Assembly (NCBI GenBank): GCA_913051185.1
Contig: CAJXBM010000004.1
Coordinates: 1-62,711 of the forward strand
Direction: 5' to 3'
Source of the DNA: an uncultured Chloroflexota bacterium
GTDB taxonomy: Bacteria; Chloroflexota; Dehalococcoidia; UBA2979
DNA length: 62,711 bases
Made by a program: the position numbers and the translations under genes. The notes beneath the pieces are model-generated. The model did no database searches and had not been told where the DNA came from. It saw only the letters and a program-made list of their open reading frames with translations. Below, piece after piece: positions 1 to 62,711 of this stretch (positions are counted from its first letter, which is position 1; every line of letters begins with the position of its first letter).

Positions 1-145
1 TAAAGCGTGACTCCGATCGTGGCCCACCACCTCGTTTGGATTTACTCCGTGATTTGTCGCTTGACGGACGGCCACCCACCGAATCGTCACTAAAGCGTGA
101 CTCCGATCGTGGCCCACCACCTCGTTTGGATTTACTCCGTGATTT
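1..145. repeat. 90-bp-period tandem repeat in the helicase C-terminal tail
   Basis: nt 1-55 are identical to nt 91-145; unit encodes KSRSKSKRGGGPRSESRFSDDSVGGRPSSD on the minus strand; probably continues beyond the edge. Confidence 0.9.
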
Positions 146-1336
146 TGTTGGACTACTGCCTCGGTTCTTGGGCCCCTCGGACACTCTATCGGGACTCATC
201 AGGTTTCGTGCAGATCTATCGACACTTCCCTCAGGGCTATTGATCGAAATAGATAAACCTAAGGACCGTTGCAGTTGCTTAACAATTTTGTGTTGCACCT
301 GATCTACAAAGCAAATAACAACACCCTTCGCACCGGCACGGGCCGTCCTTCCAGATCTGTGCAGATAAGCCTTGTCATCCTCTGGAGGATCGAAATGCAG
401 CACACACTCAACATCATCTACATGAATACCTCTAGCAGCAACATCTGTGGCAACCAAAGTTTGAACCTCGCCATCAGCGAATGCGGCTAACGCCCTTTTA
501 CGCTGATGTTGACTTCGGTCACCATGAATCGCCGCCGCCGACACTCCCATTTGTTTCAATTGGCGAGCTGCACGGTCAGCTCCATGCTTGGTTCGCGTAA
601 AAATGACTGTTCTACCATACTCTTCCACGACATGCACAGCGACCGGTATTCGATCTGGACGATTGACCGACCAAAATTTATGTTCCATAGAATGAATGTC
701 AGGTTTCTTTGAACCTATCTCATGCCTCACAGGATTCTTCTGGTAGTCCTTTGTAAGCACGGCGACATCCCCATCAAGTGTGGCCGAAAATAACACGGTC
801 TGTCGATCTGGAAGTGTCTGATCTAGCAGCTTTCGAACTTGTGGCAAAAATCCCATATCAGCCATGCGATCGGCTTCGTCGATAACTACAATGCCTACCT
901 TTTCGAGAGTGAGTGCTCTTTGTTCGAGTAAATCATTCAATCGACCTGGACACGCCACGACAATATCAACCCCTTTAGCGAGTCGGTCGATTTGCTGACG
1001 CATATTCACTCCGCCATACACTGAAAGGACACTTCGTTCCATCATCCTTGCAAGGGGTCGTATTGCGGTAGTGATCTGCTCAGCAAGCTCTCTAGTAGGA
1101 GCAAGAATTAGCGAAGTAGGTTCTTTTGAATATCCTTTTGGAGCACGCGTTACCAATGGGATACCGAACGCTATGGTTTTACCTGAACCGGTTGGGGCGC
1201 GCCCACATATATCAAGTCCGGCCAGGCCGTCCGGAATCGTCGCCTTCTGAATTTCAAATGGATCGTCGATGCCACGATCTAAAAGCACCTGCACCAATGA
1301 TTCGGGGACACCGAGATCTTTAAATTTACTTTTCAC
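1..1336 (-). CDS. DEAD-box RNA helicase (3'-truncated by window edge; absent from ORF track)
   Basis: Manual minus-strand translation from GTG at 1336: FKDLG..PFEIQ (Q motif), APTGSGKT, PTRELA, VIDEADRM, FSAT, HGDRSQ, HRSGRTARAG; frame stays open to position 2; basic repetitive C-terminal tail. Confidence 0.93.
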   Translation of the reverse strand, partial: MKSKFKDLGVPESLVQVLLDRGIDDPFEIQKATIPDGLAGLDICGRAPTGSGKTIAFGIPLVTRAPKGYSKEPTSLILAPTRELAEQITTAIRPLARMMERSVLSVYGGVNMRQQIDRLAKGVDIVVACPGRLNDLLEQRALTLEKVGIVVIDEADRMADMGFLPQVRKLLDQTLPDRQTVLFSATLDGDVAVLTKDYQKNPVRHEIGSKKPDIHSMEHKFWSVNRPDRIPVAVHVVEEYGRTVIFTRTKHGADRAARQLKQMGVSAAAIHGDRSQHQRKRALAAFADGEVQTLVATDVAARGIHVDDVECVLHFDPPEDDKAYLHRSGRTARAGAKGVVICFVDQVQHKIVKQLQRSLGLSISINSPEGSVDRSARNLMSPDRVSEGPKNRGSSPTKSRSKSKRGGGPRSESRFSDDSVGGRPSSDKSRSKSKRGGGPRSESRF

Positions 1337-1530
1337 GAAACTTGCCTTAGGAGAATTTACTAGTAAGTATCGTAGTTACATTTGTTCGCACGAATAGATC
1401 TCACTTACCTAAACTCTATCCTTAACAATTTTTATAAGCCAATATTTCCGTTCAAACGAAGCATGCGATTGCTCAGTCCTTCAGTTAAGATGGTCAAAAT
1501 ATTGGGAAAAATTATCATGGAGACCATCTT

Positions 1531-2391
1531 ATGACCAGCGAGATCAACACCGAAAATTGGCAAAAAACTCCTGATGGCATTCCAATCCCGCCCCCATCCA
1601 ATGATGACGTACTGACTACGACGACAAACAACGTACGTGTGATTACTCTCAATCGGCCATTGGTTCTAAACGCACTGAACAAAAATGTACAACGACTGCT
1701 GCTAGATGCCCTCCAAAAAGCAGATACTGATACTGAGGTTTCAGTTGTCATCCTCACCGGAGCAGGTCGCGCCTTCTCAGCAGGGGGTGACATGTGGTCA
1801 CATCTTTATCCTGACGACGAGCCTGGGCCATCAGGAACTGACGTACAGACATATATTTGGAAAATGACCAAACCAGTGATCGCAGCAGTTAGAGGTCATG
1901 CTGTTGGGCAGGGTTTTGAGCTGGCTGGTGTTTGTGATTTCACGATTGCCTCCGAAAACGTCAAGATGGGTGAAATTCAGATTCGACACGGTTTTGGCAT
2001 CCCCATGCTAATTACACCTTTTCTAGTAGGGTTGAAAAAGGCAAAAGAGATCCTAATGCTTGGTGAGACCTTAACCGCGCAAGAAGCTTTGGACTTGGGA
2101 CTAATTAACAAAATTGTTGCTGATGAAGATCTTATGTCTACCGCTAATGCTTGGGCTGAAAAATTGTCTAAACTCCCACAAAATACTGTGCGAAGTAATA
2201 AGGCAATCATTCGACGAGTTTATGAACTTGCTGGCTTTGACGATGCAATTATGTACCAAGATATCCCCGAAATTATGGTGTTAATTGACAAGGGCGACGA
2301 AAACGCTGATCGACAGCATAAAATTCGAGAAAAGGAAGGCTGGAGTGCATTTAAAGAAGTACGCGATCAAGATTACGTCTCGTCTGATTAG
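1531..2391 (+). CDS. Enoyl-CoA hydratase/isomerase (crotonase) family protein
   Basis: ITLNRP..LNAL, ILTGAGRAFSAGGD, KPVIAAVRGHAVGQGFELA motifs. Confidence 0.9.
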   Translation: MTSEINTENWQKTPDGIPIPPPSNDDVLTTTTNNVRVITLNRPLVLNALNKNVQRLLLDALQKADTDTEVSVVILTGAGRAFSAGGDMWSHLYPDDEPGPSGTDVQTYIWKMTKPVIAAVRGHAVGQGFELAGVCDFTIASENVKMGEIQIRHGFGIPMLITPFLVGLKKAKEILMLGETLTAQEALDLGLINKIVADEDLMSTANAWAEKLSKLPQNTVRSNKAIIRRVYELAGFDDAIMYQDIPEIMVLIDKGDENADRQHKIREKEGWSAFKEVRDQDYVSSD

Positions 2392-2460
2392 CCTATTTCA
2401 CCACCAAATGGGCATAGTTCAACATGTGATCGCTTAGATTTGCTTACGGTAAGGGCCTGC

Positions 2461-2589
2461 CTAAATGGCGGGGTTGTCATCAATTATTTGCAAAACTTCG
2501 AGAAGCTCAAGAATTCCAACAAGTCCCACAAATATCATTACTCCAAAAATTAGGAATGTAACGAATGCAAACCCGATCCTTTTCAGCAT
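2461..2589 (-). CDS. Small single-pass membrane protein (42 aa), hypothetical
   Basis: MLKRIGFAFVTFLIFGVMIFVGLVGILELL..: basic N-terminus then hydrophobic helix; purine-rich run before ATG 2589. Confidence 0.5.
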   Translation of the reverse strand: MLKRIGFAFVTFLIFGVMIFVGLVGILELLEVLQIIDDNPAI

Positions 2590-2874
2590 GACTTTCTCTA
2601 CTTGCCTACATATTTCTTGTAAACGGAATATACGATCCCGAAAACAGCCACCAAAATAAGTATGTCGAAAAAAGACAATCCAAGTTCCATGCTGAGAGTG
2701 TAACCAAGTTCTCACAGATGTTTCATAAATAGCTGATGCCCCACCCAGAGACTAAAGGTCGAGCTTCATCTGTCGCTACTTGAACCCTAATCAATTAATA
2801 AAAGCTCCTCAAATCGATCGCAGTCGCCAATTACCTTCAGTTTGACTTATAGTCCTACCAGAAGATGGGTTTCA

Positions 2875-4110
2875 ATGACAAAAGCACTCTCCAACCTACG
2901 TATCTGTGACTTTACTGGCCAGCTCGCTGGTGCCGGTGCTACTCGACATCTCGCAGCCTTCGGAGCAGAGGTTATTCGGATCGAAGATCCGGTAAATGAA
3001 GGGCGGTGGGACATCCTCAGGGGAAATGCTCCATTCGTGGACGAGAGGCGAGGCATTGATCTAGGTGGTGCTTTCAATAACCATAATGTGGAAAAAAAAG
3101 CCATCACCCTTAATTTGAGAACAGAAAAGGGTAAACAAATTTTAACCGAACTCATTGGTAAATCCGATGTAGTATCGGAAAATTTTTCTGCTGGTGTGAT
3201 GGACCGACTTGGCTTCGGTTATGCAGGTCTTACAGAGATAAAAGAAGATATCATCTATGTTTCTAATTCTGGATTTGGGGCGTCGGGACCATATAAACCT
3301 TTTAAAACTTGGGGACCAATAGTACAGGCAGTCAGTGGGCTCACGTTTTCTTCAGGGCTTCCGGATCAACAATCTGCTGGCTGGGGCTATTCCTTTATGG
3401 ATCACACGGGCGGCTACTACATGTGTATCGCTATACTTGCGGCATTAATCCATAGGCGACAAACTGGCAGTGGCCAATGGGTCGATCTAGCGTGTACTGA
3501 AGCGGCTGCAAGTCTTACCGGTCCAGCAATCTTGGATTGGTCAGCTAACGGCCGACCACTGAGACGAGACGGACAGCCGAATTCCAATCACAGTGATTGG
3601 CCACGTATGGCTCCGCATGGAATTTACGCCACCAATATGCCCGATACATGGATCGCATTGGCTTGCCGGAATGATGAAGATTGGACAAAACTAAGAGCTC
3701 TTATTGATGAGCCTGCTCTATACGACCAATATTTTGATGACCTGAATGGACGCATAAAAAAACAAACTGAGCTGGACAGTCATGTCAGTCAATGGATTCA
3801 GCACTATGACCAACAAGATCTGTATCAGTTGATGCTAGATCACGGCATACCTTGTGCACCGGTTCGAACACCCCAACAAAGAGTGGATCAAGACGCAAAT
3901 ACAGAGAACTGGGGGCTGTGGCCGACAGTAAAACATACACAAATGGGGAACGTTAGGGTGGACGGACTTCCCGTACATTTGTCAGAGACTGACTGGTATT
4001 TGGAGAACGGTGCTGGATGCCTCGGCGAACATAACGAAGAAATCTATGGTGAAATACTGGGTTATAGCTCTCAACAAATCAGTTCGTTCAAAAATGAGGG
4101 AGTGATTTAA
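2875..4110 (+). CDS. CaiB/BaiF family III CoA-transferase (catalytic Asp present)
   Basis: LSNLRICDFTGQLAGAGATRHLAAFGAEVIRIE, NVEKKAITLNL, DVVSENF, GYSFMDHTGG; start moved to ATG 2875. Confidence 0.9.
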   Translation: MTKALSNLRICDFTGQLAGAGATRHLAAFGAEVIRIEDPVNEGRWDILRGNAPFVDERRGIDLGGAFNNHNVEKKAITLNLRTEKGKQILTELIGKSDVVSENFSAGVMDRLGFGYAGLTEIKEDIIYVSNSGFGASGPYKPFKTWGPIVQAVSGLTFSSGLPDQQSAGWGYSFMDHTGGYYMCIAILAALIHRRQTGSGQWVDLACTEAAASLTGPAILDWSANGRPLRRDGQPNSNHSDWPRMAPHGIYATNMPDTWIALACRNDEDWTKLRALIDEPALYDQYFDDLNGRIKKQTELDSHVSQWIQHYDQQDLYQLMLDHGIPCAPVRTPQQRVDQDANTENWGLWPTVKHTQMGNVRVDGLPVHLSETDWYLENGAGCLGEHNEEIYGEILGYSSQQISSFKNEGVI

Positions 4111-5415
4111 GTGACTACTGAGATCTCCTCTGGCCCGTTATCAGGACTTAAAGTAATTGAATTTACAGATGAGATTGCCCCTTGGGCTGGAAAACTTTTG
4201 GCGGAAATGGGGGCAGACGTTATTCGAATCGAACCCATAGAAGGAAACAAAACTCGCTGGTACGAGCCATTTCTTGGCGACACACCTAACCCAGAGCAAA
4301 GCTTGTTCTTCTGGCATTACAACCTGCGCAAACGTTCAGTAGCAGTAGATATCCAGTCAGAGGAAGGGAAAAGGCTTTTCAAAAGACTCGTAGCACAGGC
4401 CGATATCCTAGTCGAAGACCAACTGCCTGGGAAAATGGCGGCTCTCGGACTTACGTATGCCAGCCTAAGCGAAGAAAACAAGTCTTTAATCCACGCCGCC
4501 GTTACTCCATTTGGACAAAGTGGACCACGAGCTGACGAGCCAGCAACAGACCTGACTCTACTCGCAGGAAGTGGCCCCGCCTGGTCTTGCGGATATGACG
4601 ATCATGAACTCCCACCTATCCGAGGAGGAGGAGGACAGGGATACCATACAGCAAGTCACTGGGCGGTTATCTCTATTCTCACAGCAGTGATCGCCCGCGA
4701 TCAAATCGGGCAAGGTCAGTTTATTGATGTAAACGCTAGCGCAGCCTCAAATGTGAGTACCGAAGGAGCTTCATACACATGGCTGGTGGCGCAGGAGACA
4801 GTCCAACGACAAACTGGCCGTCACGCCGGGGTCCGTCCGTCCAGCCCAACTCAAGTACAGGCTGCGGATGGGCGGTGGATTAATTCGGGAGTTCCGGCAC
4901 GCCAAGGAAAAGATTTTAAAAACACTTATGAGTGGCTTGAAGACGAAGGTCTACTTGAACAATTTCCGGAAGCTCCCCTACTACAAATTGGAGGCCAAAG
5001 AGAAGGGTTCCTTAATCTTGGGGCTATATCAAGTGGCGAAGATGAAGAGGGAGCAGCTATTTTTGCCGCGGGCCGAGCGGCAATGGTGTTACTCATCAAA
5101 TCATTGCCTGCATATGAATATTTTACGAAAGCTCAGGAAAGAGGTTTTCAATGTGGAATTATTTACTCGCCCGAAGAAGTGATACAGGATCCTCATTTTA
5201 TTGATCGTGGATTCCCGTTAGAGATAGAACATCCGGAATTGGGACGGTCGTTCACATATCCTGGAGTACCCTACAAATTTCTCGGGTCCCCCTGTGAAAT
5301 CAAAATGCGACCGCCATTCCTAGGTGAACACACACGCGAAGTGATGATTGATCTCCAGTATTCGAGTACTGAAATTCAAGCGATGGTTGACAGCGGAACC
5401 GTCCTAAGTACGTAG
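4111..5415 (+). CDS. CaiB/BaiF family III CoA-transferase (probable non-catalytic partner subunit)
   Basis: GPLSGLKVIEF..LLAEMGADVIRIEP, NLRKRSVAVD, PPFLGEHT; abuts the previous stop; no Asp at the catalytic position (GGQGYHTAS). Confidence 0.88.
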   Translation: MTTEISSGPLSGLKVIEFTDEIAPWAGKLLAEMGADVIRIEPIEGNKTRWYEPFLGDTPNPEQSLFFWHYNLRKRSVAVDIQSEEGKRLFKRLVAQADILVEDQLPGKMAALGLTYASLSEENKSLIHAAVTPFGQSGPRADEPATDLTLLAGSGPAWSCGYDDHELPPIRGGGGQGYHTASHWAVISILTAVIARDQIGQGQFIDVNASAASNVSTEGASYTWLVAQETVQRQTGRHAGVRPSSPTQVQAADGRWINSGVPARQGKDFKNTYEWLEDEGLLEQFPEAPLLQIGGQREGFLNLGAISSGEDEEGAAIFAAGRAAMVLLIKSLPAYEYFTKAQERGFQCGIIYSPEEVIQDPHFIDRGFPLEIEHPELGRSFTYPGVPYKFLGSPCEIKMRPPFLGEHTREVMIDLQYSSTEIQAMVDSGTVLST

Positions 5416-5472
5416 TCTGAATAGACAGATCCAACTCTGAAGAGATGCATAATTTGAGAACTACTCGTATAC

Positions 5473-6147
5473 CTATCCATCAATACTATTTTCGGCATAC
5501 TTTGGTCGCACAAACTTAGCCCGACTCACTTCACACTCACCTCGTGCGACACAGCCCTCCACGTGATCATTGACTAATCCCATTGCCTGCATAAAAGCAT
5601 AGGCAGTAGTTGGGCCAAAAAAACGCCAACCGAGCTTCTTGAGATCAAAGGCAAGCTTGGCGGAGTGTTCAGTCTTCGAGGGGATAGGAAGTGCACGAGC
5701 ACCCGCCTTGATCGGTGATGGCTCGTACTGCCAAACAAGTTCCGCTAAAGAGCCATAGGTTTCCACAGCCTCACAGGCCTGCCGTGCGTTATTAATCGTA
5801 GCTTCAATTTTTCCGCGATGCCTAATGATACGAGCGTCATCCATAAGACGATGTACATCTTTCTCATCAAACTGAGCTATCTTTTCGAAATTAAAATCCA
5901 AAAAAACCTCCCGAAAAGCAGGTCGCTTGTCCAACACCGTCTTCCAAGAAAGCCCTGACTGAAACCCCTCGAGACAGATCTTCTCAAAAAGTCTGTATTC
6001 GTCTTCGACTGGAAATCCCCACTCCTTGTCGTGATAGTTCACAAAGCCAGCAACCCTTAGAGCCCAACTACATCGAGGTTGGCCATCATCGCCAAGTAAT
6101 AATCCCTCAGGGAGGGTTGAGGATATCGATGCTTTCAACTTAGTCAT
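5473..6147 (-). CDS. tag: DNA-3-methyladenine glycosylase I
   Basis: RCSW, YHDKEWG, LFEKICLEGFQSGLSW, IIRHRGKIEA, FFGPTTAYAFMQAMGLVNDH. Confidence 0.93.
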   Translation of the reverse strand: MTKLKASISSTLPEGLLLGDDGQPRCSWALRVAGFVNYHDKEWGFPVEDEYRLFEKICLEGFQSGLSWKTVLDKRPAFREVFLDFNFEKIAQFDEKDVHRLMDDARIIRHRGKIEATINNARQACEAVETYGSLAELVWQYEPSPIKAGARALPIPSKTEHSAKLAFDLKKLGWRFFGPTTAYAFMQAMGLVNDHVEGCVARGECEVSRAKFVRPKYAENSIDG

Positions 6148-7084
6148 GACCGACCTCTTTTGATATCGAGTCTTCTATCAGCACAAAATATCTCCCAGCT
6201 GGCTGATCGGGGTCCGGACGATAAACATATTTATTGCCGGGTACCAGTGCCTCCTCGTACAGCACCTCCTCGACATCATCAAAGGTAATTGAAACCGCAT
6301 AATTATCGGGTCCGGGCAGGTAAAATTTAACCTCTCCATCTCGATTAGAGATTGAACGATTTAGTCCGGCAATTAGCACGATGGCCCCTGACACAGGTAA
6401 TCCCTCGACATCGAGTATGACGAGAGTGGCCGTCTGAGTTGGTTTAAATCTAACTAAAAACCATTGCCTAATTGTGCCAGGTCGACCTGGCACAGTGCCG
6501 CTAGGCATGTTATCAAGAACATCTTTCTCATATCCAACTCGCTTAGGCGTAATCCAGTCAGGACCATACTTGTAGGTGAGATACTCCCCCGGTGGACTGG
6601 GCACGCTATATGATTCCCCAAGAAACTCAATGGGCGTCAAATTAGCAAAGAGCTTGATTGGAAACGGCACGCCAGGATAATGTGCGATGGTGCCTTTGAC
6701 GACTTGATAACACTGCCAGTCAATACGAATTTGGTATTTCATTATTTTGACAGCGGTATAGAGCCCATCACGATGTACTTCAACATAACAACCATTAGCT
6801 CTGAGATCCGCGACAGTCGGCTCTATCATCTCTTCAGTGAAATCATGCATTCCAATAATTGATCCCAGATCAAGATCATCATCCCACGCAATCAGCGCCT
6901 GATCTCTCACTGCACCAAGACAAGTACCCTGCCTAAGAAAAAATGCTACTTTGTGCTGATCAAATATTTTTTTGACTTCGCCTAGAAGTCTCTCAGCATC
7001 CTCTAGGTTCATAGGAGGAATAGTTCGTTCAAGATGGAGCATAAGCTCAGCATTTTCAGAATCACTCAACTGATTAGACTTCAC
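6140..7084 (-). CDS. licD: LicD-family phosphotransferase with extra C-terminal beta-rich domain
   Basis: FFLRQGTCLGAVRDQALIAWDDDLDLG (GTxLGAxR..WDxDxD) and YLTYKYGPDWITP; about 110 aa extension follows. Confidence 0.85.
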   Translation of the reverse strand: MKSNQLSDSENAELMLHLERTIPPMNLEDAERLLGEVKKIFDQHKVAFFLRQGTCLGAVRDQALIAWDDDLDLGSIIGMHDFTEEMIEPTVADLRANGCYVEVHRDGLYTAVKIMKYQIRIDWQCYQVVKGTIAHYPGVPFPIKLFANLTPIEFLGESYSVPSPPGEYLTYKYGPDWITPKRVGYEKDVLDNMPSGTVPGRPGTIRQWFLVRFKPTQTATLVILDVEGLPVSGAIVLIAGLNRSISNRDGEVKFYLPGPDNYAVSITFDDVEEVLYEEALVPGNKYVYRPDPDQPAGRYFVLIEDSISKEVGHD

Positions 7085-7099
7085 AATAATCTCCCGTTC

Positions 7100-8989
7100 T
7101 CATTCGGTTGCGGCCTGAAGAACCAAAGTTAGTGCATCAACTAACGTTCTATTTTCTGCCTGAGTACGTGATGCTATTCGTACGTACCGATCAGCTTCTG
7201 GCATGCTTTTTTTTGCACAATCCTTTATCAAAATATTGTGTTCAACATAGAGTCGTCGAGTAATGTCCAGTCCGCTAGCACTGGGATTTGTAAGTTTACA
7301 CAGTACAAAGTTGGCATCAGGCTCAAGAGGTTGAATACCCTCTGTCGACATCAGCATTTCGTACAGGGCGACACAATCTAATCGGGTTTGATTACAGCTT
7401 GCGATAAATTCTGTACGATGACGACCCACCGCATGTAGGAATTCCTCTGCCATGCCACTCACATTCCAAATAGCCAAACTACTTCGTATGTCACTAATAA
7501 ACTTGCTATCAGAACTGAGGATATATCCCAAACGAAGACCCGCTATACCAAATACCTTACTCATACTCTTAATGATGGCAAGATTAGGCTGTTCACCGAT
7601 TAAGTCTTCTAGACTTCCGTTACTACCCAAAGCCGAAAATTCTATAAATGATTCGTCAACAATCAATCGGCATTCTTCACGTCGCAGTCGTTCGGCTAGT
7701 TTCATCAGGTCTTCGGGCTGCACCGATAACGCTGTAGGATTATTCGGAGTAACAATCACCGCAGTATCTGCCTTCCATTGAACAGCAGCATGAGTGAATC
7801 CATCGATATCAAGGCCAAAAGTATCTGGATCTAGGGGGAATCGCTCGAGTTTTTCTGGCTGGACAACTTCCTCATATTCATTAAATGAGGGAGTCGGAAT
7901 AATCAGACGTTGAATAAATTGGTTTCCCAAAATTTTAATTAGTTCGGCGGCTCCGTTGGCAACAGCAAGATTATCCGGGTTGGCACCGGTCCAGTTCGCC
8001 ACCAGTCGGGCAAGTTCAGGCTGTGCAACTGGATAATTACTGACAATTTCCGGCAAATTCTTACTGAATACTTCCAACATTTCCGCGGGTGGAAAGTACA
8101 TGTTATATAAATAGGCGTGATCAATGAAGCCATACCGCCAGTAAGCACCATGTAGTTCCTGAATACGATCAAATTGCTCAGTTCGCGTTAAAAAAAGGAA
8201 CTCAGCCGCATCTAAATCTCTATGATCGTCGATCTCATACCAACGGTTTTTTGAAACATCGACCGCTACGAGCTCGCTCTTTGACTTTTCTGCGACAAAA
8301 TCACGAAGAACGCTTTCATAGTATCCATTTTGGTGGCCATCTTGAATTTCTTGTTCTAATCTCGGAACAATTTCCTCTTCCAGTAATGTTTTTCGAAATA
8401 GGTACACATTCACTGTCTTGAACAAATCAATATCTTTCGGCAATCGGTCAAGATCTTCATTCATTAGGAACTTGGTGATGCGGCGTTGCTCGTCACAGTG
8501 TATTAACGTGCCGGACAGAGCTTTGTAGTAGGGAGCTACGGCTGCACTGCTTCCCTTTTCTCTTAACAAGTCACTAATAAGATTCGAGTCAAAAATGACA
8601 TCCGCCTCAACCAAGATGATATCTTCCGTCAGATAGTCTCGCGCGTCCCAGAGCGAACGAATATTGTTTGTCGTTTCATAGTCGCACGCGTCGACGTAAG
8701 TGATCTTAATTCCCTCAAAGGAGGCGCCTAGGCGGTCGCGAATCAATGAAGCCTTATAACCCACGACTATCACTGCTTCACTCACCTGCTGTGAGCCCAG
8801 ACCGTGCAAAGCTCTTTCAATTAATGATTGACCACCAATCTCAATAAGACATTTAGGAATCCCTGCCGTCAATGGCTGAATACGATTACCTTTTCCTGCA
8901 GCCAAAATTACAGCGCGGCGAACTGCTATAGGCTGCTCTCCCTCTTTATATTCGAGTTGATGGTTCGTAGAATGCATAATTGAATCCAA
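7100..8989 (-). CDS. Fusion: LicC/PntC-like cytidylyltransferase + class I/II PLP enzyme (CobD/HisC-like, possibly a decarboxylase)
   Basis: N-half AVILAAGKGNRIQP..PKCL, TTNNIRSL, EADV, WYEIDDHRDL; C-half NGAAELI, PNNPT, LIVDESFIEF, KSMSKVFGIAGLRLGY (PLP Lys). Confidence 0.85.
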   Translation of the reverse strand: MDSIMHSTNHQLEYKEGEQPIAVRRAVILAAGKGNRIQPLTAGIPKCLIEIGGQSLIERALHGLGSQQVSEAVIVVGYKASLIRDRLGASFEGIKITYVDACDYETTNNIRSLWDARDYLTEDIILVEADVIFDSNLISDLLREKGSSAAVAPYYKALSGTLIHCDEQRRITKFLMNEDLDRLPKDIDLFKTVNVYLFRKTLLEEEIVPRLEQEIQDGHQNGYYESVLRDFVAEKSKSELVAVDVSKNRWYEIDDHRDLDAAEFLFLTRTEQFDRIQELHGAYWRYGFIDHAYLYNMYFPPAEMLEVFSKNLPEIVSNYPVAQPELARLVANWTGANPDNLAVANGAAELIKILGNQFIQRLIIPTPSFNEYEEVVQPEKLERFPLDPDTFGLDIDGFTHAAVQWKADTAVIVTPNNPTALSVQPEDLMKLAERLRREECRLIVDESFIEFSALGSNGSLEDLIGEQPNLAIIKSMSKVFGIAGLRLGYILSSDSKFISDIRSSLAIWNVSGMAEEFLHAVGRHRTEFIASCNQTRLDCVALYEMLMSTEGIQPLEPDANFVLCKLTNPSASGLDITRRLYVEHNILIKDCAKKSMPEADRYVRIASRTQAENRTLVDALTLVLQAATE

Positions 8990-8999
8990 TTCGGAGTTG

Positions 9000-10181
9000 T
9001 TAACTTCTCTGATCTAGTGGCGTAAAATAAGCGCGAAGACGATCTATGGCTTCATCGTATCTGTCGTTGCAGAAAGCTAAGCGCAAATCATGTGGAACAC
9101 CGAAATCTGTACCTGGTACGACTGCCACATGCGTCTGCTGAAGGATGTCTCTGGCCAACTCTTTGGATGATGCAAATCCATGTTCAATATTCCAGTTCTC
9201 ACACCGCAGATTCGCATAGAAACCGCCCAAGGCTGGTACAGGTTGGCAACCCGTATTCTCCAGTTGCTGAGTCGTATATTCTGCCCTTGCACGATAAACA
9301 TCTGTTAGATGTTTTGGGCTTTTCTCATCTGCGAGAGCCGCAATCATCCCGTATTGATAAGCCGGATCGGTGCACAATAACGTATGCTGCTGAATAACTC
9401 GGAGATTTGCCTGTAACTCTTCAGGCAAAATCGCAAATCCTATACGCTTTGAGTACATGCGGTAGCCCTTGGAGAAGCTATTAGTCACGATAGTGTTGTC
9501 CTTGTATTCAGGAAAGAGTTTTAAAGCTGAATGAAACTCCTCATAGAACATCGTATTGTTATAAATTTCATCATTAAGCACATATGATTTCCCCTCGACT
9601 ATCTCATAGATTGCTCTCATTTCATCAGGCGACACTATATTTCCTAACGGGTTACCTGGAGAATTAATTACCACAAGAGAGGTTTTTTCCGCAGAGTAAT
9701 TTCGTCTAAAAGAGTCCATATCAACTCTCCCCGAATCACTACTGATGTCGTAAAACTTAACTTGTGCGCCCGCTAATTTAGCACAATATAAATACAGGGC
9801 GTAATAAGGTCTTGGGATTAGTATTTCATATTCAGGTCCAGAGACTAGCTGGAAAATATTACGGAAAATCGGTGACGTCCCGGTGTTCACTATGACTTGA
9901 TCGATAGTACTATCTGCGCCATAGCGTCGGTTATAAAACTCCGAAATAGCCTGACGTAATTCTGGCAGTCCCTCCGGATATATGCGCCTTACAAAATCTC
10001 TATCATGAAGTTTTTCGACGATAGTGTCGAGCACTGGATCTGGCATCGGAAGTTCTGGAACACCTACAGTAAGCTTCAGAACATCAGCTCCCTTTGCAAT
10101 CAATTCATCAGCGAGTTCGTCGAGTACAAACATTTGAAACTCTAAATCCATTGGCATCAAGTCTCGAATAGTACGTGGCAT
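9000..10181 (-). CDS. PLP-dependent aminotransferase, class I/II (AspAT-like)
   Basis: GLPELRQAI, PYYALY, INSPGNPLG, NDEIY, NSFSKGYRM..RIGF, VVPGTDFG, LRLAF. Confidence 0.9.
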   Translation of the reverse strand: MPRTIRDLMPMDLEFQMFVLDELADELIAKGADVLKLTVGVPELPMPDPVLDTIVEKLHDRDFVRRIYPEGLPELRQAISEFYNRRYGADSTIDQVIVNTGTSPIFRNIFQLVSGPEYEILIPRPYYALYLYCAKLAGAQVKFYDISSDSGRVDMDSFRRNYSAEKTSLVVINSPGNPLGNIVSPDEMRAIYEIVEGKSYVLNDEIYNNTMFYEEFHSALKLFPEYKDNTIVTNSFSKGYRMYSKRIGFAILPEELQANLRVIQQHTLLCTDPAYQYGMIAALADEKSPKHLTDVYRARAEYTTQQLENTGCQPVPALGGFYANLRCENWNIEHGFASSKELARDILQQTHVAVVPGTDFGVPHDLRLAFCNDRYDEAIDRLRAYFTPLDQRS

Positions 10182-10518
10182 TTAGAATTCTCCTAGATTT
10201 CATTGATGATTTAACGATATTCAACCCGACAAAACTAAATCGCAGAAATTGCGCCGATCTCGTTATCCGGATCGAAAATCACAGACCACAAGTCCAAATC
10301 CAGGATCAACCTGTCTCTGAAACACAGTCAAAATGAATAACGTGAAAAATTTTAGTGACGTAACCGTAACACACCACCACAACAAATCATCATCTGATTA
10401 TGATTGATAAGCGAAAGCCTCTGGTCGAGAACTGGCTCGTTCAGACGATAAAACTGCTACATCATAGGATATTGACGTTTGGTATTATTAATAAATAATC
10501 AGATTTGACGAGGTAATT

Positions 10519-10683
10519 CTATGTGGCGCAGCAAAATAAGGGCGCACCGGTTTCATAAAGTGTTAGTGATCCCTTGGTGTATATCTCTGATAAAGCCGTC
10601 ACCTCTACTGTGCCTGTAAAATAGACGTAGCAGGCCGTCGCAACTGTCAGTGCCAAGAGTATAAATTTTTTGTACCGCATCAT
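10519..10683 (-). CDS. Small protein with N-terminal hydrophobic helix and C-terminal CC motif, hypothetical
   Basis: MMRYKKFILLALTVATACYVYF...GAPLFCCAT; directly downstream of ctaA; RBS weak. Confidence 0.4.
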   Translation of the reverse strand: MMRYKKFILLALTVATACYVYFTGTVEVTALSEIYTKGSLTLYETGAPLFCCAT

Positions 10684-10725
10684 AAAATTATAACGAATAA
10701 TCACCTGCACCAGTGGCGAATTCTG

Positions 10726-11667
10726 TTACGTGAAATTATGTGACACCTTCCTCCAGTTATATAAAGAGAAAAATACTAACAGTATCCAAAGTGTATCTGC
10801 CAAACCTAGGTGTATTATTTGAGTTTCTACTGGCGTGAGAAGGACAATATTGAATACTCCAGATAAAAACTGTAAAAAAATTACTCCGAACACCGCAAAT
10901 CCTAACGCCGATTTCTGAGCACTGGGTTCCTCTATTACTAGATACAACAATCCAATAATTGCAAACCCGCCAATAATTGCAATAAGTGGGTGAATTGCTC
11001 TCACCGACACAAGTAGTTGAGCAATTGGCGTTTCCTCCACTACTACGTGGTCAGAAAGGTAGAGTGTGTCAGCCAAAGAGTTTATGGTTCCTGTGACTGT
11101 TATAAGAATTACTATGAGCATCGCAAAAATAAGATAGCGTCGCTTCGGATTCGATTTAGCTACAAGAATTCCACCATCAGGTCTGCTTAAAAAAATAATT
11201 AGTACTAGAGATCCCAGTAGTACCAATGTATTAACCACGTGAAAGCTATCTGCAATAACTCGTCCCCAAGTCGCATTATCTTCCACCCAGCCAAATAAAA
11301 CGAGCGATGCACCCAAAAGGATTTCAACTAGCAAAATAGCCGTAGAGAAAAGAATGCTGCGCCAGACGGGGTGTTTCCTCCCAAATAAAAGGTAACCACC
11401 AATCAACAAGCCAAGATACCCGAAGCTAAGGACACTGGTTAGCATTCGATGTATGAATTCGATTGCAACATGTACATCAGCAAAGGCTGGAATTAATGTC
11501 CCATCACATTTCGGCCAGCTATCACCACAACCAGCACCGGACTCTGTGGCCTGTACTATGTCACCACTGATGATGACGGCTACTGTAAATAGGAGTATCC
11601 CCCAGAGATATATCTGAAAGTACTGAAAGGCTCTAACCGATTTACTAACTCTCGAGATTGATTCCAT
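10726..11667 (-). CDS. ctaA: Heme A synthase (COX15/CtaA)
   Basis: SGAGCGDSWPKCDG loop, IEFIHR, conserved His in SFHV, AIHP, IIHL; about 8 TM helices. Confidence 0.88.
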   Translation of the reverse strand: MESISRVSKSVRAFQYFQIYLWGILLFTVAVIISGDIVQATESGAGCGDSWPKCDGTLIPAFADVHVAIEFIHRMLTSVLSFGYLGLLIGGYLLFGRKHPVWRSILFSTAILLVEILLGASLVLFGWVEDNATWGRVIADSFHVVNTLVLLGSLVLIIFLSRPDGGILVAKSNPKRRYLIFAMLIVILITVTGTINSLADTLYLSDHVVVEETPIAQLLVSVRAIHPLIAIIGGFAIIGLLYLVIEEPSAQKSALGFAVFGVIFLQFLSGVFNIVLLTPVETQIIHLGLADTLWILLVFFSLYNWRKVSHNFT

Positions 11668-11738
11668 ATATCTAAGACTAGACCCGTATCAAGTTAGTCA
11701 GTGTATCCAATTAATCTTATATCGCTTTGTCCAAAAGC

Positions 11739-12803
11739 TCAGAGAGCTAACGCAGTCGAAAAATCAGGAATATTTTCCCATCTACCGGGGTTAGATCCTC
11801 GCATCAAAGCAATAACTTTAATAACTTCAGGATTTGCCAACCCATGGGGGGCTTCACCGCTCAACACGCGTAGAACGTTTTCAGCCTGCTTCCGAACGCC
11901 CTCCGATGATGAAACTGCCGAACCGGCGGCCACATGTGGAGTAATAATTAAATTATCCAAACCAAGCAGTGGATCTTCAGCATCAATTGGTTCCACTTCC
12001 GTGACGTCCAGCGCGGCCGCAAAAATTTGACCGTCAGTCAGAGCTACATGCAATGCTGCTGGATCCACCAATGGGCCACGTGCGCAATTAATAAGAATGG
12101 CAGATTCTTTCATAGATTTAAAAGCGTCAGAACTGAACATATGCTTAGTTTCAGACGTCGACGGAGCGTGTATTGTCACAAAATCAGACACTCGCAAGAG
12201 TTCATCTAACTCCACCAACTCAACGCCATACAAATCGGCCGAAGTTTGAGCCACATATGGGTCGTAGGCGATGACGCGAAACGGACCAAACCCCCGTATT
12301 CTCGTGGCAAAGGCTCGGCCAATAGCTCCGAAACCAACTATCCCAACTGTGCTGCCTGCAATCCTCTTTAACCCAGGAGCAAGATCGCGAACAGCCTGCG
12401 TCTGAGTGCTCCAACGTCCAGCCTTTACAGCGCTATCAAATTCTCGTATCAGTCTAGTGAGCGCTAGTAACTGGGCCATCGCATGGTCAGCTACCTCAGA
12501 GGTATTGACGCCCGGTGTGTTACAAGCAAGAATCCCAAGTCGAGTCGATGCTTCTAGATCAATGGAATCTACACCGACTCCCTGCCTGCTCACAATCTTT
12601 AGCTTAGGACAAGCTTCAAGAACCTCAGCATCTGTGAGTGGCAATGTACCAATAAGAGCCCCGTCAGCATCACGCAAAAGGTCGATGTAATCCTCTTTTT
12701 TTGTAGTCGCGCCAACTGCAACTTGAACGAGCTCCATACCAGCAGCTGTGAATATGCTTGGGTCAGCCAATTGCCGGCCGCCATTAAATACTTTGATTGC
12801 CAT
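11739..12803 (-). CDS. D-isomer-specific 2-hydroxyacid dehydrogenase (SerA/CtBP-like)
   Basis: GVGVDSIDL, VGIVGFGAIG, DFVTIHAP, LINCARG, AALDVTEVEP, IITPHVA. Confidence 0.92.
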   Translation of the reverse strand: MAIKVFNGGRQLADPSIFTAAGMELVQVAVGATTKKEDYIDLLRDADGALIGTLPLTDAEVLEACPKLKIVSRQGVGVDSIDLEASTRLGILACNTPGVNTSEVADHAMAQLLALTRLIREFDSAVKAGRWSTQTQAVRDLAPGLKRIAGSTVGIVGFGAIGRAFATRIRGFGPFRVIAYDPYVAQTSADLYGVELVELDELLRVSDFVTIHAPSTSETKHMFSSDAFKSMKESAILINCARGPLVDPAALHVALTDGQIFAAALDVTEVEPIDAEDPLLGLDNLIITPHVAAGSAVSSSEGVRKQAENVLRVLSGEAPHGLANPEVIKVIALMRGSNPGRWENIPDFSTALAL

Positions 12804-12893
12804 TTCGGCACCCCCTTAATTATTTTCAATACGACATCAAGAGTGTATACGGCTCAAGCCTGAATACAATAGTGTTCCCCATGCAGCTATAAA

Positions 12894-14165
12894 CTAGGCA
12901 TCTATGATTGCTGGGTATATAAGTGACTTAAGTTGTGGTCGAATTTGAGTGGTCGCGCGAGTTAACTGTGTCATGAAAACTACTAGTAAATCTTCTAAAG
13001 GATCTACCCAAAACGCGGTGCTTGCGGCACCTCCCCACCTAAATTCACCTACTGAGCCAATTGACTCGCTTTGAGCTACATCTAGCACCATCGAAAACCC
13101 AAGTCCAAAACCATGACCAGGGGAGCGAAGACTCAAACTCTTCTTCTTTTCGCGATCCTGCATTGTTCCGCCATCAGTTAAATGATTCATAGTCATCAAG
13201 TCGAGAGTTTTAGAAGATATAATTCTCGTGCCTTCGAGTTCGCCCTTGTTCAGAAGCATCTGCGCAAAACGGAGATAATCCGCCATTGTCGAAATAAGTC
13301 CACCGGCACCTGAAAAATAACTAATCGGACCAAAAAAACCACTATCTGTAGCTGAATCAAAAAGCTCGAGTTTGCCGTCTAGTCCATGCGTATAATTTGA
13401 TGTGAGACGAGAAGCCTTACTTGGATCTACCTCAAACGAGGTATCGTTCATCCCTAACGGATCAAATATCTCATCCTTGAGAAACGCATCAAATTTTCGA
13501 TCTGAAATCACTTCGACTAGGTAACCACAAATATCGGTCGATATCGAGTAATTCCAATAATCACCGGGAGAAAAAGCGAGCGGAACGCTCGATAGAGCGT
13601 TAATCGTATCTTTTAGAGTAAGACCCTTAGTCTGGAACCAATCAGGACCTAGACCAATGTCACGATAGGCTTGTTCAATCTCGGGATAATTTCCTGAAGC
13701 GCCAAAGCTTCCTGCTGCAATTCCACTCTGATGAGTGAGTAAATCAGAAATTGTCATCTCTCTGTCACAGGGTTTAGTTTCCCAATTAGGATATTTTCCA
13801 CCAACATATACCTCGAGATTTTTCCACTCTGGAATAAATTTTGAGACTGGATCGCTGAGTTGAAACAACCCATCTTCGTAAAGATTCATTAAGGCTACTG
13901 AGGTAATAGGCTTAGACATCGAATAGATGCGAAATAAATCATCTTCCCGCATCGACCGATCCTGTTCCATATCAGCCTTACCTAAAACAGACAGATGCGC
14001 GACTTCTCCGTGGCGAGCAACCGCTATCATACAGCCCGCCAATCGACCCGCATCGATATATTCGCTCTGGAAAAAATTACTGAGCTTACTCAGCTGTGAA
14101 CTCGATAATCCAACGCTCTCAGGAGCCACCACTTGAATTTTTTCATTCATCTTAAATATTTCCAT
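12894..14165 (-). CDS. Serine hydrolase, beta-lactamase/esterase family VIII fold
   Basis: FRIYSMSK (SxxK), LLTHQSG, WNYS, FRWGGAASTAFWVDP; alternative start 14150. Confidence 0.9.
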   Translation of the reverse strand: MEIFKMNEKIQVVAPESVGLSSSQLSKLSNFFQSEYIDAGRLAGCMIAVARHGEVAHLSVLGKADMEQDRSMREDDLFRIYSMSKPITSVALMNLYEDGLFQLSDPVSKFIPEWKNLEVYVGGKYPNWETKPCDREMTISDLLTHQSGIAAGSFGASGNYPEIEQAYRDIGLGPDWFQTKGLTLKDTINALSSVPLAFSPGDYWNYSISTDICGYLVEVISDRKFDAFLKDEIFDPLGMNDTSFEVDPSKASRLTSNYTHGLDGKLELFDSATDSGFFGPISYFSGAGGLISTMADYLRFAQMLLNKGELEGTRIISSKTLDLMTMNHLTDGGTMQDREKKKSLSLRSPGHGFGLGFSMVLDVAQSESIGSVGEFRWGGAASTAFWVDPLEDLLVVFMTQLTRATTQIRPQLKSLIYPAIIDA

Positions 14166-14214
14166 TTCTATTAAAATTTAGATGTTAGTATCCAAGACTA
14201 ACGGAGACTTGCAT

Positions 14215-15060
14215 ATGCCTGATTCACAATTTGAACTCGACCACGTAGTGATAAATGTTCGCGCCGATATAGATGAAGCCGCAGAAATTTTTGCTCAGCT
14301 AGGTTTCGCAATCACGCCCAAAGGCTATCACACCTTGGGATCAGTCAATCATCTTGCGATGTTCGATACCAATTATCTTGAGTTGATTGGAGTCCCTGAG
14401 GAGAACCAAAAAAAACGGGCAGATATGATGGTGGCTCCGCTGGGTATCGATGGTCTTGTGTTTAAGTCTGAAGACGTGGATGAGACCTACAAACTACTTC
14501 AAAGTCTGAATATGGATGGCGATCCACCGAAGGCATTTAGTAGACCAGTTGCACTAGAAGATAGTGTCCAAGATGCTCGATTTAGGACAGTAACAGTGCA
14601 GTCTGAAGTATTCCCAGCGGGCCGCGTATATTTCTGTGAACACGGAACACCAGATTTAGTCTGGAGGCCAGAATGGCAAGACCATGTCAATCAGACTGTT
14701 CATGCTGAAGAGATGGTGATAGTGAGTCAGAACGCAGAGAAAACAGCTGAGGACTATGGCAAACTCGTTCAGGGCGATGTGCAGCATCAAGAATTAGGCT
14801 CTTACCACATTAACTTAATCAACTCGCGCCTAACCATATACTCAACCGACATGTATGTCGCAAAATATGGTGATCTTGCCACGTCAGTAGGTGATAGATC
14901 GACAATTTTTGGAGCGTTGCGCTTCATTGTTAGTGATTTGGGTGCAATTAAGAATCTAGTTCTCAATTTATCCGCTCAAGTAGCAAGCGTAGAAAACAAT
15001 CAAAGTCTCTGTGTGCGACTTAACGCGTTCGACACACTCATAGAATTCATTGAACAATAA
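14215..15060 (+). CDS. VOC/glyoxalase-like family protein
   Basis: LDHVVI..LGF..G.HTLGSVNHL..YLELIG pattern; GGAG RBS before ATG 14215. Confidence 0.75.
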   Translation: MPDSQFELDHVVINVRADIDEAAEIFAQLGFAITPKGYHTLGSVNHLAMFDTNYLELIGVPEENQKKRADMMVAPLGIDGLVFKSEDVDETYKLLQSLNMDGDPPKAFSRPVALEDSVQDARFRTVTVQSEVFPAGRVYFCEHGTPDLVWRPEWQDHVNQTVHAEEMVIVSQNAEKTAEDYGKLVQGDVQHQELGSYHINLINSRLTIYSTDMYVAKYGDLATSVGDRSTIFGALRFIVSDLGAIKNLVLNLSAQVASVENNQSLCVRLNAFDTLIEFIEQ

Positions 15061-15128
15061 TCAGAATTAGGTCTCCCAGTCCAACTCCAACACAATAATT
15101 AACTCATTCAAAAAAAGATTGGAATAAC

Positions 15129-16826
15129 GTGCACTTAGCCATAAAAAACGCCAATATTATTACCCTCGATGAGAATATCCCAAGAGCGTCAGCAATATTA
15201 ATTCTCAATGGCACGATTGCAGCAATAGGTGATGACTCAATTGTCGAAGAGATGACTATCCCCAATTTAGTCCACATCGATGCTGCCGGAAAAACTATTG
15301 TTCCAGGTTTCGTAGAATCCCACACTCACCCACTGATGACAGGTATCCGGATGAATTCTGGCGTGAACTGTGGCTCACCGCCGAGCAGAACAATTACCGA
15401 CCTGATAGCTCTAATGACTAAATTTGCAGAATCTAAAAATTCTGAGGTAATCCAAGGCCATTCATACGATGATTCTCTAATCCAAGACAACCGTCACCTC
15501 ACACGATTCGATCTCGATGAAGTGTCAACTACACGGCCAGTTATAGTCACACATATATCAGGACATTTAGCATATGGAAATAGTGTGGCCTTGAAAATGG
15601 CGGGAGTCTCAGCTGATAGCTTAGACCCTGACGGCGGTGTAATTGATAGAAATGAAAGTGGGGATCCTACTGGGGTCTTTTACGAGTCAGCTACACGGCT
15701 TATTCTTCGACTGGCTGGATCGCCTAATGTTAACGAGTGCATAGCGGGGCTGGAATGGGCTGGTAAACGGCTCGTCCAGACAGGTGTTACAACAATACAT
15801 GACGTCGGTAGCGGACATCATGAAACCTCTTTTAGAGCTTACGATCTCGCTGGGAAAAGTGGTAAATTCCCTGTTCGAACCTATTTAGCAGCAAGTTATG
15901 GCGGATTAGCCGGAAGATATGGTGAGTTGGAAGCCGTACCGACATTGGCACGAACAGGACTTACCACTGGTTTTGGGTCTGAACAGTTAAAAGCAGGCAT
16001 CCTGAAGATAGTCCATGATGGATCCTTGCAAGGACACTCGGGAGCACTTACAGAGGGTTACCACGACCACGATACGGAGACAGGCATTCAAATCTGGAGT
16101 CAAGAGACCCTCAATGAAGTCACTGAGCAAGCGCTCCTAGCTGGCTGGCAGGTAGGGACCCATGGCAACGGTGATCGGGCTATAGATTCAATTTTAGATG
16201 CGTATGAACGAGCATTAGAGCGACACCCAACACAAGACCATCGATTTCGAATCGAACACTGCCAGACCGTACGTGAGGATCAGCTAGATCGCATGGCAGA
16301 GCTCAATATCGCAGCCTCCTTCTTCAATTTGCACGTTTACTATTGGGGAGACAGACACAGAGATCGCTTCTTAGGACCAGACCGAGGAGAAAGAATTTCT
16401 CCTCTGAAAGGAGCTGTCGACCGTGGCATATTGTTCGGCTGTCATTCTGACTGGTGGGTCACCCCAGTTGACCCCATATTCAACGTGCATGTCGCAGTGA
16501 ACCGGCAGACGCGTGGCGGTGAGGAGTTAGGCCCTGAATTTGTGATAGATCCAGAAACAGCTCTCCGATCGATGACTCTCGATGCGGCAGCCTTAGGTTT
16601 CGAAGAACAAATTAAGGGGAGCCTTTCTGTTGGCAAGCTGGGGGATCTTGTTGTGCTATCCGATGATCCTCTTGCCATCAATCCAGCCAATATAGACCAA
16701 ATAGAGATCGAGAAAACAGTGATTAACGGCGAAATTGTCTACGATCGTGAAATTGAAGGTGGTTCGAGAAAAGACGAGCGAAATGCGAGAAATCCGGACT
16801 TAGAAACGTCTTTTATCAGTCACTAA
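15129..16826 (+). CDS. Amidohydrolase family 3 (YtcJ-like)
   Basis: PGFVESHTH, HISGH, LKIVHDGSLQG, HGNGDRA, RFRIEH, GSLSVGKLGDLVVL. Confidence 0.9.
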   Translation: MHLAIKNANIITLDENIPRASAILILNGTIAAIGDDSIVEEMTIPNLVHIDAAGKTIVPGFVESHTHPLMTGIRMNSGVNCGSPPSRTITDLIALMTKFAESKNSEVIQGHSYDDSLIQDNRHLTRFDLDEVSTTRPVIVTHISGHLAYGNSVALKMAGVSADSLDPDGGVIDRNESGDPTGVFYESATRLILRLAGSPNVNECIAGLEWAGKRLVQTGVTTIHDVGSGHHETSFRAYDLAGKSGKFPVRTYLAASYGGLAGRYGELEAVPTLARTGLTTGFGSEQLKAGILKIVHDGSLQGHSGALTEGYHDHDTETGIQIWSQETLNEVTEQALLAGWQVGTHGNGDRAIDSILDAYERALERHPTQDHRFRIEHCQTVREDQLDRMAELNIAASFFNLHVYYWGDRHRDRFLGPDRGERISPLKGAVDRGILFGCHSDWWVTPVDPIFNVHVAVNRQTRGGEELGPEFVIDPETALRSMTLDAAALGFEEQIKGSLSVGKLGDLVVLSDDPLAINPANIDQIEIEKTVINGEIVYDREIEGGSRKDERNARNPDLETSFISH

Positions 16827-16855
16827 AACGAGGCTTTAAATTAGATAGTGAGAAC

Positions 16856-17761
16856 TTACTTATATCTAGGGAGCACACTCGCCAGGATCTCGAGCTGACC
16901 GGAAATATCCTCGCAGCCAAAGCGTATACACAGGTGCTCAACACCCGCAGATACAAATTCATCGAGCCAGCCGACTACCTTTTCCACTGAGCCTGCAATC
17001 GACCCCTGAGCCCTACTAATTTGTTCATATGGCACACCGTAATAAAGCTCCGAATGCTCAGCTAATTGAGCCTGAGCTTGATCTGCTTCACCAAATACCA
17101 CAGTAAGATAGGCACTAGCGGTTATTGAATCAGATGATCGACCGGCATCGTCAGCGGCCTGCCTGACCGACATGAGGCCACTTCTAAACGCCTCTGGTGA
17201 TGTAGCGAGAGGAAACCAGCCATCAAACAGACGGCCCGTGCGCTCTAAGGTTCTTGGGCCGGCCCCACCCATCCAAATTGGGGGACCATCCGAATTATGA
17301 GTTAGAGGATACATCTGTTCTTTATCACCACGCCAAAGAGATCTAATCCGCTCAGCAACTTTTACTGACTGACTGGCACGTTTTGCGAAATCCATCTCTG
17401 TGAGATCAAAATCCGTACGTACCCCGGGAGTATCTGGTCCACCACCAATCCCTAAGATGAATCGGCCACCAGAAAGAGCATCGAGCGTGGCTGTCGATTG
17501 AGCAAGTTGCTCAGCGTTGCGAAGAGCCGGTAATAAAACAGCCGTTCCAAGCTCTACTTTCTTAGTCCTTACAGCAACGGCCGAGAGTAATGCCAATGGC
17601 TCTGACCGCGGCCGAGCAAGTAGCGAATCTCCAGCCCAGACCGAATCAAATCCCATCTCTTCAGCTTTAACCGCCAAATCAACAAGCGGTCTCGGATTAC
17701 CTGATTTATCACCATAAAAAACGGCTTCTCGAGTAGGGAGCAATATGCCAATCTTCGTCAT
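16856..17761 (-). CDS. LLM-class flavin-dependent oxidoreductase
   Basis: AEEMGFDSVWAGD, VELGTAV, LDALSGGRFILGIG, PPIWMGG, DGW; start moved to ATG 17761. Confidence 0.88.
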   Translation of the reverse strand: MTKIGILLPTREAVFYGDKSGNPRPLVDLAVKAEEMGFDSVWAGDSLLARPRSEPLALLSAVAVRTKKVELGTAVLLPALRNAEQLAQSTATLDALSGGRFILGIGGGPDTPGVRTDFDLTEMDFAKRASQSVKVAERIRSLWRGDKEQMYPLTHNSDGPPIWMGGAGPRTLERTGRLFDGWFPLATSPEAFRSGLMSVRQAADDAGRSSDSITASAYLTVVFGEADQAQAQLAEHSELYYGVPYEQISRAQGSIAGSVEKVVGWLDEFVSAGVEHLCIRFGCEDISGQLEILASVLPRYK

Positions 17762-17842
17762 GAAATTTCCAATCCTGTTGAAATTAATTGCAGGCAAATT
17801 TCGTAACCAGCTCAGCAACAAATATTCAAATAGTTGAGTATC

Positions 17843-18283
17843 CTACGCTTTTCGTGCGGCGATTTGATTTTTTAGTCCTTGCAGATTCCTTCGCCATATA
17901 GCCTGTAATATAGGCTTTGCAAACACTTCACCAATTCGACCACCAAATAACCAAGGAAGCTTTAAATCTTCAACCCAAGAGAAACGAGTGCCTTCGGGAA
18001 TCGGTTCTAGATTAAATTGTCCCTCGCCACTCACCAGTCCCTGGTGTCTCACGCCCATTAGCCGATTATCTTCCCAACCTACAATTTCCATCTTATCCAT
18101 AGTTTTGAGCGGACCGACCCCTGTCAGGCAATCAAAAGTGGTTCCAACACCTTCAGTTTTTTCCGATGTAAGGGTGATACTTAACGCATCATGCATCCAG
18201 TCAGTGTGTGACCGTACATCCGCAAGATAATTCCACACCTGTTCCGGTGTATCAGGTAAATCAACTGTTACATGAATATACAT
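17843..18283 (-). CDS. SRPBCC/polyketide cyclase family protein
   Basis: PEQVWNYLAD..W, GVGTTF, C-terminal helix NLQGLK. Confidence 0.78.
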   Translation of the reverse strand: MYIHVTVDLPDTPEQVWNYLADVRSHTDWMHDALSITLTSEKTEGVGTTFDCLTGVGPLKTMDKMEIVGWEDNRLMGVRHQGLVSGEGQFNLEPIPEGTRFSWVEDLKLPWLFGGRIGEVFAKPILQAIWRRNLQGLKNQIAARKA

Positions 18284-18314
18284 ATGTTCTCCTTAACTTC
18301 AGCGACGGACCTAT

Positions 18315-19391
18315 CTAGTCGCTAATGAATCCATCCCATCCACGCATATACTCAACAAACTTATTTGATAATCCCTCATTCTGTAGATGACTCTTAGTTA
18401 CCGGCAATTGCACTGGCATAAAATTTTCATCATTTAGATGTAAGTTGGGAAAATTGTGATGAAGTATTGCCGCTCGGCCGAGCATTATCCAGTCAACTCC
18501 TTGCGACATTATTGTCTCAGCTTCGCTCGGATTCGTAATTTTGCCAGCAACGCCGAGCTTCACATTACCTCTCTCAAGTTCCGCAAAATGAGCCAGCAAA
18601 GTTTTTCCTTGAAAATCCTCTTCGTTCGGTTCCTTAAACACATCCCACAGAGACATATCTAAAAAATCAATGTCACCTTCGTTCATCAGATTTTGTGCCA
18701 AATCTTTAATTTCTGACAGTTGCATACCAAATCTTTCTGGCGAAAGCCTAACTCCCAGCACGAATGTAGCTGCACAGGAAGCGCGAATTCCTTCAATTAT
18801 TTCTCGTAACAGCCTACTTCTATTCGCAAATTCTCCACCATATTGGTCTTTCCGTTGATTAATTTCACTGCTTAAGAATTGACAAAGAATATAGCCGTGG
18901 GCTCCGTGCAGCTCTACACCGTCAAAGCCAGCTTTTTCGGCACGAATGGCTGCTTGTATGAAATCATCCCTAAGCTGATAGACCTCATCCAATGTCATAC
19001 CTCGTGCACCATCTCGCTCGTTATCCGATGGACACACTGGTCGCTCCCCTATGAGAGCTTCCGGTGAGCGCATACCGGCGTGATGTAACTGAACAATCGC
19101 AACACTGTCATGTGACTTGATTTCAGTTGCAAGTCTAGTTAATCCTGGTAAATGCCGATCTGAAAATATTCCCATCTGCCCAGGAAATCCTCTCCCGATT
19201 TCCTGCACGTGTGCCGCACATGTCATAGTGAGGCCGAATCCACCCCTTGCACGCATAGTCAACCAATGAAATTCTTCCTCGGACATGGTTCCATCATCAT
19301 TACTCTGACAATTAGTGAGAGGAGCCAACATAAATCGATTTTTCATATCTGTGCCGTGATTGAGATTTAGCGAACTAAACAAATGACTCAT
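18315..19391 (-). CDS. NADH:flavin oxidoreductase (Old Yellow Enzyme family)
   Basis: NRFMLAPLT, RARGGFGL, QLHHAG, GFDGVELHGAHGYI, DQYGGEFANRSR; AAGGA before ATG 19391. Confidence 0.93.
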   Translation of the reverse strand: MSHLFSSLNLNHGTDMKNRFMLAPLTNCQSNDDGTMSEEEFHWLTMRARGGFGLTMTCAAHVQEIGRGFPGQMGIFSDRHLPGLTRLATEIKSHDSVAIVQLHHAGMRSPEALIGERPVCPSDNERDGARGMTLDEVYQLRDDFIQAAIRAEKAGFDGVELHGAHGYILCQFLSSEINQRKDQYGGEFANRSRLLREIIEGIRASCAATFVLGVRLSPERFGMQLSEIKDLAQNLMNEGDIDFLDMSLWDVFKEPNEEDFQGKTLLAHFAELERGNVKLGVAGKITNPSEAETIMSQGVDWIMLGRAAILHHNFPNLHLNDENFMPVQLPVTKSHLQNEGLSNKFVEYMRGWDGFISD

Positions 19392-19490
19392 AGATTCTTC
19401 CTTAAATGATCCCAAAAAACGTTATTACTAGGTTATCAGTCACTGGTGATAGGTCCAGAAGTAGAGCAAATCTTCAGATCGAATTTCAAT

Positions 19491-19922
19491 CTAAGGTGCA
19501 AAACTAGATCGGGCTTGAACCCCCCATCTCCCATCAATCAAGGCAACGATCCAAAGTGACGGATAATGCCCTATCGAGGTTCCATCCTTGCGATATCTTG
19601 TAAATTGAACAGCAAAATGCACTTTATCTTCTTTGCTTTGAACGGCTCTACGATAATCCCACAGACTATAATCCCATCCCGTGTTTTCAATAAACGATTT
19701 AAAGAAATCCTGAGAACGCAGCCGATCTTTTTCCAAAATCGTAATCTGACCACTTGCGATTCGAGCGTGTGGAAAATGAAATGCTGCATCCATTCCTTCA
19801 ATATCACGATTATTCCAAGACTTCATATAGAGAGTGAGTGCCTCCAAAGCCGCCTTCTCTGGCTCCGAATTCACCACAATATCGACCGAGTGTTCGCTCT
19901 CATGATCATGATTATCTAACAT
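19491..19922 (-). CDS. NTF2/SnoaL-like fold protein, hypothetical
   Basis: YMKSWNNRD..HFPH, KVHFAVQFTRY, DGRWGVQARSS; AGGAG before ATG 19922. Confidence 0.65.
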   Translation of the reverse strand: MLDNHDHESEHSVDIVVNSEPEKAALEALTLYMKSWNNRDIEGMDAAFHFPHARIASGQITILEKDRLRSQDFFKSFIENTGWDYSLWDYRRAVQSKEDKVHFAVQFTRYRKDGTSIGHYPSLWIVALIDGRWGVQARSSFAP

Positions 19923-20339
19923 TCTCACTCCTATCCATTCACATGCAGAATATCGTCTCATCAATCACAGCCGTTAGCCTAGAGATATCCATCCGAAAAA
20001 TTACCCCACTAACCTATTTTCATGCCCCAAATAAGTCTACAATTCCGTCTAAGTCGATCAAGATTCAGAGTACAAATTACCCACTGGGGCCTATTTCTAA
20101 ATGAATGGTCAAACACACACCGAGCACGGCTGTCCGCTATCTCGCCAGATTTCGGGGTCGCATCTTGCCACGTGCTACTTAATTAAAGCCGCAGAGATAC
20201 CTCGTTAGGTCCCAGATAGTAGTCCCAAAGTTAGCACGTTAACTAGATCGTAGATCATGCGTTAGCAGACCCACAGAAGACTTATAGGTAGTTCATATAT
20301 GCAAACATTAGCGCAGTTAATAAGACTCATATAATCATA

Positions 20340-20509
20340 CTTTTTATTGTATTCTCAATAAATAAAAAAATTCATCATCTATCTCACTTTTCATTTTTAT
20401 TAGATATTTTTCCTTATATTAAAATATGTAAATGGGTAACTAACACAATATAATTCACCGTAACAATCTTGGCGTTAATATACATTTAATTATATCTTTT
20501 TATTGTATT
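20340..20509. repeat. 14-bp direct repeat CTTTTTATTGTATT x2 (20340-20353, 20496-20509) in an AT-rich intergenic core
   Basis: Read directly from the sequence; 156-bp spacing. Confidence 0.6.
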
Positions 20510-20749
20510 AATACTTCTAGAACCGTAATTTTTACCGCCGCGCGAGATCTATTAAACATTAAAAACTTCAGTGAAAAGCCCCTCTATATCAAAGAAACTA
20601 ACGGGTGTCTTAAGGAGCAAATAATTAACTTAAGTGACGGGCACCTACTCCATTAAGCAACTTAGAAAATACTTTCAAACTAAAAAAGAAAGATCGCTAG
20701 GATTTCCACCTCTAGAAAACTTCACTTAACAAACCTCCACCGCCTCTGT

Positions 20750-21067
20750 CACTCAATCGCTGACAAATCCTCACAAAAACGCACCAGAACGTCGATAGCG
20801 GAGACTTTTTAGAGTTTAGATACTAATTTACGTTCAAAACGCGCTTCGCAAGACTATTTATCACCAATTTGTTATCAGTCAGTCATCGCTCGAACGTAAT
20901 TAGCACTCAATCAGCAGTCTGGGCTTTAATCAAGAATGTCGCATGAACCGGAAGCCTCTAGCTCAAATGTAGATTGGTTCACTAACAGCAAAATACATCA
21001 TATCTACGAATAAAATACCTAGCGTCGCAATTCCACTTAGACTATCCAAATTGACCACTCAATCAGC
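20750..21067. repeat. Direct repeat CACTCAATC(A)GC x3 (20750, 20904, 21056) upstream of the methyltransferase gene
   Basis: Read directly from the sequence; spacings 154 and 152 bp; function unknown. Confidence 0.6.
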
Positions 21068-21094
21068 GCACGTGGCACGACTAGGACAACACAC

Positions 21095-21979
21095 ATGACT
21101 TTATTGATTGATGGCGGAATGGGACAAGAACTCCGCGCAAGAGGATTGAATCCTGATGCCAAAACTGCCGGTCAGGCGCTCATTGATTCACCAAAAGTAA
21201 TCCAAGAAGTCCATGAAGAATTCATAAGTGCTGGCGCGGAAATTATTACCGTCTGGAACTATGCTCTGACCAAGCATCGTCTTGGGCTTTCGAATATGGC
21301 TAATATGATTGATGAGATGACCCGCATCGCCGTTGAGATGGCTAATGAAGCTCGGGAACGCGCCGGAAATTCCAAGGTCAGAATCGCCGGCTGTTTGCCT
21401 CCTCTGCGCGAAAGCTATCAAACGAACAATCAAGAGGTCAGTTCGATGATCGAAGAATATACTGAGATAGCCAGGTGCTTAGCTCCCGGAGTGGACTTAT
21501 TTCTCTGTGAAACCATGTCGAGCGCTGCAGAAGCTGCGGCAGCGGCAAAGGCGGCATCTATATTTGGGAAACCAATATGGGTGTCGTGGACTCTCAGAGA
21601 CGAAGCTGATGGGCTACTTCGAAGTGGTGAAACTCTGGATGATGCGCTCGCAGCACTGGATGAAATATCGATCGAGGCTACGCTATTAAACTGCTGTGAT
21701 GTTACTGCGGTCGGAAATGCCATGCCATCTCTCAGAGCCAAGACAACGCATTCAATCGGCGCATATGCTAATGCATTTACCCCGATTTCCAAGGACTGGA
21801 AACGTGACGGTAATCACTTCCGTGAATTACAGGATCTCACCCCAGAGACTTATGCAGATCAAGCTTTACTATGGTGCGCAGACGGAGCTGAAATCATCGG
21901 TGGCTGCTGCGGTATTGGACCGGCACACATTGCTCATCTACGTGAACGTATCGACAAGGGTATGTGGGCTGTAAGTTAG
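21095..21979 (+). CDS. Homocysteine S-methyltransferase family protein (Zn-dependent, stand-alone)
   Basis: LIDGGMGQEL, FISAGAEII, DLFLCETM, LLNCC, IIGGCCGIGP.HI. Confidence 0.9.
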   Translation: MTLLIDGGMGQELRARGLNPDAKTAGQALIDSPKVIQEVHEEFISAGAEIITVWNYALTKHRLGLSNMANMIDEMTRIAVEMANEARERAGNSKVRIAGCLPPLRESYQTNNQEVSSMIEEYTEIARCLAPGVDLFLCETMSSAAEAAAAAKAASIFGKPIWVSWTLRDEADGLLRSGETLDDALAALDEISIEATLLNCCDVTAVGNAMPSLRAKTTHSIGAYANAFTPISKDWKRDGNHFRELQDLTPETYADQALLWCADGAEIIGGCCGIGPAHIAHLRERIDKGMWAVS

Positions 21980-22214
21980 GTTGAGAGGACCGTCTAGGAA
22001 ACCTAATGTAAATATTCAGTGAGATGGCCTCAAACTATATGCAAATACGACATATCTTTTGCACTATGTTGCTCTTCGTCGTCCGCCATAAACAAAAAAC
22101 CAACCGCATAGCTTAGTCAACTAAAAACCTTCACCTTGTTATTTCACATATTATTGCTCAGAGTATGATTCAATGCAGACCACATGAAAACATTTCACTG
22201 CGGAGGAAGACACG

Positions 22215-23579
22215 ATGTCACTCGAGCTAAATACTGAAATCATCGATTCTCTCATCAAAACCCTGAGGGAATTGGTTGTGATACCGTCGATTAGCCTAGA
22301 GGGGCCAGATTCGCCAGCAATGAAAAAATGTGCTGACGTAGTAGCGGAGCAATTTCGTTCTCTAGGAGCTTCTGTGGAAATGCTTGACGTGGCAGGCGCA
22401 CCATCAGCAGTGTTTGGGGAATTCAAATCGACCAACGGCAACGCCCCAATGGTACTTCTATACAGTCATTATGACGTTCAACCTGTGGGAAATATCGACG
22501 ACTGGTCCTACCAGCCATTTGAGCCAGTCGAACACGATGGGCGGCTATACGGGCGTGGCGCTAGTGATGACAAATCAGGAATCGTGACACACCTGGGAGC
22601 CATCCAACTACTTTTGGATGACCAACTCCGATTACCGTGTCACGTGAAATTTCTTATCGAAGGTGAAGAGGAACTTGGGTCACCACATGCCTCAACATTT
22701 ATTGAAAAGTATGGCGAAAAATTAAATGCAGATGCCGTAATAATCGCGGACTCATCCCACTGGTCAGTCGGACAACCGGCTGTGACTTCCTCACTGCGGG
22801 GTGTCGTAGACTGTGTGCTCAGGGTGAGATCTCTGAATGCCGGGGTACATTCTGGCGAGTATGGCGGTGCAGTTCCCGACGCATTGATGTCGATATCACG
22901 AATAATTTCCACACTCCATGATGATGACGGAGCGGTTGCCATAGCTGGGCTAGTGTCTTCGATAGAAAGCGACGTTGATATCACCGAGCAAGAAATGATT
23001 TCGAAAGCTGGCGGGGTCACCCAACTACAAACAATTGGACGGGGTCAGGTTCTTTCCCGAATATGGGCGCAGCCGGCCATTTCAGTACTTGCCATTGATG
23101 CGCCGAGGATAAGTGAGTCTGTTAACTTGATCGTCCCAGAAGCGTCCGCCAAGATAAGCATGCGTATACCTCCGGGGCAGAGTGCTGACGACGCTTTGAC
23201 TTTGTTGAAGGAGCATCTACTTTCTGTGGCTCCATGGGGAGTGTCAGCTACAGTGACGCCCGGATCGATAGCTGAAGCATTCAGCGCTGACCTCAGTGGA
23301 CCGATCACTCAGGCTTTCGAGAACGGAATGGCCCATGCCTGGGAAAGGGCACCAAAAAGAATCGGGCTTGGGGGCTCCATCCCTCTAGTAGCTGATTTGC
23401 AACACCTTCTTCCGAAGGCAGAAATTATAATCACGGGTGTTGGAGAGCCCATCAGTCGAATTCACGGACCGGATGAAAGTCAGGATCTTGGAGAACTCCG
23501 AAAAAATATTCTCGCAGAGGCGCATGCATTAAAAACTGTCGGTTCTATGAATCACAATGCTGAACCCGATAAAAAATAA
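22215..23579 (+). CDS. M20/M25/M40 family dipeptidase
   Basis: LLYSHYDVQP, LYGRGASDDKSG, EGEEELGS, HSG.YGG, IHGPDE. Confidence 0.92.
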   Translation: MSLELNTEIIDSLIKTLRELVVIPSISLEGPDSPAMKKCADVVAEQFRSLGASVEMLDVAGAPSAVFGEFKSTNGNAPMVLLYSHYDVQPVGNIDDWSYQPFEPVEHDGRLYGRGASDDKSGIVTHLGAIQLLLDDQLRLPCHVKFLIEGEEELGSPHASTFIEKYGEKLNADAVIIADSSHWSVGQPAVTSSLRGVVDCVLRVRSLNAGVHSGEYGGAVPDALMSISRIISTLHDDDGAVAIAGLVSSIESDVDITEQEMISKAGGVTQLQTIGRGQVLSRIWAQPAISVLAIDAPRISESVNLIVPEASAKISMRIPPGQSADDALTLLKEHLLSVAPWGVSATVTPGSIAEAFSADLSGPITQAFENGMAHAWERAPKRIGLGGSIPLVADLQHLLPKAEIIITGVGEPISRIHGPDESQDLGELRKNILAEAHALKTVGSMNHNAEPDKK

Positions 23580-23690
23580 CAGTTTTTTATATCAACTAGT
23601 GATAAGTTCACCACAAACGCTCACGCTCAAAGCTCCGATCTCAGAATCACAAACCGAAATCCCTTGTGAACGAAGGACGTTAAGAAAGAA

Positions 23691-23766
23691 TGGTACCCTC
23701 GGAGAGATTCGAACTCCCGACCCGCGGATTAGAAGTCCGCTGCTCTGTCCCCTGAGCTACGAGGGC
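23691..23766 (-). tRNA. tRNA-Arg (anticodon TCT)
   Basis: Reverse complement GCCCTCGTAGCTCAGGGGACAGAGCAGCGGAC-TTCTAA-TCCGCGGGTCGGGAGTTCGAATCTCTCCGAGGGTACCA: cloverleaf, GTTCGAA T-loop, encoded CCA, 76 nt. Confidence 0.96.
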
Positions 23767-23896
23767 ATATCTGCCAATTTATTCTAGCCTCGAATGCAGT
23801 AAGTTTCTTACTCGCAACAAAGTGTTCAATGGATAGAACACTCGGACGTAAGAGACTAATCTATCTATTAGATAATAAAACAGCAAGGATAGGTAC

Positions 23897-25327
23897 ATGA
23901 GTGAAAAGAAAGAAGCACAGGATCAGGATGTGGCACTCGATGTGCTTAGCTGGCATCATGCTCGGTATCCAGAGCTTGCGCAACGTCAGGAAAACTTAAA
24001 GAAGTTTGCCAGTCCTCTTACCCGATTCATACAAACCGAGACTTCAAGCGCAATCGTTCTCTTTCTTGCTGCAGTTTTCGCATTGCTGTGGGCAAACTCG
24101 TCTTGGTCTGATCAGTACTTTGACCTTCTGCACGCTCATATACATGTGGATGTTGGGTTTTGGGAACTCAATGAATCCGTTCATTTTTGGGTGAATGACA
24201 TTCTAATGGTGATCTTTTTCTTTTTGGTTGGACTCGAAATAAAGCGCGAAATAGTCGCAGGCGAACTCGCTAACCCGAAGTCCGTTATGGTTCCAATAGT
24301 GGCAGCGGTAGGCGGAATGGTGGTGCCAGCTCTGCTGTACGTCTGGTTAAATACCGGAGGTGATGGTCTTAATGGTTGGGGTATACCGATTGCAACAGAT
24401 ATAGCATTCGCGATCGGAGTCGTAACTCTTGCTGGTTCTCGCATCCCTTTCTCACTGCGAATTATGCTCCTGGCATTGGCAGTAGTTGATGACATCGGAG
24501 GCATTCTCATAATAGCCATCTTCTATACCGAAGAACTGAATCTCATCCCACTAGTTATGGCTGGAGGCACTTTACTAGTGGCCTATGTAGCTCAAAGGAA
24601 TGGACTCTGGTATACGCCCATTTATATTGCTCTGGGCATTCTCGGCTGGGTCGCGATGCACGATGCAGGTATTCATCCAACGGTAATAGGTGTTGCATTC
24701 GCTCTCCTTACCCCTTGGCAGTCTTGGTACTCGAGAGAAGGATTTGTAGAAGGCGCAGAGCAAGCCCTAGGAAAATATAAAGAGTCTGCCGGTTCTGTAA
24801 CAACTGCAGAGCAAGAGGATAGCGAGCACAGCGGAGAGGTAGGTGCGCTCATTCAGCTCCATGAGGAAGCTAGTCGGGCGCTTTCACCGCTTGATCGACT
24901 CGAACACTCACTACAACCTATCGTGGCGTTTGGAATCGTGCCAATATTTGCATTTATCAACTCCGGTGTAATGCTTAGTGGTGACGTCATAAATGATGCA
25001 ATTGTGTCTCCAATAACACTTGGCGTTGGGATTGGCCTTGTATTTGGTAAACCAATTGGAATATTAGCTTTCACCTGGCTGGCGGTTCGCTTGGGCGCCA
25101 CCCTTCCAACAGGAATGAATTACCTAGCTGTCATAGGTGTAGGATTGCTCGCCGGTATCGGGTTCACCGTATCTTTGCTAATCGCGGATTTATCGTTCCC
25201 TGGCTCAGCTCAAATGCTAGATCAGGCAAAAATAGGCATTATAGTAGCCTCGCTACTTGCTGGATTGTCGGGATTCATAATACTGAAGATTGCCTACCGT
25301 GGAGATAAGATTCAAGAACCCAAATAA
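23897..25327 (+). CDS. nhaA: Na+/H+ antiporter NhaA
   Basis: WVNDILMVIFFFLVGLEIKRE, GWGIPIATDIAFA, LAVVDD, GKPIGI, GIGFTVSL, AKIG. Confidence 0.95.
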   Translation: MSEKKEAQDQDVALDVLSWHHARYPELAQRQENLKKFASPLTRFIQTETSSAIVLFLAAVFALLWANSSWSDQYFDLLHAHIHVDVGFWELNESVHFWVNDILMVIFFFLVGLEIKREIVAGELANPKSVMVPIVAAVGGMVVPALLYVWLNTGGDGLNGWGIPIATDIAFAIGVVTLAGSRIPFSLRIMLLALAVVDDIGGILIIAIFYTEELNLIPLVMAGGTLLVAYVAQRNGLWYTPIYIALGILGWVAMHDAGIHPTVIGVAFALLTPWQSWYSREGFVEGAEQALGKYKESAGSVTTAEQEDSEHSGEVGALIQLHEEASRALSPLDRLEHSLQPIVAFGIVPIFAFINSGVMLSGDVINDAIVSPITLGVGIGLVFGKPIGILAFTWLAVRLGATLPTGMNYLAVIGVGLLAGIGFTVSLLIADLSFPGSAQMLDQAKIGIIVASLLAGLSGFIILKIAYRGDKIQEPK

Positions 25328-25398
25328 TACAATACATTCAATAAGTTAAATAATCGACTTTAGTCTCGCAAAACGCACATACAAAAAAGGAACAACAA

Positions 25399-26562
25399 AT
25401 GAACTTTCAACTTAGTGAAGCGCACACCCTCATAAAAAATAATGCCGCCCGCATTGCAAAAGATGTCATTGCCCCAAGAGCAGCCGAAGTTGATAGAGAT
25501 GCGGAATATCCTGAGGATTATTTTCAAGCTTTTAGAGATGCTGATTTACTCGGCATAACGTTACCGGAGGCTGCGGGTGGGGCTGATGCAGGGACTCTTG
25601 CACTCGCCATCGCAGTTGAAGAAGTTGCAAAATACGATTGCAGTGCAGGTCTTATGTTATTGCTCTCATCCTTATCCACCCACACAATTAAGTTTTTTGG
25701 CACCGAGAGACAGCAAAAGGAATATATCGGGCCTGTAGCCACGGGACAGAAAAAAGGTGCATTCTGTCTAACAGAACCTGATGCGGGCTCAGATGTTGCA
25801 AACCTTCAAGCACGAGCAGTCCGTGACGGGGACGACTATATTATCAATGGACAAAAAATATATATATCTGGTGGCCCGGTGGCCGATCAAGTTGTTGTAT
25901 TCGCCAAGACTGACTATCCAGATCCCAAATCTCTGAATGCATTTGTTGTTGATACGACTATGCCTGGGTTCGAAGTTACTTCAATTGACAGAAAAATGGG
26001 TGTCCGTGGTCTACCCACTGGGGTACTAACTTTCGACAATGTTCGAGTTCCTAGAGAACGACTAGTAGGAGAGACAGAGGGTATGGGCATGAAGGGCCCG
26101 CTGGCCACATTAAATTCGCTCAGACCAGTTGTTGGGGCCCGGGGAGTTGGATTAGGTGAAGGTGCTCTTATGTACGCTCTTGATTATGCTCGACAACGGC
26201 GAGCATTTGGTAATGCGTTAACTGATATTCAAGCAATTCAAATGAAACTAGCTGAGATGGCCATCGATATCGAGGCTGCACGCTTATTGGTATACCAAGG
26301 ATGCGAACTCGTTGATGATGGTAAATTTGGACCGGCAGATGGACATATGCTCAGCATTGCAAAAGCATACGCGACGGAAATGGCTAATCGAGTAGCCAGT
26401 GAGGCGATACAGATACTTGGCGGTCAAGGATACATGGAAGACCATCCACTAGAACGACACTACAGAGACGCGAGACAGCTAATGATTGTGGAAGGAACTA
26501 GTGAGATCCAACGTGTTGTGATTGCAAAAGCTCTTATCGATGGCAATCTGAGTTACAACTAG
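25399..26562 (+). CDS. Acyl-CoA dehydrogenase
   Basis: AFCLTEPDAGSD, INGQKIYIS, KMGVRG, RQRRAFG, QILGGQGYM, IVEGTSEIQR. Confidence 0.94.
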   Translation: MNFQLSEAHTLIKNNAARIAKDVIAPRAAEVDRDAEYPEDYFQAFRDADLLGITLPEAAGGADAGTLALAIAVEEVAKYDCSAGLMLLLSSLSTHTIKFFGTERQQKEYIGPVATGQKKGAFCLTEPDAGSDVANLQARAVRDGDDYIINGQKIYISGGPVADQVVVFAKTDYPDPKSLNAFVVDTTMPGFEVTSIDRKMGVRGLPTGVLTFDNVRVPRERLVGETEGMGMKGPLATLNSLRPVVGARGVGLGEGALMYALDYARQRRAFGNALTDIQAIQMKLAEMAIDIEAARLLVYQGCELVDDGKFGPADGHMLSIAKAYATEMANRVASEAIQILGGQGYMEDHPLERHYRDARQLMIVEGTSEIQRVVIAKALIDGNLSYN

Positions 26563-26574
26563 CACAATTGCTTT

Positions 26575-27717
26575 CTATCGTTCACAATATCTTTTAATAA
26601 GAGCTTCGGTTGCAAGCGCTACACGGTCACTCGCATGCATCATGGCATCCGCTATCTCCACGACGGAGGCGGATCGTGACACTAATGCTTGAGCATCATC
26701 CAGCAATATCGGCATTTCATTGACTTGTCCCGCGATCGCGAGACAAGGAATGTTCGCCTCTTTTGACAGGCCCAGCACATGCGACACAGCTTTTCCATAA
26801 CTTGTCTGTGAATCCAATGATCCCTCACCAGTAATAATTAAATCTACCTCTGACATCTGTGCCTTGAGTCTCACTACATCACTAACGAGTGATGCGCCTG
26901 ATTCAATCGTCGTTTCTGGAATAGCTGCAATAAGACCACAAGGGAGGCCACCACCAGCCCCAGTTCCATCTCGTTCAGCGACGTCAACATTCAAATCAAT
27001 ACTAATCTGGTTTGCAAAAATTGCTAACGCCTCTTCAAGAGCTGGAGCCTGCCAATCCCGCATACCCTTCTGTGGACCAAATACGGAAGTTGCACCAGTC
27101 GGTCCCAACAGCGGATTTAGCACATCGACTGCTATTCGAAGTCGAATCTGACTTAACTTTTTATTTGACGACAAAAGAATTCTTTCGAGCCGGACCAAAT
27201 GCAATGGATGATTAGGTAATTCAACCCCAGCAGGGTCTAAAAGACCCACACCTAACGCCTGAGCCGCTCCTGCGCCGCCATCGTTTGTGCATGTGCCCCC
27301 TACACCTAAAATTATTTCATTAACGCCCTGTTCAATAGCATCTAAAATAATCTGTCCAACTCCATAAGATGTAGCTTTCGTCGGATCAAGATCTTCGAGT
27401 CGAACATCAGCAAGAGCTGTAACGGAGGCTTGTTCAATAACGGCAGAATTACCTGTATCGTTCTTGATGATTGCGTATCGTGCCTCCACAGACGCGCCAA
27501 ATGGCCCCATAACTGTTCGATTTACAAATCGACCACCTGCTGTTTCTCCGACTATATCGACTGTGCCTGGGCCACCATCAGCAAGAGGTTGAATGATTAA
27601 CTCAGCCGAAGGAATAACTGATTTTACACCCTGAGCAATAGCCCTTGATACCTCACTAGCTGTTAAGGAGCCTTTAAATTCTTGTGGGCATATAAGAATA
27701 CGTTTCGGAAACATCAT
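26575..27717 (-). CDS. glxK: Glycerate kinase (GlxK/GarK family)
   Basis: ILICPQEFKGSL, PLADGGPGT, SYGVGQ, GVGGTCTNDGGAG, GAGGG, ITGEGSLDSQT..GK; ATG 27717 overlaps the upstream stop. Confidence 0.9.
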   Translation of the reverse strand: MMFPKRILICPQEFKGSLTASEVSRAIAQGVKSVIPSAELIIQPLADGGPGTVDIVGETAGGRFVNRTVMGPFGASVEARYAIIKNDTGNSAVIEQASVTALADVRLEDLDPTKATSYGVGQIILDAIEQGVNEIILGVGGTCTNDGGAGAAQALGVGLLDPAGVELPNHPLHLVRLERILLSSNKKLSQIRLRIAVDVLNPLLGPTGATSVFGPQKGMRDWQAPALEEALAIFANQISIDLNVDVAERDGTGAGGGLPCGLIAAIPETTIESGASLVSDVVRLKAQMSEVDLIITGEGSLDSQTSYGKAVSHVLGLSKEANIPCLAIAGQVNEMPILLDDAQALVSRSASVVEIADAMMHASDRVALATEALIKRYCER

Positions 27718-27908
27718 TATGCCGGAGGTCCTAAATATAATTCGGGCCAAACTAAGCGAATAATAGATCCAATGATTATTGCAGCCACCCAAGCAAAACC
27801 AACTATTCGAACATACCGCATGATGCCTTTTAACCTGCTGGGATGAAAAAACATAAGATACAGTAAAAAAAGGCCTAGGATTCCGGTCAATATAAACAAG
27901 AGGCGCAT
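27717..27908 (-). CDS. Small two-helix membrane protein (63 aa), hypothetical
   Basis: Two hydrophobic segments; AAGGA RBS; stop/start overlap with glycerate kinase. Confidence 0.6.
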   Translation of the reverse strand: MRLLFILTGILGLFLLYLMFFHPSRLKGIMRYVRIVGFAWVAAIIIGSIIRLVWPELYLGPPA

Positions 27909-27991
27909 ATCGAATTCCTTACGTGTACCGCAACGCTAATGTTCGCTCTACACTAACTTTCTACGAACAAGTGTAGAACTAGAGGTGAAAT

Positions 27992-28759
27992 ATGGGCGAA
28001 TTAGATGGGCGCAAAGCCTTAGTGACCGGCGGTAGTCGCGGAATTGGTCGCGCGATTGTGCACCGACTGGCATCTGAAGGTGCTGACGTTGTTATTAATT
28101 ATCACAGCAATCAGAAGGCTGCCGAAGAGATAGCTTCGGAGGTAATCAAGTTAGGGCGCAAAGCTGAAATCATCATGGCTGACGTGTCAGATCAAAGCGA
28201 AGCTGAAAGACTTGCAACTGAGTCAATCACAGCGCTAGGCAACATTGATATTCTGGTGAACAATGCCGGCATTGGTGCGACAGCTGTGGGTCGACCGCAT
28301 GTAGCGGCTGCAACTCCAGATGACTTCTACCGCTTGATGGCTGCGCACGCATTTGCCTCGCATGACCTATGCCGCATGATTGTTCCACAAATGCGAGAAT
28401 CAGCACGTGGCGACGTAGTAATGATTTCTTCGATCGCCGCGCAATCATTCGGGCCTACCGGTGGTACTTATTCTGCGGCTAAAGCCGCAATGGAAGCCGT
28501 TGCATATAGTCTGGCAAAAGAAGAACGTGCAAATAATATTCATGTCAATATCGTCGCACCAGGACTTATCGAAACTGATATGGCAGAAGACATGGTCAAG
28601 TTTCTTGGCCGTGTTAAGGACAGCATCACTGAGCTTGCCGATGACTCCCCATTCGGTCGTCTTGGATACCCTGAAGATATTGCGGGATCAGTCGCATTTT
28701 TATGCTCCGAAAGAGCTTCGTATATTACAAACCAGCGGATTACTGTAGCTGGTAGTTAG
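27992..28759 (+). CDS. SDR family oxidoreductase
   Basis: TGGSRGIG, NNAG, S, YSAAK, VAPG. Confidence 0.93.
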   Translation: MGELDGRKALVTGGSRGIGRAIVHRLASEGADVVINYHSNQKAAEEIASEVIKLGRKAEIIMADVSDQSEAERLATESITALGNIDILVNNAGIGATAVGRPHVAAATPDDFYRLMAAHAFASHDLCRMIVPQMRESARGDVVMISSIAAQSFGPTGGTYSAAKAAMEAVAYSLAKEERANNIHVNIVAPGLIETDMAEDMVKFLGRVKDSITELADDSPFGRLGYPEDIAGSVAFLCSERASYITNQRITVAGS

Positions 28760-28770
28760 GGATAATTTAA

Positions 28771-29535
28771 ATGACAAATAATACCGAAAATCGTACTGCA
28801 TTTGTCTCTGGAGGTAGTCGTGGCATTGGCAAGGCAATTGCTCTAGGACTGGCAAAATCTGGATCAGACGTTGCCATAAATTACACCCGTGATAGGGAAG
28901 CAGCAGAAGAAACAATCGCAGAAATTAACGCTCTGGGAAAAATTGGTAAAGCATACCAAGGTAATGTTGCAAATTTTGAGGATTGTCAACGAATGGTTGA
29001 TTCAGCCCTTAATGACCTCGGTGAAATATCAATTCTCATCAATAATGCGGGTGTCGCAAGCAGGGGATCAACTATTACCGAAACAAACCCCGAAGAAATC
29101 AGAAAAGTGGTTGGAGTCCATGTATTTGGAACGCACAATTTATGCCATTTGTTAGTGCCGCAGATGCGAGAGGCTAAACGAGGTGATGTCATAATGATTT
29201 CATCAGTTGCTACCGAGTCACTCTCCGGGCGCGGTGCTCCCTACAACATGGCCAAATCTGCTCAAGAAGCGATCGCTTTTACTCTGGCTAAAGAAGAAAG
29301 AGTCCATGGGATACGAGTTAATATAATAGGTCCGGGTTTGGTAGAAACTGACATGGGTAGGCGTTTAGTTAAAGCTACACGAGGTGTGGAAGATATTCGT
29401 GAGCTAGACGAAGGATCGCCTTTTGCCAGGGTGTGCCAACCCGAAGATATTGCGGATGCAGTCGTGTTTTTCTGTTCAGAAGATGCTGCCTATGTGACAG
29501 GGCAACGGTTATATGTAAATGGGGGCAGCTTCTAA
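28771..29535 (+). CDS. SDR family oxidoreductase (paralog of upstream gene)
   Basis: SGGSRGIG, NNAG, YNMAK, IGPG. Confidence 0.93.
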   Translation: MTNNTENRTAFVSGGSRGIGKAIALGLAKSGSDVAINYTRDREAAEETIAEINALGKIGKAYQGNVANFEDCQRMVDSALNDLGEISILINNAGVASRGSTITETNPEEIRKVVGVHVFGTHNLCHLLVPQMREAKRGDVIMISSVATESLSGRGAPYNMAKSAQEAIAFTLAKEERVHGIRVNIIGPGLVETDMGRRLVKATRGVEDIRELDEGSPFARVCQPEDIADAVVFFCSEDAAYVTGQRLYVNGGSF

Positions 29536-29569
29536 CCTGTAAAAAGTAGTCGCAAGTGGATCCGAGCAA

Positions 29570-30331
29570 TTATCGAAGGAAGGCTGGATCTGGGATCCAA
29601 AGTCGGCGATCATCATCGTGCTGGTGGAAGCGAACAAGCGGTTCCTCTAACTCAAGATGTGGCTTAAGAGTAGGCATCCCTTCCCCTAGATCAATAATAT
29701 CGTCGCGATCAATTTGCTCGTCGTCAGCATTAAGTAACTGTTGTAATTGACTTGATTCTCTGATCTCACCCGCGGATACTTTTCCGTTTAACTCCGTTAA
29801 GCCAGGGATCTCAATAAATCGTGCATGTACATCTCCACCGGCTCTAAGTCCTGCAGCAGCCAAAGATCCGACAGAACCGTTGCGCTTTGCACCCAAAGCT
29901 CTCAAGGTTACATTAGATTCAGTCGAAAAAGTTTGGGCCCAATCAAGTCGCATAAGCTCAGTCTGAGTGCGCCGACCGAATGCCAAGACGTGTGGCATAT
30001 CCGAATGTCGAGAAAGAATCGCAAGACCCGGATCAGATCCTTTACATGAATTTTTACGAATCATATCAACCAAAAAATCTTCAAGGTCCAAAATCGAGCG
30101 CGCCGTATGCAGCTTTATGGCATATGAAATATTGGCACCATCATTAGAAATCTTAGGCGAAGAAAATAGTGGATGTTGGGTAATTCCTTCGACAAGTCCC
30201 CAAGCAGTATTAGTCAATTCGAGAGTAAGTTGACGCATGAAATCTGCTGTATTCAAGTCCACTTCGTCTAAGTTATCGGATGTATCGTCTACTCCAATTA
30301 CAAACCACTCACTGATATCGTTCGACGTCAA
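29570..30331 (-). CDS. Hypothetical protein resembling the N-terminal domain of TiaS/COG1571-like proteins
   Basis: FVIGVDDTSD, TQHPL, SDPGLAIL, GSVGSLAAAGL; AGGAG before TTG. Confidence 0.5.
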   Translation of the reverse strand: MTSNDISEWFVIGVDDTSDNLDEVDLNTADFMRQLTLELTNTAWGLVEGITQHPLFSSPKISNDGANISYAIKLHTARSILDLEDFLVDMIRKNSCKGSDPGLAILSRHSDMPHVLAFGRRTQTELMRLDWAQTFSTESNVTLRALGAKRNGSVGSLAAAGLRAGGDVHARFIEIPGLTELNGKVSAGEIRESSQLQQLLNADDEQIDRDDIIDLGEGMPTLKPHLELEEPLVRFHQHDDDRRLWIPDPAFLR

Positions 30332-30395
30332 CGCTCACTCCTAATTAAATAACATCAAATGAAAGTACATAGTAGTACCTCCCGAACCTATACAA

Positions 30396-31223
30396 CTAGG
30401 TTTCAAGGATATTTTGCCAAGAACTCAGATCAAAACCCCCATCGAAATGTAAAACTTGGCCACCAAACATAGGAGCTTCATGACTTGAAAGCCAAGCAAC
30501 AACAGCTGCTATATCTTCCGGAGCGACATTTCTGCCAGACGGCACATGAGGTCTGACTCGTTCACTCACCTCATCACGATAAGAGTGCTCACCATCAGAC
30601 CCCTCAACCCAGCCAGACGAGACCCCGCATACGCGAACACCCGATGATGCTAATTCAACGCCTAGGTACTTAGTCAGTGACTCAAGTGCAGCCTTGCTGG
30701 TGGCAACCGCACTATATCCTGGCATATATTTCCATGCTCCTGGCGACAATAAGTTAATAATTACTCCAGATCCATTCTCTGCCATCGCTGCTCCTACAGT
30801 TTGACTAGCAAACCAAGGTCCGAACAAATTTACATCCATTGTTTTATGAAGATGTTGGCTCTTCTGAGTAAGCGCAGGTCGAGGTCTCTCTAAACCACGG
30901 GCTGCATTATTTACAAGAATATCAATCGATGACTGACTCTTAGCAAAATCAATCACACGCATCAAACTTTGTTCATCGCCTATGTCGCCCTGAATAAGTT
31001 GAACATCCACTCCCAGAGACTCACAAGCTCGAGCACAATCTTCTGCAGCAGCTGCCGATCTCGAATAATTAATTACTAAGTTGACACCCTCAAGTGCCAA
31101 ACGTTCAGAAATTGCGCGACCAATTCCCCTCGAGCCCCCTAAAATTAGAGCCTTCTTTTCGCGGAGTTCCTGATAACGTCCTACACCCGGCACTCTTGGT
31201 GCTTGCTTGTTTATATCCGACAT
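30396..31223 (-). CDS. SDR, FabL-like enoyl-(ACP/CoA) reductase type
   Basis: LGGSRGIG, NNAARG, YMPGYSAVATSKAALE (Yx6K spacing); start moved to ATG 31223. Confidence 0.75.
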   Translation of the reverse strand: MSDINKQAPRVPGVGRYQELREKKALILGGSRGIGRAISERLALEGVNLVINYSRSAAAAEDCARACESLGVDVQLIQGDIGDEQSLMRVIDFAKSQSSIDILVNNAARGLERPRPALTQKSQHLHKTMDVNLFGPWFASQTVGAAMAENGSGVIINLLSPGAWKYMPGYSAVATSKAALESLTKYLGVELASSGVRVCGVSSGWVEGSDGEHSYRDEVSERVRPHVPSGRNVAPEDIAAVVAWLSSHEAPMFGGQVLHFDGGFDLSSWQNILET

Positions 31224-31239
31224 GCTCTTAAGTGTAGTT

Positions 31240-31875
31240 TCATTTTGTTTGAGTTTCACGATAACTAGCGTGAACCGCGTGCTGCTTTCCTTGCTTTAAT
31301 TTATCTACGTTTCCAAATATCCCCTCTAACGAACGTTTAATAAACCCTCTCATACCGGCCAGACTGACAACGTACAACGTGCCGCCCGGTTTCAAATGAA
31401 GAAAAGAGTCAGCGAACAACACGGTGGTTAACTCATTACCAATTTTTGCTGGCAAATTCATCGCAACAACATCGAACAATTGATCATCAGGAACTTTACT
31501 GAATCCATTTGATAGCAACACATCTGCATTAGTTATACCGTTTAGCTCAAGATTGTGTTGTGAGTATTCGATAGCCACATAATCTTTATCAACCAATAAA
31601 GTCCGACCCTCCGGCGCCATACGCGAGAGTGCAATACCGATCGGCCCATAGCCACAACCTAGGTCCAAACAATCATAGTCAGAATTAATATCCAAAGTCT
31701 CAATAAGTAGTTCCGTACCAGCATCGATCGCTTTTGGTGAAAACAGTCCATACGTAGTCCGAAAGCTAATCTGATTTTCTTGGAGAGTAGCTTCGAAGAA
31801 AATATCCTCTTTATATTGTGCAACCTGACCGCTCCAGGTGTTGTCATTTTCCGTCATCGACTTAGAATCTGTCAT
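31240..31875 (-). CDS. Class I SAM methyltransferase (RsmC/MTS small-domain family)
   Basis: FRTTYGLFSPKAIDAGTELL, LDLGCGYGPIG, SNGFS, MNLP. Confidence 0.88.
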   Translation of the reverse strand: MTDSKSMTENDNTWSGQVAQYKEDIFFEATLQENQISFRTTYGLFSPKAIDAGTELLIETLDINSDYDCLDLGCGYGPIGIALSRMAPEGRTLLVDKDYVAIEYSQHNLELNGITNADVLLSNGFSKVPDDQLFDVVAMNLPAKIGNELTTVLFADSFLHLKPGGTLYVVSLAGMRGFIKRSLEGIFGNVDKLKQGKQHAVHASYRETQTK

Positions 31876-31890
31876 AACAATCTAGTCACT

Positions 31891-32379
31891 TTATTCATTT
31901 CCAAACATTTCCACTAATTCCCATATTCGTCTAGTGCTCATCGTCTCATTAGCAAGAACCTCGCCCAGAATTATTTCACACTGGGATAAACTCTCCTTAA
32001 ATAGTAACGGGCTATCTTGCAACTGATTTATACTCATCCGCGATAATGAAGAGCGAAGCGCAGCTCTGCTCTGGCTCAGCCAAATAAGTATCACTTCTAG
32101 ACTATTCACATGTTGGGGTCTTTGAGAAATTTCGCCTGAACGCGCCTCTCGTCCAGCGACAATATCATTTACTCGAAGTCTGCATACATCATCCAACGCA
32201 CCCACATACCAAGCTATGTCACAGATACTCCAATATTCGAAGTCGGTTTTTAGACCTTTTCCTGGCAGAGAAGTATTAAAATACTGATCAGAAACACTTT
32301 CAAAAGCAGCCAACAGTTGGGCTCGAGATTGAGAAAGTGGCTCTAAAAGGTTATCTAAGCTAGAAGTATGCGCGGACAT
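31891..32379 (-). CDS. Hypothetical protein, divergent DinB-like four-helix fold
   Basis: SRAQLLAAF, WSICDIAWYV resembling the DinB WSxxxxxxH segment with His replaced. Confidence 0.45.
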   Translation of the reverse strand: MSAHTSSLDNLLEPLSQSRAQLLAAFESVSDQYFNTSLPGKGLKTDFEYWSICDIAWYVGALDDVCRLRVNDIVAGREARSGEISQRPQHVNSLEVILIWLSQSRAALRSSLSRMSINQLQDSPLLFKESLSQCEIILGEVLANETMSTRRIWELVEMFGNE

Positions 32380-32451
32380 GTCCTCATAATTTAGTACCCG
32401 TATTCACGTCAGGCAATCTCATCTCCAAAGCAGAAATAGAAAGTCCCCCGT

Positions 32452-33228
32452 ATGCCGAACTACAAACTCCCACTCCAAGGCGAAATAGCGTTAGTTACCG
32501 GATCAGCTGGTAGGGGCATAGGGCGTGCAACTGCTCTCGCCCTTGCCTACCAAGGAGCGAACATAATTGTGAATACCCGACAATCGACTGATGCTGCAGA
32601 AAAAGTAGTCGCGGATATTATCAAAATGGGCCGAAAGGCAATATTCTGCAAAGCTGACATCACAAGTGAAAGTGACGTAAAAAGCATGATGCAGGAAGCT
32701 CGAAGCAAACTAGGTGCACCGACCATTGCCGTAATTGGACCAGGTGGTAAATGGATGCCTACAGCACTAACTGATGTGCAGATTAACAATTGGCAAAAAA
32801 ATCTAAATGACGAAATCACGCCAATCCTTCTTTTAACAAAAGAGTTGCTCCCAGAAATGCGACTAGAGCAGCATGGACATATTGTCATAATCGGAGGATA
32901 TGACGCCGATAATTGGCAAGTCCCGCCCGAAGAGGGACCATATGATTATGCTCTCGGAAAATCTGGAAGGCACTGGCTCGTTAAAACCTTAGGGAGAAAA
33001 GAAGCTTCAAATGGAATATCAATTAATGCTATCGCACCTGGACCGGTACATAGAATTTCCAATGATTTAATAGTGGATGTCCTAGCTGAAAATATTGCTC
33101 CCCCCTCGAAAAGTATGCATCCCAACCAAATTGACGTTGCGAAAACGATCGCTTGGATATGCTCACAACAGCATATTAACGCCAGCATTATCAACATGCC
33201 CGGACCAAATCCAGGATCTGTAAGTTAA
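32452..33228 (+). CDS. SDR family oxidoreductase
   Basis: TGSAGRGIG, YALGK, INAIAPG. Confidence 0.88.
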   Translation: MPNYKLPLQGEIALVTGSAGRGIGRATALALAYQGANIIVNTRQSTDAAEKVVADIIKMGRKAIFCKADITSESDVKSMMQEARSKLGAPTIAVIGPGGKWMPTALTDVQINNWQKNLNDEITPILLLTKELLPEMRLEQHGHIVIIGGYDADNWQVPPEEGPYDYALGKSGRHWLVKTLGRKEASNGISINAIAPGPVHRISNDLIVDVLAENIAPPSKSMHPNQIDVAKTIAWICSQQHINASIINMPGPNPGSVS

Positions 33229-33361
33229 CTTTCGCCTCGACGAGTAGACGAATCCCGCCTATGATCTAAATAATGTTTTCCCGTCGTCCACACTTGTGTG
33301 CGAATCAAAATACCAGCTCAAGGATATAAATGAGTGAAATAAAAACCGGGAGTGTAAACCG

Positions 33362-35503
33362 GTGAGTCGTGGCGTTAATTGGATTAAGTCTCTAATAAAA
33401 AAAGAGACCGGCGAAACCTCCTCGTCCAATTCTGGTGATCGATCTGCGCCAAGATCTAGAAAACGACGAACTAACTCACATACCGACACACAAAAATCCG
33501 GTGCTAATCGTAGAGATGAGCAGACGCAAGCTCGGGGAAACTCAAAGCAAACACAGAAAATTCAACAAAAAGAAAAGATACAAAATTCGAATATGAAACA
33601 ATCTAATGCCACAACCGTGGCAAACAAGCGTGGAAGCAATTCCCGCACAAGTAACAATACTCAAAAGTCAGACCGCGCGTCTGATAAACAAGGTCGTCCT
33701 AATGGGGGATCGAATCGTCGTAGAGTAGTCGAAACAGATCACTACACTAGAAGAAGGCGAGAACGAACTTTCGAAGCACCACTGCCTGAAGATTTAGCAT
33801 TTAGGCCAAAAGATGCAGGAGGGGATTCTACGCTGCTACCAGAAATACGACATCGACCTCGCAGACACAAATCAACTGACCGACTTATCGAAAGTGGTCC
33901 GAGAACTCTTGGTGGATGGATTAATCCTTCTGATGAAACATCGAAATCATCGCAGCAAAAGAAATATACGGACTTCAATCGTTCAAAAACACACGCAAAC
34001 CGGCCAACGTCTGATCGGCCGAACATGGCAAGTAGAGATCCTAAGCTAGCCGAAAAGATTAACGAAACCATACCGACACAAGACGCCAGCGACTCACAAA
34101 CCGATAAACCCAAGGCTAATCGCAAACAATCTGACCAGACTGATATATCCACTAAAGCTTCTGAGCCAATCAAAGAGATTAAAGAGTATTCACGTCCACA
34201 AGACACTCATAGTTCAGAAAATGATGAACCCGCCGCTAATCGCGAACAATCTGAGCAGGTGGAGATATCTGATAAAGCTGCTGAGTCAGTGAAAGAGATT
34301 GACGAATCTTCACCCACACAACGCCCTACTAATTCACAAGCAAATCAAGAGAGTGTGCTTAAGAACGTCGGTACTCTCCCGGAAGAATTCCGGAAATTAG
34401 GTCTTCAAGACTTATCGCTTGAAGTATTCAGAGATATGGAGTTTGTCACACCAACTCCCATTCAAGCTGCCACCATTCCCACTTTACTAGCGGGAAAGGA
34501 CGTGGTTGGATTAGCAGAAACAGGCAGTGGTAAAACTATCGCCTTTGCCTCACCAATGATTGAGACACTTGATCAGAGAAAAAATCAAGTTCAGGGGCTT
34601 GTATTAGTTCCAACTCGAGAGCTCGCGCAACAGGTACTTGACGTTATATCTACACTTGCCAAGCCATGGAATCTGAAAACAGTGGGTTTGTTAGGTGGGC
34701 ATGCACTTAAAAAAGACTTCCAGGCGTTAGAAGGTAATCCTCACATAGTCGTAGGAACACCTGGACGCGTGCTCGATCACTTGCAGCGGCGAACATTAAG
34801 CCTGCGGAAAGTCTCGTTCGCGGTATTAGATGAGGCAGATGAAATGCTAGATATAGGCTTTCTTCCTGCTATTAGAAAAATTCTGTCGCAGACGCCACGG
34901 GCCCGTCAAACTGCCCTCTTCTCCGCAACTATGCCCACAACTATCAAGCGACTAATTTGGCAATTCATGGAAGATCCAGAAACACTAGCCATAGATAAAG
35001 AGCTCTCGGCGGCCGTAAGTATTCAACAGACATATGTCGAAGTTGCCGAACGTGACAAAATAATTGCGTTAAAAGAGTTGATTGAACGCGAGCTCAGGGG
35101 TAAAAGCTTAGTATTCTGTCGAACGAGAAGAATGGTCGAACGACTAGCCAAAGCATTATCCGGCGAAGGTATTAAAGTAGGCGCACTGCACGGAGATATG
35201 GACCAAAGAACCCGAGACCGGGTGGTAAAACAATTTCGTGAGGGTGTATTAGACCTGCTAGTTGCCACAAATGTGGCGGCACGGGGAATTGATATTCCGG
35301 AAATCACCCATGTTGTTCATTTCGACTTTCCGCAAAACACGGAAGAATATATTCACCGAACAGGTAGAACTGGGCGAGCAGGAAAATCAGGTAAGTCCAT
35401 TATTTTTGTGGCGGAGTGGGATTTAGAAGACTTTTCTTCATTTCAAGAACAACTTGGAAACGAGCTTACGAAAGAAAATCTCACTCTTTATAACTCTAGA
35501 TAA
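33362..35503 (+). CDS. DEAD-box RNA helicase with about 335-aa low-complexity N-terminal extension
   Basis: FRKLGL..PTPIQ, AETGSGKT, PTRELA, LDEADEM, FSAT, LHGDMDQ, ARGIDI, HRTGRTGRAG. Confidence 0.93.
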   Translation: MSRGVNWIKSLIKKETGETSSSNSGDRSAPRSRKRRTNSHTDTQKSGANRRDEQTQARGNSKQTQKIQQKEKIQNSNMKQSNATTVANKRGSNSRTSNNTQKSDRASDKQGRPNGGSNRRRVVETDHYTRRRRERTFEAPLPEDLAFRPKDAGGDSTLLPEIRHRPRRHKSTDRLIESGPRTLGGWINPSDETSKSSQQKKYTDFNRSKTHANRPTSDRPNMASRDPKLAEKINETIPTQDASDSQTDKPKANRKQSDQTDISTKASEPIKEIKEYSRPQDTHSSENDEPAANREQSEQVEISDKAAESVKEIDESSPTQRPTNSQANQESVLKNVGTLPEEFRKLGLQDLSLEVFRDMEFVTPTPIQAATIPTLLAGKDVVGLAETGSGKTIAFASPMIETLDQRKNQVQGLVLVPTRELAQQVLDVISTLAKPWNLKTVGLLGGHALKKDFQALEGNPHIVVGTPGRVLDHLQRRTLSLRKVSFAVLDEADEMLDIGFLPAIRKILSQTPRARQTALFSATMPTTIKRLIWQFMEDPETLAIDKELSAAVSIQQTYVEVAERDKIIALKELIERELRGKSLVFCRTRRMVERLAKALSGEGIKVGALHGDMDQRTRDRVVKQFREGVLDLLVATNVAARGIDIPEITHVVHFDFPQNTEEYIHRTGRTGRAGKSGKSIIFVAEWDLEDFSSFQEQLGNELTKENLTLYNSR
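34079..34318 (+). repeat. Degenerate 120-bp (40-aa) tandem duplication in the helicase N-terminal extension
   Basis: QDASDSQTDKPKANRKQSDQTDISTKASEPIKEIKEYSRP vs QDTHSSENDEPAANREQSEQVEISDKAAESVKEIDESSPT; GCTAATCGC at 34115 and 34235. Confidence 0.75.
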
Positions 35504-35585
35504 TCGTTGATTTGTTCATCGTCCAGATGCGCATATACTGAAAGACAATATCGATGTTAACTATAACAAATGAGGGGTATATAAC

Positions 35586-36584
35586 ATGACACGAAGGCTA
35601 AGTATTGGCTTGAATTGGCAAGGCGAATTCGATCTTGATAAAGTAATAGAAGACGCAAAAATAGCTGATGATGCGGGAATTGAGCAGCTAAATATTGCAG
35701 AAGCTTGGGGGCGCGACGCGCTTACGCTCCTCGCAGTAATTGCCCGAGAAACTACTAATATCAAACTTGGTACCGGAATTATTAATAACTTCTCAAGATC
35801 GCCCGGCGCAATAGCACAGCATTTTGCCACACTCGATGAACTCTCTAACGGACGGATGGTGATCGGACTTGGTTCTTCAGGACCGCAAGTAATCGAGCAT
35901 TTTCATGGTATTAAATTTGAAAAACCACTCACGCGAATTAAAGAATATACCGAAATTATTAACATAATCATGTCGGGTGAACCTCTTAACTATGATGGAA
36001 ATATTTACAAGCTCGAGCGTGGATTTACACTTCGTTTCAATCCAGTGCGTAGCCACATTCCAATTCATATAGCATCAGTCACTCCGAAATCAGTTCAGCA
36101 AACAGCTGAGATAGCTGACGGCTGGATTCCTATTTTCTTTCCAAAGGAACAGTGGGAGCCACAATTAGCAGAATTTTACAAATATGTCGATAATGCTGGT
36201 CGAGCGCGAACTGATATTGACGTGAGAAACCCAGGCGGTATAACTGTCACCGATAATCCTGAGCGTGTAAGAATGGGCACAGCGGCTAACGCTGCCTTCT
36301 ACATCGCACGAATGGGAGACTTTTACTATGAGCACTTCAGTCGAATGGGCTACGCCGACGAGGCGAACGCCGTTAGGCGTGCATGGGAAGATGGCGGCTC
36401 CTCGGCCGGAGCTGCAGCCATGCCCGAAGAAATAGTCAACAGCCTAGGAGTTGCCGGTTCTACTGGTGAATGTATCGATTACATAGAAGAAGCTACCGAG
36501 GCCGGATTCGACCTGCACGGAGTTAGTGTAAACGAGGCTGATCCGCATAAACGATTCGAGGCTTTCAAAGAACTCGTTGGATAA
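35586..36584 (+). CDS. LLM-class (probably F420-dependent) oxidoreductase
   Basis: AEAWGRDA, IKLGTGI, FSRSPG, TLDELSNGRMVIGLGSSGPQVIE..HG, AEIADGW. Confidence 0.88.
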   Translation: MTRRLSIGLNWQGEFDLDKVIEDAKIADDAGIEQLNIAEAWGRDALTLLAVIARETTNIKLGTGIINNFSRSPGAIAQHFATLDELSNGRMVIGLGSSGPQVIEHFHGIKFEKPLTRIKEYTEIINIIMSGEPLNYDGNIYKLERGFTLRFNPVRSHIPIHIASVTPKSVQQTAEIADGWIPIFFPKEQWEPQLAEFYKYVDNAGRARTDIDVRNPGGITVTDNPERVRMGTAANAAFYIARMGDFYYEHFSRMGYADEANAVRRAWEDGGSSAGAAAMPEEIVNSLGVAGSTGECIDYIEEATEAGFDLHGVSVNEADPHKRFEAFKELVG

Positions 36585-36604
36585 CCAGGAAGGGTTTTAC
36601 ACTC

Positions 36605-37402
36605 GTGGATCTTCTGCTTAAAGGGAAAGTGGCGCTAGTTACTGGCGGCAGTCGCGGAATAGGCAAAGCTATTGCTGAAAGACTCCTTGATGAGGGAGTA
36701 CAGGTCGCAATCGCAGCTCGCAACCAAAATCGATTAGATGCTACTGTCACCGAACTAGAGGAAAAATATACCGGTCAAATAACTGGATATATTTGCGACA
36801 CGAGAGACTTGTCTTCTATCAGGCAAATGGTCGCCGAAATAACTGCCCAGTGGGGTGATATCAACATATTAGTCAACAATGCGGCCGAGCCAGGAGGGCC
36901 ACGACCAGTTTTAAGTGAAATTGACTGGGAAGAGCATTTGCTTCCACAAGTTGACACAAAAGTCATGGGATACTTACGGTGTGCGCAAATTGTGGTGCCT
37001 CTCATGAAAAAATCAACTTGGGGCAGAATCATAAATATTTCTGGAATGCAGGCACGGAACAGCGGAAGTGCGGTGGGCAGCATCCGAAATGTAGCTGTCG
37101 CAGCGCTAACAAAAAATTTAGCTGATGAGCTTGGACCTTCTGGAATCACAGTTAGCTGTATCCACCCAGGTTTAACACGGACCGAAGCAACTGAATCACG
37201 CATACGTGAGCAGATGGATCAAAAAAAGAAGACCCGTGACGAAATTGAAAACGAATTATCTAATCAAAATAGTATTCGAAAGTTAGTTGATTCCTCTGAT
37301 GTCGCCGCGCTTGTTACATTCCTCGCCTCACCACTTTCAGTTGCAGTGACAGGTGAAGTAATTGCTGCCGGAGGAGGGGTTGGGACCGGAATCTATTATT
37401 AG
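36605..37402 (+). CDS. Atypical SDR family protein (no YxxxK)
   Basis: TGGSRGIG, NNAA, IHPG; catalytic segment reads GSIRNVAV. Confidence 0.85.
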   Translation: MDLLLKGKVALVTGGSRGIGKAIAERLLDEGVQVAIAARNQNRLDATVTELEEKYTGQITGYICDTRDLSSIRQMVAEITAQWGDINILVNNAAEPGGPRPVLSEIDWEEHLLPQVDTKVMGYLRCAQIVVPLMKKSTWGRIINISGMQARNSGSAVGSIRNVAVAALTKNLADELGPSGITVSCIHPGLTRTEATESRIREQMDQKKKTRDEIENELSNQNSIRKLVDSSDVAALVTFLASPLSVAVTGEVIAAGGGVGTGIYY

Positions 37403-37452
37403 CCAGTTACGTTCATTCAGCTAGCCAATAAGAATCCAGTTCTTTTATTAAA

Positions 37453-38628
37453 ATGTGGCCTAAAACAGATAACCAAGCCAAACTCCTTGATCTTGCCGAA
37501 ATAATCTCGGCCGAAATAAGTAAAACAGCTGCTGAGCATGACCGGGCTAATAGTTTCCCTCATTCCCATTTTGAACTGATGAAGACCACCGGCTATCTCA
37601 AGTCCGCAGTCCCGAAAACATATGGTGGACCGGGTTACGGAATTACAGATCTCACCCTAGCTCAATACGCAATTGCCTCTGGAGATGGCTCAACGGCACT
37701 CGGTGTCGGCATGCATCACATGGCAGTCGGAACTGAAGCAATTGCACAAAAATGGCCCGAACATCTTCGGAAAAAAATATTTGAATCAGTACTTGCCAAC
37801 GGATCACTAGTAAATAACATAGCATCGGAACCTGAATTGGGATCGCCCCGAGGGGGAGGTCGTCCAGCAACCACATTGATTCCGGATGGAGATGGGAAAT
37901 GGCTGCTCAATGGTCGCAAGACTTGGTCAACATTAGCTCCACAACTGACGTATGCGATTACTTTTGCTGCAGTTGAAGACGGGAGCAACGATACCGCAAG
38001 AATCGCCCAGAGAATGGACATGGACGGGATATCTATTACAGAAACTTGGGACTCTATGTCTATGCGAGCAACGGGATCACATGACATAGTCTTCGAAAAT
38101 GTAAAGGTTAATGCAGATGATTTCATTCAACGGGCAAATCCTAAATCACCGTCTAATGATGGAATCGACGGTGCTGCATGGTTTCCTCTACTACTCAGTG
38201 CTGCGAATTTAGGAGTTGCGTCCGCTGCATGTGACTATGCAATTGACTTTGCTAGAAATAGACAGCCTACTGGAGCACCAGCACCAATTTCCAAGATCCC
38301 ACACGTCCGTGAACAAGTAGCACGAATGGAATCACTCCGCAGATTATCAAAAAATACACTGCTGACAACAGCCGAAGATTGGGAATTCAATCCAGAAGAC
38401 CGGCCGGATCTGTTACCACAAATTGCCATGACCAAACTAAGCTCTATCGATTCCGCAATTCAAATCACAGACCTAGCTATTCGTATTGTTGGAGGTGCGG
38501 CGCTTGAAAAATCTCGTCCACTGGAACGATACTTTCGAGACGTCCGAAGCGGACTATTTAATCCTCCAATCGAAGGACGTGCACTCGAACAAATTGCAGC
38601 TTCCGTCCTTGATAAAGAAAATAATTAA
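37453..38628 (+). CDS. Acyl-CoA dehydrogenase-fold flavoprotein (YdbM/DszC/SfnB-like)
   Basis: GMHHM, ASEP, LNGRKTWST, MRATGSHD, LERYFRDVR. Confidence 0.85.
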   Translation: MWPKTDNQAKLLDLAEIISAEISKTAAEHDRANSFPHSHFELMKTTGYLKSAVPKTYGGPGYGITDLTLAQYAIASGDGSTALGVGMHHMAVGTEAIAQKWPEHLRKKIFESVLANGSLVNNIASEPELGSPRGGGRPATTLIPDGDGKWLLNGRKTWSTLAPQLTYAITFAAVEDGSNDTARIAQRMDMDGISITETWDSMSMRATGSHDIVFENVKVNADDFIQRANPKSPSNDGIDGAAWFPLLLSAANLGVASAACDYAIDFARNRQPTGAPAPISKIPHVREQVARMESLRRLSKNTLLTTAEDWEFNPEDRPDLLPQIAMTKLSSIDSAIQITDLAIRIVGGAALEKSRPLERYFRDVRSGLFNPPIEGRALEQIAASVLDKENN

Positions 38629-38669
38629 ATTAATTGTTTATACTAATCTTCGGTCTGCACGCAAACTCG

Positions 38670-39116
38670 TTAGCCATCGTTCATGAATAGATTCAACTGT
38701 TCAACAACGAAGTCATATGTATCCTGAGCAATTACCAAAGCCCGATCTCCGTCTTCAGATGAATAAGATTCAAAGGGCACCCCTGCCGGAAGAACACTCG
38801 GATACCGTGCACCCAAGTAATGCTTATCAAGCTGCACCGCACTTGATTTAATCAAATCAAAAGATGGCTCAAATGCCATGGCATCTTCACATAAGTCAGC
38901 CAAACCATGACCCCACAACATCTCGACGCCTCGCGCGTATAAGTATGCTGAAACCGCCTTTTCAGCAGTTTGATGCGATAAAAAACATGACAACGCATAC
39001 ATCCCAGACTGCATCAGAAAACGAGCTGAATCAAGATCATGGCCCGACTGGGTAAGCCATCTTTCAGCTTCTCGTCTACGCCGCCGGTTGATGCTTTCAC
39101 TTGAATTAATCGACAT
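38670..39116 (-). CDS. HEPN domain protein (COG2250-type)
   Basis: WLTQSGHDL, CFLSHQTAEKA, GH.L, LDKHYLGARYP; start ATG 39116 (track TTG 39122). Confidence 0.85.
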   Translation of the reverse strand: MSINSSESINRRRRREAERWLTQSGHDLDSARFLMQSGMYALSCFLSHQTAEKAVSAYLYARGVEMLWGHGLADLCEDAMAFEPSFDLIKSSAVQLDKHYLGARYPSVLPAGVPFESYSSEDGDRALVIAQDTYDFVVEQLNLFMNDG

Positions 39117-39127
39117 CCACAAACATC

Positions 39128-39466
39128 CTAACCATAGATCAATTCGCCGGCCTTCAGTGTCAGTTCTATAAATCGATCTTCATACTCGCCCTGACTAAAT
39201 TCGTCAGGGTTGTACACATGAAAATGAGTTTCAACTTGCGGCCGCAAATGATCTGTGAAAAAGTCTGCCCTTTTCGGATACGGATCAGTGGTATCTCTCA
39301 CGATTAAAAATTCTAATGGCGTATCAAAATCAACATAGCCCCGTGAAAAGTCACCAGCTAACCACACTTTGATGAGGCCCAATGAAGGGAATTCTCCCCT
39401 AACACGGTCTAGCTCTTCAGAAAGCAAAGTCTTCCTATGCTGAGAAAAACCAATCATTATTGGCAT
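39128..39466 (-). CDS. Minimal nucleotidyltransferase (MNT)-fold protein with degenerate active site
   Basis: KVWLAGDFSRG..TPLEFLIV..HVYNPDEF..GELIYG aligns with the MNT pattern GSxARG..SDxD..DxxVYTPEE..GxxLY. Confidence 0.7.
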   Translation of the reverse strand: MPIMIGFSQHRKTLLSEELDRVRGEFPSLGLIKVWLAGDFSRGYVDFDTPLEFLIVRDTTDPYPKRADFFTDHLRPQVETHFHVYNPDEFSQGEYEDRFIELTLKAGELIYG

Positions 39467-39470
39467 AGAT

Positions 39471-40490
39471 TCAGACCGTAAATAAATTTGGCACTTTGGG
39501 TAAATCCATAACTTCTTCTGAAGCTAGTCGATATGCCTCTTTCTTATACACCTGAACTCGGTGACAACCATAATCTCCTACAAACAATCTGCCATCCTGA
39601 GTTCTAACTGAACTTGGTGACTTAAATCTCTTCGTGGGCTCGAGATCAGCCATATCACGAAGCCGCAATACCTTCAGATTAGTTAGTATATAAATTCGTC
39701 CCATTTCACCAAGTGTTGAGTCTCCAATGAACTCTTCCACATGTCTTCCATTCCGATCGAACTGCAAAACTCTACCATTGCCTCGGTCTACCACGTATAC
39801 ATCTCCATCAGCATCAACTGATATACCTGCTGGACGAGATAATTGTCCGGGACCTGATCCCGATGAGCCTATTACCTCTAATACCACTCCAGATGAATCA
39901 AAAACTTGAACTCGATCATTGCGCCAATCCGCAACGACTATGTTCCCTTCTGGCGTGACTGAAATACCCCAAGGCATATTAAATTGACCGGGCTGGTCAC
40001 CAAAATCTCCAAAGGACGATATATATTCTCCCTTGGAAGAGAATTTCTGAATTCGATGATTTTGCGTGTCTGACACCAATATATTTCCATCAGAGTCAAA
40101 GACCATATGAGATGGCCTATTTAGTTGACCAGGCTCTGACCCGTATTCTCCCCAGCGGCCAATCTCTTCACCATCTGTCTTTAGCATCGTAATATTATGA
40201 GCGCCTTCGTCTGATATATATAAGAGACCATCTTGGTCCTTGGTTATTCCAGCGGGCCAAGTCCAGCCGCCACCGATTCCACCCAGATCTTTATCATCCC
40301 AACTTACAGTCCTAATACTGCCACCAACATCAAATCGACCTAGACAGTAAACCTCATTATTAGGACCAACTTCTATATCAATCGGATACCAAGTTATCCT
40401 GCGCATCCCTAATGTTTTTTCATACGGAAAACCAGCCCTGAGTAAAACCTCATAATCCGCAGTATCTGTCTTCTTCGTATCTGTAGTCAT
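39471..40490 (-). CDS. NHL-repeat beta-propeller protein
   Basis: Repeated G.F..P.GI..D..G.I.V.D..N.RVQ.F units (PGQLNRP, PGQFNMP, PGQLSRP). Confidence 0.9.
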   Translation of the reverse strand: MTTDTKKTDTADYEVLLRAGFPYEKTLGMRRITWYPIDIEVGPNNEVYCLGRFDVGGSIRTVSWDDKDLGGIGGGWTWPAGITKDQDGLLYISDEGAHNITMLKTDGEEIGRWGEYGSEPGQLNRPSHMVFDSDGNILVSDTQNHRIQKFSSKGEYISSFGDFGDQPGQFNMPWGISVTPEGNIVVADWRNDRVQVFDSSGVVLEVIGSSGSGPGQLSRPAGISVDADGDVYVVDRGNGRVLQFDRNGRHVEEFIGDSTLGEMGRIYILTNLKVLRLRDMADLEPTKRFKSPSSVRTQDGRLFVGDYGCHRVQVYKKEAYRLASEEVMDLPKVPNLFTV

Positions 40491-40516
40491 ATCTTTTTCT
40501 CGCTTTGTTCAGTAAT

Positions 40517-41665
40517 CTAAACCAACATTGTTGTGCTGTACGGTCTGATTTGCTCGTACGTACCGCCGACAATTGGCTGAGCATCCATACCCATCCACTG
40601 CTCAAGAATGCTCGTGTATACGCTTCGATAATCGATGGTGTGAGTTAAGTCTTCCCCATATAACCAATCCTTTGGATCAAGTGATGGATATTCCGCATAC
40701 AAACCTCCGGATACATGGTCGCCAATGATATACGCCCCGCCGCCAGTGCCATGATCGGTTCCGGAGCCATTATCCATTATCCGTCTTCCAAATTCAGTGA
40801 ATACTAAAATAGTCACCTCTTCTGAGGCATCGTGATTTCTAATATCGGTCATGAAATCTGAAATAGCTTCGGTTAGTTCAGTCAATAAACGTGGGTGAAC
40901 TTCATTCTCTAAGGAGTGATAGTCATATCCACCATGCTGCGTATAGAACACTCGGGTACCCATGCCCGCAGTATGAACACGCGCCACGTCACGAAGCGAC
41001 TGAGCAATCGGATTACTGGCATACTCCACATCACTGGAATACCGAGAAGGGACATCTGCGAGCATATCTGCGCCACGCAGAATGTCTCGCCCTGTCTGAG
41101 CCAGGTAATCATTTACCATTCCATTACCTACTGCTGGGCTATACATTCGCTTAAAAATATCGAGGTTGGCTGCCCGTTCATCAGCTTGTTCAATCTTTGT
41201 CATTAAGCCAAATTCATCGAGGTTGCCGACGGATGTAGCCGTTACCCCTGGAGCGACTAACGCCCTTGGGAGACCTCTTCCAAACGAAACAGCAGTCAAC
41301 GGGTTTTCTGAGTTAGGATCTAATTCGCGGGTCACCTTACCTAACCAGCCCTCGGTTGCTACCTTTTCAGGTTCGCAGGTGTGCATAATATCCATTGCGC
41401 GAAAGTGTGAACGGCTCGCGTTCTCATAGCCAACACCTTGGATAACTGCCACATTACCGGCATTATAAAGTTCAGATAGAGCACCTGCAGACGGATGCCA
41501 CGCGAGACGATCGTCAAGAGAAATAGTAGACTCCGCTGCCACCGAGACCGTGGGTCGCCAGTCATAAATACGACCATCCGTATACGGAATAAGCGTATTC
41601 ATAAAGTCCAAACCACCTGATAGCTGAATTACAACTAAAACTGGATCTTTCTTCTTAGTCGTCAT
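40517..41665 (-). CDS. DUF1501 family protein (no Tat/Sec signal)
   Basis: LVVIQLSGG.D..NT, RSHF, GGYDYH, FTEFGRR..NGSGTDHG, DYRSVY; AAGGAG before ATG 41665. Confidence 0.88.
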   Translation of the reverse strand: MTTKKKDPVLVVIQLSGGLDFMNTLIPYTDGRIYDWRPTVSVAAESTISLDDRLAWHPSAGALSELYNAGNVAVIQGVGYENASRSHFRAMDIMHTCEPEKVATEGWLGKVTRELDPNSENPLTAVSFGRGLPRALVAPGVTATSVGNLDEFGLMTKIEQADERAANLDIFKRMYSPAVGNGMVNDYLAQTGRDILRGADMLADVPSRYSSDVEYASNPIAQSLRDVARVHTAGMGTRVFYTQHGGYDYHSLENEVHPRLLTELTEAISDFMTDIRNHDASEEVTILVFTEFGRRIMDNGSGTDHGTGGGAYIIGDHVSGGLYAEYPSLDPKDWLYGEDLTHTIDYRSVYTSILEQWMGMDAQPIVGGTYEQIRPYSTTMLV

Positions 41666-41692
41666 CGGTATCTCCTTCGTCAAATACTTTTT

Positions 41693-43117
41693 TTAGGCGA
41701 ACTGGTACTCAGGCGCTGAAACGATCAGCTGCAAAAGTCTAATAATTTGTTTTTGGCTTTCCGCAATATTCGCATCCGTATCAAACTGGAGCTGTCCACC
41801 CTGACTCGCCAGATCAACAAGTGCCGAATGTGTATCACCACTAATTTCCACATGGCCAGTGAGATTCAAACACAAATTTACCAAATCTTCCGGTGATAAA
41901 TTATCGCCTTGTGACTCAATTCTGGACAGAATGCTACTCACACCAGGAAGCGAAACCTCCGCGACCTGATTCACCACAAAATTTACTCTTTCGGTCAGTG
42001 TGCCGGCATCGAGCCACTCTTTTCCTGTGTGCCAACCCTCAACCGTAGGTGGATTCAGTAATTGTTGCCCCATGGCAGTAGTTGCGGCGTTCAATGAAGC
42101 AAGCATAGGGTGAGGCGTTTCCGGTAAACCTGACAGCACTAGCGCTCCAGCAACAAATTCTGCTGGACTCTTTATTTTCTTGAAGCGGGCATTCTTGAAC
42201 CAATTTGCATTCAACAGGGTTCGCATGACCTCGGTTAAGTCGCCGTCCGACTCCAAGAACACATTGGTGAGTTCATCAATTGCCTGCTGGTCCTGTGGTG
42301 GTGTAATACTCCACGCAGGGACTTGTGGTTCATCAGCTACGAAGAAATTGTACAAATGGCGTGATATAAAACGAGCGCAGGCCTCCTGCTTCACTATAAT
42401 ATCGATAATATCTTCCCCATTGAAGTTACCCTTCTCTCCGAGAAATTCCTTCTCCGAATTATCGTGTTGTTCCGGACGATAAATAAATTCCGCAGCATAT
42501 CCGCCGTAAGGATAAAGAGGTATTGGTTGTTTAAAAGTCCACCCAGTAAATGCTCGAGCAGCCATTTTGACGTCGGTTTCGCTATACGTACCTATGCCCA
42601 TCGAAAATAACTCTAATAGCTCTCGCCCGTAGTTTTCGTTAACCGCACCGTCCCTACTCTCAGAATTATCTAGCCAATAAATCATGTTTGGATCTTTAGA
42701 AAGAGCTAACAAGATATCGCGCATATTACCAAGGCCAACTTCTCTAAACATCTCCATGTGTTGCACTATTGCCGGCCCATTCTCAGCCTTATACCATGCC
42801 GTCGCGAACACATGATGCCAAAACAGTGCCATTTTTTCCATTAATGGGCGATCACTCTGCGCAAGGTTATACATCCATCGGGCGGCCCAAGTAGCGCCAG
42901 TATCCGGACTTGCTGATTGTGGCAGGTATCTGTCCAATAGATCTACATCTGGGTCAGCATACAGATTCGGGCTCAGCAGGTCTTCTACCAGCTGCTCGTA
43001 CGATTTCTCTGAAAGAGATTCAAGTCTGTCGCGACTGGCACCCACACCAACTCGGCGCATCAAATGCCCAATAAGGGCGATTCTCTCATCTGTAGATATC
43101 GAAATCTCGGTTGTCAT
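41693..43117 (-). CDS. DUF1800 family protein (no signal peptide)
   Basis: HLMRR.G.G, EKMALFWH..FAT, P.M..WLDN, NENYGRELLELFSMG, YSETDV, ARAFTGW, SAPEYQ; GGAG before ATG 43117. Confidence 0.9.
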   Translation of the reverse strand: MTTEISISTDERIALIGHLMRRVGVGASRDRLESLSEKSYEQLVEDLLSPNLYADPDVDLLDRYLPQSASPDTGATWAARWMYNLAQSDRPLMEKMALFWHHVFATAWYKAENGPAIVQHMEMFREVGLGNMRDILLALSKDPNMIYWLDNSESRDGAVNENYGRELLELFSMGIGTYSETDVKMAARAFTGWTFKQPIPLYPYGGYAAEFIYRPEQHDNSEKEFLGEKGNFNGEDIIDIIVKQEACARFISRHLYNFFVADEPQVPAWSITPPQDQQAIDELTNVFLESDGDLTEVMRTLLNANWFKNARFKKIKSPAEFVAGALVLSGLPETPHPMLASLNAATTAMGQQLLNPPTVEGWHTGKEWLDAGTLTERVNFVVNQVAEVSLPGVSSILSRIESQGDNLSPEDLVNLCLNLTGHVEISGDTHSALVDLASQGGQLQFDTDANIAESQKQIIRLLQLIVSAPEYQFA

Positions 43118-43208
43118 CGGGTCACTCCAACTATATTTTTTTAGTAAATAAATCGTCAACTTACAGTGTTATAACACATTTCGACCACCTTCGAAAAGGT
43201 GTATTTTT

Positions 43209-44390
43209 CTATCCTCGCGGTAATCCAAGTCCACGAGTTGCAATGATGTTCCGCTGTATCTCACTCGTACCAGCCGCAATCGTTAGCGAAACAGTAGTCA
43301 TGTAATACTGACAAAATTCACCACTGAGTGGAGCATGCGAATCAGAGGGTCTCAACCCACCATATAGTCCCAACATGCTGATTCCACGACGAGCCGTTCT
43401 CTGTTGCAATTCCGAGCCAAACATTTTCGACATTGATGACTCCTGATTGGGTACAAGATTCGAGGCTTGCATCCACGTAACCCTATATCCAAGATACCTA
43501 GCAACCTCAATTTCAATACGAGTTTCAGCTAATGCCTGCCGTGAAGGCGCGTGATCCGATATTCTCCTGCCACGACCTCTTGAATTCACCTCCTTGGCAT
43601 TTTCTAACAATCGGTAATAGGGCGAGATAGCACCCGCCATCCGATGGATTCCACTACGTTCAAAATCTAAAGCGGTCGCCGCGACATACCAGCCCCTGTT
43701 TTCTTCGCCAATCATATTTTTCGCAGGCACTCGGACATCTTCAAAGAATGTTTCATTGAACCCGTGTCCATCACTATCACCCTCATCATGTAGCTGTGAA
43801 ATCGGACGAATGGTGATTCCTGGGGTATCCAACTTAAGCATGAAGTAAGAAATTCCTCTGTGCTTGGGCGCCTCCGGGTCAGTCCGAGTCAGAATATGCA
43901 CCCAGTCAGCTTCCATAGCTCCGGAGGTCCATATTTTCTGACCATTAATTATGAAATCATCACCATCGCGGGTCGCTCGGGTTTGTAATGATGCAAGGTC
44001 AGATCCCGAACCTGGCTCTGAATAGCCTTGGCACCACATTACTTCACCTTGGGCGATAGGGGGCAAATGCTCCTGCTTTTGGGCATCAGTTCCATGAATA
44101 ATAAGCACGGGACCTACTCTGTCAGCCCCTTGTCCACCCGAAGGTGCATTAGCTAATGCTGATTCTTCATTAAAAATCATTTGTTCCCAGTAAGTGGCGC
44201 CGCCGCCGCCGTAATCCTCAGGCCATGACATAGTCAGCCAGCCGCCATCGGCTAGAGAACTCTCGTATGCCCTAGCCGCTTTCCAGCGTTCGCTGCGGGC
44301 CGCCCACGCACCTTTCACCCAATTATCTTCTATAAAAGCGTGAACAGTCGTGCGAAACTCCGTCTGCTTAGTCGTGAAATTGAAGTCCAT
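43209..44390 (-). CDS. Acyl-CoA dehydrogenase (FadE26/29-like)
   Basis: WCQGYSEPGSGSDLASL, INGQKIWTS, FNETFFEDV, ENRGW, IAAGTSEIQRNII; GGAGG before ATG 44390. Confidence 0.93.
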   Translation of the reverse strand: MDFNFTTKQTEFRTTVHAFIEDNWVKGAWAARSERWKAARAYESSLADGGWLTMSWPEDYGGGGATYWEQMIFNEESALANAPSGGQGADRVGPVLIIHGTDAQKQEHLPPIAQGEVMWCQGYSEPGSGSDLASLQTRATRDGDDFIINGQKIWTSGAMEADWVHILTRTDPEAPKHRGISYFMLKLDTPGITIRPISQLHDEGDSDGHGFNETFFEDVRVPAKNMIGEENRGWYVAATALDFERSGIHRMAGAISPYYRLLENAKEVNSRGRGRRISDHAPSRQALAETRIEIEVARYLGYRVTWMQASNLVPNQESSMSKMFGSELQQRTARRGISMLGLYGGLRPSDSHAPLSGEFCQYYMTTVSLTIAAGTSEIQRNIIATRGLGLPRG

Positions 44391-44476
44391 AAAATCCTCC
44401 AAAAAAGTGTAAAACTATCCCAATAGTCTAATCGATCGGTAACTTTTTTATTGATTTAGAAAGTTGTAAATGACAG

Positions 44477-46858
44477 CTAAGAGTCTACCCGTAACTGCCC
44501 CAAACGCAAGCTATTTAAAATGACTGATAATGACGAAAATGCCATAGCTGCGCCAGCTGCGGCCGGATTCAAAAACCAATTTTCGGAAAAAATAATTGAC
44601 AACGATTTGGGAACTTCTACATCACCAAAAAATAATTGAGTCAACACGTACCCTGCCCCCATCGCAACCGGCAACAGAAGCAAGTTATAAATAAAAGCCC
44701 AACCCAGATTCTGACGCATCACTCGAATCGTGGCGTGAGATAGTTTTAGTAAATATAAAAGTCCTGATAAATCTGATCGCAAAAAATTCACTCCAGCGCT
44801 ACTTTGAGTGAGATCAGAACTGTTCATCATAGATATACCCACGTCAGCTTGAGCGAGTGCTGGCGCATCATTAATACCGTCACCGATCATTGCAACGAGG
44901 CCGGTTTGGGTGTCTTGCTCCGCTGTTACGATTTGGTACTTTTCTGCCGGACTAATCTCTGAAAAGGCCATATCAATGCCCACTTTTTTGGCGACAAGAT
45001 CCGTAACAATCGCAATATCACCAGAAACCATCATAGGAACCACTGCAAATTGTCTGAGGCCCTGAATGACTGATTTGGCATCTGCTCTCACAGAGTCTTC
45101 CAACCCAAATATCCCGACTGCACATCCATTGACCGCCAGAAACACAGGAGTTAGCCCATCTGCAACGGACGTCTCAAAAATATCATTCAGACCACTCACT
45201 GAAATATCTTGTGACAAAAGCAAGGCGCTATTTCCAATAACGACTTTGTATTCCTTATCATCCCTGCTGAGCTCGGCAGTAATCCCATTTCCTGGCCAAG
45301 CCCTGAAGGTTAGAGGCCAAACAAGTTCAATGTCTCTGTCACGAGCGAGGTCAAACATTGCTATCGCATGTGGATGGTTTGATCCTCGCTCAGCACTTGC
45401 CACCATAAAAATCAGCTCCTCCTCACTTAACGTTGAATCCGCGCTAGTAAATATCGCAGCCACGCGAGGTGTCCCGTCAGTTATAGTTCCAGTTTTATCA
45501 AATAATAGTTTTTTCGTCTTGGTTAGATTTTCAAAAACCCCAGCATTGGAAATTAGGATTCCCGATTTTGCAGCCTGCCCAATTGACATTGCAATAGCAG
45601 CCGGCGTTGCGAGACCCAGAGCACATGGGCACGCAACTACTAAAACTGTGACCGAATTAATGATTGCATATGTGAATCCGTTAGAAGGACCGAAAAGCCA
45701 CCAACCAAAGAAAGTAAAAACGGCCAAGCATAAGACAGCTGGCACAAAAATCGAGGCCAATCTATCTGCAAGTTCCTGAATTGGTGCCTTTGATGCTTGC
45801 GCACGCTCGACAAGTTGAGCGATATTTGAATAGATACTTGTTTCGCCAACTGTTGTTGCCTTGATCTTCACGGTGCCATTGATATTCTGACTCCCTCCAA
45901 TCAATAAGTCACCAGCTTTCTTCAAGACAGGCTTGGACTCACCCGTCACCATCGATTCATTAGCCGCAGTCTCTCCTTCGATAATCTGTCCATCAACAGG
46001 CACCCTCTCACCTGCCCGAACAATCACGATTTCACCCGTTCTGACCGCTTTCGCCGGTATCTGAAATTCCGATCCATCATTCTCGATTACATTTGCTGTC
46101 TTGGGATAAGTCGACGCTAGATTTCGTAACATCTGTCCGGCGTTATATCGGGCTCTTGCCTCTAGAAATCGACCTAACCACAAGAAAAACACTACTAAGA
46201 CGACTGCATCAAAATAAAGCGCCTGATTCGAAATCTCTATCGATGCCTGCAGAAAAGGCATAAATAAGACGACTACACTGTATATATATGCTGTGGTGAT
46301 TCCAAGAGTTATAAGCGTGTTCATATCCGCAGATCTGTTTTTCAGAGACCGTAAAGTTGCCGTGTGAATTGGAGCGGCAATCCAACTGATAGAAATACTG
46401 GCTAAGACAAAGGACATGAACTTAGTGGCCTCAAGATCAAAAAATCGAATGGATGGATCAACAATTTCGAACGAGAAAAAAAAACGAGAACACATAAATA
46501 GCAAAATAGGTGCGGCTGTAAGGACGCCTATGACCGTCCTAAACCGAAGAACTGCGATTTCTTTATCTTGTCTGCGAAAAACTGATTCCAGCCACGAAAA
46601 CTTTGATTCACTACTTGGGAAATCTAATGCATATCCAATTTGATTAATTGCTGCCGCTAATGTAGCTTCGGTTTCCTCTACAACCTCTTCAATCTCGATT
46701 ATTGCGCTATTCGTAACTAGGTTTACAGAAGCAACAGTTACCCCTTCTACTTCTAAAAGGGCTGACTCTACTCTTCTCACGCATGACGCACAAGTCATCC
46801 CAGAGACAGACCCGTTAAGCACGGTTCCGGTAGTTGAATTCATCTCATTCATCAGCAC
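44477..46858 (-). CDS. copA: Copper(I)-translocating P1B-type ATPase
   Basis: GMTCASC HMA domain, TGES, CPCALGLATP, DKTGT, HP, GDGINDAPAL, YN and MAFSS TM motifs. Confidence 0.94.
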   Translation of the reverse strand: MLMNEMNSTTGTVLNGSVSGMTCASCVRRVESALLEVEGVTVASVNLVTNSAIIEIEEVVEETEATLAAAINQIGYALDFPSSESKFSWLESVFRRQDKEIAVLRFRTVIGVLTAAPILLFMCSRFFFSFEIVDPSIRFFDLEATKFMSFVLASISISWIAAPIHTATLRSLKNRSADMNTLITLGITTAYIYSVVVLFMPFLQASIEISNQALYFDAVVLVVFFLWLGRFLEARARYNAGQMLRNLASTYPKTANVIENDGSEFQIPAKAVRTGEIVIVRAGERVPVDGQIIEGETAANESMVTGESKPVLKKAGDLLIGGSQNINGTVKIKATTVGETSIYSNIAQLVERAQASKAPIQELADRLASIFVPAVLCLAVFTFFGWWLFGPSNGFTYAIINSVTVLVVACPCALGLATPAAIAMSIGQAAKSGILISNAGVFENLTKTKKLLFDKTGTITDGTPRVAAIFTSADSTLSEEELIFMVASAERGSNHPHAIAMFDLARDRDIELVWPLTFRAWPGNGITAELSRDDKEYKVVIGNSALLLSQDISVSGLNDIFETSVADGLTPVFLAVNGCAVGIFGLEDSVRADAKSVIQGLRQFAVVPMMVSGDIAIVTDLVAKKVGIDMAFSEISPAEKYQIVTAEQDTQTGLVAMIGDGINDAPALAQADVGISMMNSSDLTQSSAGVNFLRSDLSGLLYLLKLSHATIRVMRQNLGWAFIYNLLLLPVAMGAGYVLTQLFFGDVEVPKSLSIIFSENWFLNPAAAGAAMAFSSLSVILNSLRLGQLRVDS

Positions 46859-46867
46859 AGATATTTG

Positions 46868-47395
46868 CTACGAAGGCTTTGCAATCAAACGAGCGATTGC
46901 AAATTCCATTGACTGCCCCCATGGCATCTCAACTTCAGTACTCTCAATTTGATAACTCGAACCAAGTTCATCCAAAAGTCGCCAAGCTGCAGTAACCTCA
47001 GCAATTGCGTGATGATCACAACATGATTGAATAGTCTGCTGCTTAAGTGCTCGATGAAACTCGACGCTTTCGCTAGAACTACCACATGGACACGTATATA
47101 AAATTTCTGCACCATAATCGGTCGAAATAATCACAGGCTTGGGATCATACTTGGTGCCAGAAGATCCTGCGAGTGGTGCAAGCGCTGCGGGTCCCAAAGA
47201 GTAACCAGCCTCCCCCAAGCGAGTTTGCAACCGATCAAGTATTAGGCCTTGCTCGAGAGAAAGTGAAAATGAGCGCCTATCGGCATCTCCAGCTAGAAAT
47301 CTGGCACCCTCAATGGCATCCGTGGTTGCTTTGATAGTCGCGATGCAATGTTCACAAGTGATATCGGGACTGAATAAGGTAATTTCAACCGCCAT
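46868..47395 (-). CDS. CopZ-like HMA protein with unrecognised Cys/His-containing C-terminal domain
   Basis: DITCEHC HMA motif; tail contains YTCPCG and SCCDHH; 9 nt upstream of copA. Confidence 0.7.
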   Translation of the reverse strand: MAVEITLFSPDITCEHCIATIKATTDAIEGARFLAGDADRRSFSLSLEQGLILDRLQTRLGEAGYSLGPAALAPLAGSSGTKYDPKPVIISTDYGAEILYTCPCGSSSESVEFHRALKQQTIQSCCDHHAIAEVTAAWRLLDELGSSYQIESTEVEMPWGQSMEFAIARLIAKPS

Positions 47396-47483
47396 AACTA
47401 ACTCCCTTGTTAACTATACTTTAAACACCAAGTCATCAGCTAGCTAAACCCGACATAAGGGATACTAGGAGATTAGAGGTCCT

Positions 47484-48170
47484 ATGGCACACAACGAAAA
47501 CGATTTATCCCTGTTAACCCACGCAGTTTACAGTCCGAAAAATAGCTCCAATATAGAACTTCCTACAATTATATTGCTACATGGATATGGAGCACATGGT
47601 CTAGATTTGCTCCCGCTCGCCCCCCATATCTGCGAGGGGAACGCGTTGATAATCTGTCCACAAGCACCTCATACAGTCAGTGTCCCCGCCGGTTATCAAG
47701 CTCCCACTAACAATCAGATGTTTACCTGGGAACAGCGCGATGAGCATGGTGAAAAAATAGAAGGTGACATAGAAGAAATGGTCTCCGTACTTGAATCTTT
47801 TATTCCGGCCGCCTTAGACAAATACGCTGCGGTAGGAGGAAAACTAGCTCTGGTAGGATTTAGCCAAGGAGGGTCGCTCGCCTATCGACTTGCATTCAGT
47901 AACCGAATTACAACGTCTGCGGTTGCAGCGCTATCAACTTGGTTACCTGACGATCTGGATCAAAAAGACAATTTGCCCCTAGACCTCCCAATACTCGTGC
48001 AACACGGTACTGATGATCCTATGGTCGACATTGCACGTGGTCGGGAATCATATAGCAGGCTTAAAAACCGAGGCGCCAATGTAACAATGAAAGAATACTC
48101 AATGCAACATGAAATCAATCAAGATTCAATATCTGATCTGTCGATTTTTCTAGCTGAGCACCTAACATAA
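47484..48170 (+). CDS. Phospholipase/carboxylesterase (alpha/beta hydrolase)
   Basis: LLHGYG, GFSQGG, HGTDDP, H of catalytic triad. Confidence 0.9.
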   Translation: MAHNENDLSLLTHAVYSPKNSSNIELPTIILLHGYGAHGLDLLPLAPHICEGNALIICPQAPHTVSVPAGYQAPTNNQMFTWEQRDEHGEKIEGDIEEMVSVLESFIPAALDKYAAVGGKLALVGFSQGGSLAYRLAFSNRITTSAVAALSTWLPDDLDQKDNLPLDLPILVQHGTDDPMVDIARGRESYSRLKNRGANVTMKEYSMQHEINQDSISDLSIFLAEHLT

Positions 48171-48204
48171 CGAAGGAATTCTCCGACCAACACTCGGGAG
48201 CTGT

Positions 48205-48687
48205 TCAATCGCCAGCGCGTTTCCACTGTACTAATGTGTATGGTGGATCAGCATCCTTGTGATGTTCAAAGACAGCTTCTACTTCCTCACCGATGGTTAT
48301 AGGTCGCAACGGATCACCAAGTAGGTTTCCTACCATACGAACATTATCAGCACCTGGTAATTCAACTAAGACAACCATATAAGGACAACTCGCTTGAAGG
48401 GCCGGATGTACTGGATGCCAAACTCTCTCCCAAGAATAAATCCTACCCTTCGGCTCGACCTCCACGTACTCAAGGTCAAATTTATGACATCTGTGACAAA
48501 TCCATTCAGGTCCCCATTGATGAGCGTCACAAGCGTCACAATATTGCACTACCAAGCTATCTCGTTCAATTGCATCCCAATACGGGGTATCTAGTCCATC
48601 TTGCCAAGGCCTTGGAGCCGCAAGTCCAGGCGGTAAATAGTTATCTGGTTCAGAAGCGTGCCACTGAGAAAGTTCACCTGTCGTCAT
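48205..48687 (-). CDS. DUF35 (ChsH2-like) Zn-ribbon/OB-fold protein
   Basis: CDAC..WGP..ICHRC, G.IYSW, PY.VVLVEL, VRMVGNL; ATGA overlap with upstream thiolase-like gene. Confidence 0.88.
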   Translation of the reverse strand: MTTGELSQWHASEPDNYLPPGLAAPRPWQDGLDTPYWDAIERDSLVVQYCDACDAHQWGPEWICHRCHKFDLEYVEVEPKGRIYSWERVWHPVHPALQASCPYMVVLVELPGADNVRMVGNLLGDPLRPITIGEEVEAVFEHHKDADPPYTLVQWKRAGD

Positions 48688-49856
48688 CGATCCACCCCCA
48701 AAATACAACTACTTACCGGAGTCACCATCGGGCCAGATGCAACTAAAGCCACCTCAGCATCCGATACCTGATTAGGAGACTGCCCACGAATTTGTCGTGC
48801 CGCCTCAATAATCAATTCCAAGCCGTGCATATAGCACTCGGCCAGATTTCCTCCACTTGTATTAATAGGTAGTTTACCTGTGGATTTAAAATTCTCAAGG
48901 GTAAATATGTCGTTTACTTCATCAGCTGAGCAAAGACCATGCTCAACGATACTCATCATAACCCCGCCTGTGAAGTTCTCATAAACCTGAGATACGTCAA
49001 CGTCGTCAGGAGTTACGCCCGCAATCTCGTATAGTCGCTTCCCGACATGTTGGAAATTTGATGTGGCATATATGTCCGCATTATGGGCTGGAGCCTGATT
49101 TCGAGCGGTCGACCCCTGAGCCGCCGCCAAAACCACCGCGGGTGTCGGCTTTAAGTCTCGAGCACGCTCCACAGACGTCACGATAATTGCAGCAGCACCA
49201 TCGTTCTCCATGCAGCAATCGAACAGATGAAAAGGCTCAACAATCCATCTAGACTGATCATAAATTTCCTCTGTCAGTTCCCTACCGTGCATAACTGCTC
49301 GAGGATTTTGCTGGGCATGGTGATACGATGCCATTGAAATCGCTCGCAGTGCTTCTTGCTGAACACCATTTTCGTGCATAAATCTTCTAACACGCATAGC
49401 AAATGATTGAGCAGGTGACATTAATCCGAATGGAGCAGTCCATTTGCCATCATTATTTACTTCGTTTACAACGGCTCCCTGCCCAAATCTACCAAACTGA
49501 CCTTGGGCCAAGGCACGATATACGACAACTACCTCACACTGGCCAGAAATAATTGCTGAGACCGCATTAGCCAGTGCACCTGAACCGCCACCGCCACCGC
49601 CACCCCAGAACATATTTGATAAACGCATCTCTTTGATATCAAGAGCAGCCGCTATACGATCTGGCGAAGATCGTTCGTTGGAATAAGAACAAAAACCATC
49701 AATATCTCTGGGGTCTACACCAGCGTCTTCACAAGCTAATAAAATTGCTTCCAAACACATCTTGAATTCACCATCTGGAGCCATCGCACGCTTGTAATAT
49801 TTGGTTTCACCCAGTCCTGATATTGCGGTTCTTCCACGCATCGGATGATCTGACAT
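48684..49856 (-). CDS. SCP2-type thiolase / Ltp2-like aldolase
   Basis: AISGLGET, PFHLFDCCMENDGAAA, VYENFT, INTSGGNLAECYMHG, RQIRG. Confidence 0.88.
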   Translation of the reverse strand: MSDHPMRGRTAISGLGETKYYKRAMAPDGEFKMCLEAILLACEDAGVDPRDIDGFCSYSNERSSPDRIAAALDIKEMRLSNMFWGGGGGGGSGALANAVSAIISGQCEVVVVYRALAQGQFGRFGQGAVVNEVNNDGKWTAPFGLMSPAQSFAMRVRRFMHENGVQQEALRAISMASYHHAQQNPRAVMHGRELTEEIYDQSRWIVEPFHLFDCCMENDGAAAIIVTSVERARDLKPTPAVVLAAAQGSTARNQAPAHNADIYATSNFQHVGKRLYEIAGVTPDDVDVSQVYENFTGGVMMSIVEHGLCSADEVNDIFTLENFKSTGKLPINTSGGNLAECYMHGLELIIEAARQIRGQSPNQVSDAEVALVASGPMVTPVSSCILGVDR

Positions 49857-49971
49857 TAAATACCTACCAATCCCTCATGTATACATTGCGTCAAAAGAGT
49901 AACAAAAAAAGTTCCGTACGTCAGCAAATAAATGCATGTGAAAAATGGCTTTCAGCGCTAAACTCAGAATC

Positions 49972-50772
49972 ATGAAAAATAAAGACGCAATGACTCAATT
50001 ACTGGACGATCTCAAGGACGAGCAAGACTACCTAGATGCAGCTCTCGCAGACATAGACTTAGACACTTGGGAAAATGAATCTCCAGCGGATGGCTGGCTC
50101 TTACGTGACTGTATATCTCATCTTGCTGATGTCGACGAAACTGCTGCACATGTCGCAACAAAAAAAGAAATGCCGGTGAGAACACCCTCTGATCAAGCAA
50201 CTGCTCCCAAAGATACTCTTCAAAATGATCGGCAAAGGCAAGCTAGGAATTTACCAATCCCGGAATTATTGGCTTGGTGGCGAAAAGTTAGAAAAGAACA
50301 GAACGATGCATTGCGGAAACTTGATGCAAAGGATCGATTACCTTGGGCTGGACCGGCCATGTCCGTTCGGTCTTTCGCAACTGCTCGCTTAATGGAGTGT
50401 TGGTCGCACGGTCTAGATGCGCTCGATGCTGCAAAAATTACTCCGGTCGACTCAGACCGTTTGTTACACGTAGCCCATCTTGGAGTCATCACTCGAGGAT
50501 TTGCCTATCAAAACCGTGGTCTTGATGTGCCGAATACGGAAATCAGAGTGGAGTTAATATCACCGTCAGGCGATATATGGGAATGGGGTAATCCCGAAGC
50601 AAAGAATCGCATTACCGGCTCTGCAGGTGAATTTTGTCGGGTGGTGACAAGGAGATTACACCTAGACGATACCCAAATAAAAAGTGAGGGTGAAAGTGCT
50701 TCCGAATATCTAAAAATAGCTCAAGCTTTTGCTGGCCCTCCGGGACCAGATCGACAACCTAAAAACCATTAA
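49972..50772 (+). CDS. TIGR03084-type (MDMPI/DinB superfamily) metal-binding protein
   Basis: WLLRDCISHL, LPWAGPAMS..SFATARLMECWSHG.D, LGVITRGF, AQAFAGPPG; other in-frame starts at 49945/49990. Confidence 0.85.
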   Translation: MKNKDAMTQLLDDLKDEQDYLDAALADIDLDTWENESPADGWLLRDCISHLADVDETAAHVATKKEMPVRTPSDQATAPKDTLQNDRQRQARNLPIPELLAWWRKVRKEQNDALRKLDAKDRLPWAGPAMSVRSFATARLMECWSHGLDALDAAKITPVDSDRLLHVAHLGVITRGFAYQNRGLDVPNTEIRVELISPSGDIWEWGNPEAKNRITGSAGEFCRVVTRRLHLDDTQIKSEGESASEYLKIAQAFAGPPGPDRQPKNH

Positions 50773-50806
50773 AACTGGACAAAAGCTACGAACCGGAGAT
50801 TAGCAA

Positions 50807-51904
50807 ATGAATGATCGAATCCTTCGGTATGGAATCGTAGGAGTGGGCTTAATGGGTCGAGAACACATCCGAATACTCTCACTAATCCCAAACGCTGAAG
50901 TTACCGCGTTTTACGACCCTGATGAGACCTCGCGCACTCGAGCATCGGAGCTCATACCATTTTCAAAGGCCTATGACGATTTTGACGAATTCTGCAAGAG
51001 AGACGACATTGACGCTCTAATTATTTCCTCGCCAAACCACACACATGCTGAAATGCTTCCAAAATTAATTCAAAATAACCAACATATTTTGATTGAAAAA
51101 CCCTTGGCCACATCAATCAAAGATGCAAAAATGATTTCAAATCTGTTGCACAATTATCCAGGCGTCGTCTGGACAGGTATGGAATATAGATATGCACCTC
51201 CAGTCAGTCACGCTATAAATGAAGCTCACGTAGGAACGATCGGACAAATTCACATGGTGTCCATTCGTGAACATCGACACCCATTTCTCCCAAAAGTAGG
51301 TGACTGGAATCGGTTTAACCGGAATACCGGTGGAACCTTGGTAGAAAAATGCTGTCACTTTTTTGACCTAATGAGATATATCTTGAGTTCCGATCCTGTC
51401 TCAGTATTCGCGTCTGGTAGCATTGGGCTAAACCATAAAAATGAAAGATATGATAATGAAACTCCCGATATTTTAGATAATGCCTTCGTAGTTGTCGACT
51501 TCGCTTCGGGGGCGCGAGCGATGCTTGATTTGTGTATGTTTGCCGAACAAAGTACAGAACAAACAGAAATTCAAATTGTAGGTGAAGCTGGAAAAATAGA
51601 ATGCCGCCAGCCATCCTCTACCGTAACAATCGGTCTAAGAGAAGATTCCTGGCCCGACTGGACACTCGGAGACTATCGGAATCCCGGTCGCATCAAAAAA
51701 ATTGATGTGCCCATCCCGTCAGATATTGCATCCGGACATGGTGGTGCAACGTATTATGAACACCTCGACTTTATGAATTCAATCATAAATAACCACCCCC
51801 CACGGGTAACTGTCAATGATGGATTGTGGTCAGTTGCAATGGGGCTGGCTGCAGAGAGATCAGTTCAAGAAAAAAGGGTCATTGAGATAGAAGAAGTACT
51901 GTAA
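50807..51904 (+). CDS. Gfo/Idh/MocA family oxidoreductase
   Basis: YGIVGVGLMG, HILIEKP, GGTLVEKCCHFFD. Confidence 0.9.
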   Translation: MNDRILRYGIVGVGLMGREHIRILSLIPNAEVTAFYDPDETSRTRASELIPFSKAYDDFDEFCKRDDIDALIISSPNHTHAEMLPKLIQNNQHILIEKPLATSIKDAKMISNLLHNYPGVVWTGMEYRYAPPVSHAINEAHVGTIGQIHMVSIREHRHPFLPKVGDWNRFNRNTGGTLVEKCCHFFDLMRYILSSDPVSVFASGSIGLNHKNERYDNETPDILDNAFVVVDFASGARAMLDLCMFAEQSTEQTEIQIVGEAGKIECRQPSSTVTIGLREDSWPDWTLGDYRNPGRIKKIDVPIPSDIASGHGGATYYEHLDFMNSIINNHPPRVTVNDGLWSVAMGLAAERSVQEKRVIEIEEVL

Positions 51905-51953
51905 TGAACTCAAAATAATCGCGTTTTGAGGCTATTCAGGATAGGCTACGCTT

Positions 51954-54473
51954 ATGGAATTACCACTTAAACACCTCCGCGTTCTTGATTTGTCATCCGG
52001 TCCCGTGGGTGGCATGGCGACTATGGCCCTCGCTGACTTTGGTGCCGACGTGATCAAAGTCGAACGACCAGGAGGAGATCCGTTTAGAACCGCAATTAAT
52101 GCGCCAATGTGGCTCCGTGGTAAACGGTCCGTAGAAATAGATTTAAAGCGCGAAGTTGAACGTGAACGACTTTATAGACTGGTAGAGACTACCGATGTAG
52201 TGGTTACCTCCTTCCGTGCGCACTCAGCCGTAGATTTAGGTTGCGATTACGATGTACTTGCAAGTCGAAATGCCGGCCTAGTCTACTGCCAAATATCCGG
52301 ATTTGGACCTTATGGTCCATATGTAGGTTATCCAGGCTATGAGGGTGTAGTGGCTGCTAAAGCAGGCCGAATGCAAGCATTCAGTGGGCTCGCACCTCGT
52401 GAAGGCCCTACATACTCGGCAGTACAAGCCTCATCACATGCGACATCGCAAGCTGCGATTACAGGAATTTTTGCGGCACTATATGCTCGCGAACGTATTG
52501 GCTTTGGGCAATATGTCGAAACAAGTCTGTTACAAGGTTTACTCCCCTATGACTTGGCGGGACTGACGCTACAGAGTCTCATAGAAAAAGATCCAGACTC
52601 ATGGGAGGATATGCTAAGTATGTTTCCCTCACCTGCCGTTGCTATGCCCACAATTAACTATCACCCGGTTCAAACAAAAGATGGCGACTGGATTCAATTA
52701 GGCAATCTACTTCAACATCTTTTTGAAAATTTCATAGTTGCGGCCGAGCTCTTTCAAATTTATGGAGACGAGCGCTACGAAGGCCCTCCTTTTGAGTGGC
52801 CGGAAGAAGCGCGAGAAGAATTTCGAAATGCAATGCTGCTGCGTATGCGGGAAAAAACCACCGACGAATGGATGCAAATATTCTCAGATCATGGCGGAGT
52901 CGTGGCTCATCCTTGGCAAACAACGCAATCAGCTCTCACTGATCCTGATTTAACAAAAAATGGACATGTAATTGAACTCCCAGATGGACGCGGACCACGA
53001 CTTAAGGCAACCACGTCCGTAACTGAAGCCGTGCTCGGTATGTTTGGTGAAACTGATCAAGATCGCCCACCTATGAAACAACTTGGTCCACTTGCCCGCT
53101 TCACAAAATCTCCTGCCCAAATTACTGGCATAATCCCTAATCCTGGGCAACATACCTTCGAGGTATTCGATAAAGAAGCGAAATCACCCCGTTCACCATG
53201 GATGCCATTTACCAACGGCGACCATTCAGGCGCGCCAGCACTTGATGGGGTTTTGGTATTGGATTTTGCCACAATTATTGCGGGGCCTTTGGCCTCAGCT
53301 CATCTCGCTGACCTTGGTGCTCGTGTGATAAAAATAGAACAACCTGGCGGAGATCCTTTTCGAGGTATGGGTCGCGGGGGTATCTCAGCGATGAAGACAA
53401 ATGCAGGTAAAGAAAGCATCGTCGTCGATTTGAAACAAGACGAAGGACGAGCCATTGTTACAAAATTACTTGAAAAAGCAGACATCGTAATTCATAATTA
53501 TCGTCCGGGTGTGCCAGAAAAATTAGAAATATCATATGAAGACGCTATTAAGGTGAATCCCGAGATTATTTACGTCACCATGAACGGATACGGGAGCAAT
53601 GGGCCCAGCTCACATAGGCCCTCCACGCACCCAATACCTGGGGCAGCGCTTGGTGGTGCCTTTTATCAAGCCGGATATATTCAGGAAAATACAGACAATA
53701 TAGATGATCTTCGAGAGGCCGCTCGACGTCTCACCCGAGCAAACGAGGTCAATCCTGATCCAAATACTACAGCTGTGATTACCTCCGTAGCGATGATGGG
53801 CCTATACAACAGACTAAAAACCGGTCAAGGACAGGAAATATTTGTAGATATGATGGGCGCAAACGCATGGGCAAATGCTGACGACTTCATCTGGTATGAC
53901 GGTAAGCCTGATCGCCCGAAACTAGACGATGAACTCATGGGGACAGGTGCCACTTACCGACTATACAAGTGTAGTGAGGGCTGGGTATTTCTCGGATTAG
54001 TCCTTGAAAAAGAGTGGCACCAATTTTGTAACATCATTGAAAGTCCGGAACTAGCGATCGATCGGAGATTTAGAACAAGTGATGCACGTGCAGAAAATAG
54101 GTCTGCACTGGAATCGTTGTTAGAAAATCTATTCCTAACGGATACCGCTGATAACTGGGAATTATTATTGGCTACTGCTGGACTGGGCTGTGTGCGGGCT
54201 GATGACTCTACTCCTGGTGAATTTTGGCTTCGAGATAAACATGTTCAAGTCAATGAATATACGAAAAGTGTTGAACACGGTGAACATGGTCCATATACCC
54301 GTCATGGTCCAGTTGTTCGACTTAGACGAACCCCAAATTCACTAGGACCCGCACCAATGGCAGGAGAACAAACATCAAGCATCCTAGAAGAACTTGGTTA
54401 TAAACAAAAGGCTGTTACACAGTTGCGTGAAGCACAGATTGTCTGGAGTGAACCGGCAGTTGATCTCTCATAA
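51954..54473 (+). CDS. Two-domain (fused) CaiB/BaiF CoA-transferase
   Basis: Two family III units: LRVLDLSSGPVG..GADVIKVE and LVLDFATIIAGP..GARVIKIE; single 839-aa ORF. Confidence 0.9.
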   Translation: MELPLKHLRVLDLSSGPVGGMATMALADFGADVIKVERPGGDPFRTAINAPMWLRGKRSVEIDLKREVERERLYRLVETTDVVVTSFRAHSAVDLGCDYDVLASRNAGLVYCQISGFGPYGPYVGYPGYEGVVAAKAGRMQAFSGLAPREGPTYSAVQASSHATSQAAITGIFAALYARERIGFGQYVETSLLQGLLPYDLAGLTLQSLIEKDPDSWEDMLSMFPSPAVAMPTINYHPVQTKDGDWIQLGNLLQHLFENFIVAAELFQIYGDERYEGPPFEWPEEAREEFRNAMLLRMREKTTDEWMQIFSDHGGVVAHPWQTTQSALTDPDLTKNGHVIELPDGRGPRLKATTSVTEAVLGMFGETDQDRPPMKQLGPLARFTKSPAQITGIIPNPGQHTFEVFDKEAKSPRSPWMPFTNGDHSGAPALDGVLVLDFATIIAGPLASAHLADLGARVIKIEQPGGDPFRGMGRGGISAMKTNAGKESIVVDLKQDEGRAIVTKLLEKADIVIHNYRPGVPEKLEISYEDAIKVNPEIIYVTMNGYGSNGPSSHRPSTHPIPGAALGGAFYQAGYIQENTDNIDDLREAARRLTRANEVNPDPNTTAVITSVAMMGLYNRLKTGQGQEIFVDMMGANAWANADDFIWYDGKPDRPKLDDELMGTGATYRLYKCSEGWVFLGLVLEKEWHQFCNIIESPELAIDRRFRTSDARAENRSALESLLENLFLTDTADNWELLLATAGLGCVRADDSTPGEFWLRDKHVQVNEYTKSVEHGEHGPYTRHGPVVRLRRTPNSLGPAPMAGEQTSSILEELGYKQKAVTQLREAQIVWSEPAVDLS

Positions 54474-54542
54474 AAGGGACTAGTGCTACAGAAAACCCTA
54501 TAATCAAACGAAATAGACAAATTCGCTACGAAAGGCCTAAAT

Positions 54543-54863
54543 ATGCTTTGGGAACTCAGACAATATCACATCCGTGACGGTAAAAAAGATGAATGGGTAC
54601 GCTTGATGGAAAATGAAATTATACCGTTCCAAGTGTCCAAAGGAATGGTGATTCTGGGTTCATTCACGGGTGAAGAAGATGAAAATATCTATATTTGGAT
54701 GCGACGATTTGAAAATGAATCAGAACGAGAACGACTGTATAAAGAAGTGTATGACAGCGACTATTGGAAAGATGAAATCGGACCAAAAATTCCAGAATTG
54801 ATGGATCGTGAAAAAATAAATGTAACTCGACTGGACCCAACTCCATTATCACCTATGCAATAA
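54543..54863 (+). CDS. NIPSNAP family protein
   Basis: WELRQY.I..GK..EW, YIWMRRF..E.ER. Confidence 0.85.
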   Translation: MLWELRQYHIRDGKKDEWVRLMENEIIPFQVSKGMVILGSFTGEEDENIYIWMRRFENESERERLYKEVYDSDYWKDEIGPKIPELMDREKINVTRLDPTPLSPMQ

Positions 54864-54865
54864 AT

Positions 54866-56140
54866 TTAGACCCGTTGAATCTGTCCGCCAATACTCGATA
54901 AGGTGCCTTCTAAGTTCTCGTATCCGCGATCAAGGTGAAATATGTCTTCGAGGGTTGTTACTCCCTCAGCAGCCAAAGCCGCGACAACCACCGCTGCACC
55001 GGCACGAATATCAAGTGCCTTCACGCGAGTGCCGCGTAACTGGGAGGGTCCTTCAATCAGGACAGAAGAACTGCTCCCAAGGGTGATTTGTGCGCCCATT
55101 TTTCTCAGCTCGCTAACGTACAAGGTTCTATTATCGTAAACACGCTCATGAATAAAAGAGACTCCTGTGACCTGAGTCAATGCGGAGGCCATAGGAGGGT
55201 GCAAGTCAGTGGCAAAGCCGGGGTAAGGCACAGCCTGAAGTGCGACTGACTGAAGTTTTGAAGCACCAGACACCTGAATTCCTGTAGACCCATCATCAGA
55301 CTCAACATCGGTCTGCACCGCTGCACCCATTTCCAATAACTTAGAAGTAAGACTGCTCAAATGCTCGGGGACTGCATTCGAAACAAGTACCTCCCCTCGA
55401 GTAGCGATAGCACTTAATAGTAAAGTTCCAGCTTCTAATCGATCTGGAATTATAGTGAATTCGCAACCGTGTAATTTGTCGACACCAGAAATCTTTATAT
55501 GCGCGGTACCCTGACCCGAAATATTTGCACCCATTCGGTTCAACATATTTGCTACCATCTCAACTTCGGGTTCAGCAGCGGCGTTTACAATTACGGTCAC
55601 CCCATTAGTCAAAACTGCAGCTAATAAAACGTTAACCGTGGCCAAGACACTCGGATAATCGAAAAATATAGACGCACCAGATAATGCTGACTCGGACGAG
55701 ACTATCCAGTTAGTCTCGTCGTGCTCAATCTGAGCCCCAAGTGCTCTAAATCCAGCTAAGTGAATGTCTAGAGGACGCGAGCCAATTACATCACCGCCCG
55801 GAGCAGCACACTCTGCCGAACCTACGCGTCCAAGCAAAGCTCCGACCACCAAAAAAGATGCGCGCAGTTTCTGAACTAGCTCACTTGGTGGTTTGGTAGA
55901 AGTAATACTCTTACTTTGTAATATCAGAGATTTATTCTCCCGACGAACTAACGTCCCAAGTGATCTCAGAATGTCAGACAATTCTTCTATATCTGCAATA
56001 TCCGGAACATTATGCAGAATCACCTCATCAGAGGTCAATAAACTTGCGACAACGGCATAGAGAGCAGCGTTCTTTGACCCTGCAACTCGTACGGTACCTC
56101 TCAACGCATTGGATCCCGTGATTAAATAAGCGTCAGACAC
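54866..56140 (-). CDS. murA: UDP-N-acetylglucosamine 1-carboxyvinyltransferase (Asp at the Cys115-equivalent position)
   Basis: GSKNAAL, LRASFLV, PGGDVIGSRPLDIH, SVLATVN, PDRLEAGT, YPGFATD, DIRAGAA, DRGYE. Confidence 0.95.
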   Translation of the reverse strand: MSDAYLITGSNALRGTVRVAGSKNAALYAVVASLLTSDEVILHNVPDIADIEELSDILRSLGTLVRRENKSLILQSKSITSTKPPSELVQKLRASFLVVGALLGRVGSAECAAPGGDVIGSRPLDIHLAGFRALGAQIEHDETNWIVSSESALSGASIFFDYPSVLATVNVLLAAVLTNGVTVIVNAAAEPEVEMVANMLNRMGANISGQGTAHIKISGVDKLHGCEFTIIPDRLEAGTLLLSAIATRGEVLVSNAVPEHLSSLTSKLLEMGAAVQTDVESDDGSTGIQVSGASKLQSVALQAVPYPGFATDLHPPMASALTQVTGVSFIHERVYDNRTLYVSELRKMGAQITLGSSSSVLIEGPSQLRGTRVKALDIRAGAAVVVAALAAEGVTTLEDIFHLDRGYENLEGTLSSIGGQIQRV

Positions 56141-56229
56141 GTTAGGCCCCTTAGAACACAGGCTCTAGATCAAGTCTAGAATGCGATACGTCGTCGAATG
56201 ATAGCTTACTTCAGACTACATGAAATCCG

Positions 56230-56493
56230 TTATGCTGCCTCATCTTCGGGAACATCAGCAAGAATATTCACCTCGTTGTTCACAACCTGTAAAAAACCAC
56301 CCGCAAGAGGTATCGTCTCAAGGCCATTAGCTCCATACAACGTCATACTGCCACCAGCTAGACTAGTCATCAATGACGCATGCGAGGGAAGAATCGTAAT
56401 CTGTCCATCACTAGCGGGCACTACGATCTTCTGCACATCGTCTTGTGCCAAAATAGATTCTTCAGCCGTCACAATATTTACTGAAAGAGCCAT
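56230..56493 (-). CDS. atpC: F0F1 ATP synthase epsilon subunit (N-terminal domain only, 87 aa)
   Basis: VVPASDGQITILPSHA, GGFLQV..V.ILAD; follows atpD. Confidence 0.9.
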   Translation of the reverse strand: MALSVNIVTAEESILAQDDVQKIVVPASDGQITILPSHASLMTSLAGGSMTLYGANGLETIPLAGGFLQVVNNEVNILADVPEDEAA

Positions 56494-56538
56494 AACTTTC
56501 TACTCCACTTTAATTAGTTTTTTAAATATGAGTTTGTA

Positions 56539-57978
<1,440 letters not shown>

Positions 57979-58024
57979 CTATCTATATTCCTTCTCAGTA
58001 TTCCCAATTCTCTAACTTCTCTTC

Positions 58025-58912
58025 TTAACTCTCTAATGCAGCTGTACCACCTACTATATCGAGTAGTTCACCTGTAATGCCTTCTTGCCGGGCCTTGTTA
58101 TATTCCAATGTAAGACTATCGACCATGTCATTCGCAGCATCTGTTGCCTGACGCATCGCAACCATTCGCGCAGACTGTTCGGACGCGCGTGCTTCTAATA
58201 CCGCTGCGTAAAGCTGCATTTCAACATAACGTGGTAGCAACGTATCTAGTAATTCAACAGGCGATGGCTCGAACAACATATCACCCGATAACGTCTTTTC
58301 AGCACCTTCCTCCTCAGTCGGTGGTTCGATTGGAAGGACTTGCAGTGTTTCAGGACGCTGAACAGCAGCATTAATAAATCGTGAAAAGCCAACAAATACT
58401 TGGTCTATCTCGCCGTTCTGAAATTGCTCTATGACGGAAGCTGCAATTGGCCGCACATCCGAAAAATCAGGAAAGTCACCAAGACTTGGCCAATCCTCCA
58501 TTACCATTCCTGCTCGACTAAAAAAATCTTTCCCTTTTCGACCGAGAGGAATAACCGTCATGCTCTCGACATTAGGTTGGTGCTCAAGAAGGAAGGATGC
58601 ACCAGATCGGTTCATATTTGCGCTCAATCCACCTGCCAGACCTCGATCAGCTGTGATGTGGATGTAGACGACATTATTCACGGTTCTAGTAGTTAGAAGG
58701 GAATGAACGCTTTCACCTTGAGTAGAACCCAAAGCATCTGCAATTTCACTAAGCACCGAAGTCATACGATCGGCATACGGTCTAGATTGCAGAGCACGGT
58801 CAGTCGCCCTGCGCATTTTCGAGGCAGCGACAAGCTCCATAGCTCGCGTTACTTTGGAAGTATTAGCAACCGACCGAATTCGATCCTTTATTGCCCTAAT
58901 TCCACCAGCCAT
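58025..58912 (-). CDS. atpG: F0F1 ATP synthase gamma subunit
   Basis: KVTRAMELVAASK, ADRGLAG, SEQSARMVAM, YNKARQ..ITGELLDIVGG. Confidence 0.97.
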   Translation of the reverse strand: MAGGIRAIKDRIRSVANTSKVTRAMELVAASKMRRATDRALQSRPYADRMTSVLSEIADALGSTQGESVHSLLTTRTVNNVVYIHITADRGLAGGLSANMNRSGASFLLEHQPNVESMTVIPLGRKGKDFFSRAGMVMEDWPSLGDFPDFSDVRPIAASVIEQFQNGEIDQVFVGFSRFINAAVQRPETLQVLPIEPPTEEEGAEKTLSGDMLFEPSPVELLDTLLPRYVEMQLYAAVLEARASEQSARMVAMRQATDAANDMVDSLTLEYNKARQEGITGELLDIVGGTAALES

Positions 58913-58949
58913 TTATGTCTCCTTTTACAGTCTTTGATTTGCCAAAAGA

Positions 58950-60479
58950 CTAGTAAGCAACCGTACCTTTAAAGTCAGTTATTGCCTGCTTTAAAGATTC
59001 TTCATCATTGTCATCATAATCACCGGAGCTCGTGATGCTCGCAATTAAATCACCGTGCCCACTTCCCATGTATTCATGAAAAGCCGCCTCAAATTCAACA
59101 ACCTTATCCGAAGGAACGTCGTCTAGATGTCCAAACACACCAGCATACAAAATAGATACCTGCTGCCCCAGTGAAAGAGGCTGATATTGTGGCTGCTTAA
59201 GTAGTTCCGTAAGTCGTTCACCGCGCACTAATTGCTGTTTCGTAGCATCATCAAGATCGTCGGTTCCAAACTGTGCAAATGCCTGAAGTTCGGTGTATTG
59301 AGAGAGATCTAACCTCAATGAGCCGGCCACTTTTTTCATTGCTTTTGTCAGAGCTGAACCACCAACTCGCGAAACAGATATTCCAGGATTACAGGCTGGT
59401 CTCAGACCTGAATTAAATCGGTCCTGTTCCAAAAAAATCTGACCATCAGTAATTGAAATAACGTTGGTAGGAATATAGGCTGACACGTCACCCGCTTGCG
59501 TCTCAATAATAGGAAGCGCAGTGCTCGATCCTCCTCCATGGTCTTCAGTCACTCTGGCCGAACGCTCAAGCAAACGTGAATGAAGATAAAAGATATCACC
59601 AGGATAAGCTTCACGGCCTGGAGGTCGGCGGAGTAGAAGTGAGACTTCACGATAAGCCCAAGCATGCTTCGATAAGTCATCATAAATGATGAGCACGTCT
59701 CTACCCTTCGCAACGAAATATTCAGACATTGCGACACCCGCATAAGGTGCGAGATATTGAAGTGCTGCTGATTCAGACGCTGACGCTGACACAATAATCG
59801 TATGCTCTAACGCACCGTTCTCCTCCAGAATCGCTGCAGTCTGTGCGACTTTGGCCTCTTTCTGACCAATTGATACATAAATACATATAACGTCACTGTT
59901 TTTTTGGTTAATAATTGAATCAATGGCAATCGCAGTCTTCCCGATTGATCGATCACCAATTATCAGCTCACGTTGACCACGACCAAGAGGAATCATAGCG
60001 TCAATCGCCTTAATCCCAGTTTGGAGCGGCTGGTCCACAGAAACCCTTGATACAACGTCTGGAGCAATACGCTCCATAGGATATGTTTCCTGAGTCGCCA
60101 AGGGGCCCCGCTCATCGACTGGATCGCCAAGAGCATTGACTACCCGGCCCATTAGTGCTTCACCGACTGGCACAGATGCTACTTGCCCTGTAGTTCGGAC
60201 TTCGGCTCCTTCTTTGATGTTGGACGCATCTCCCATGACAACGGCACCCACCGTCTCCTCTTCGAGGTTCAAAGCCAACCCACGGATTGGTTGCCCTGCA
60301 CTATCTTGCACATCGAACTCGATAAGCTCTGACGTTACGCAGTCGCCCAGACCATGGATTCGAGCAATTCCGTCACCAGCTTCTATCACTGTGCCCACAT
60401 TGGCACTAGAAACACTGGCATCAAAGTTCTCTATCTGCTCTCTTAGTATTGATGCTATTTCTTCAGATCTAACAGCCAT
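58950..60479 (-). CDS. atpA: F0F1 ATP synthase alpha subunit
   Basis: [34 protein letters not shown]. Confidence 0.98.
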
Positions 60480-60506
60480 CAGTTCACCTCATTCTTTTTC
60501 TTCGTC

Positions 60507-61046
60507 TTAAGATCTCGCAATATGGGTCCGCAACGAACCCAATTGCCCTCGAGTCGATGCATCTATTAATCGGTCACCTACTCGTATAACAAGCCCACCT
60601 ATAATCGACGAATCTAACTTCGTTTCAACAATTATTTTCTTACCCATCGCAGTAGATAATTTGTCGGCTATTTCAACCGTCTGCGATTCATCTAACGGGA
60701 CAGCACTCGTGACGGTAGCGCGTGCCACGTTCTGCTCATCATCCAACAGTTCCTTAAAAAAAGACTGTATCGATGGTCCAAGTGCTAGACGATTCTTGCG
60801 CCTAAGTAACCTAAACAGATTTATTTGGTTAGCGGAAATATCTGGCATTACTCTCCGGACAATATTCTGAAAAGTATCATCGGTCATACCATCACCCTGG
60901 AGGATTTCAACATACGAGGGGTTACCAGTGAGCACATCTAAATTTTCAATAGCCTCTTGCCACTTACCTAATTCACCAGAACTCTTCGCAATTCCGAGAA
61001 CTGCTACCGCATATCTTCTTCCTGCAACGTCTCGAGTACCTGACAT
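60507..61046 (-). CDS. atpH: F0F1 ATP synthase delta subunit
   Basis: RRYAVA, VTSAVPL, IIGGLVIRVGD.LIDAS. Confidence 0.93.
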   Translation of the reverse strand: MSGTRDVAGRRYAVAVLGIAKSSGELGKWQEAIENLDVLTGNPSYVEILQGDGMTDDTFQNIVRRVMPDISANQINLFRLLRRKNRLALGPSIQSFFKELLDDEQNVARATVTSAVPLDESQTVEIADKLSTAMGKKIIVETKLDSSIIGGLVIRVGDRLIDASTRGQLGSLRTHIARS

Positions 61047-61064
61047 TATCGATGTCCGCCTTTA

Positions 61065-61685
61065 TTAATCATCTTGAGATTCACTAAAAGAAGTGCCAAT
61101 TAGAGACTCAGTTATTAACCGCTGATGAGCATTTTTATCAAGCGACTGACCAATCACTCGTTCAGCTGCATTCACTGTCAAATCAGCAAATTCAGCTCTA
61201 AGAGAATTAATGGCCTGCTGCCGTTCTGTTTCAATTTCATTTCTTGCGCGCGTCACTATCTGCTCAGCATCAGCTCGAGCCTGGGTCTCAAGTTCTTCAC
61301 TCAATCGCGCAGCAGTCTCCTGAGCCCGAGTGATTAACTGTCTGCCCTCAGCGCGGGCTTCCTCCAACGCAGCTCGAGCCTCTTCTTGGCTCTTTTCTGC
61401 AGATTCAGATGCTGCTTGAGATGCATTAAGTCCTGCCTCTATCTTCTCTCGACGCTCGTCCACAATCTTCATAATGGGACCCCAGGCCAAAAAACGAAGC
61501 ACCACTAAAAGCACTCCAAAGTTGACTAGCTGAGCTATGAGCCCCGGAACATTGATTCCTAAGGCTCCAATGCCGCCACTCTCAGCAAAAACGCCAAGAG
61601 GAGTGACAGCAAAAAAGATGCCTAACACAGCGGCGATGACAACTCGCCGACGCCACGATAAAAAATCAAATTTGATTTCCGTCAT
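61065..61685 (-). CDS. atpF: F0F1 ATP synthase subunit b with signal-peptide-like N-terminal leader
   Basis: LGIN.PGLIAQLVNF..L.FLAW.P..DERR.KI then coiled coil; AAGGAG upstream of ATG 61685. Confidence 0.92.
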   Translation of the reverse strand: MTEIKFDFLSWRRRVVIAAVLGIFFAVTPLGVFAESGGIGALGINVPGLIAQLVNFGVLLVVLRFLAWGPIMKIVDERREKIEAGLNASQAASESAEKSQEEARAALEEARAEGRQLITRAQETAARLSEELETQARADAEQIVTRARNEIETERQQAINSLRAEFADLTVNAAERVIGQSLDKNAHQRLITESLIGTSFSESQDD

Positions 61686-61753
61686 TCTCCGTGGCTCCTT
61701 CCCATACAAATCAGTACCACCAAATAATCAAATATGCATTCTCTGCAGCCCGA

Positions 61754-61771
61754 CTATTGGCTCACCAATAG
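61754..61771. promoter_or_regulatory. Stem-loop just downstream of atpE
   Basis: CTATTGG-CTCA-CCAATAG: perfect 7-bp stem, no U-tract. Confidence 0.4.
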
Positions 61772-61779
61772 ATTTATTC

Positions 61780-62124
<345 letters not shown>

Positions 62125-62186
62125 CTACCGTTGCGTCAGCTACTTCTGCAACCGACAATCTTCTTACCTTATTCAACTTACTCACC

Positions 62187-62209
62187 AGTTAAGCAACTGT
62201 TGCTCAACT
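62187..62209. promoter_or_regulatory. Near-perfect inverted repeat between atpB and atpE
   Basis: AGTTAAGCAAC-T-GTTGCTCAACT: 11-bp arms, one mismatch (G:U on minus-strand RNA). Confidence 0.4.
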
Positions 62210-62232
62210 AGTAAATTACTTATTTTCTCAGC

Positions 62233-62711
62233 CTATACGGTCAAAGCCTGTTCGACACGGGGCTGACTTCCGTGCTCTTCATCATGATCATCATGATCGC
62301 CATGAGCAGTCACTGCGGTTGCAGCAAATACCGTGGTAAGCATTGCAAAGACGAACGCTTGAACCAGACCGACAAACAATTCAAGCAAATAAAACACATC
62401 CGTCAATAAAAATGGAATTAAAAAGGTCATCATTAATAACAAAACTTCACCAGCAAATATGTTTCCAAACAAACGGAAAGTGAATGACACAATTCGTGAC
62501 AATTCACTTACGAACTCCAAGATGCCGACAAAGATATCAATAACCCCCGAGCCACCTTTTTTATAGAAATCCCAAGCAAAGAATTTTTTAAGATATGAAA
62601 TGCCGAGAGCCTGGAGACCCCATATCTCGACAAAAATAAACGAGTAAATTGCAATCGCTAACGGAGCATTCATATCAGACATTGCCGATCGCAAGGCTGG
62701 TTCGATGGCGC
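62233..62711 (-). CDS. atpB: F0F1 ATP synthase subunit a (5'-truncated by window edge)
   Basis: SFTFRLFGNIFAGE, ELFVGLVQAFVFAML; frame open to the edge; His/Asp-rich tail. Confidence 0.95.
   Translation of the reverse strand, partial: AIEPALRSAMSDMNAPLAIAIYSFIFVEIWGLQALGISYLKKFFAWDFYKKGGSGVIDIFVGILEFVSELSRIVSFTFRLFGNIFAGEVLLLMMTFLIPFLLTDVFYLLELFVGLVQAFVFAMLTTVFAATAVTAHGDHDDHDEEHGSQPRVEQALTV

Follow-up and report, generated by a model that had tools for sequence, protein, structure and literature searches.

A conserved three-gene cassette of uncultured bacteria and its predicted kinase-free route from O-phospho-L-serine to CDP-ethanolamine

On the minus strand of contig CAJXBM010000004.1, which derives from an uncultured Chloroflexota bacterium, we found a compact cassette encoding an aspartate aminotransferase (AspAT)-like enzyme, a fusion of a nucleotidyltransferase with a CobD-like PLP domain, and a LicD-family phosphotransferase. 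Among uncultured bacteria, the identical three genes occur in identical order at about 30 loci in Chloroflexota, Gammaproteobacteria and Actinomycetota. Judging from the sequences, we favour on balance the reading that the cassette encodes a kinase-free route from O-phospho-L-serine (Ser-P) to CDP-ethanolamine, from which LicD would then transfer phosphoethanolamine. Such a route would build a CDP-activated amino-alcohol phosphate de novo and require neither kinase nor transporter nor C–P bond. We found no published study of the three-gene module in the literature.

Gene layout, distribution and gene content of the carriers

The window, a stretch of 62,711 nucleotides, carries the AspAT-like aminotransferase gene at 9000–10181 (393 aa; PF00155), the gene for the LicC/PntC-like nucleotidyltransferase and CobD-like PLP domain fusion at 7100–8989 (629 aa; PF12804/PF00483 and PF00155) and the LicD phosphotransferase gene at 6140–7084 (314 aa; PF04991), all on the minus strand. 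The initial annotation had described three co-oriented genes with short gaps, and both the list of open reading frames and the domain matches bear this out, with 10 nt (8990–8999) between aminotransferase and fusion and 15 nt (7085–7099) between fusion and LicD. As ribosome-binding sites, AGGAG lies upstream of the aminotransferase ATG and GGGAG 7 nt upstream of the LicD GTG. The fusion may start at an ATG at 8977 instead of the TTG at 8989, in which case the first gap would measure 22 nt. A fourth co-oriented gene, the 3-methyladenine glycosylase gene tag (5473–6147), overlaps the LicD stop by 8 nt and lies beside the cassette in the closest relatives only.

The same gene order was found at 5 metagenomic loci and at about 25 of 28 species-representative loci, which puts the arrangement far beyond chance and confirms the co-occurrence that had initially been proposed as a check. 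As the flanking genes are unrelated between loci while the trees of the three cassette genes are concordant, with Chloroflexota not monophyletic in them, the cassette is self-contained and horizontally shared. The aminotransferase protein is 74–80% identical across phyla. In the loci compared, a polysaccharide locus was never seen around the cassette.

Gene content was assessed in a panel of 18 carrier genomes, about ten of which are closed chromosomes; the genome harbouring the window is 1.82 Mb in size and 83% complete. A profile search detected PEP mutase above the cut-off in none of the 18, the best match reaching 142 bits against a required 319.55, and the matches with a readable frame carry the methylisocitrate-lyase-type motif EDQ...KRCGH, not EDKxxxxxNS. 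A choline/ethanolamine kinase was present in a single carrier and absent genome-wide in the other 17. The earlier observation that the window lacks PEP mutase and a LicA-type choline kinase thus extends to its entire source genome, in which no PEP mutase at the cut-off and no choline kinase were found. Phosphatidylserine decarboxylase was detected in none of the 13 Chloroflexota carriers examined.

Domain assignments of the three proteins

The aminotransferase is a class I PLP enzyme matching PF00155 at 2.7e-51, with the AspATs of T. maritima and T. thermophilus as its nearest PDB structures. It retains the PLP lysine Lys238, Asp204, Tyr207 and Asn177 as well as the α-carboxylate arginine Arg367. 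The distal-carboxylate lysine of subgroup Ib (T. maritima GAKQ) is replaced by Ser103 of a GTSP motif, and the best NCBIfam score of 195.8 bits stays far below the equivalog cut-off of 550 bits, hence outside the equivalog level; an assignment as subgroup Ib aspartate aminotransferase was rejected on these grounds. The sequence holds no residue positively marking a phosphate pocket and the substrate is not readable from it; the proposed reaction is the conversion of 3-phosphohydroxypyruvate to Ser-P. The gammaproteobacterial carriers already possess a canonical SerC, beside which a further enzyme making Ser-P would seem superfluous.

Within the fusion, the N-terminal domain (residues about 25–270; 8180–8917, minus strand) is a nucleotidyltransferase of the LicC/PntC type that matches PF12804/PF00483 at residues 26–156. 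Its best PDB matches, LicC (1JYK, 1.8e-11) and the PntC domain of Tde1415 (6PD1, 2.6e-11), outrank all sugar nucleotidyltransferases in the PDB sequence search. The signature GxG(T/S)Rx(4-8)PK is found as G32-K-G34-N-R36...P45-K46, with G32, G34, R36, P45 and K46 invariant in 33 sequences. The catalytic residues Arg36 and Lys46 align with Arg15 and Lys25 of Tde-PntC, and Glu128 falls at the position of Glu104, which contacts the amine in PntC (PMC6697681), a hint at a phospho-amine substrate.

The C-terminal PLP domain (residues about 276–629; 7100–8164, minus strand) is of the CobD/SMUL_1544 type, as judged by its similarity to TIGR01140 and 6OUX, and is proposed to act as a phospho-amino-acid α-decarboxylase. 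PF00155 is matched at residues 321–620. The best NCBIfam match of the fusion is CobD (TIGR01140) with 176.9 bits, as opposed to 133.1 for hisC, although this top-scoring family is matched below its equivalog cut-off of 290.55. In the PDB, the domain matches 6OUX at 1e-37, followed by CobD 1LC5 at 1e-22 and HisC at no better than 2e-20, and the best fold match is again 6OUX, the Ser-P decarboxylase SMUL_1544 (TMt 0.76–0.83). The PLP lysine Lys478 and Arg604 (CobD Arg337) are invariant, while the position of CobD Arg323 is occupied by Lys589. The phylogenetic tree places it as the sister group of cbiB-linked CobD (support 98/93) and leaves bona fide HisC outside.

These results support a place of the PLP domain within the CobD/SMUL_1544 decarboxylase lineage, from which decarboxylation is predicted. 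An ordinary histidinol-phosphate aminotransferase, one of the outcomes that would have undone the initial reading, disagrees with tree, sequence and fold alike. HisC (TIGR01141) was rejected as an identity at 133–135 bits against a cut-off of 276.55, and a separate hisC above the cut-off is present in 17 of the 18 carriers, scoring 331.8 bits in the genome under study. An identity as the cobamide enzyme CobD was likewise rejected on account of the sub-threshold score and of cbiB, which is present in only three of the 18 carriers, never adjoins the cassette and in these three comes with its own linked CobD.

The LicD protein consists of a LicD-family phosphotransferase catalytic domain with FKRP-like fold (residues 1 to about 205; 6470–7084, minus strand) and a C-terminal transthyretin or carboxypeptidase-regulatory-like β-sandwich (residues about 215–305; 6140–6442 including the stop codon, minus strand). 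PF04991 is matched with 44 bits at a cut-off of 22.6, the alignment covering residues 43–73 only, and is annotated throughout the homologues. FKRP is the sole PDB sequence match, and by fold, too, the AF2 model is most similar to the FKRP catalytic domain (E 1.7e-8). The DxDxD metal site, W67-D68-D69-D70-L-D72, does not vary among 32 homologues and aligns with WDYDVD of FKRP. The Mf1 model is matched by the N-terminus over 42 residues only, scoring 53 bits where 225 would be required. The C-terminal domain is all-beta in the AF2 model, finds its fold matches in the transthyretin-like domains of carboxypeptidases D/N and the SusC NTE domain, is annotated as PF13620 on homologues and is kept in all 32 aligned homologues.

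The predicted route and competing readings

In the favoured route, the AspAT-like enzyme would convert 3-phosphohydroxypyruvate, an isostere of 2-oxoglutarate, to Ser-P, and the bifunctional fusion would turn Ser-P and CTP into CDP-ethanolamine. The latter could proceed by decarboxylation of Ser-P to phosphoethanolamine, as by SMUL_1544 and Cj1436, followed by cytidylylation, as by LicC and PntC. Alternatively, CDP-serine would be made first and the CMP conjugate decarboxylated afterwards, as by FrbH. As FrbH cytidylylates before decarboxylating, the two steps may run in the reverse of the order initially annotated. With CDP-ethanolamine as the donor, the LicD-family enzyme would finally attach phosphoethanolamine to a hydroxyl group on a sugar of a glycolipid or glycan and release CMP. 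This acceptor would be made elsewhere, outside the cassette, next to which neither a glycosyltransferase nor a flippase nor a lipid gene is found. The surface polymer initially named is a guess, and a glycolipid could serve equally.

Related cassettes speak to the product. In one relative, the PLP and nucleotidyltransferase parts are encoded individually by two adjacent genes, with a LicD paralogue in divergent orientation. The gene for another fusion, 47% identical, shares 4 bp with the gene for a CDP-alcohol phosphatidyltransferase. The fusion enzyme is thus partnered with transferases of two classes that both use CDP-alcohols but are unrelated to each other, and a CDP-alcohol product is supported by the split cassettes together with this pairing. 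Close relatives furthermore carry pairs of fusion and LicD without the aminotransferase; there the substrate must come from ordinary metabolism, which fits Ser-P, and the dispensable aminotransferase is thus more likely to supply this common metabolite than an exotic one. The general logic of the initial annotation, in which decarboxylation, CMP activation and LicD transfer dispense with a kinase, hence stands as a predicted function, backed by the lineage of the PLP domain, the near-complete lack of the kinase among the carriers and the split and alternative cassettes. More tentatively, and with greater doubt than the CDP-ethanolamine route as such, we suggest that a mobile, multi-phylum version of it might run via CDP-serine on an FrbH-type enzyme, as a prokaryotic parallel to the Kennedy route that needs no kinase, and that LicD in the Chloroflexota would produce a phosphoethanolamine glycolipid or envelope glycan for which the cassette would be their only source of this head group.

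Another amino acid could enter by the same logic, namely O-phospho-L-threonine (Thr-P, giving CDP-1-aminopropan-2-ol), O-phosphohomoserine (giving CDP-3-aminopropanol) or 4-phosphohydroxythreonine, with LicD installing the respective head group. CobD proper, to whose cbiB-linked form the PLP domain is sister, uses Thr-P, SMUL_1544 accepts Ser-P as well as Thr-P, and the side chain is not fixed by any sequence feature. We nevertheless regard this as rather unlikely, since the cassette aminotransferase implies a phosphorylated 2-oxo acid, of which only 3-phosphohydroxypyruvate is universal, and since the best structural relative is a Ser-P enzyme. Thr-P and homoserine phosphate are moreover kinase products, but no kinase gene travels with the cassette in the loci compared, and 4-phosphohydroxythreonine arises by the PdxB route, which is known only from some Proteobacteria.

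It is less probable still that the PLP domain is a transaminase like Cj1437, converting dihydroxyacetone phosphate to serinol phosphate, with CDP-serinol or another CDP-amino-polyol as the product and the AspAT-like enzyme recycling the amino donor or acting elsewhere. A LicD-family enzyme does take part in making a Mycoplasma glycolipid that contains serinol phosphate, and the PLP domain scores under the CobD equivalog cut-off. Close relatives can also differ in just this respect on small phosphate esters: Cj1436 decarboxylates serine phosphate to ethanolamine phosphate, whereas Cj1437 from the same superfamily is a transaminase and not a decarboxylase (PMC12409886). Sequence, fold and tree, however, group the domain with SMUL_1544 and CobD and not with HisC-type transaminases, and two aminotransferases in one three-gene cassette have no obvious logic.

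That the nucleotidyltransferase activates a sugar 1-phosphate or polyol phosphate, which LicD would transfer while the PLP enzymes make an amino sugar, appears quite improbable. Weaker NCBIfam matches of the domain to AglF, archaeal GlmU, MurU and inositol-1-phosphate cytidylyltransferase point in this direction, as does FKRP, the fold relative of LicD, which uses CDP-ribitol. The domain nevertheless matches best to LicC and PntC, which handle phospho-amines and phosphonates, and it is fused to a partner of the CobD type, acting on small phospho-amino acids, and not of the DegT or sugar aminotransferase type.

In a phosphonate route bypassing phosphonopyruvate decarboxylase, transamination would turn the product of PEP mutase into phosphonoalanine, whose decarboxylation and cytidylylation would yield CMP-2-aminoethylphosphonate for LicD transfer. 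Synthesis of phosphonoalanine has been proposed for PalB-type AspAT homologues (PMC8942020), phosphonoglycan clusters commonly contain PntC domains and LicD-like genes (PMC6697681), and the whole-chain fold match of the fusion is PntC-AEPT. With PEP mutase missing from all 18 carriers and no ppm gene adjoining the cassette at any locus compared, this route is close to refuted, and the option of phosphonoalanine giving 2-AEP, raised initially, was not borne out. Least credible of all is a cobamide nucleotide-loop enzyme uniting a CobY-like guanylyltransferase with CobD next to unrelated neighbours: the PLP domain is CobD-like and CobY belongs to PF12804, but cbiB is confined to the three carriers with a CobD of their own, LicC and PntC are the nearest solved relatives of the nucleotidyltransferase domain, and the fusion travels with LicD and the aminotransferase, or in some relatives with LicD only.

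Known systems and significance

For the predicted CDP-ethanolamine route, FrbH from FR-900098 biosynthesis in Streptomyces rubellomurinus offers a parallel, as it likewise combines an N-terminal PF12804-type cytidylyltransferase with a C-terminal CobD-like PLP decarboxylase, a likeness drawn from domain order and families and not from direct sequence comparison. In this enzyme, decarboxylation follows cytidylylation and acts on the CMP conjugate. The likeness extends to the substrate, a small α-amino acid with a terminal phosphorus group: L-2-amino-4-phosphonobutyrate, which FrbH cytidylylates, is an isostere of Ser-P with CH2 in place of O (PMC6697681). FrbH, however, belongs to a phosphonate antibiotic cluster that depends on ppm, and its product undergoes further tailoring without LicD transfer, whereas the cassette has a dedicated aminotransferase and a LicD transferase, and its carriers lack the PEP mutase on which such a phosphonate substrate depends.

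The Lic phosphocholine pathway (LicA kinase, LicB permease, LicC and LicD) shares LicC-type CTP activation and LicD-type transfer to a hydroxyl, but the cassette has no kinase or uptake step and would make the phospho-amine de novo by PLP enzymes. The amine-contacting acidic position is Glu in the cassette fusion and PntC, while Asp is reported for LicC (PMC6697681), and the cassette LicD differs from that of the Lic pathway by its extra β-sandwich. The PntC-AEPT fusion Tde1415 of Treponema denticola (PDB 6PD1/6PD2), the best whole-chain fold match, also joins a nucleotidyltransferase to a PLP enzyme and has LicD-like genes in its neighbourhood (PMC6697681). Its PLP domain is, however, a class V transaminase, AEPT being assigned to PF00266 (PMC8942020), in contrast to the class I/II, CobD-like PF00155 domain of the cassette, and Tde1415 requires PEP mutase as well as phosphonopyruvate decarboxylase; an identity of the fusion as PntC-AEPT was rejected for the domain class and the lack of PEP mutase. 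In sequence and fold, the PLP domain comes closest to SMUL_1544, Cj1436 and CobD, which are free-standing, single-domain Ser-P/Thr-P decarboxylases whose products enter cobamides or capsule amides and not a CDP-activated donor. For the transfer step, the LicD-family enzyme Mf1 of Mycoplasma fermentans uses a CDP donor to place phosphocholine or phosphoethanolamine on glucosyl-diacylglycerol (PMC11982090). The eukaryotic Kennedy pathway has CDP-ethanolamine in common with the proposed route, but it starts at free ethanolamine and a kinase, and its cytidylyltransferase is unrelated.

Phosphoethanolamine and phosphocholine decorations influence the interactions of bacterial envelopes with phages, antimicrobial peptides and hosts. 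Known bacterial routes to such head groups scavenge the amine (Lic), use phosphatidylethanolamine as the source of the head group (EptA type) or proceed through a C–P bond pathway (AEP). If our reading holds true, the cassette would represent a fourth, self-sufficient route in which central carbon metabolism supplies the activated donor. FrbH-type chemistry would then reach beyond a rare antibiotic pathway to ordinary phosphate esters, and a function would be provided for hundreds to thousands of proteins annotated as aminotransferase class I/II and hypothetical or LicD in uncultured bacteria. The homologue records are partly marine, Tara Oceans records and deep-water MAGs being among the matches.

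Gene layout and the proposed pathway

The host MAG of the window (1.82 Mb, 83% complete) has its nearest relatives among Dehalococcoidia MAGs, part of them from marine samples. Its cassette comprises three minus-strand ORFs that encode an AspAT-type class I PLP aminotransferase (9000-10181, 393 aa), a fusion of a MobA/LicC-type nucleotidyltransferase (NTase) with a class I/II PLP domain (7100-8989, 629 aa) and a LicD-family protein (6140-7084, 314 aa). The ORF listing matched the layout of the initial annotation exactly, with intergenic gaps of 10 and 15 nt. Shine-Dalgarno sequences are present 5' of the aminotransferase and LicD genes, an ATG 12 nt further in may be an alternative start of the fusion, and all three proteins look soluble.

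In the pathway we propose, the aminotransferase would convert 3-phosphohydroxypyruvate to O-phospho-L-serine (Ser-P), the fusion would turn Ser-P into CDP-ethanolamine, with either cytidylylation or decarboxylation coming first, and LicD would transfer phosphoethanolamine as the last step. The general scheme, decarboxylation and CMP activation of a phospho-amino acid with LicD transfer of the resulting phospho-amine, appears probable to us; towards the whole route from Ser-P via CDP-ethanolamine to LicD, for which we infer substrates and products, we lean only slightly. Each part falls in a known family, and the cassette logic joins two known schemes, Lic and FrbH. Full-text literature searches found no prior description of the combination.

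A short D-2-hydroxyacid dehydrogenase of 354 aa (11739-12803, minus strand, co-oriented with the cassette) is encoded two genes upstream. NCBIfam ranks phosphoglycerate dehydrogenase first for it (259 bits; cut-off 454), and it could supply 3-phosphohydroxypyruvate to the cassette; its synteny with the cassette is confined to the window's own clade. A non-coding block 5' of the aminotransferase (~10215-10385) is conserved above its flanks only within this clade (the window and the related loci L007 and L009). Rfam gave zero matches for a riboswitch or leader RNA 5' of the aminotransferase, and the block has no motif in common with the leaders of other lineages. Its possible roles are those of a promoter, an operator or a leader particular to the lineage. 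Further upstream, directly 3' of a COX15/CtaA-like gene, lies a 54-codon ORF (MMRYKKFILLALTVATACYVYF..., 10519-10683, minus strand). It is shared with L007 and L009, and its product resembles a small peptide of hydrophobic or lipoprotein-like character. On the other side, the LicD stop lies within an 8-nt overlap with a gene for a DNA glycosylase, which accompanies the cassette in the nearest relatives only.

Identity of the two fusion domains

The top NCBIfam model for the PLP domain is CobD, threonine-phosphate decarboxylase. By sequence, its solved relatives are 6OUX (1e-37), Salmonella CobD (1e-22) and then HisC enzymes, and the AlphaFold model (pLDDT 82.6) returned the same ranking. 6OUX is labelled in the structure match as SMUL_1544, a decarboxylase of Sulfurospirillum multivorans, which we take to be the serine-phosphate decarboxylase of norcobamide synthesis with Ser-P as its substrate. 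We built a tree from the fused domains, a split homologue, the bona fide HisC of carrier genomes and the CobD-type proteins adjoining cbiB in three carriers. In it, one clade (100/100) holds the fused domains together with the split homologue, and its sister is the cbiB-linked CobD (98/93), with HisC outside. The PLP lysine, Lys478, and the residue that corresponds to CobD Arg337 do not vary, and CobD Arg323 is replaced by Lys589 in the window's fusion.

This change at a phosphate-binding position is compatible with either order of steps. FrbH cytidylylates first and then decarboxylates the CMP conjugate; for SMUL_1544 and Cj1436 the substrate is the phospho-amino acid in its free form. FrbH is the one characterised enzyme with the domain architecture of the fusion, a likeness judged by architecture, and its substrate is L-2-amino-4-phosphonobutyrate, of which Ser-P is the O-for-CH2 isostere (PMC6697681). 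Ser-P itself is the substrate of Cj1436 (PMC12409886).

The NTase domain (residues 26-156 by Pfam) is nearest among solved structures to LicC (CTP:phosphocholine) and to the PntC domain of Tde1415 (CTP:2-aminoethylphosphonate), and all sugar-1-phosphate enzymes rank below these. Its GxGxR...PK signature is invariant, and Glu128 of the fusion aligns to PntC Glu104, which contacts the substrate amine (PMC6697681).

Other assignments of the fusion were weighed by genome-wide searches of the window's own MAG and 17 other cassette carriers, about ten of them closed chromosomes of Chloroflexota. A cobamide role of the CobD-like domain is rejected since CbiB occurs in only three of the 18 carriers. 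The initial annotation had named an ordinary histidinol-phosphate aminotransferase as the refuting case for the PLP domain; 17 of the 18 carriers have a separate hisC above the curated cut-off, so the fused domain is not the housekeeping HisC. The phosphonate route, from phosphonoalanine to 2-aminoethylphosphonate, had been put forward alongside the phospho-amino acids and is excluded, because PEP mutase (TIGR02320) was not found at cut-off in any of the 18 carriers (best matches 142 bits vs 320). Those best matches with a readable frame carry EDQ...KRCGH, the methylisocitrate-lyase signature, and not the PEP mutase motif EDKxxxxxNS (PMC6697681).

A choline/ethanolamine kinase was present in a single carrier, so that the description of the route as kinase-free stands genome-wide. 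None of the 13 Chloroflexota carriers, nor the Actinomycetota carrier (G000-G012 and G014), has phosphatidylserine decarboxylase (Psd, PF02666), whereas the gammaproteobacterial ones do. This is compatible with the cassette supplying Chloroflexota with an ethanolamine-phosphate head group that they would otherwise lack, and proves nothing; as a hint that the cassette replaces Pss/Psd-type phosphatidylethanolamine synthesis, it is suggestive only.

Transferase partners and amino-acid supply

LicD keeps the WDDDxD metal motif, and the match of its model is to the CDP-ribitol transferase FKRP, in the catalytic domain. A C-terminal transthyretin/carboxypeptidase-regulatory-like beta-sandwich is conserved in all homologues. 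A precedent for the proposed transfer is Mf1, a member of the LicD family that moves phosphoethanolamine from CDP-ethanolamine to glucosyl-diacylglycerol in vitro (PMC11982090). Among the cassette loci, no glycosyltransferase, flippase or lipid gene was found as a companion.

Other Dehalococcoidia have more distant LicD paralogues, 37-47% identical, that share the two-domain architecture. In one such genome (L049:8442-11285) the paralogue (8442-9332, plus strand) is divergent to separate minus-strand genes for a nucleotidyltransferase (9361-10176, 271 aa) and a CobD-like PLP protein (10185-11285, 366 aa), a pair that is the fusion in unfused form. Among the other distant paralogues, two have only a stand-alone nucleotidyltransferase in front and three stand alone. 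A Gemmatimonadota MAG (L033:4428-7045) encodes a 47%-identical fusion whose gene overlaps by 4 bp with that of a CDP-alcohol phosphatidyltransferase, with a SAM methyltransferase adjoining on the other strand and neither aminotransferase nor LicD at the locus. The alternative partners of the fusion thus come from two families that are unrelated but both use CDP-activated alcohols, which is the strongest context evidence for a CDP-alcohol as the fusion product.

Two low-GC Dehalococcoidia MAGs (L010:6931-10802 and L011) carry the fusion and LicD without an adjoining aminotransferase. In L010 its place is taken by about 1 kb of AT-rich DNA free of ORFs of 100 aa or more, and no aminotransferase homologue was found in either MAG at E <= 1e-40, so the amino-acid substrate must be obtainable from ordinary metabolism. 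The aminotransferase accordingly looks like a supply step and not the source of an exotic compound.

The enzyme keeps its catalytic residues and the alpha-carboxylate Arg367, and has Ser103 at the position of the distal-carboxylate Lys of subgroup Ib AspAT; no phosphate pocket was identified in it. Cassette members of 74-95% identity fill the list of its homologues, which therefore gave no informative distant context for the substrate. One JGI homologue bears the automatic label '(5-formylfuran-3-yl)methyl phosphate transaminase', of the MfnC type, which hints at phosphate-bearing substrates. To our knowledge, 3-phosphohydroxypyruvate is the only universal phosphorylated 2-oxo acid, and since it is an isostere of 2-oxoglutarate, an AspAT-type enzyme would be a natural catalyst for forming Ser-P from it. 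The Chloroflexota carriers lack canonical SerC_1, but the three gammaproteobacterial ones have it alongside the aminotransferase, so a reading in which the aminotransferase simply replaces SerC does not fit all carriers.

Distribution and mobility

Database relatives of the fusion number more than 3,500, and the best 120 are full-length two-domain proteins of 59-98% identity from Chloroflexota, Gammaproteobacteria, Rhodothermia and Actinomycetota. Five long metagenomic contigs keep the order aminotransferase-fusion-LicD, as do about 25 of 28 species-representative genomes, which bears out the three-gene co-occurrence that the initial annotation had proposed as a check. Flanks of these loci are unrelated, and all three gene trees recover the same groups. 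Chloroflexota are not united in them: gammaproteobacterial and actinomycetal sequences separate the window's clade from the Tepidiformaceae clade, with a weakly supported backbone. Identity across phyla is highest for the aminotransferase (74-80%); LicD reaches 65-70% and the fusion 59-64%. Within the class the distribution is patchy: nine of 201 genomes have a LicD of the cassette's architecture, and besides the window's own genome just one has the close type. The three genes form a unit, and the unit moves.

Signs of mobility lie near the cassette at L003/L004, where a phage-type integrase and IS transposases flank it, and at L015, L024, L031 and L014. A tRNA-linked island was rejected as a consistent feature, with tRNA genes at most 1.5 kb away in only four of 12 loci. 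Upstream, on the window's plus strand, two family III CoA-transferase paralogues in tandem and an enoyl-CoA hydratase are encoded (2842-5415 and 1531-2391), which are unrelated to the cassette.

Follow-up and report, generated by a model that had tools for sequence, protein, structure and literature searches.

An MNT/HEPN gene pair fixed beside a leaderless DUF1800-DUF1501-NHL trio in Chloroflexota: a candidate domesticated accessory of a putative hydrolase module

We identified, in an uncultured Chloroflexota bacterium, a five-gene cluster in which a small MNT-like gene and a HEPN gene follow a trio encoding DUF1800, DUF1501 and NHL-repeat proteins, and we favour, with moderate confidence, the reading that this MNT/HEPN pair is a domesticated, non-toxic accessory, with a binding, regulatory or assembly role, of a cytoplasmic DUF1800-DUF1501-NHL hydrolase module. 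Among the toxin-antitoxin-like modules of prokaryotes, HEPN/MNT is considered the most abundant. The cluster is located in the window (the whole stretch of 62,711 nucleotides that was analysed) and has the following features:

43118..43208, minus strand, region 5' of the cluster, 91 nt, with a hairpin, a palindrome, a promoter-like site and GGAG
41693..43117, minus strand, DUF1800 protein, 474 aa from ATG 43117 (an alternative upstream TTG at 43159 is possible), Pfam PF08811 (E=4.8e-99)
40517..41683, minus strand, DUF1501 protein, 388 aa, with a TTG start or ATG 41665, Pfam PF07394 (E=2.4e-21)
39471..40490, minus strand, NHL-repeat beta-propeller protein, 339 aa, Pfam NHL (E=4.8e-37, four scored repeats)
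39128..39466, minus strand, MNT-like protein, 112 aa, with a predicted minimal nucleotidyltransferase fold and a degenerate active site
38670..39122, minus strand, HEPN protein, 148-150 aa, with a TTG start or ATG 39116, Pfam PF05168 (E=1e-22)

The five minus-strand genes follow each other in the order DUF1800, DUF1501, NHL, MNT-like and HEPN, with gaps of 27, 26, 4 and 11 nt when ATG starts are used, exactly as the initial annotation had described them. No minus-strand terminator-like or promoter-like site was found in any of the four intergenic gaps, including that between the NHL and MNT-like genes, where an internal terminator or promoter had been considered. The neighbours of the cluster encode acyl-CoA dehydrogenases, an SDR and a CopA-type ATPase, and the Pfam annotation of the window genes revealed no mobile-element genes nearby, in agreement with the lack of a mobile-element signature noted initially. 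No other HEPN and no other MNT pair occurs in a 1.8-Mb genome; being single copy, without PADLOC matches and without nearby mobile-element genes, the pair is not a selfish element.

A search with the HEPN subfamily retrieved 80 species genomes, all labelled Chloroflexota, and the neighbourhood comparison across this phylum proposed in the initial annotation could be made on them. The MNT-like gene lies directly upstream of HEPN in 80/80 loci and the trio adjoins the pair in 79/80, 75 of them colinear and four with the pair inverted, on the opposite strand, yet still adjacent, as a result of two independent inversions. Since the order recurs in 75/80 other species genomes, the five-gene arrangement is far beyond chance. 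The order DUF1800-DUF1501 was held at all loci with enough flank, the whole five-gene order was kept in genomes whose DUF1501 is only ~60-65% identical to that of the window, and each of the 14 relatives that have an MNT homologue shows DUF1800-DUF1501-NHL-MNT-HEPN, with common flanks within the genus only. Among 61 relatives in a sample that was not picked via HEPN, full-length NHL orthologues and the MNT-like gene occur in the identical set of genomes (15/61). When 2,293 flanking ORFs from the 80 loci were clustered, no family was present in more than 24/80 loci; the commonest ones (SDR, GNAT, GH88, signal peptidase and others) are mutually unrelated, and annotation of the 20 commonest flank clusters gave no functional clue, with neither a Fur-type regulator nor a BtuCDF-type importer seen in that set. 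The order was thus held as the flanks changed and across two independent inversions, which supports the proposal that the pair belongs with the trio rather than being a random insertion, and, because the five genes stay together in ~80 marine Chloroflexota species, the pair has probably been fixed as an accessory of the enzyme module.

In the DUF1501 tree, the pair-bearing trios form one clade (SH-aLRT 96), and two state changes suffice to explain the presence of the pair, against a mean of 12.3 after shuffling, which fits a single acquisition of MNT/HEPN. Leaderless trios outside this clade are without the pair, as are four paralogous copies in one genome, and in a 251-genome sample of the phylum 2/2 in-clade trios have the pair and 7/7 outside do not. 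No consistent replacement gene was observed 3' of NHL at the pair-less loci, where a glyoxalase-like gene, an aminotransferase, an amidase and an exported lactonase were seen. The MNT/HEPN pair is therefore not intrinsic to the trio and, as the trio exists without it in outgroup lineages and in the four paralogues, it is dispensable for the basic function of the trio. Divergence of the pair correlates with that of the trio proteins (Mantel r = 0.77-0.85), and the mean divergences of MNT (0.47) and HEPN (0.40) are similar to those of NHL (0.44) and DUF1800 (0.39). Both pair genes are under purifying selection (dN/dS ~0.02-0.3; 0.02-0.30 for the MNT-like gene and 0.03-0.12 for HEPN).

It is possible, although we consider it unlikely, that this linkage reflects no shared function, and that a Class II module with its own cellular role landed once 3' of the trio, where vertical inheritance and operon inertia have kept it. 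Inheritance alone can sustain long-term adjacency where rearrangement is rare, which weighs against the accessory reading, and the conservation of pair-less trios in outgroup lineages and as paralogues, together with the lack of an established function for Class II pairs, would suit such a history. The same holds for one genome (locus L113) in which the pair neighbours another hydrolase and no trio lies less than 3 kb away, and for the NHL-to-MNT gaps, which in some lineages extend to 250-359 nt and, with the four opposite-strand loci, indicate that the pair can be transcribed alone. Nevertheless, the adjacency outlasted the full turnover of both flanks and the two inversions, while loss or movement of a neutral hitch-hiker should have occurred more than once per 80 species. 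In addition, this family of ~400 clusters is essentially restricted to the trio context, and small, streamlined genomes (1.3-1.9 Mb) retain the module.

Regarding the trio itself, the DUF1800 protein has no signal peptide and is predicted to be mainly alpha-helical with a small beta insert; its AF2 model (pLDDT 82, pTM 0.87) has no neighbour among PDB folds (best TM 0.15), and no relative was found among PDB sequences. DUF1501, the most conserved of the five genes, encodes a protein without a Tat leader; its first strand (VLVVIQLSGG) is preceded by only ~12 residues (N-terminus MTKEIPMTTKKKDPVLVVIQLSGG). By contrast, TRRDFLK, DRRGFLK or LSRRTLIK leaders, 40-50 residues long, are present in three exported homologues, 35-37% identical to it, from other Chloroflexota. 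The NHL protein also has no signal peptide. Being leaderless, the trio is presumably cytoplasmic, and the cytoplasmic label given initially is reasonable, as the DUF1501 protein lacks the twin-arginine leader of its exported Chloroflexota homologues. The arrangement resembles Tat-exported DUF1800-DUF1501 pairs (PF08811 and PF07394) in families and gene order, with homologues from other Chloroflexota being 31-37% identical, but differs from them in the missing leader and in the NHL gene that always comes next, followed in one clade by MNT/HEPN. Our literature search found no publication on a leaderless DUF1800-DUF1501-NHL(-MNT/HEPN) arrangement.

The alkaline-phosphatase superfamily is characterized by an aspartate near the N-terminus, a serine, threonine or cysteine nucleophile and D-H pairs. 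The invariant residues of DUF1501 (D26, S92-H93, D254/H256 and D310-H311) fit, in the roles that we assume for them, this metal-ligand/nucleophile pattern. We regard the protein as a probable member of this superfamily, acting as a metal-dependent phospho- or sulfo-ester hydrolase; the comparison with PDB sequences, profile search included, gave no relative to align. The solved sequences closest to the NHL protein are the NHL domains of TRIM71, Thin, TRIM2/3 and Brat, the PknD sensor and PAL, and the single match in NCBIfam, ScyF-like, is below the cut-off.

The HEPN protein is of the PF05168/Class II type, and its profile search matches TT1696 (1UFB), 1WOL, TM0613 (1O3U) and the sacsin HEPN (E between 1e-25 and 4e-23 for 1UFB, 1WOL and 1O3U). 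The Rx4-6H RNase motif is absent from 63/63 members: R106 is present in all 63, but position +5 is occupied by Leu (55), Ile (7) or Met (1), never by His, and the window protein reads R-Y-P-S-V-L-P. The adjacent Y107 is conserved in 61/63 members.

The MNT-like protein of the window has no Pfam match at E<=0.01, and the MNT profile retrieved nothing meaningful from PDB sequences. Its identity relies on the neighbours of the AlphaFold model, which are minimal nucleotidyltransferases, and on weak NTP_transf_2 and DUF6932 matches in some family members, with PF01909 being matched weakly by 6/79 (best E 0.0097). In the AF2 model (pLDDT 89.7) the predicted strand-helix-strand elements agree with the motif register, and the best PDB neighbours retrieved by Foldseek are HalB, HI0073, MntA and the MNT antitoxin 8xeo (probability 0.97-1.0 and TM up to 0.60/0.66, with E values of merely 2e-3 to 2e-2).

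The MNT antitoxin motif is defined as GSX10DXD plus a third carboxylate (PMC7641770). In the window protein this register reads G38-D39-X10-P50-L51-E52 and in the family G[D/E/A]X10[E/P]X[E/D], with an invariant G38. The GS dipeptide is absent in 79/79 members, position 39 being Asp (61), Glu (10), Ala (6), Gly (1) or Asn (1), never Ser. Position 50 is Glu in 31 members, Pro in 21, including those of the genus of the window, and another residue in the rest (Glu/Asp in 36/79), while position 52 is acidic in 78/79 (Glu 57, Asp 21) and position 48 in 72/79; the third-carboxylate strand (80-85) reads T-R-F-x-V-Y, with no acidic residue. The acidic cluster formed by D/E39, D/E48 and E/D52 might conceivably sustain a residual metal-dependent activity.

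These residues bear on the possibility, which we regard as improbable, that MNT (D39/E50/E52) is a modified but active enzyme forming with HEPN a kanamycin-nucleotidyltransferase-like heterodimer, whose target would be Tyr107 of HEPN, one of the trio proteins, or a small molecule that the trio pathway consumes or yields. The predicted nucleotidyltransferase fold is retained, as are the acidic positions 52, 48 and, in part of the family, 50, and the HEPN protein keeps the R-Y pair, with the tyrosine noted for Class II HEPNs; moreover, HI0073/HI0074 is described as a two-protein nucleotidyltransferase (PDB 1no5 title). Against this, the dipeptide that holds the triphosphate has given way, mostly to an acidic residue, the third carboxylate is lost, the first is Pro in the genus of the window, and in MntA the exchange GS->AT or DxD->ExE abolishes transfer activity (Yao et al. 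2020, PMC7641770). With HI0073/HI0074 and kanamycin nucleotidyltransferase-type enzymes the pair shares the combination of a nucleotidyltransferase-fold part and a helical HEPN-like part, in separate genes or domains, HI0073 being among the best structural matches of the MNT model, but the catalytic motif is lost here. A Rosetta-stone fusion of MNT and HEPN was rejected, the long open frames being upstream read-through; a stop codon closes 80/80 MNT ORFs.

Class II HEPN/MNT pairs consist of a PF05168 HEPN, in which a conserved tyrosine was noted, and a PF01909 MNT that retains GSX10DXD, and are without established biochemistry or function (Makarova et al. 2009, PMC2701414; Yao et al. 2020, PMC7641770). 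The pair described here resembles them in the small MNT gene placed directly 5' of a PF05168 HEPN gene, usually overlapping it (median -8 nt in relatives), in the HEPN without RX4HXY that keeps the R-Y pair, in the predicted minimal nucleotidyltransferase fold and in the closest solved HEPNs (TT1696, 1WOL and TM0613). It differs in the missing GS, in DxD being E/P-x-E/D, in the loss of the third carboxylate and in the lack of a PF01909 match for the window MNT, and also in being single copy, passed on vertically and fixed next to an operon of metabolic appearance, unlike the many copies scattered in thermophile genomes. With the type VII HepT/MntA system (Class I) it shares both folds, the gene order and, as far as the MNT model shows, a structure similar to MntA, but its HEPN belongs to PF05168, not to PF01934/PF08780, and neither the RX4HXY RNase/AMPylation motif nor GSX10DXD is present; from these two absences, neither toxin activity nor AMPylation-based neutralisation would be expected.

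Among the defence models of PADLOC-DB v2 there was no significant match: MNT, HEPN and DUF1501 gave none, and the sole matches were a repeat-level one of NHL to PD-T4-6 (E=7.5e-4) and one of DUF1800 at E=0.033, so that a known anti-phage defence system was rejected on these models. It is highly improbable that the trio acts as the sensor and HEPN as the RNase output of an active system of the toxin-antitoxin or defence type. The position of MNT 5' of HEPN with overlapping ORFs is the gene order of HEPN/MNT toxin-antitoxin systems, and RNA-binding TRIM-NHL domains are among the closest solved NHL sequences; on the other side, the HEPN RNase motif, GSX10DXD and PADLOC matches are all lacking, and the pair is unlike toxin-antitoxin and defence genes in its single origin, its strictly vertical inheritance, its low dN/dS and the absence of a mobile or defence-island context. 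We rejected an active toxin-antitoxin or RNase output on motif counts and inheritance mode. The initial annotation is supported in assigning the pair to the trio, and its cytoplasmic label is reasonable, whereas its RNase-type output and toxin-antitoxin framing find no support, given HEPN proteins devoid of Rx4-6H, an MNT without GSX10DXD and the absence of any match to a known defence-system model.

We hypothesize that the five genes constitute one inherited module, whose core would be a leaderless version of the widespread DUF1800-DUF1501 pair plus the NHL beta-propeller, and that a Class II-type MNT/HEPN pair was gained once by the ancestor of one trio clade. The pair is now without the motifs of HEPN/MNT toxin-antitoxin chemistry (no RNase motif in HEPN, and an MNT without GS and part of DxD), loss of function in this Class II-type pair being judged against Class I only. 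Its genes are nonetheless intact, under purifying selection and translationally coupled to each other, and have co-diverged with the trio. Most probably, a non-enzymatic MNT/HEPN heteromer would bind a ligand or a protein, possibly through physical interaction with the trio, and serve the latter as a regulatory, gating or assembly accessory. A more specific version, which we regard as possible but rather doubtful, is that MNT/HEPN, derived from a toxin-antitoxin module and stripped of both catalytic centres, was domesticated to serve as dedicated gatekeeper for an enzyme complex that had moved from periplasm to cytoplasm; the heteromer would bind a trio subunit or a ligand resembling a nucleotide, and keep the DUF1501 hydrolase inactive until substrate arrives. 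Should this prove true, a HEPN/MNT module would for the first time have been recruited into a metabolic machine as one of its fixed subunits, which would offer an experimental entry to the large DUF1800 and DUF1501 families.

Both families are widespread, with no known function or solved structure, and the DUF1800 model is without a PDB fold neighbour; the leaderless trio would represent a soluble, cytoplasmic form that should ease expression and assay. A Class II-derived pair that is single copy, long vertically inherited, under purifying selection and linked to one operon argues that such pairs can take on non-toxin roles, and the five-gene module offers a defined set of partners in which to find the role of this one. 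SAR202-type marine Dehalococcoidia, which belong to the host group, are abundant in the deep ocean, so that a module conserved in them is also of ecological interest.

Upstream of the cluster, a hairpin (43186-43201) lies past the upstream acyl-CoA dehydrogenase gene, and a promoter-like TTGACG-18-TATAGT is located at 43159-43130, 5' of DUF1800. The 12-bp palindrome GTGTTATAACAC (43166-43177) occurs once in the window and is kept in three close relatives but absent from the next clade; a functional role of this palindrome, or of the 91-nt region, is putative. GGAG (43125-43128), 7 nt 5' of ATG 43117 of DUF1800, is conserved.

The initial annotation described five closely spaced open reading frames on the minus strand of the window. 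All five are present, and Pfam confirms the DUF1800, DUF1501, NHL and HEPN assignments:

41693-43117, minus strand, DUF1800 (Pfam E=4.8e-99)
40517-41683 (TTG start), or from ATG 41665, minus strand, DUF1501 (Pfam E=2.4e-21)
39471-40490, minus strand, NHL (Pfam E=4.8e-37)
39128-39466, minus strand, minimal nucleotidyltransferase (MNT)-like (no Pfam match)
38670-39122 (TTG start), or from ATG 39116, minus strand, HEPN (Pfam PF05168, E=1e-22)

Counted from the ATG starts, the intergenic gaps are 27, 26, 4 and 11 nt, and a search of these four gaps for minus-strand promoter-like and terminator-like sites found none. That DUF1800 starts at ATG 43117 is supported by a conserved GGAG 7 nt ahead of this codon. 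Genes for two acyl-CoA dehydrogenases, an SDR and a CopA-type ATPase flank the cluster, and the window annotation shows no mobile-element genes in these flanks; a 175-aa open reading frame directly upstream of the ATPase (46868-47395) is without Pfam match at E<=0.01. The 91 nt ahead of DUF1800 also contain a perfect 12-bp palindrome, GTGTTATAACAC (43166-43177), which has a hairpin (43186-43201) on one side and a promoter-like site on the other. The palindrome occurs once in the window, is conserved in three close relatives and not in the next clade, and could be an operator.

The five-gene order is conserved in three independent samples. An MNT homologue is present in 14 of 60 relatives of the window's genome, all 14 having DUF1800-DUF1501-NHL-MNT-HEPN on a single strand, and full-length NHL orthologues are found in exactly the same genomes of this sample; among these 14, only members of the window's genus share the flanking ATPase, ACAD and SDR genes. 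Scanning the HEPN alignment against one genome per species (GTDB) gave 159 relatives, the best 80 of which, all from MAGs labelled Chloroflexota and most from Dehalococcoidia (SAR202 included), were analysed. In these best 80 of 159, every locus has MNT immediately upstream of HEPN, the DUF1800-DUF1501-NHL trio adjoins the MNT-HEPN pair in 79 and the five genes are colinear in 75; in four loci from two separate clades (L052, L054, L114 and L116) pair and trio are convergent yet adjoining, and in one (L113) the pair adjoins a different hydrolase, the trio being absent within 3 kb. Gene families flanking the five genes each occur in at most 24 of the 80 loci, and the commonest of them are functionally unrelated. 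Because this set was ascertained through HEPN, the statement that trios of the clade carry the pair rests on two smaller unbiased samples, the relatives of the window's genome and a phylum-wide one; the genomes used here are all MAGs. The phylum-wide sample, 251 evenly chosen genomes searched with DUF1501 and unbiased toward the pair, contained nine close leaderless trios, two with the pair and seven without.

The central proposal of the initial annotation, that pair and trio belong together, was to be judged by conservation of the five-gene order, and it is supported on that ground. We consider it most likely, at about even chances, that the MNT/HEPN pair would be a domesticated, non-toxic heteromer and an accessory, for binding, regulation or assembly, of a hydrolase module formed in the cytoplasm by DUF1800, DUF1501 and NHL. 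The main rival, linkage by inheritance without shared function, appears possible and distinctly less probable; trios without the pair, the single exception at L113 and evidence that independent transcription of the pair is possible speak for it.

Some loci deserve mention in their own right. L113 (1494-3845, on a 4.8-kb contig), is the only one of the best 80 of 159 with the pair away from the trio; there the pair follows a membrane permease and a 494-aa protein in which a metal-hydrolase-like motif, 'GNTHIHYDE', occurs. In one clade (L064, L067, L073, L078, L094 and L103) HEPN is followed on its own strand by an SDR and, beyond it, by another NHL-repeat gene distinct from the first. A 1.3-Mb genome of another family (L120, G215:C8, and L125, G215:C7) has a very divergent version of the whole cluster, with identity to the window proteins of 38% for HEPN and 36% for MNT and a DUF1501 match that crosses one in-frame TAG, and also has a second, pair-less trio.

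A tree of 85 DUF1501 sequences groups the trios that carry the pair into a single clade (SH-aLRT 96); every outgroup is a leaderless trio lacking the pair. Two state changes suffice to explain the distribution of the pair, against a mean of 12.3 with shuffled labels, which agrees with the pair having been gained once, at the clade's base, and lost once. The loss is located in G018, a genome that duplicated the trio alone into four extra copies and so holds five trios and one pair (L030-L033, contigs C10 and C12); the L030 and L033 copies are identical and IS3-type transposase-like open reading frames lie near L033, which suggests recent duplication. Pairwise distances of MNT and HEPN track the trio-protein distances (Mantel r 0.77-0.85, p=0.001), their mean divergences (0.47 and 0.40) are close to those of NHL (0.44) and DUF1800 (0.39), and dN/dS (MNT 0.02-0.30, HEPN 0.03-0.12) is in the range of the trio genes. 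The MNT family comprises ~400 clusters at 90% identity in a collection of 5.8 billion proteins, where all named members are Chloroflexota "hypothetical proteins", and the window's 1.8-Mb genome has no second HEPN or second MNT pair.

As for the trio proteins, DUF1501 homologues from other Chloroflexota (35-37% identical) have twin-arginine leaders and are located after a DUF1800 gene, without NHL, MNT or HEPN, whereas the window DUF1501 has only ~12 residues ahead of its first strand, from which a cytoplasmic location is a reasonable inference. Its invariant residues (D26, S92-H93, D254/H256 and D310-H311) presumably fit a metal-dependent alkaline-phosphatase-type site; no alignable solved relative was found in the PDB. 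The AlphaFold model of DUF1800 is confident (pLDDT 82, pTM 0.87) and has no structural neighbour among 350,542 PDB chains (best TM 0.15), so the protein may have an as yet unsolved fold. For the NHL propeller, similarity to many NHL domains is seen at the level of repeats and says nothing about function. A full-text literature search retrieved no paper characterising DUF1800 or DUF1501, or linking either to HEPN/MNT.

The confident model of the MNT-like protein (pLDDT 89.7) has the beta-helix-beta arrangement of minimal nucleotidyltransferases, with HalB, HI0073, MntA and an MNT antitoxin as best PDB neighbours; since Foldseek E-values are only 2e-3 to 2e-2, the assignment is supported at fold level. 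Among 79 members the spacing of the GSX10DXD nucleotidyl-transfer motif is exactly retained and its residues are changed: G38 never varies, Ser does not occur at position 39 (Asp, Glu or Ala), Glu or Asp stands at position 50 in 36 members (Pro in the window) and at position 52 in 78, and the strand expected to bear the third carboxylate reads T-R-F-x-V-Y. In MntA, a Class I antitoxin, AMP transfer is abolished by changing GS to AT or DxD to ExE (Yao et al., 2020, PMC7641770). In Class II MNTs the motif is normally intact (PMC7641770), so its degeneration is a derived feature of the window's family. Residual nucleotidyltransferase activity, to which the conserved acidic cluster might point, seems improbable. 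Conservation peaks in the block RRADF[F/W]xxHLRP (residues 65-76).

The initial annotation had suggested, as an example, an RNase-type output. The HEPN protein lacks the RX4HXY RNase motif, position R106+5 being Leu, Ile or Met in 63/63 members, and this part of the proposal is not supported. R106 itself is invariant in the 63 members and Tyr107 is present in 61, so that the family, without RX4HXY and with a conserved Tyr, matches the Class II HEPN pattern (PMC7641770); Yao et al. (2020, PMC7641770) remark that Class II HEPN/MNT has not been studied biochemically. None of the five components matched known defence systems when compared with them, and an active toxin-antitoxin or defence role of the pair appears very unlikely. 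The domain is a classical PF05168 one, with TT1696, 1WOL and TM0613 as nearest solved relatives and sacsin HEPN more distant. Its cysteines C46 (62/63) and C78 (63/63) and histidines H50 and H72 (53/63 each) may constitute a metal or redox site; compared with 1UFB, 1WOL and 1O3U, only this subfamily has H50 and C78.
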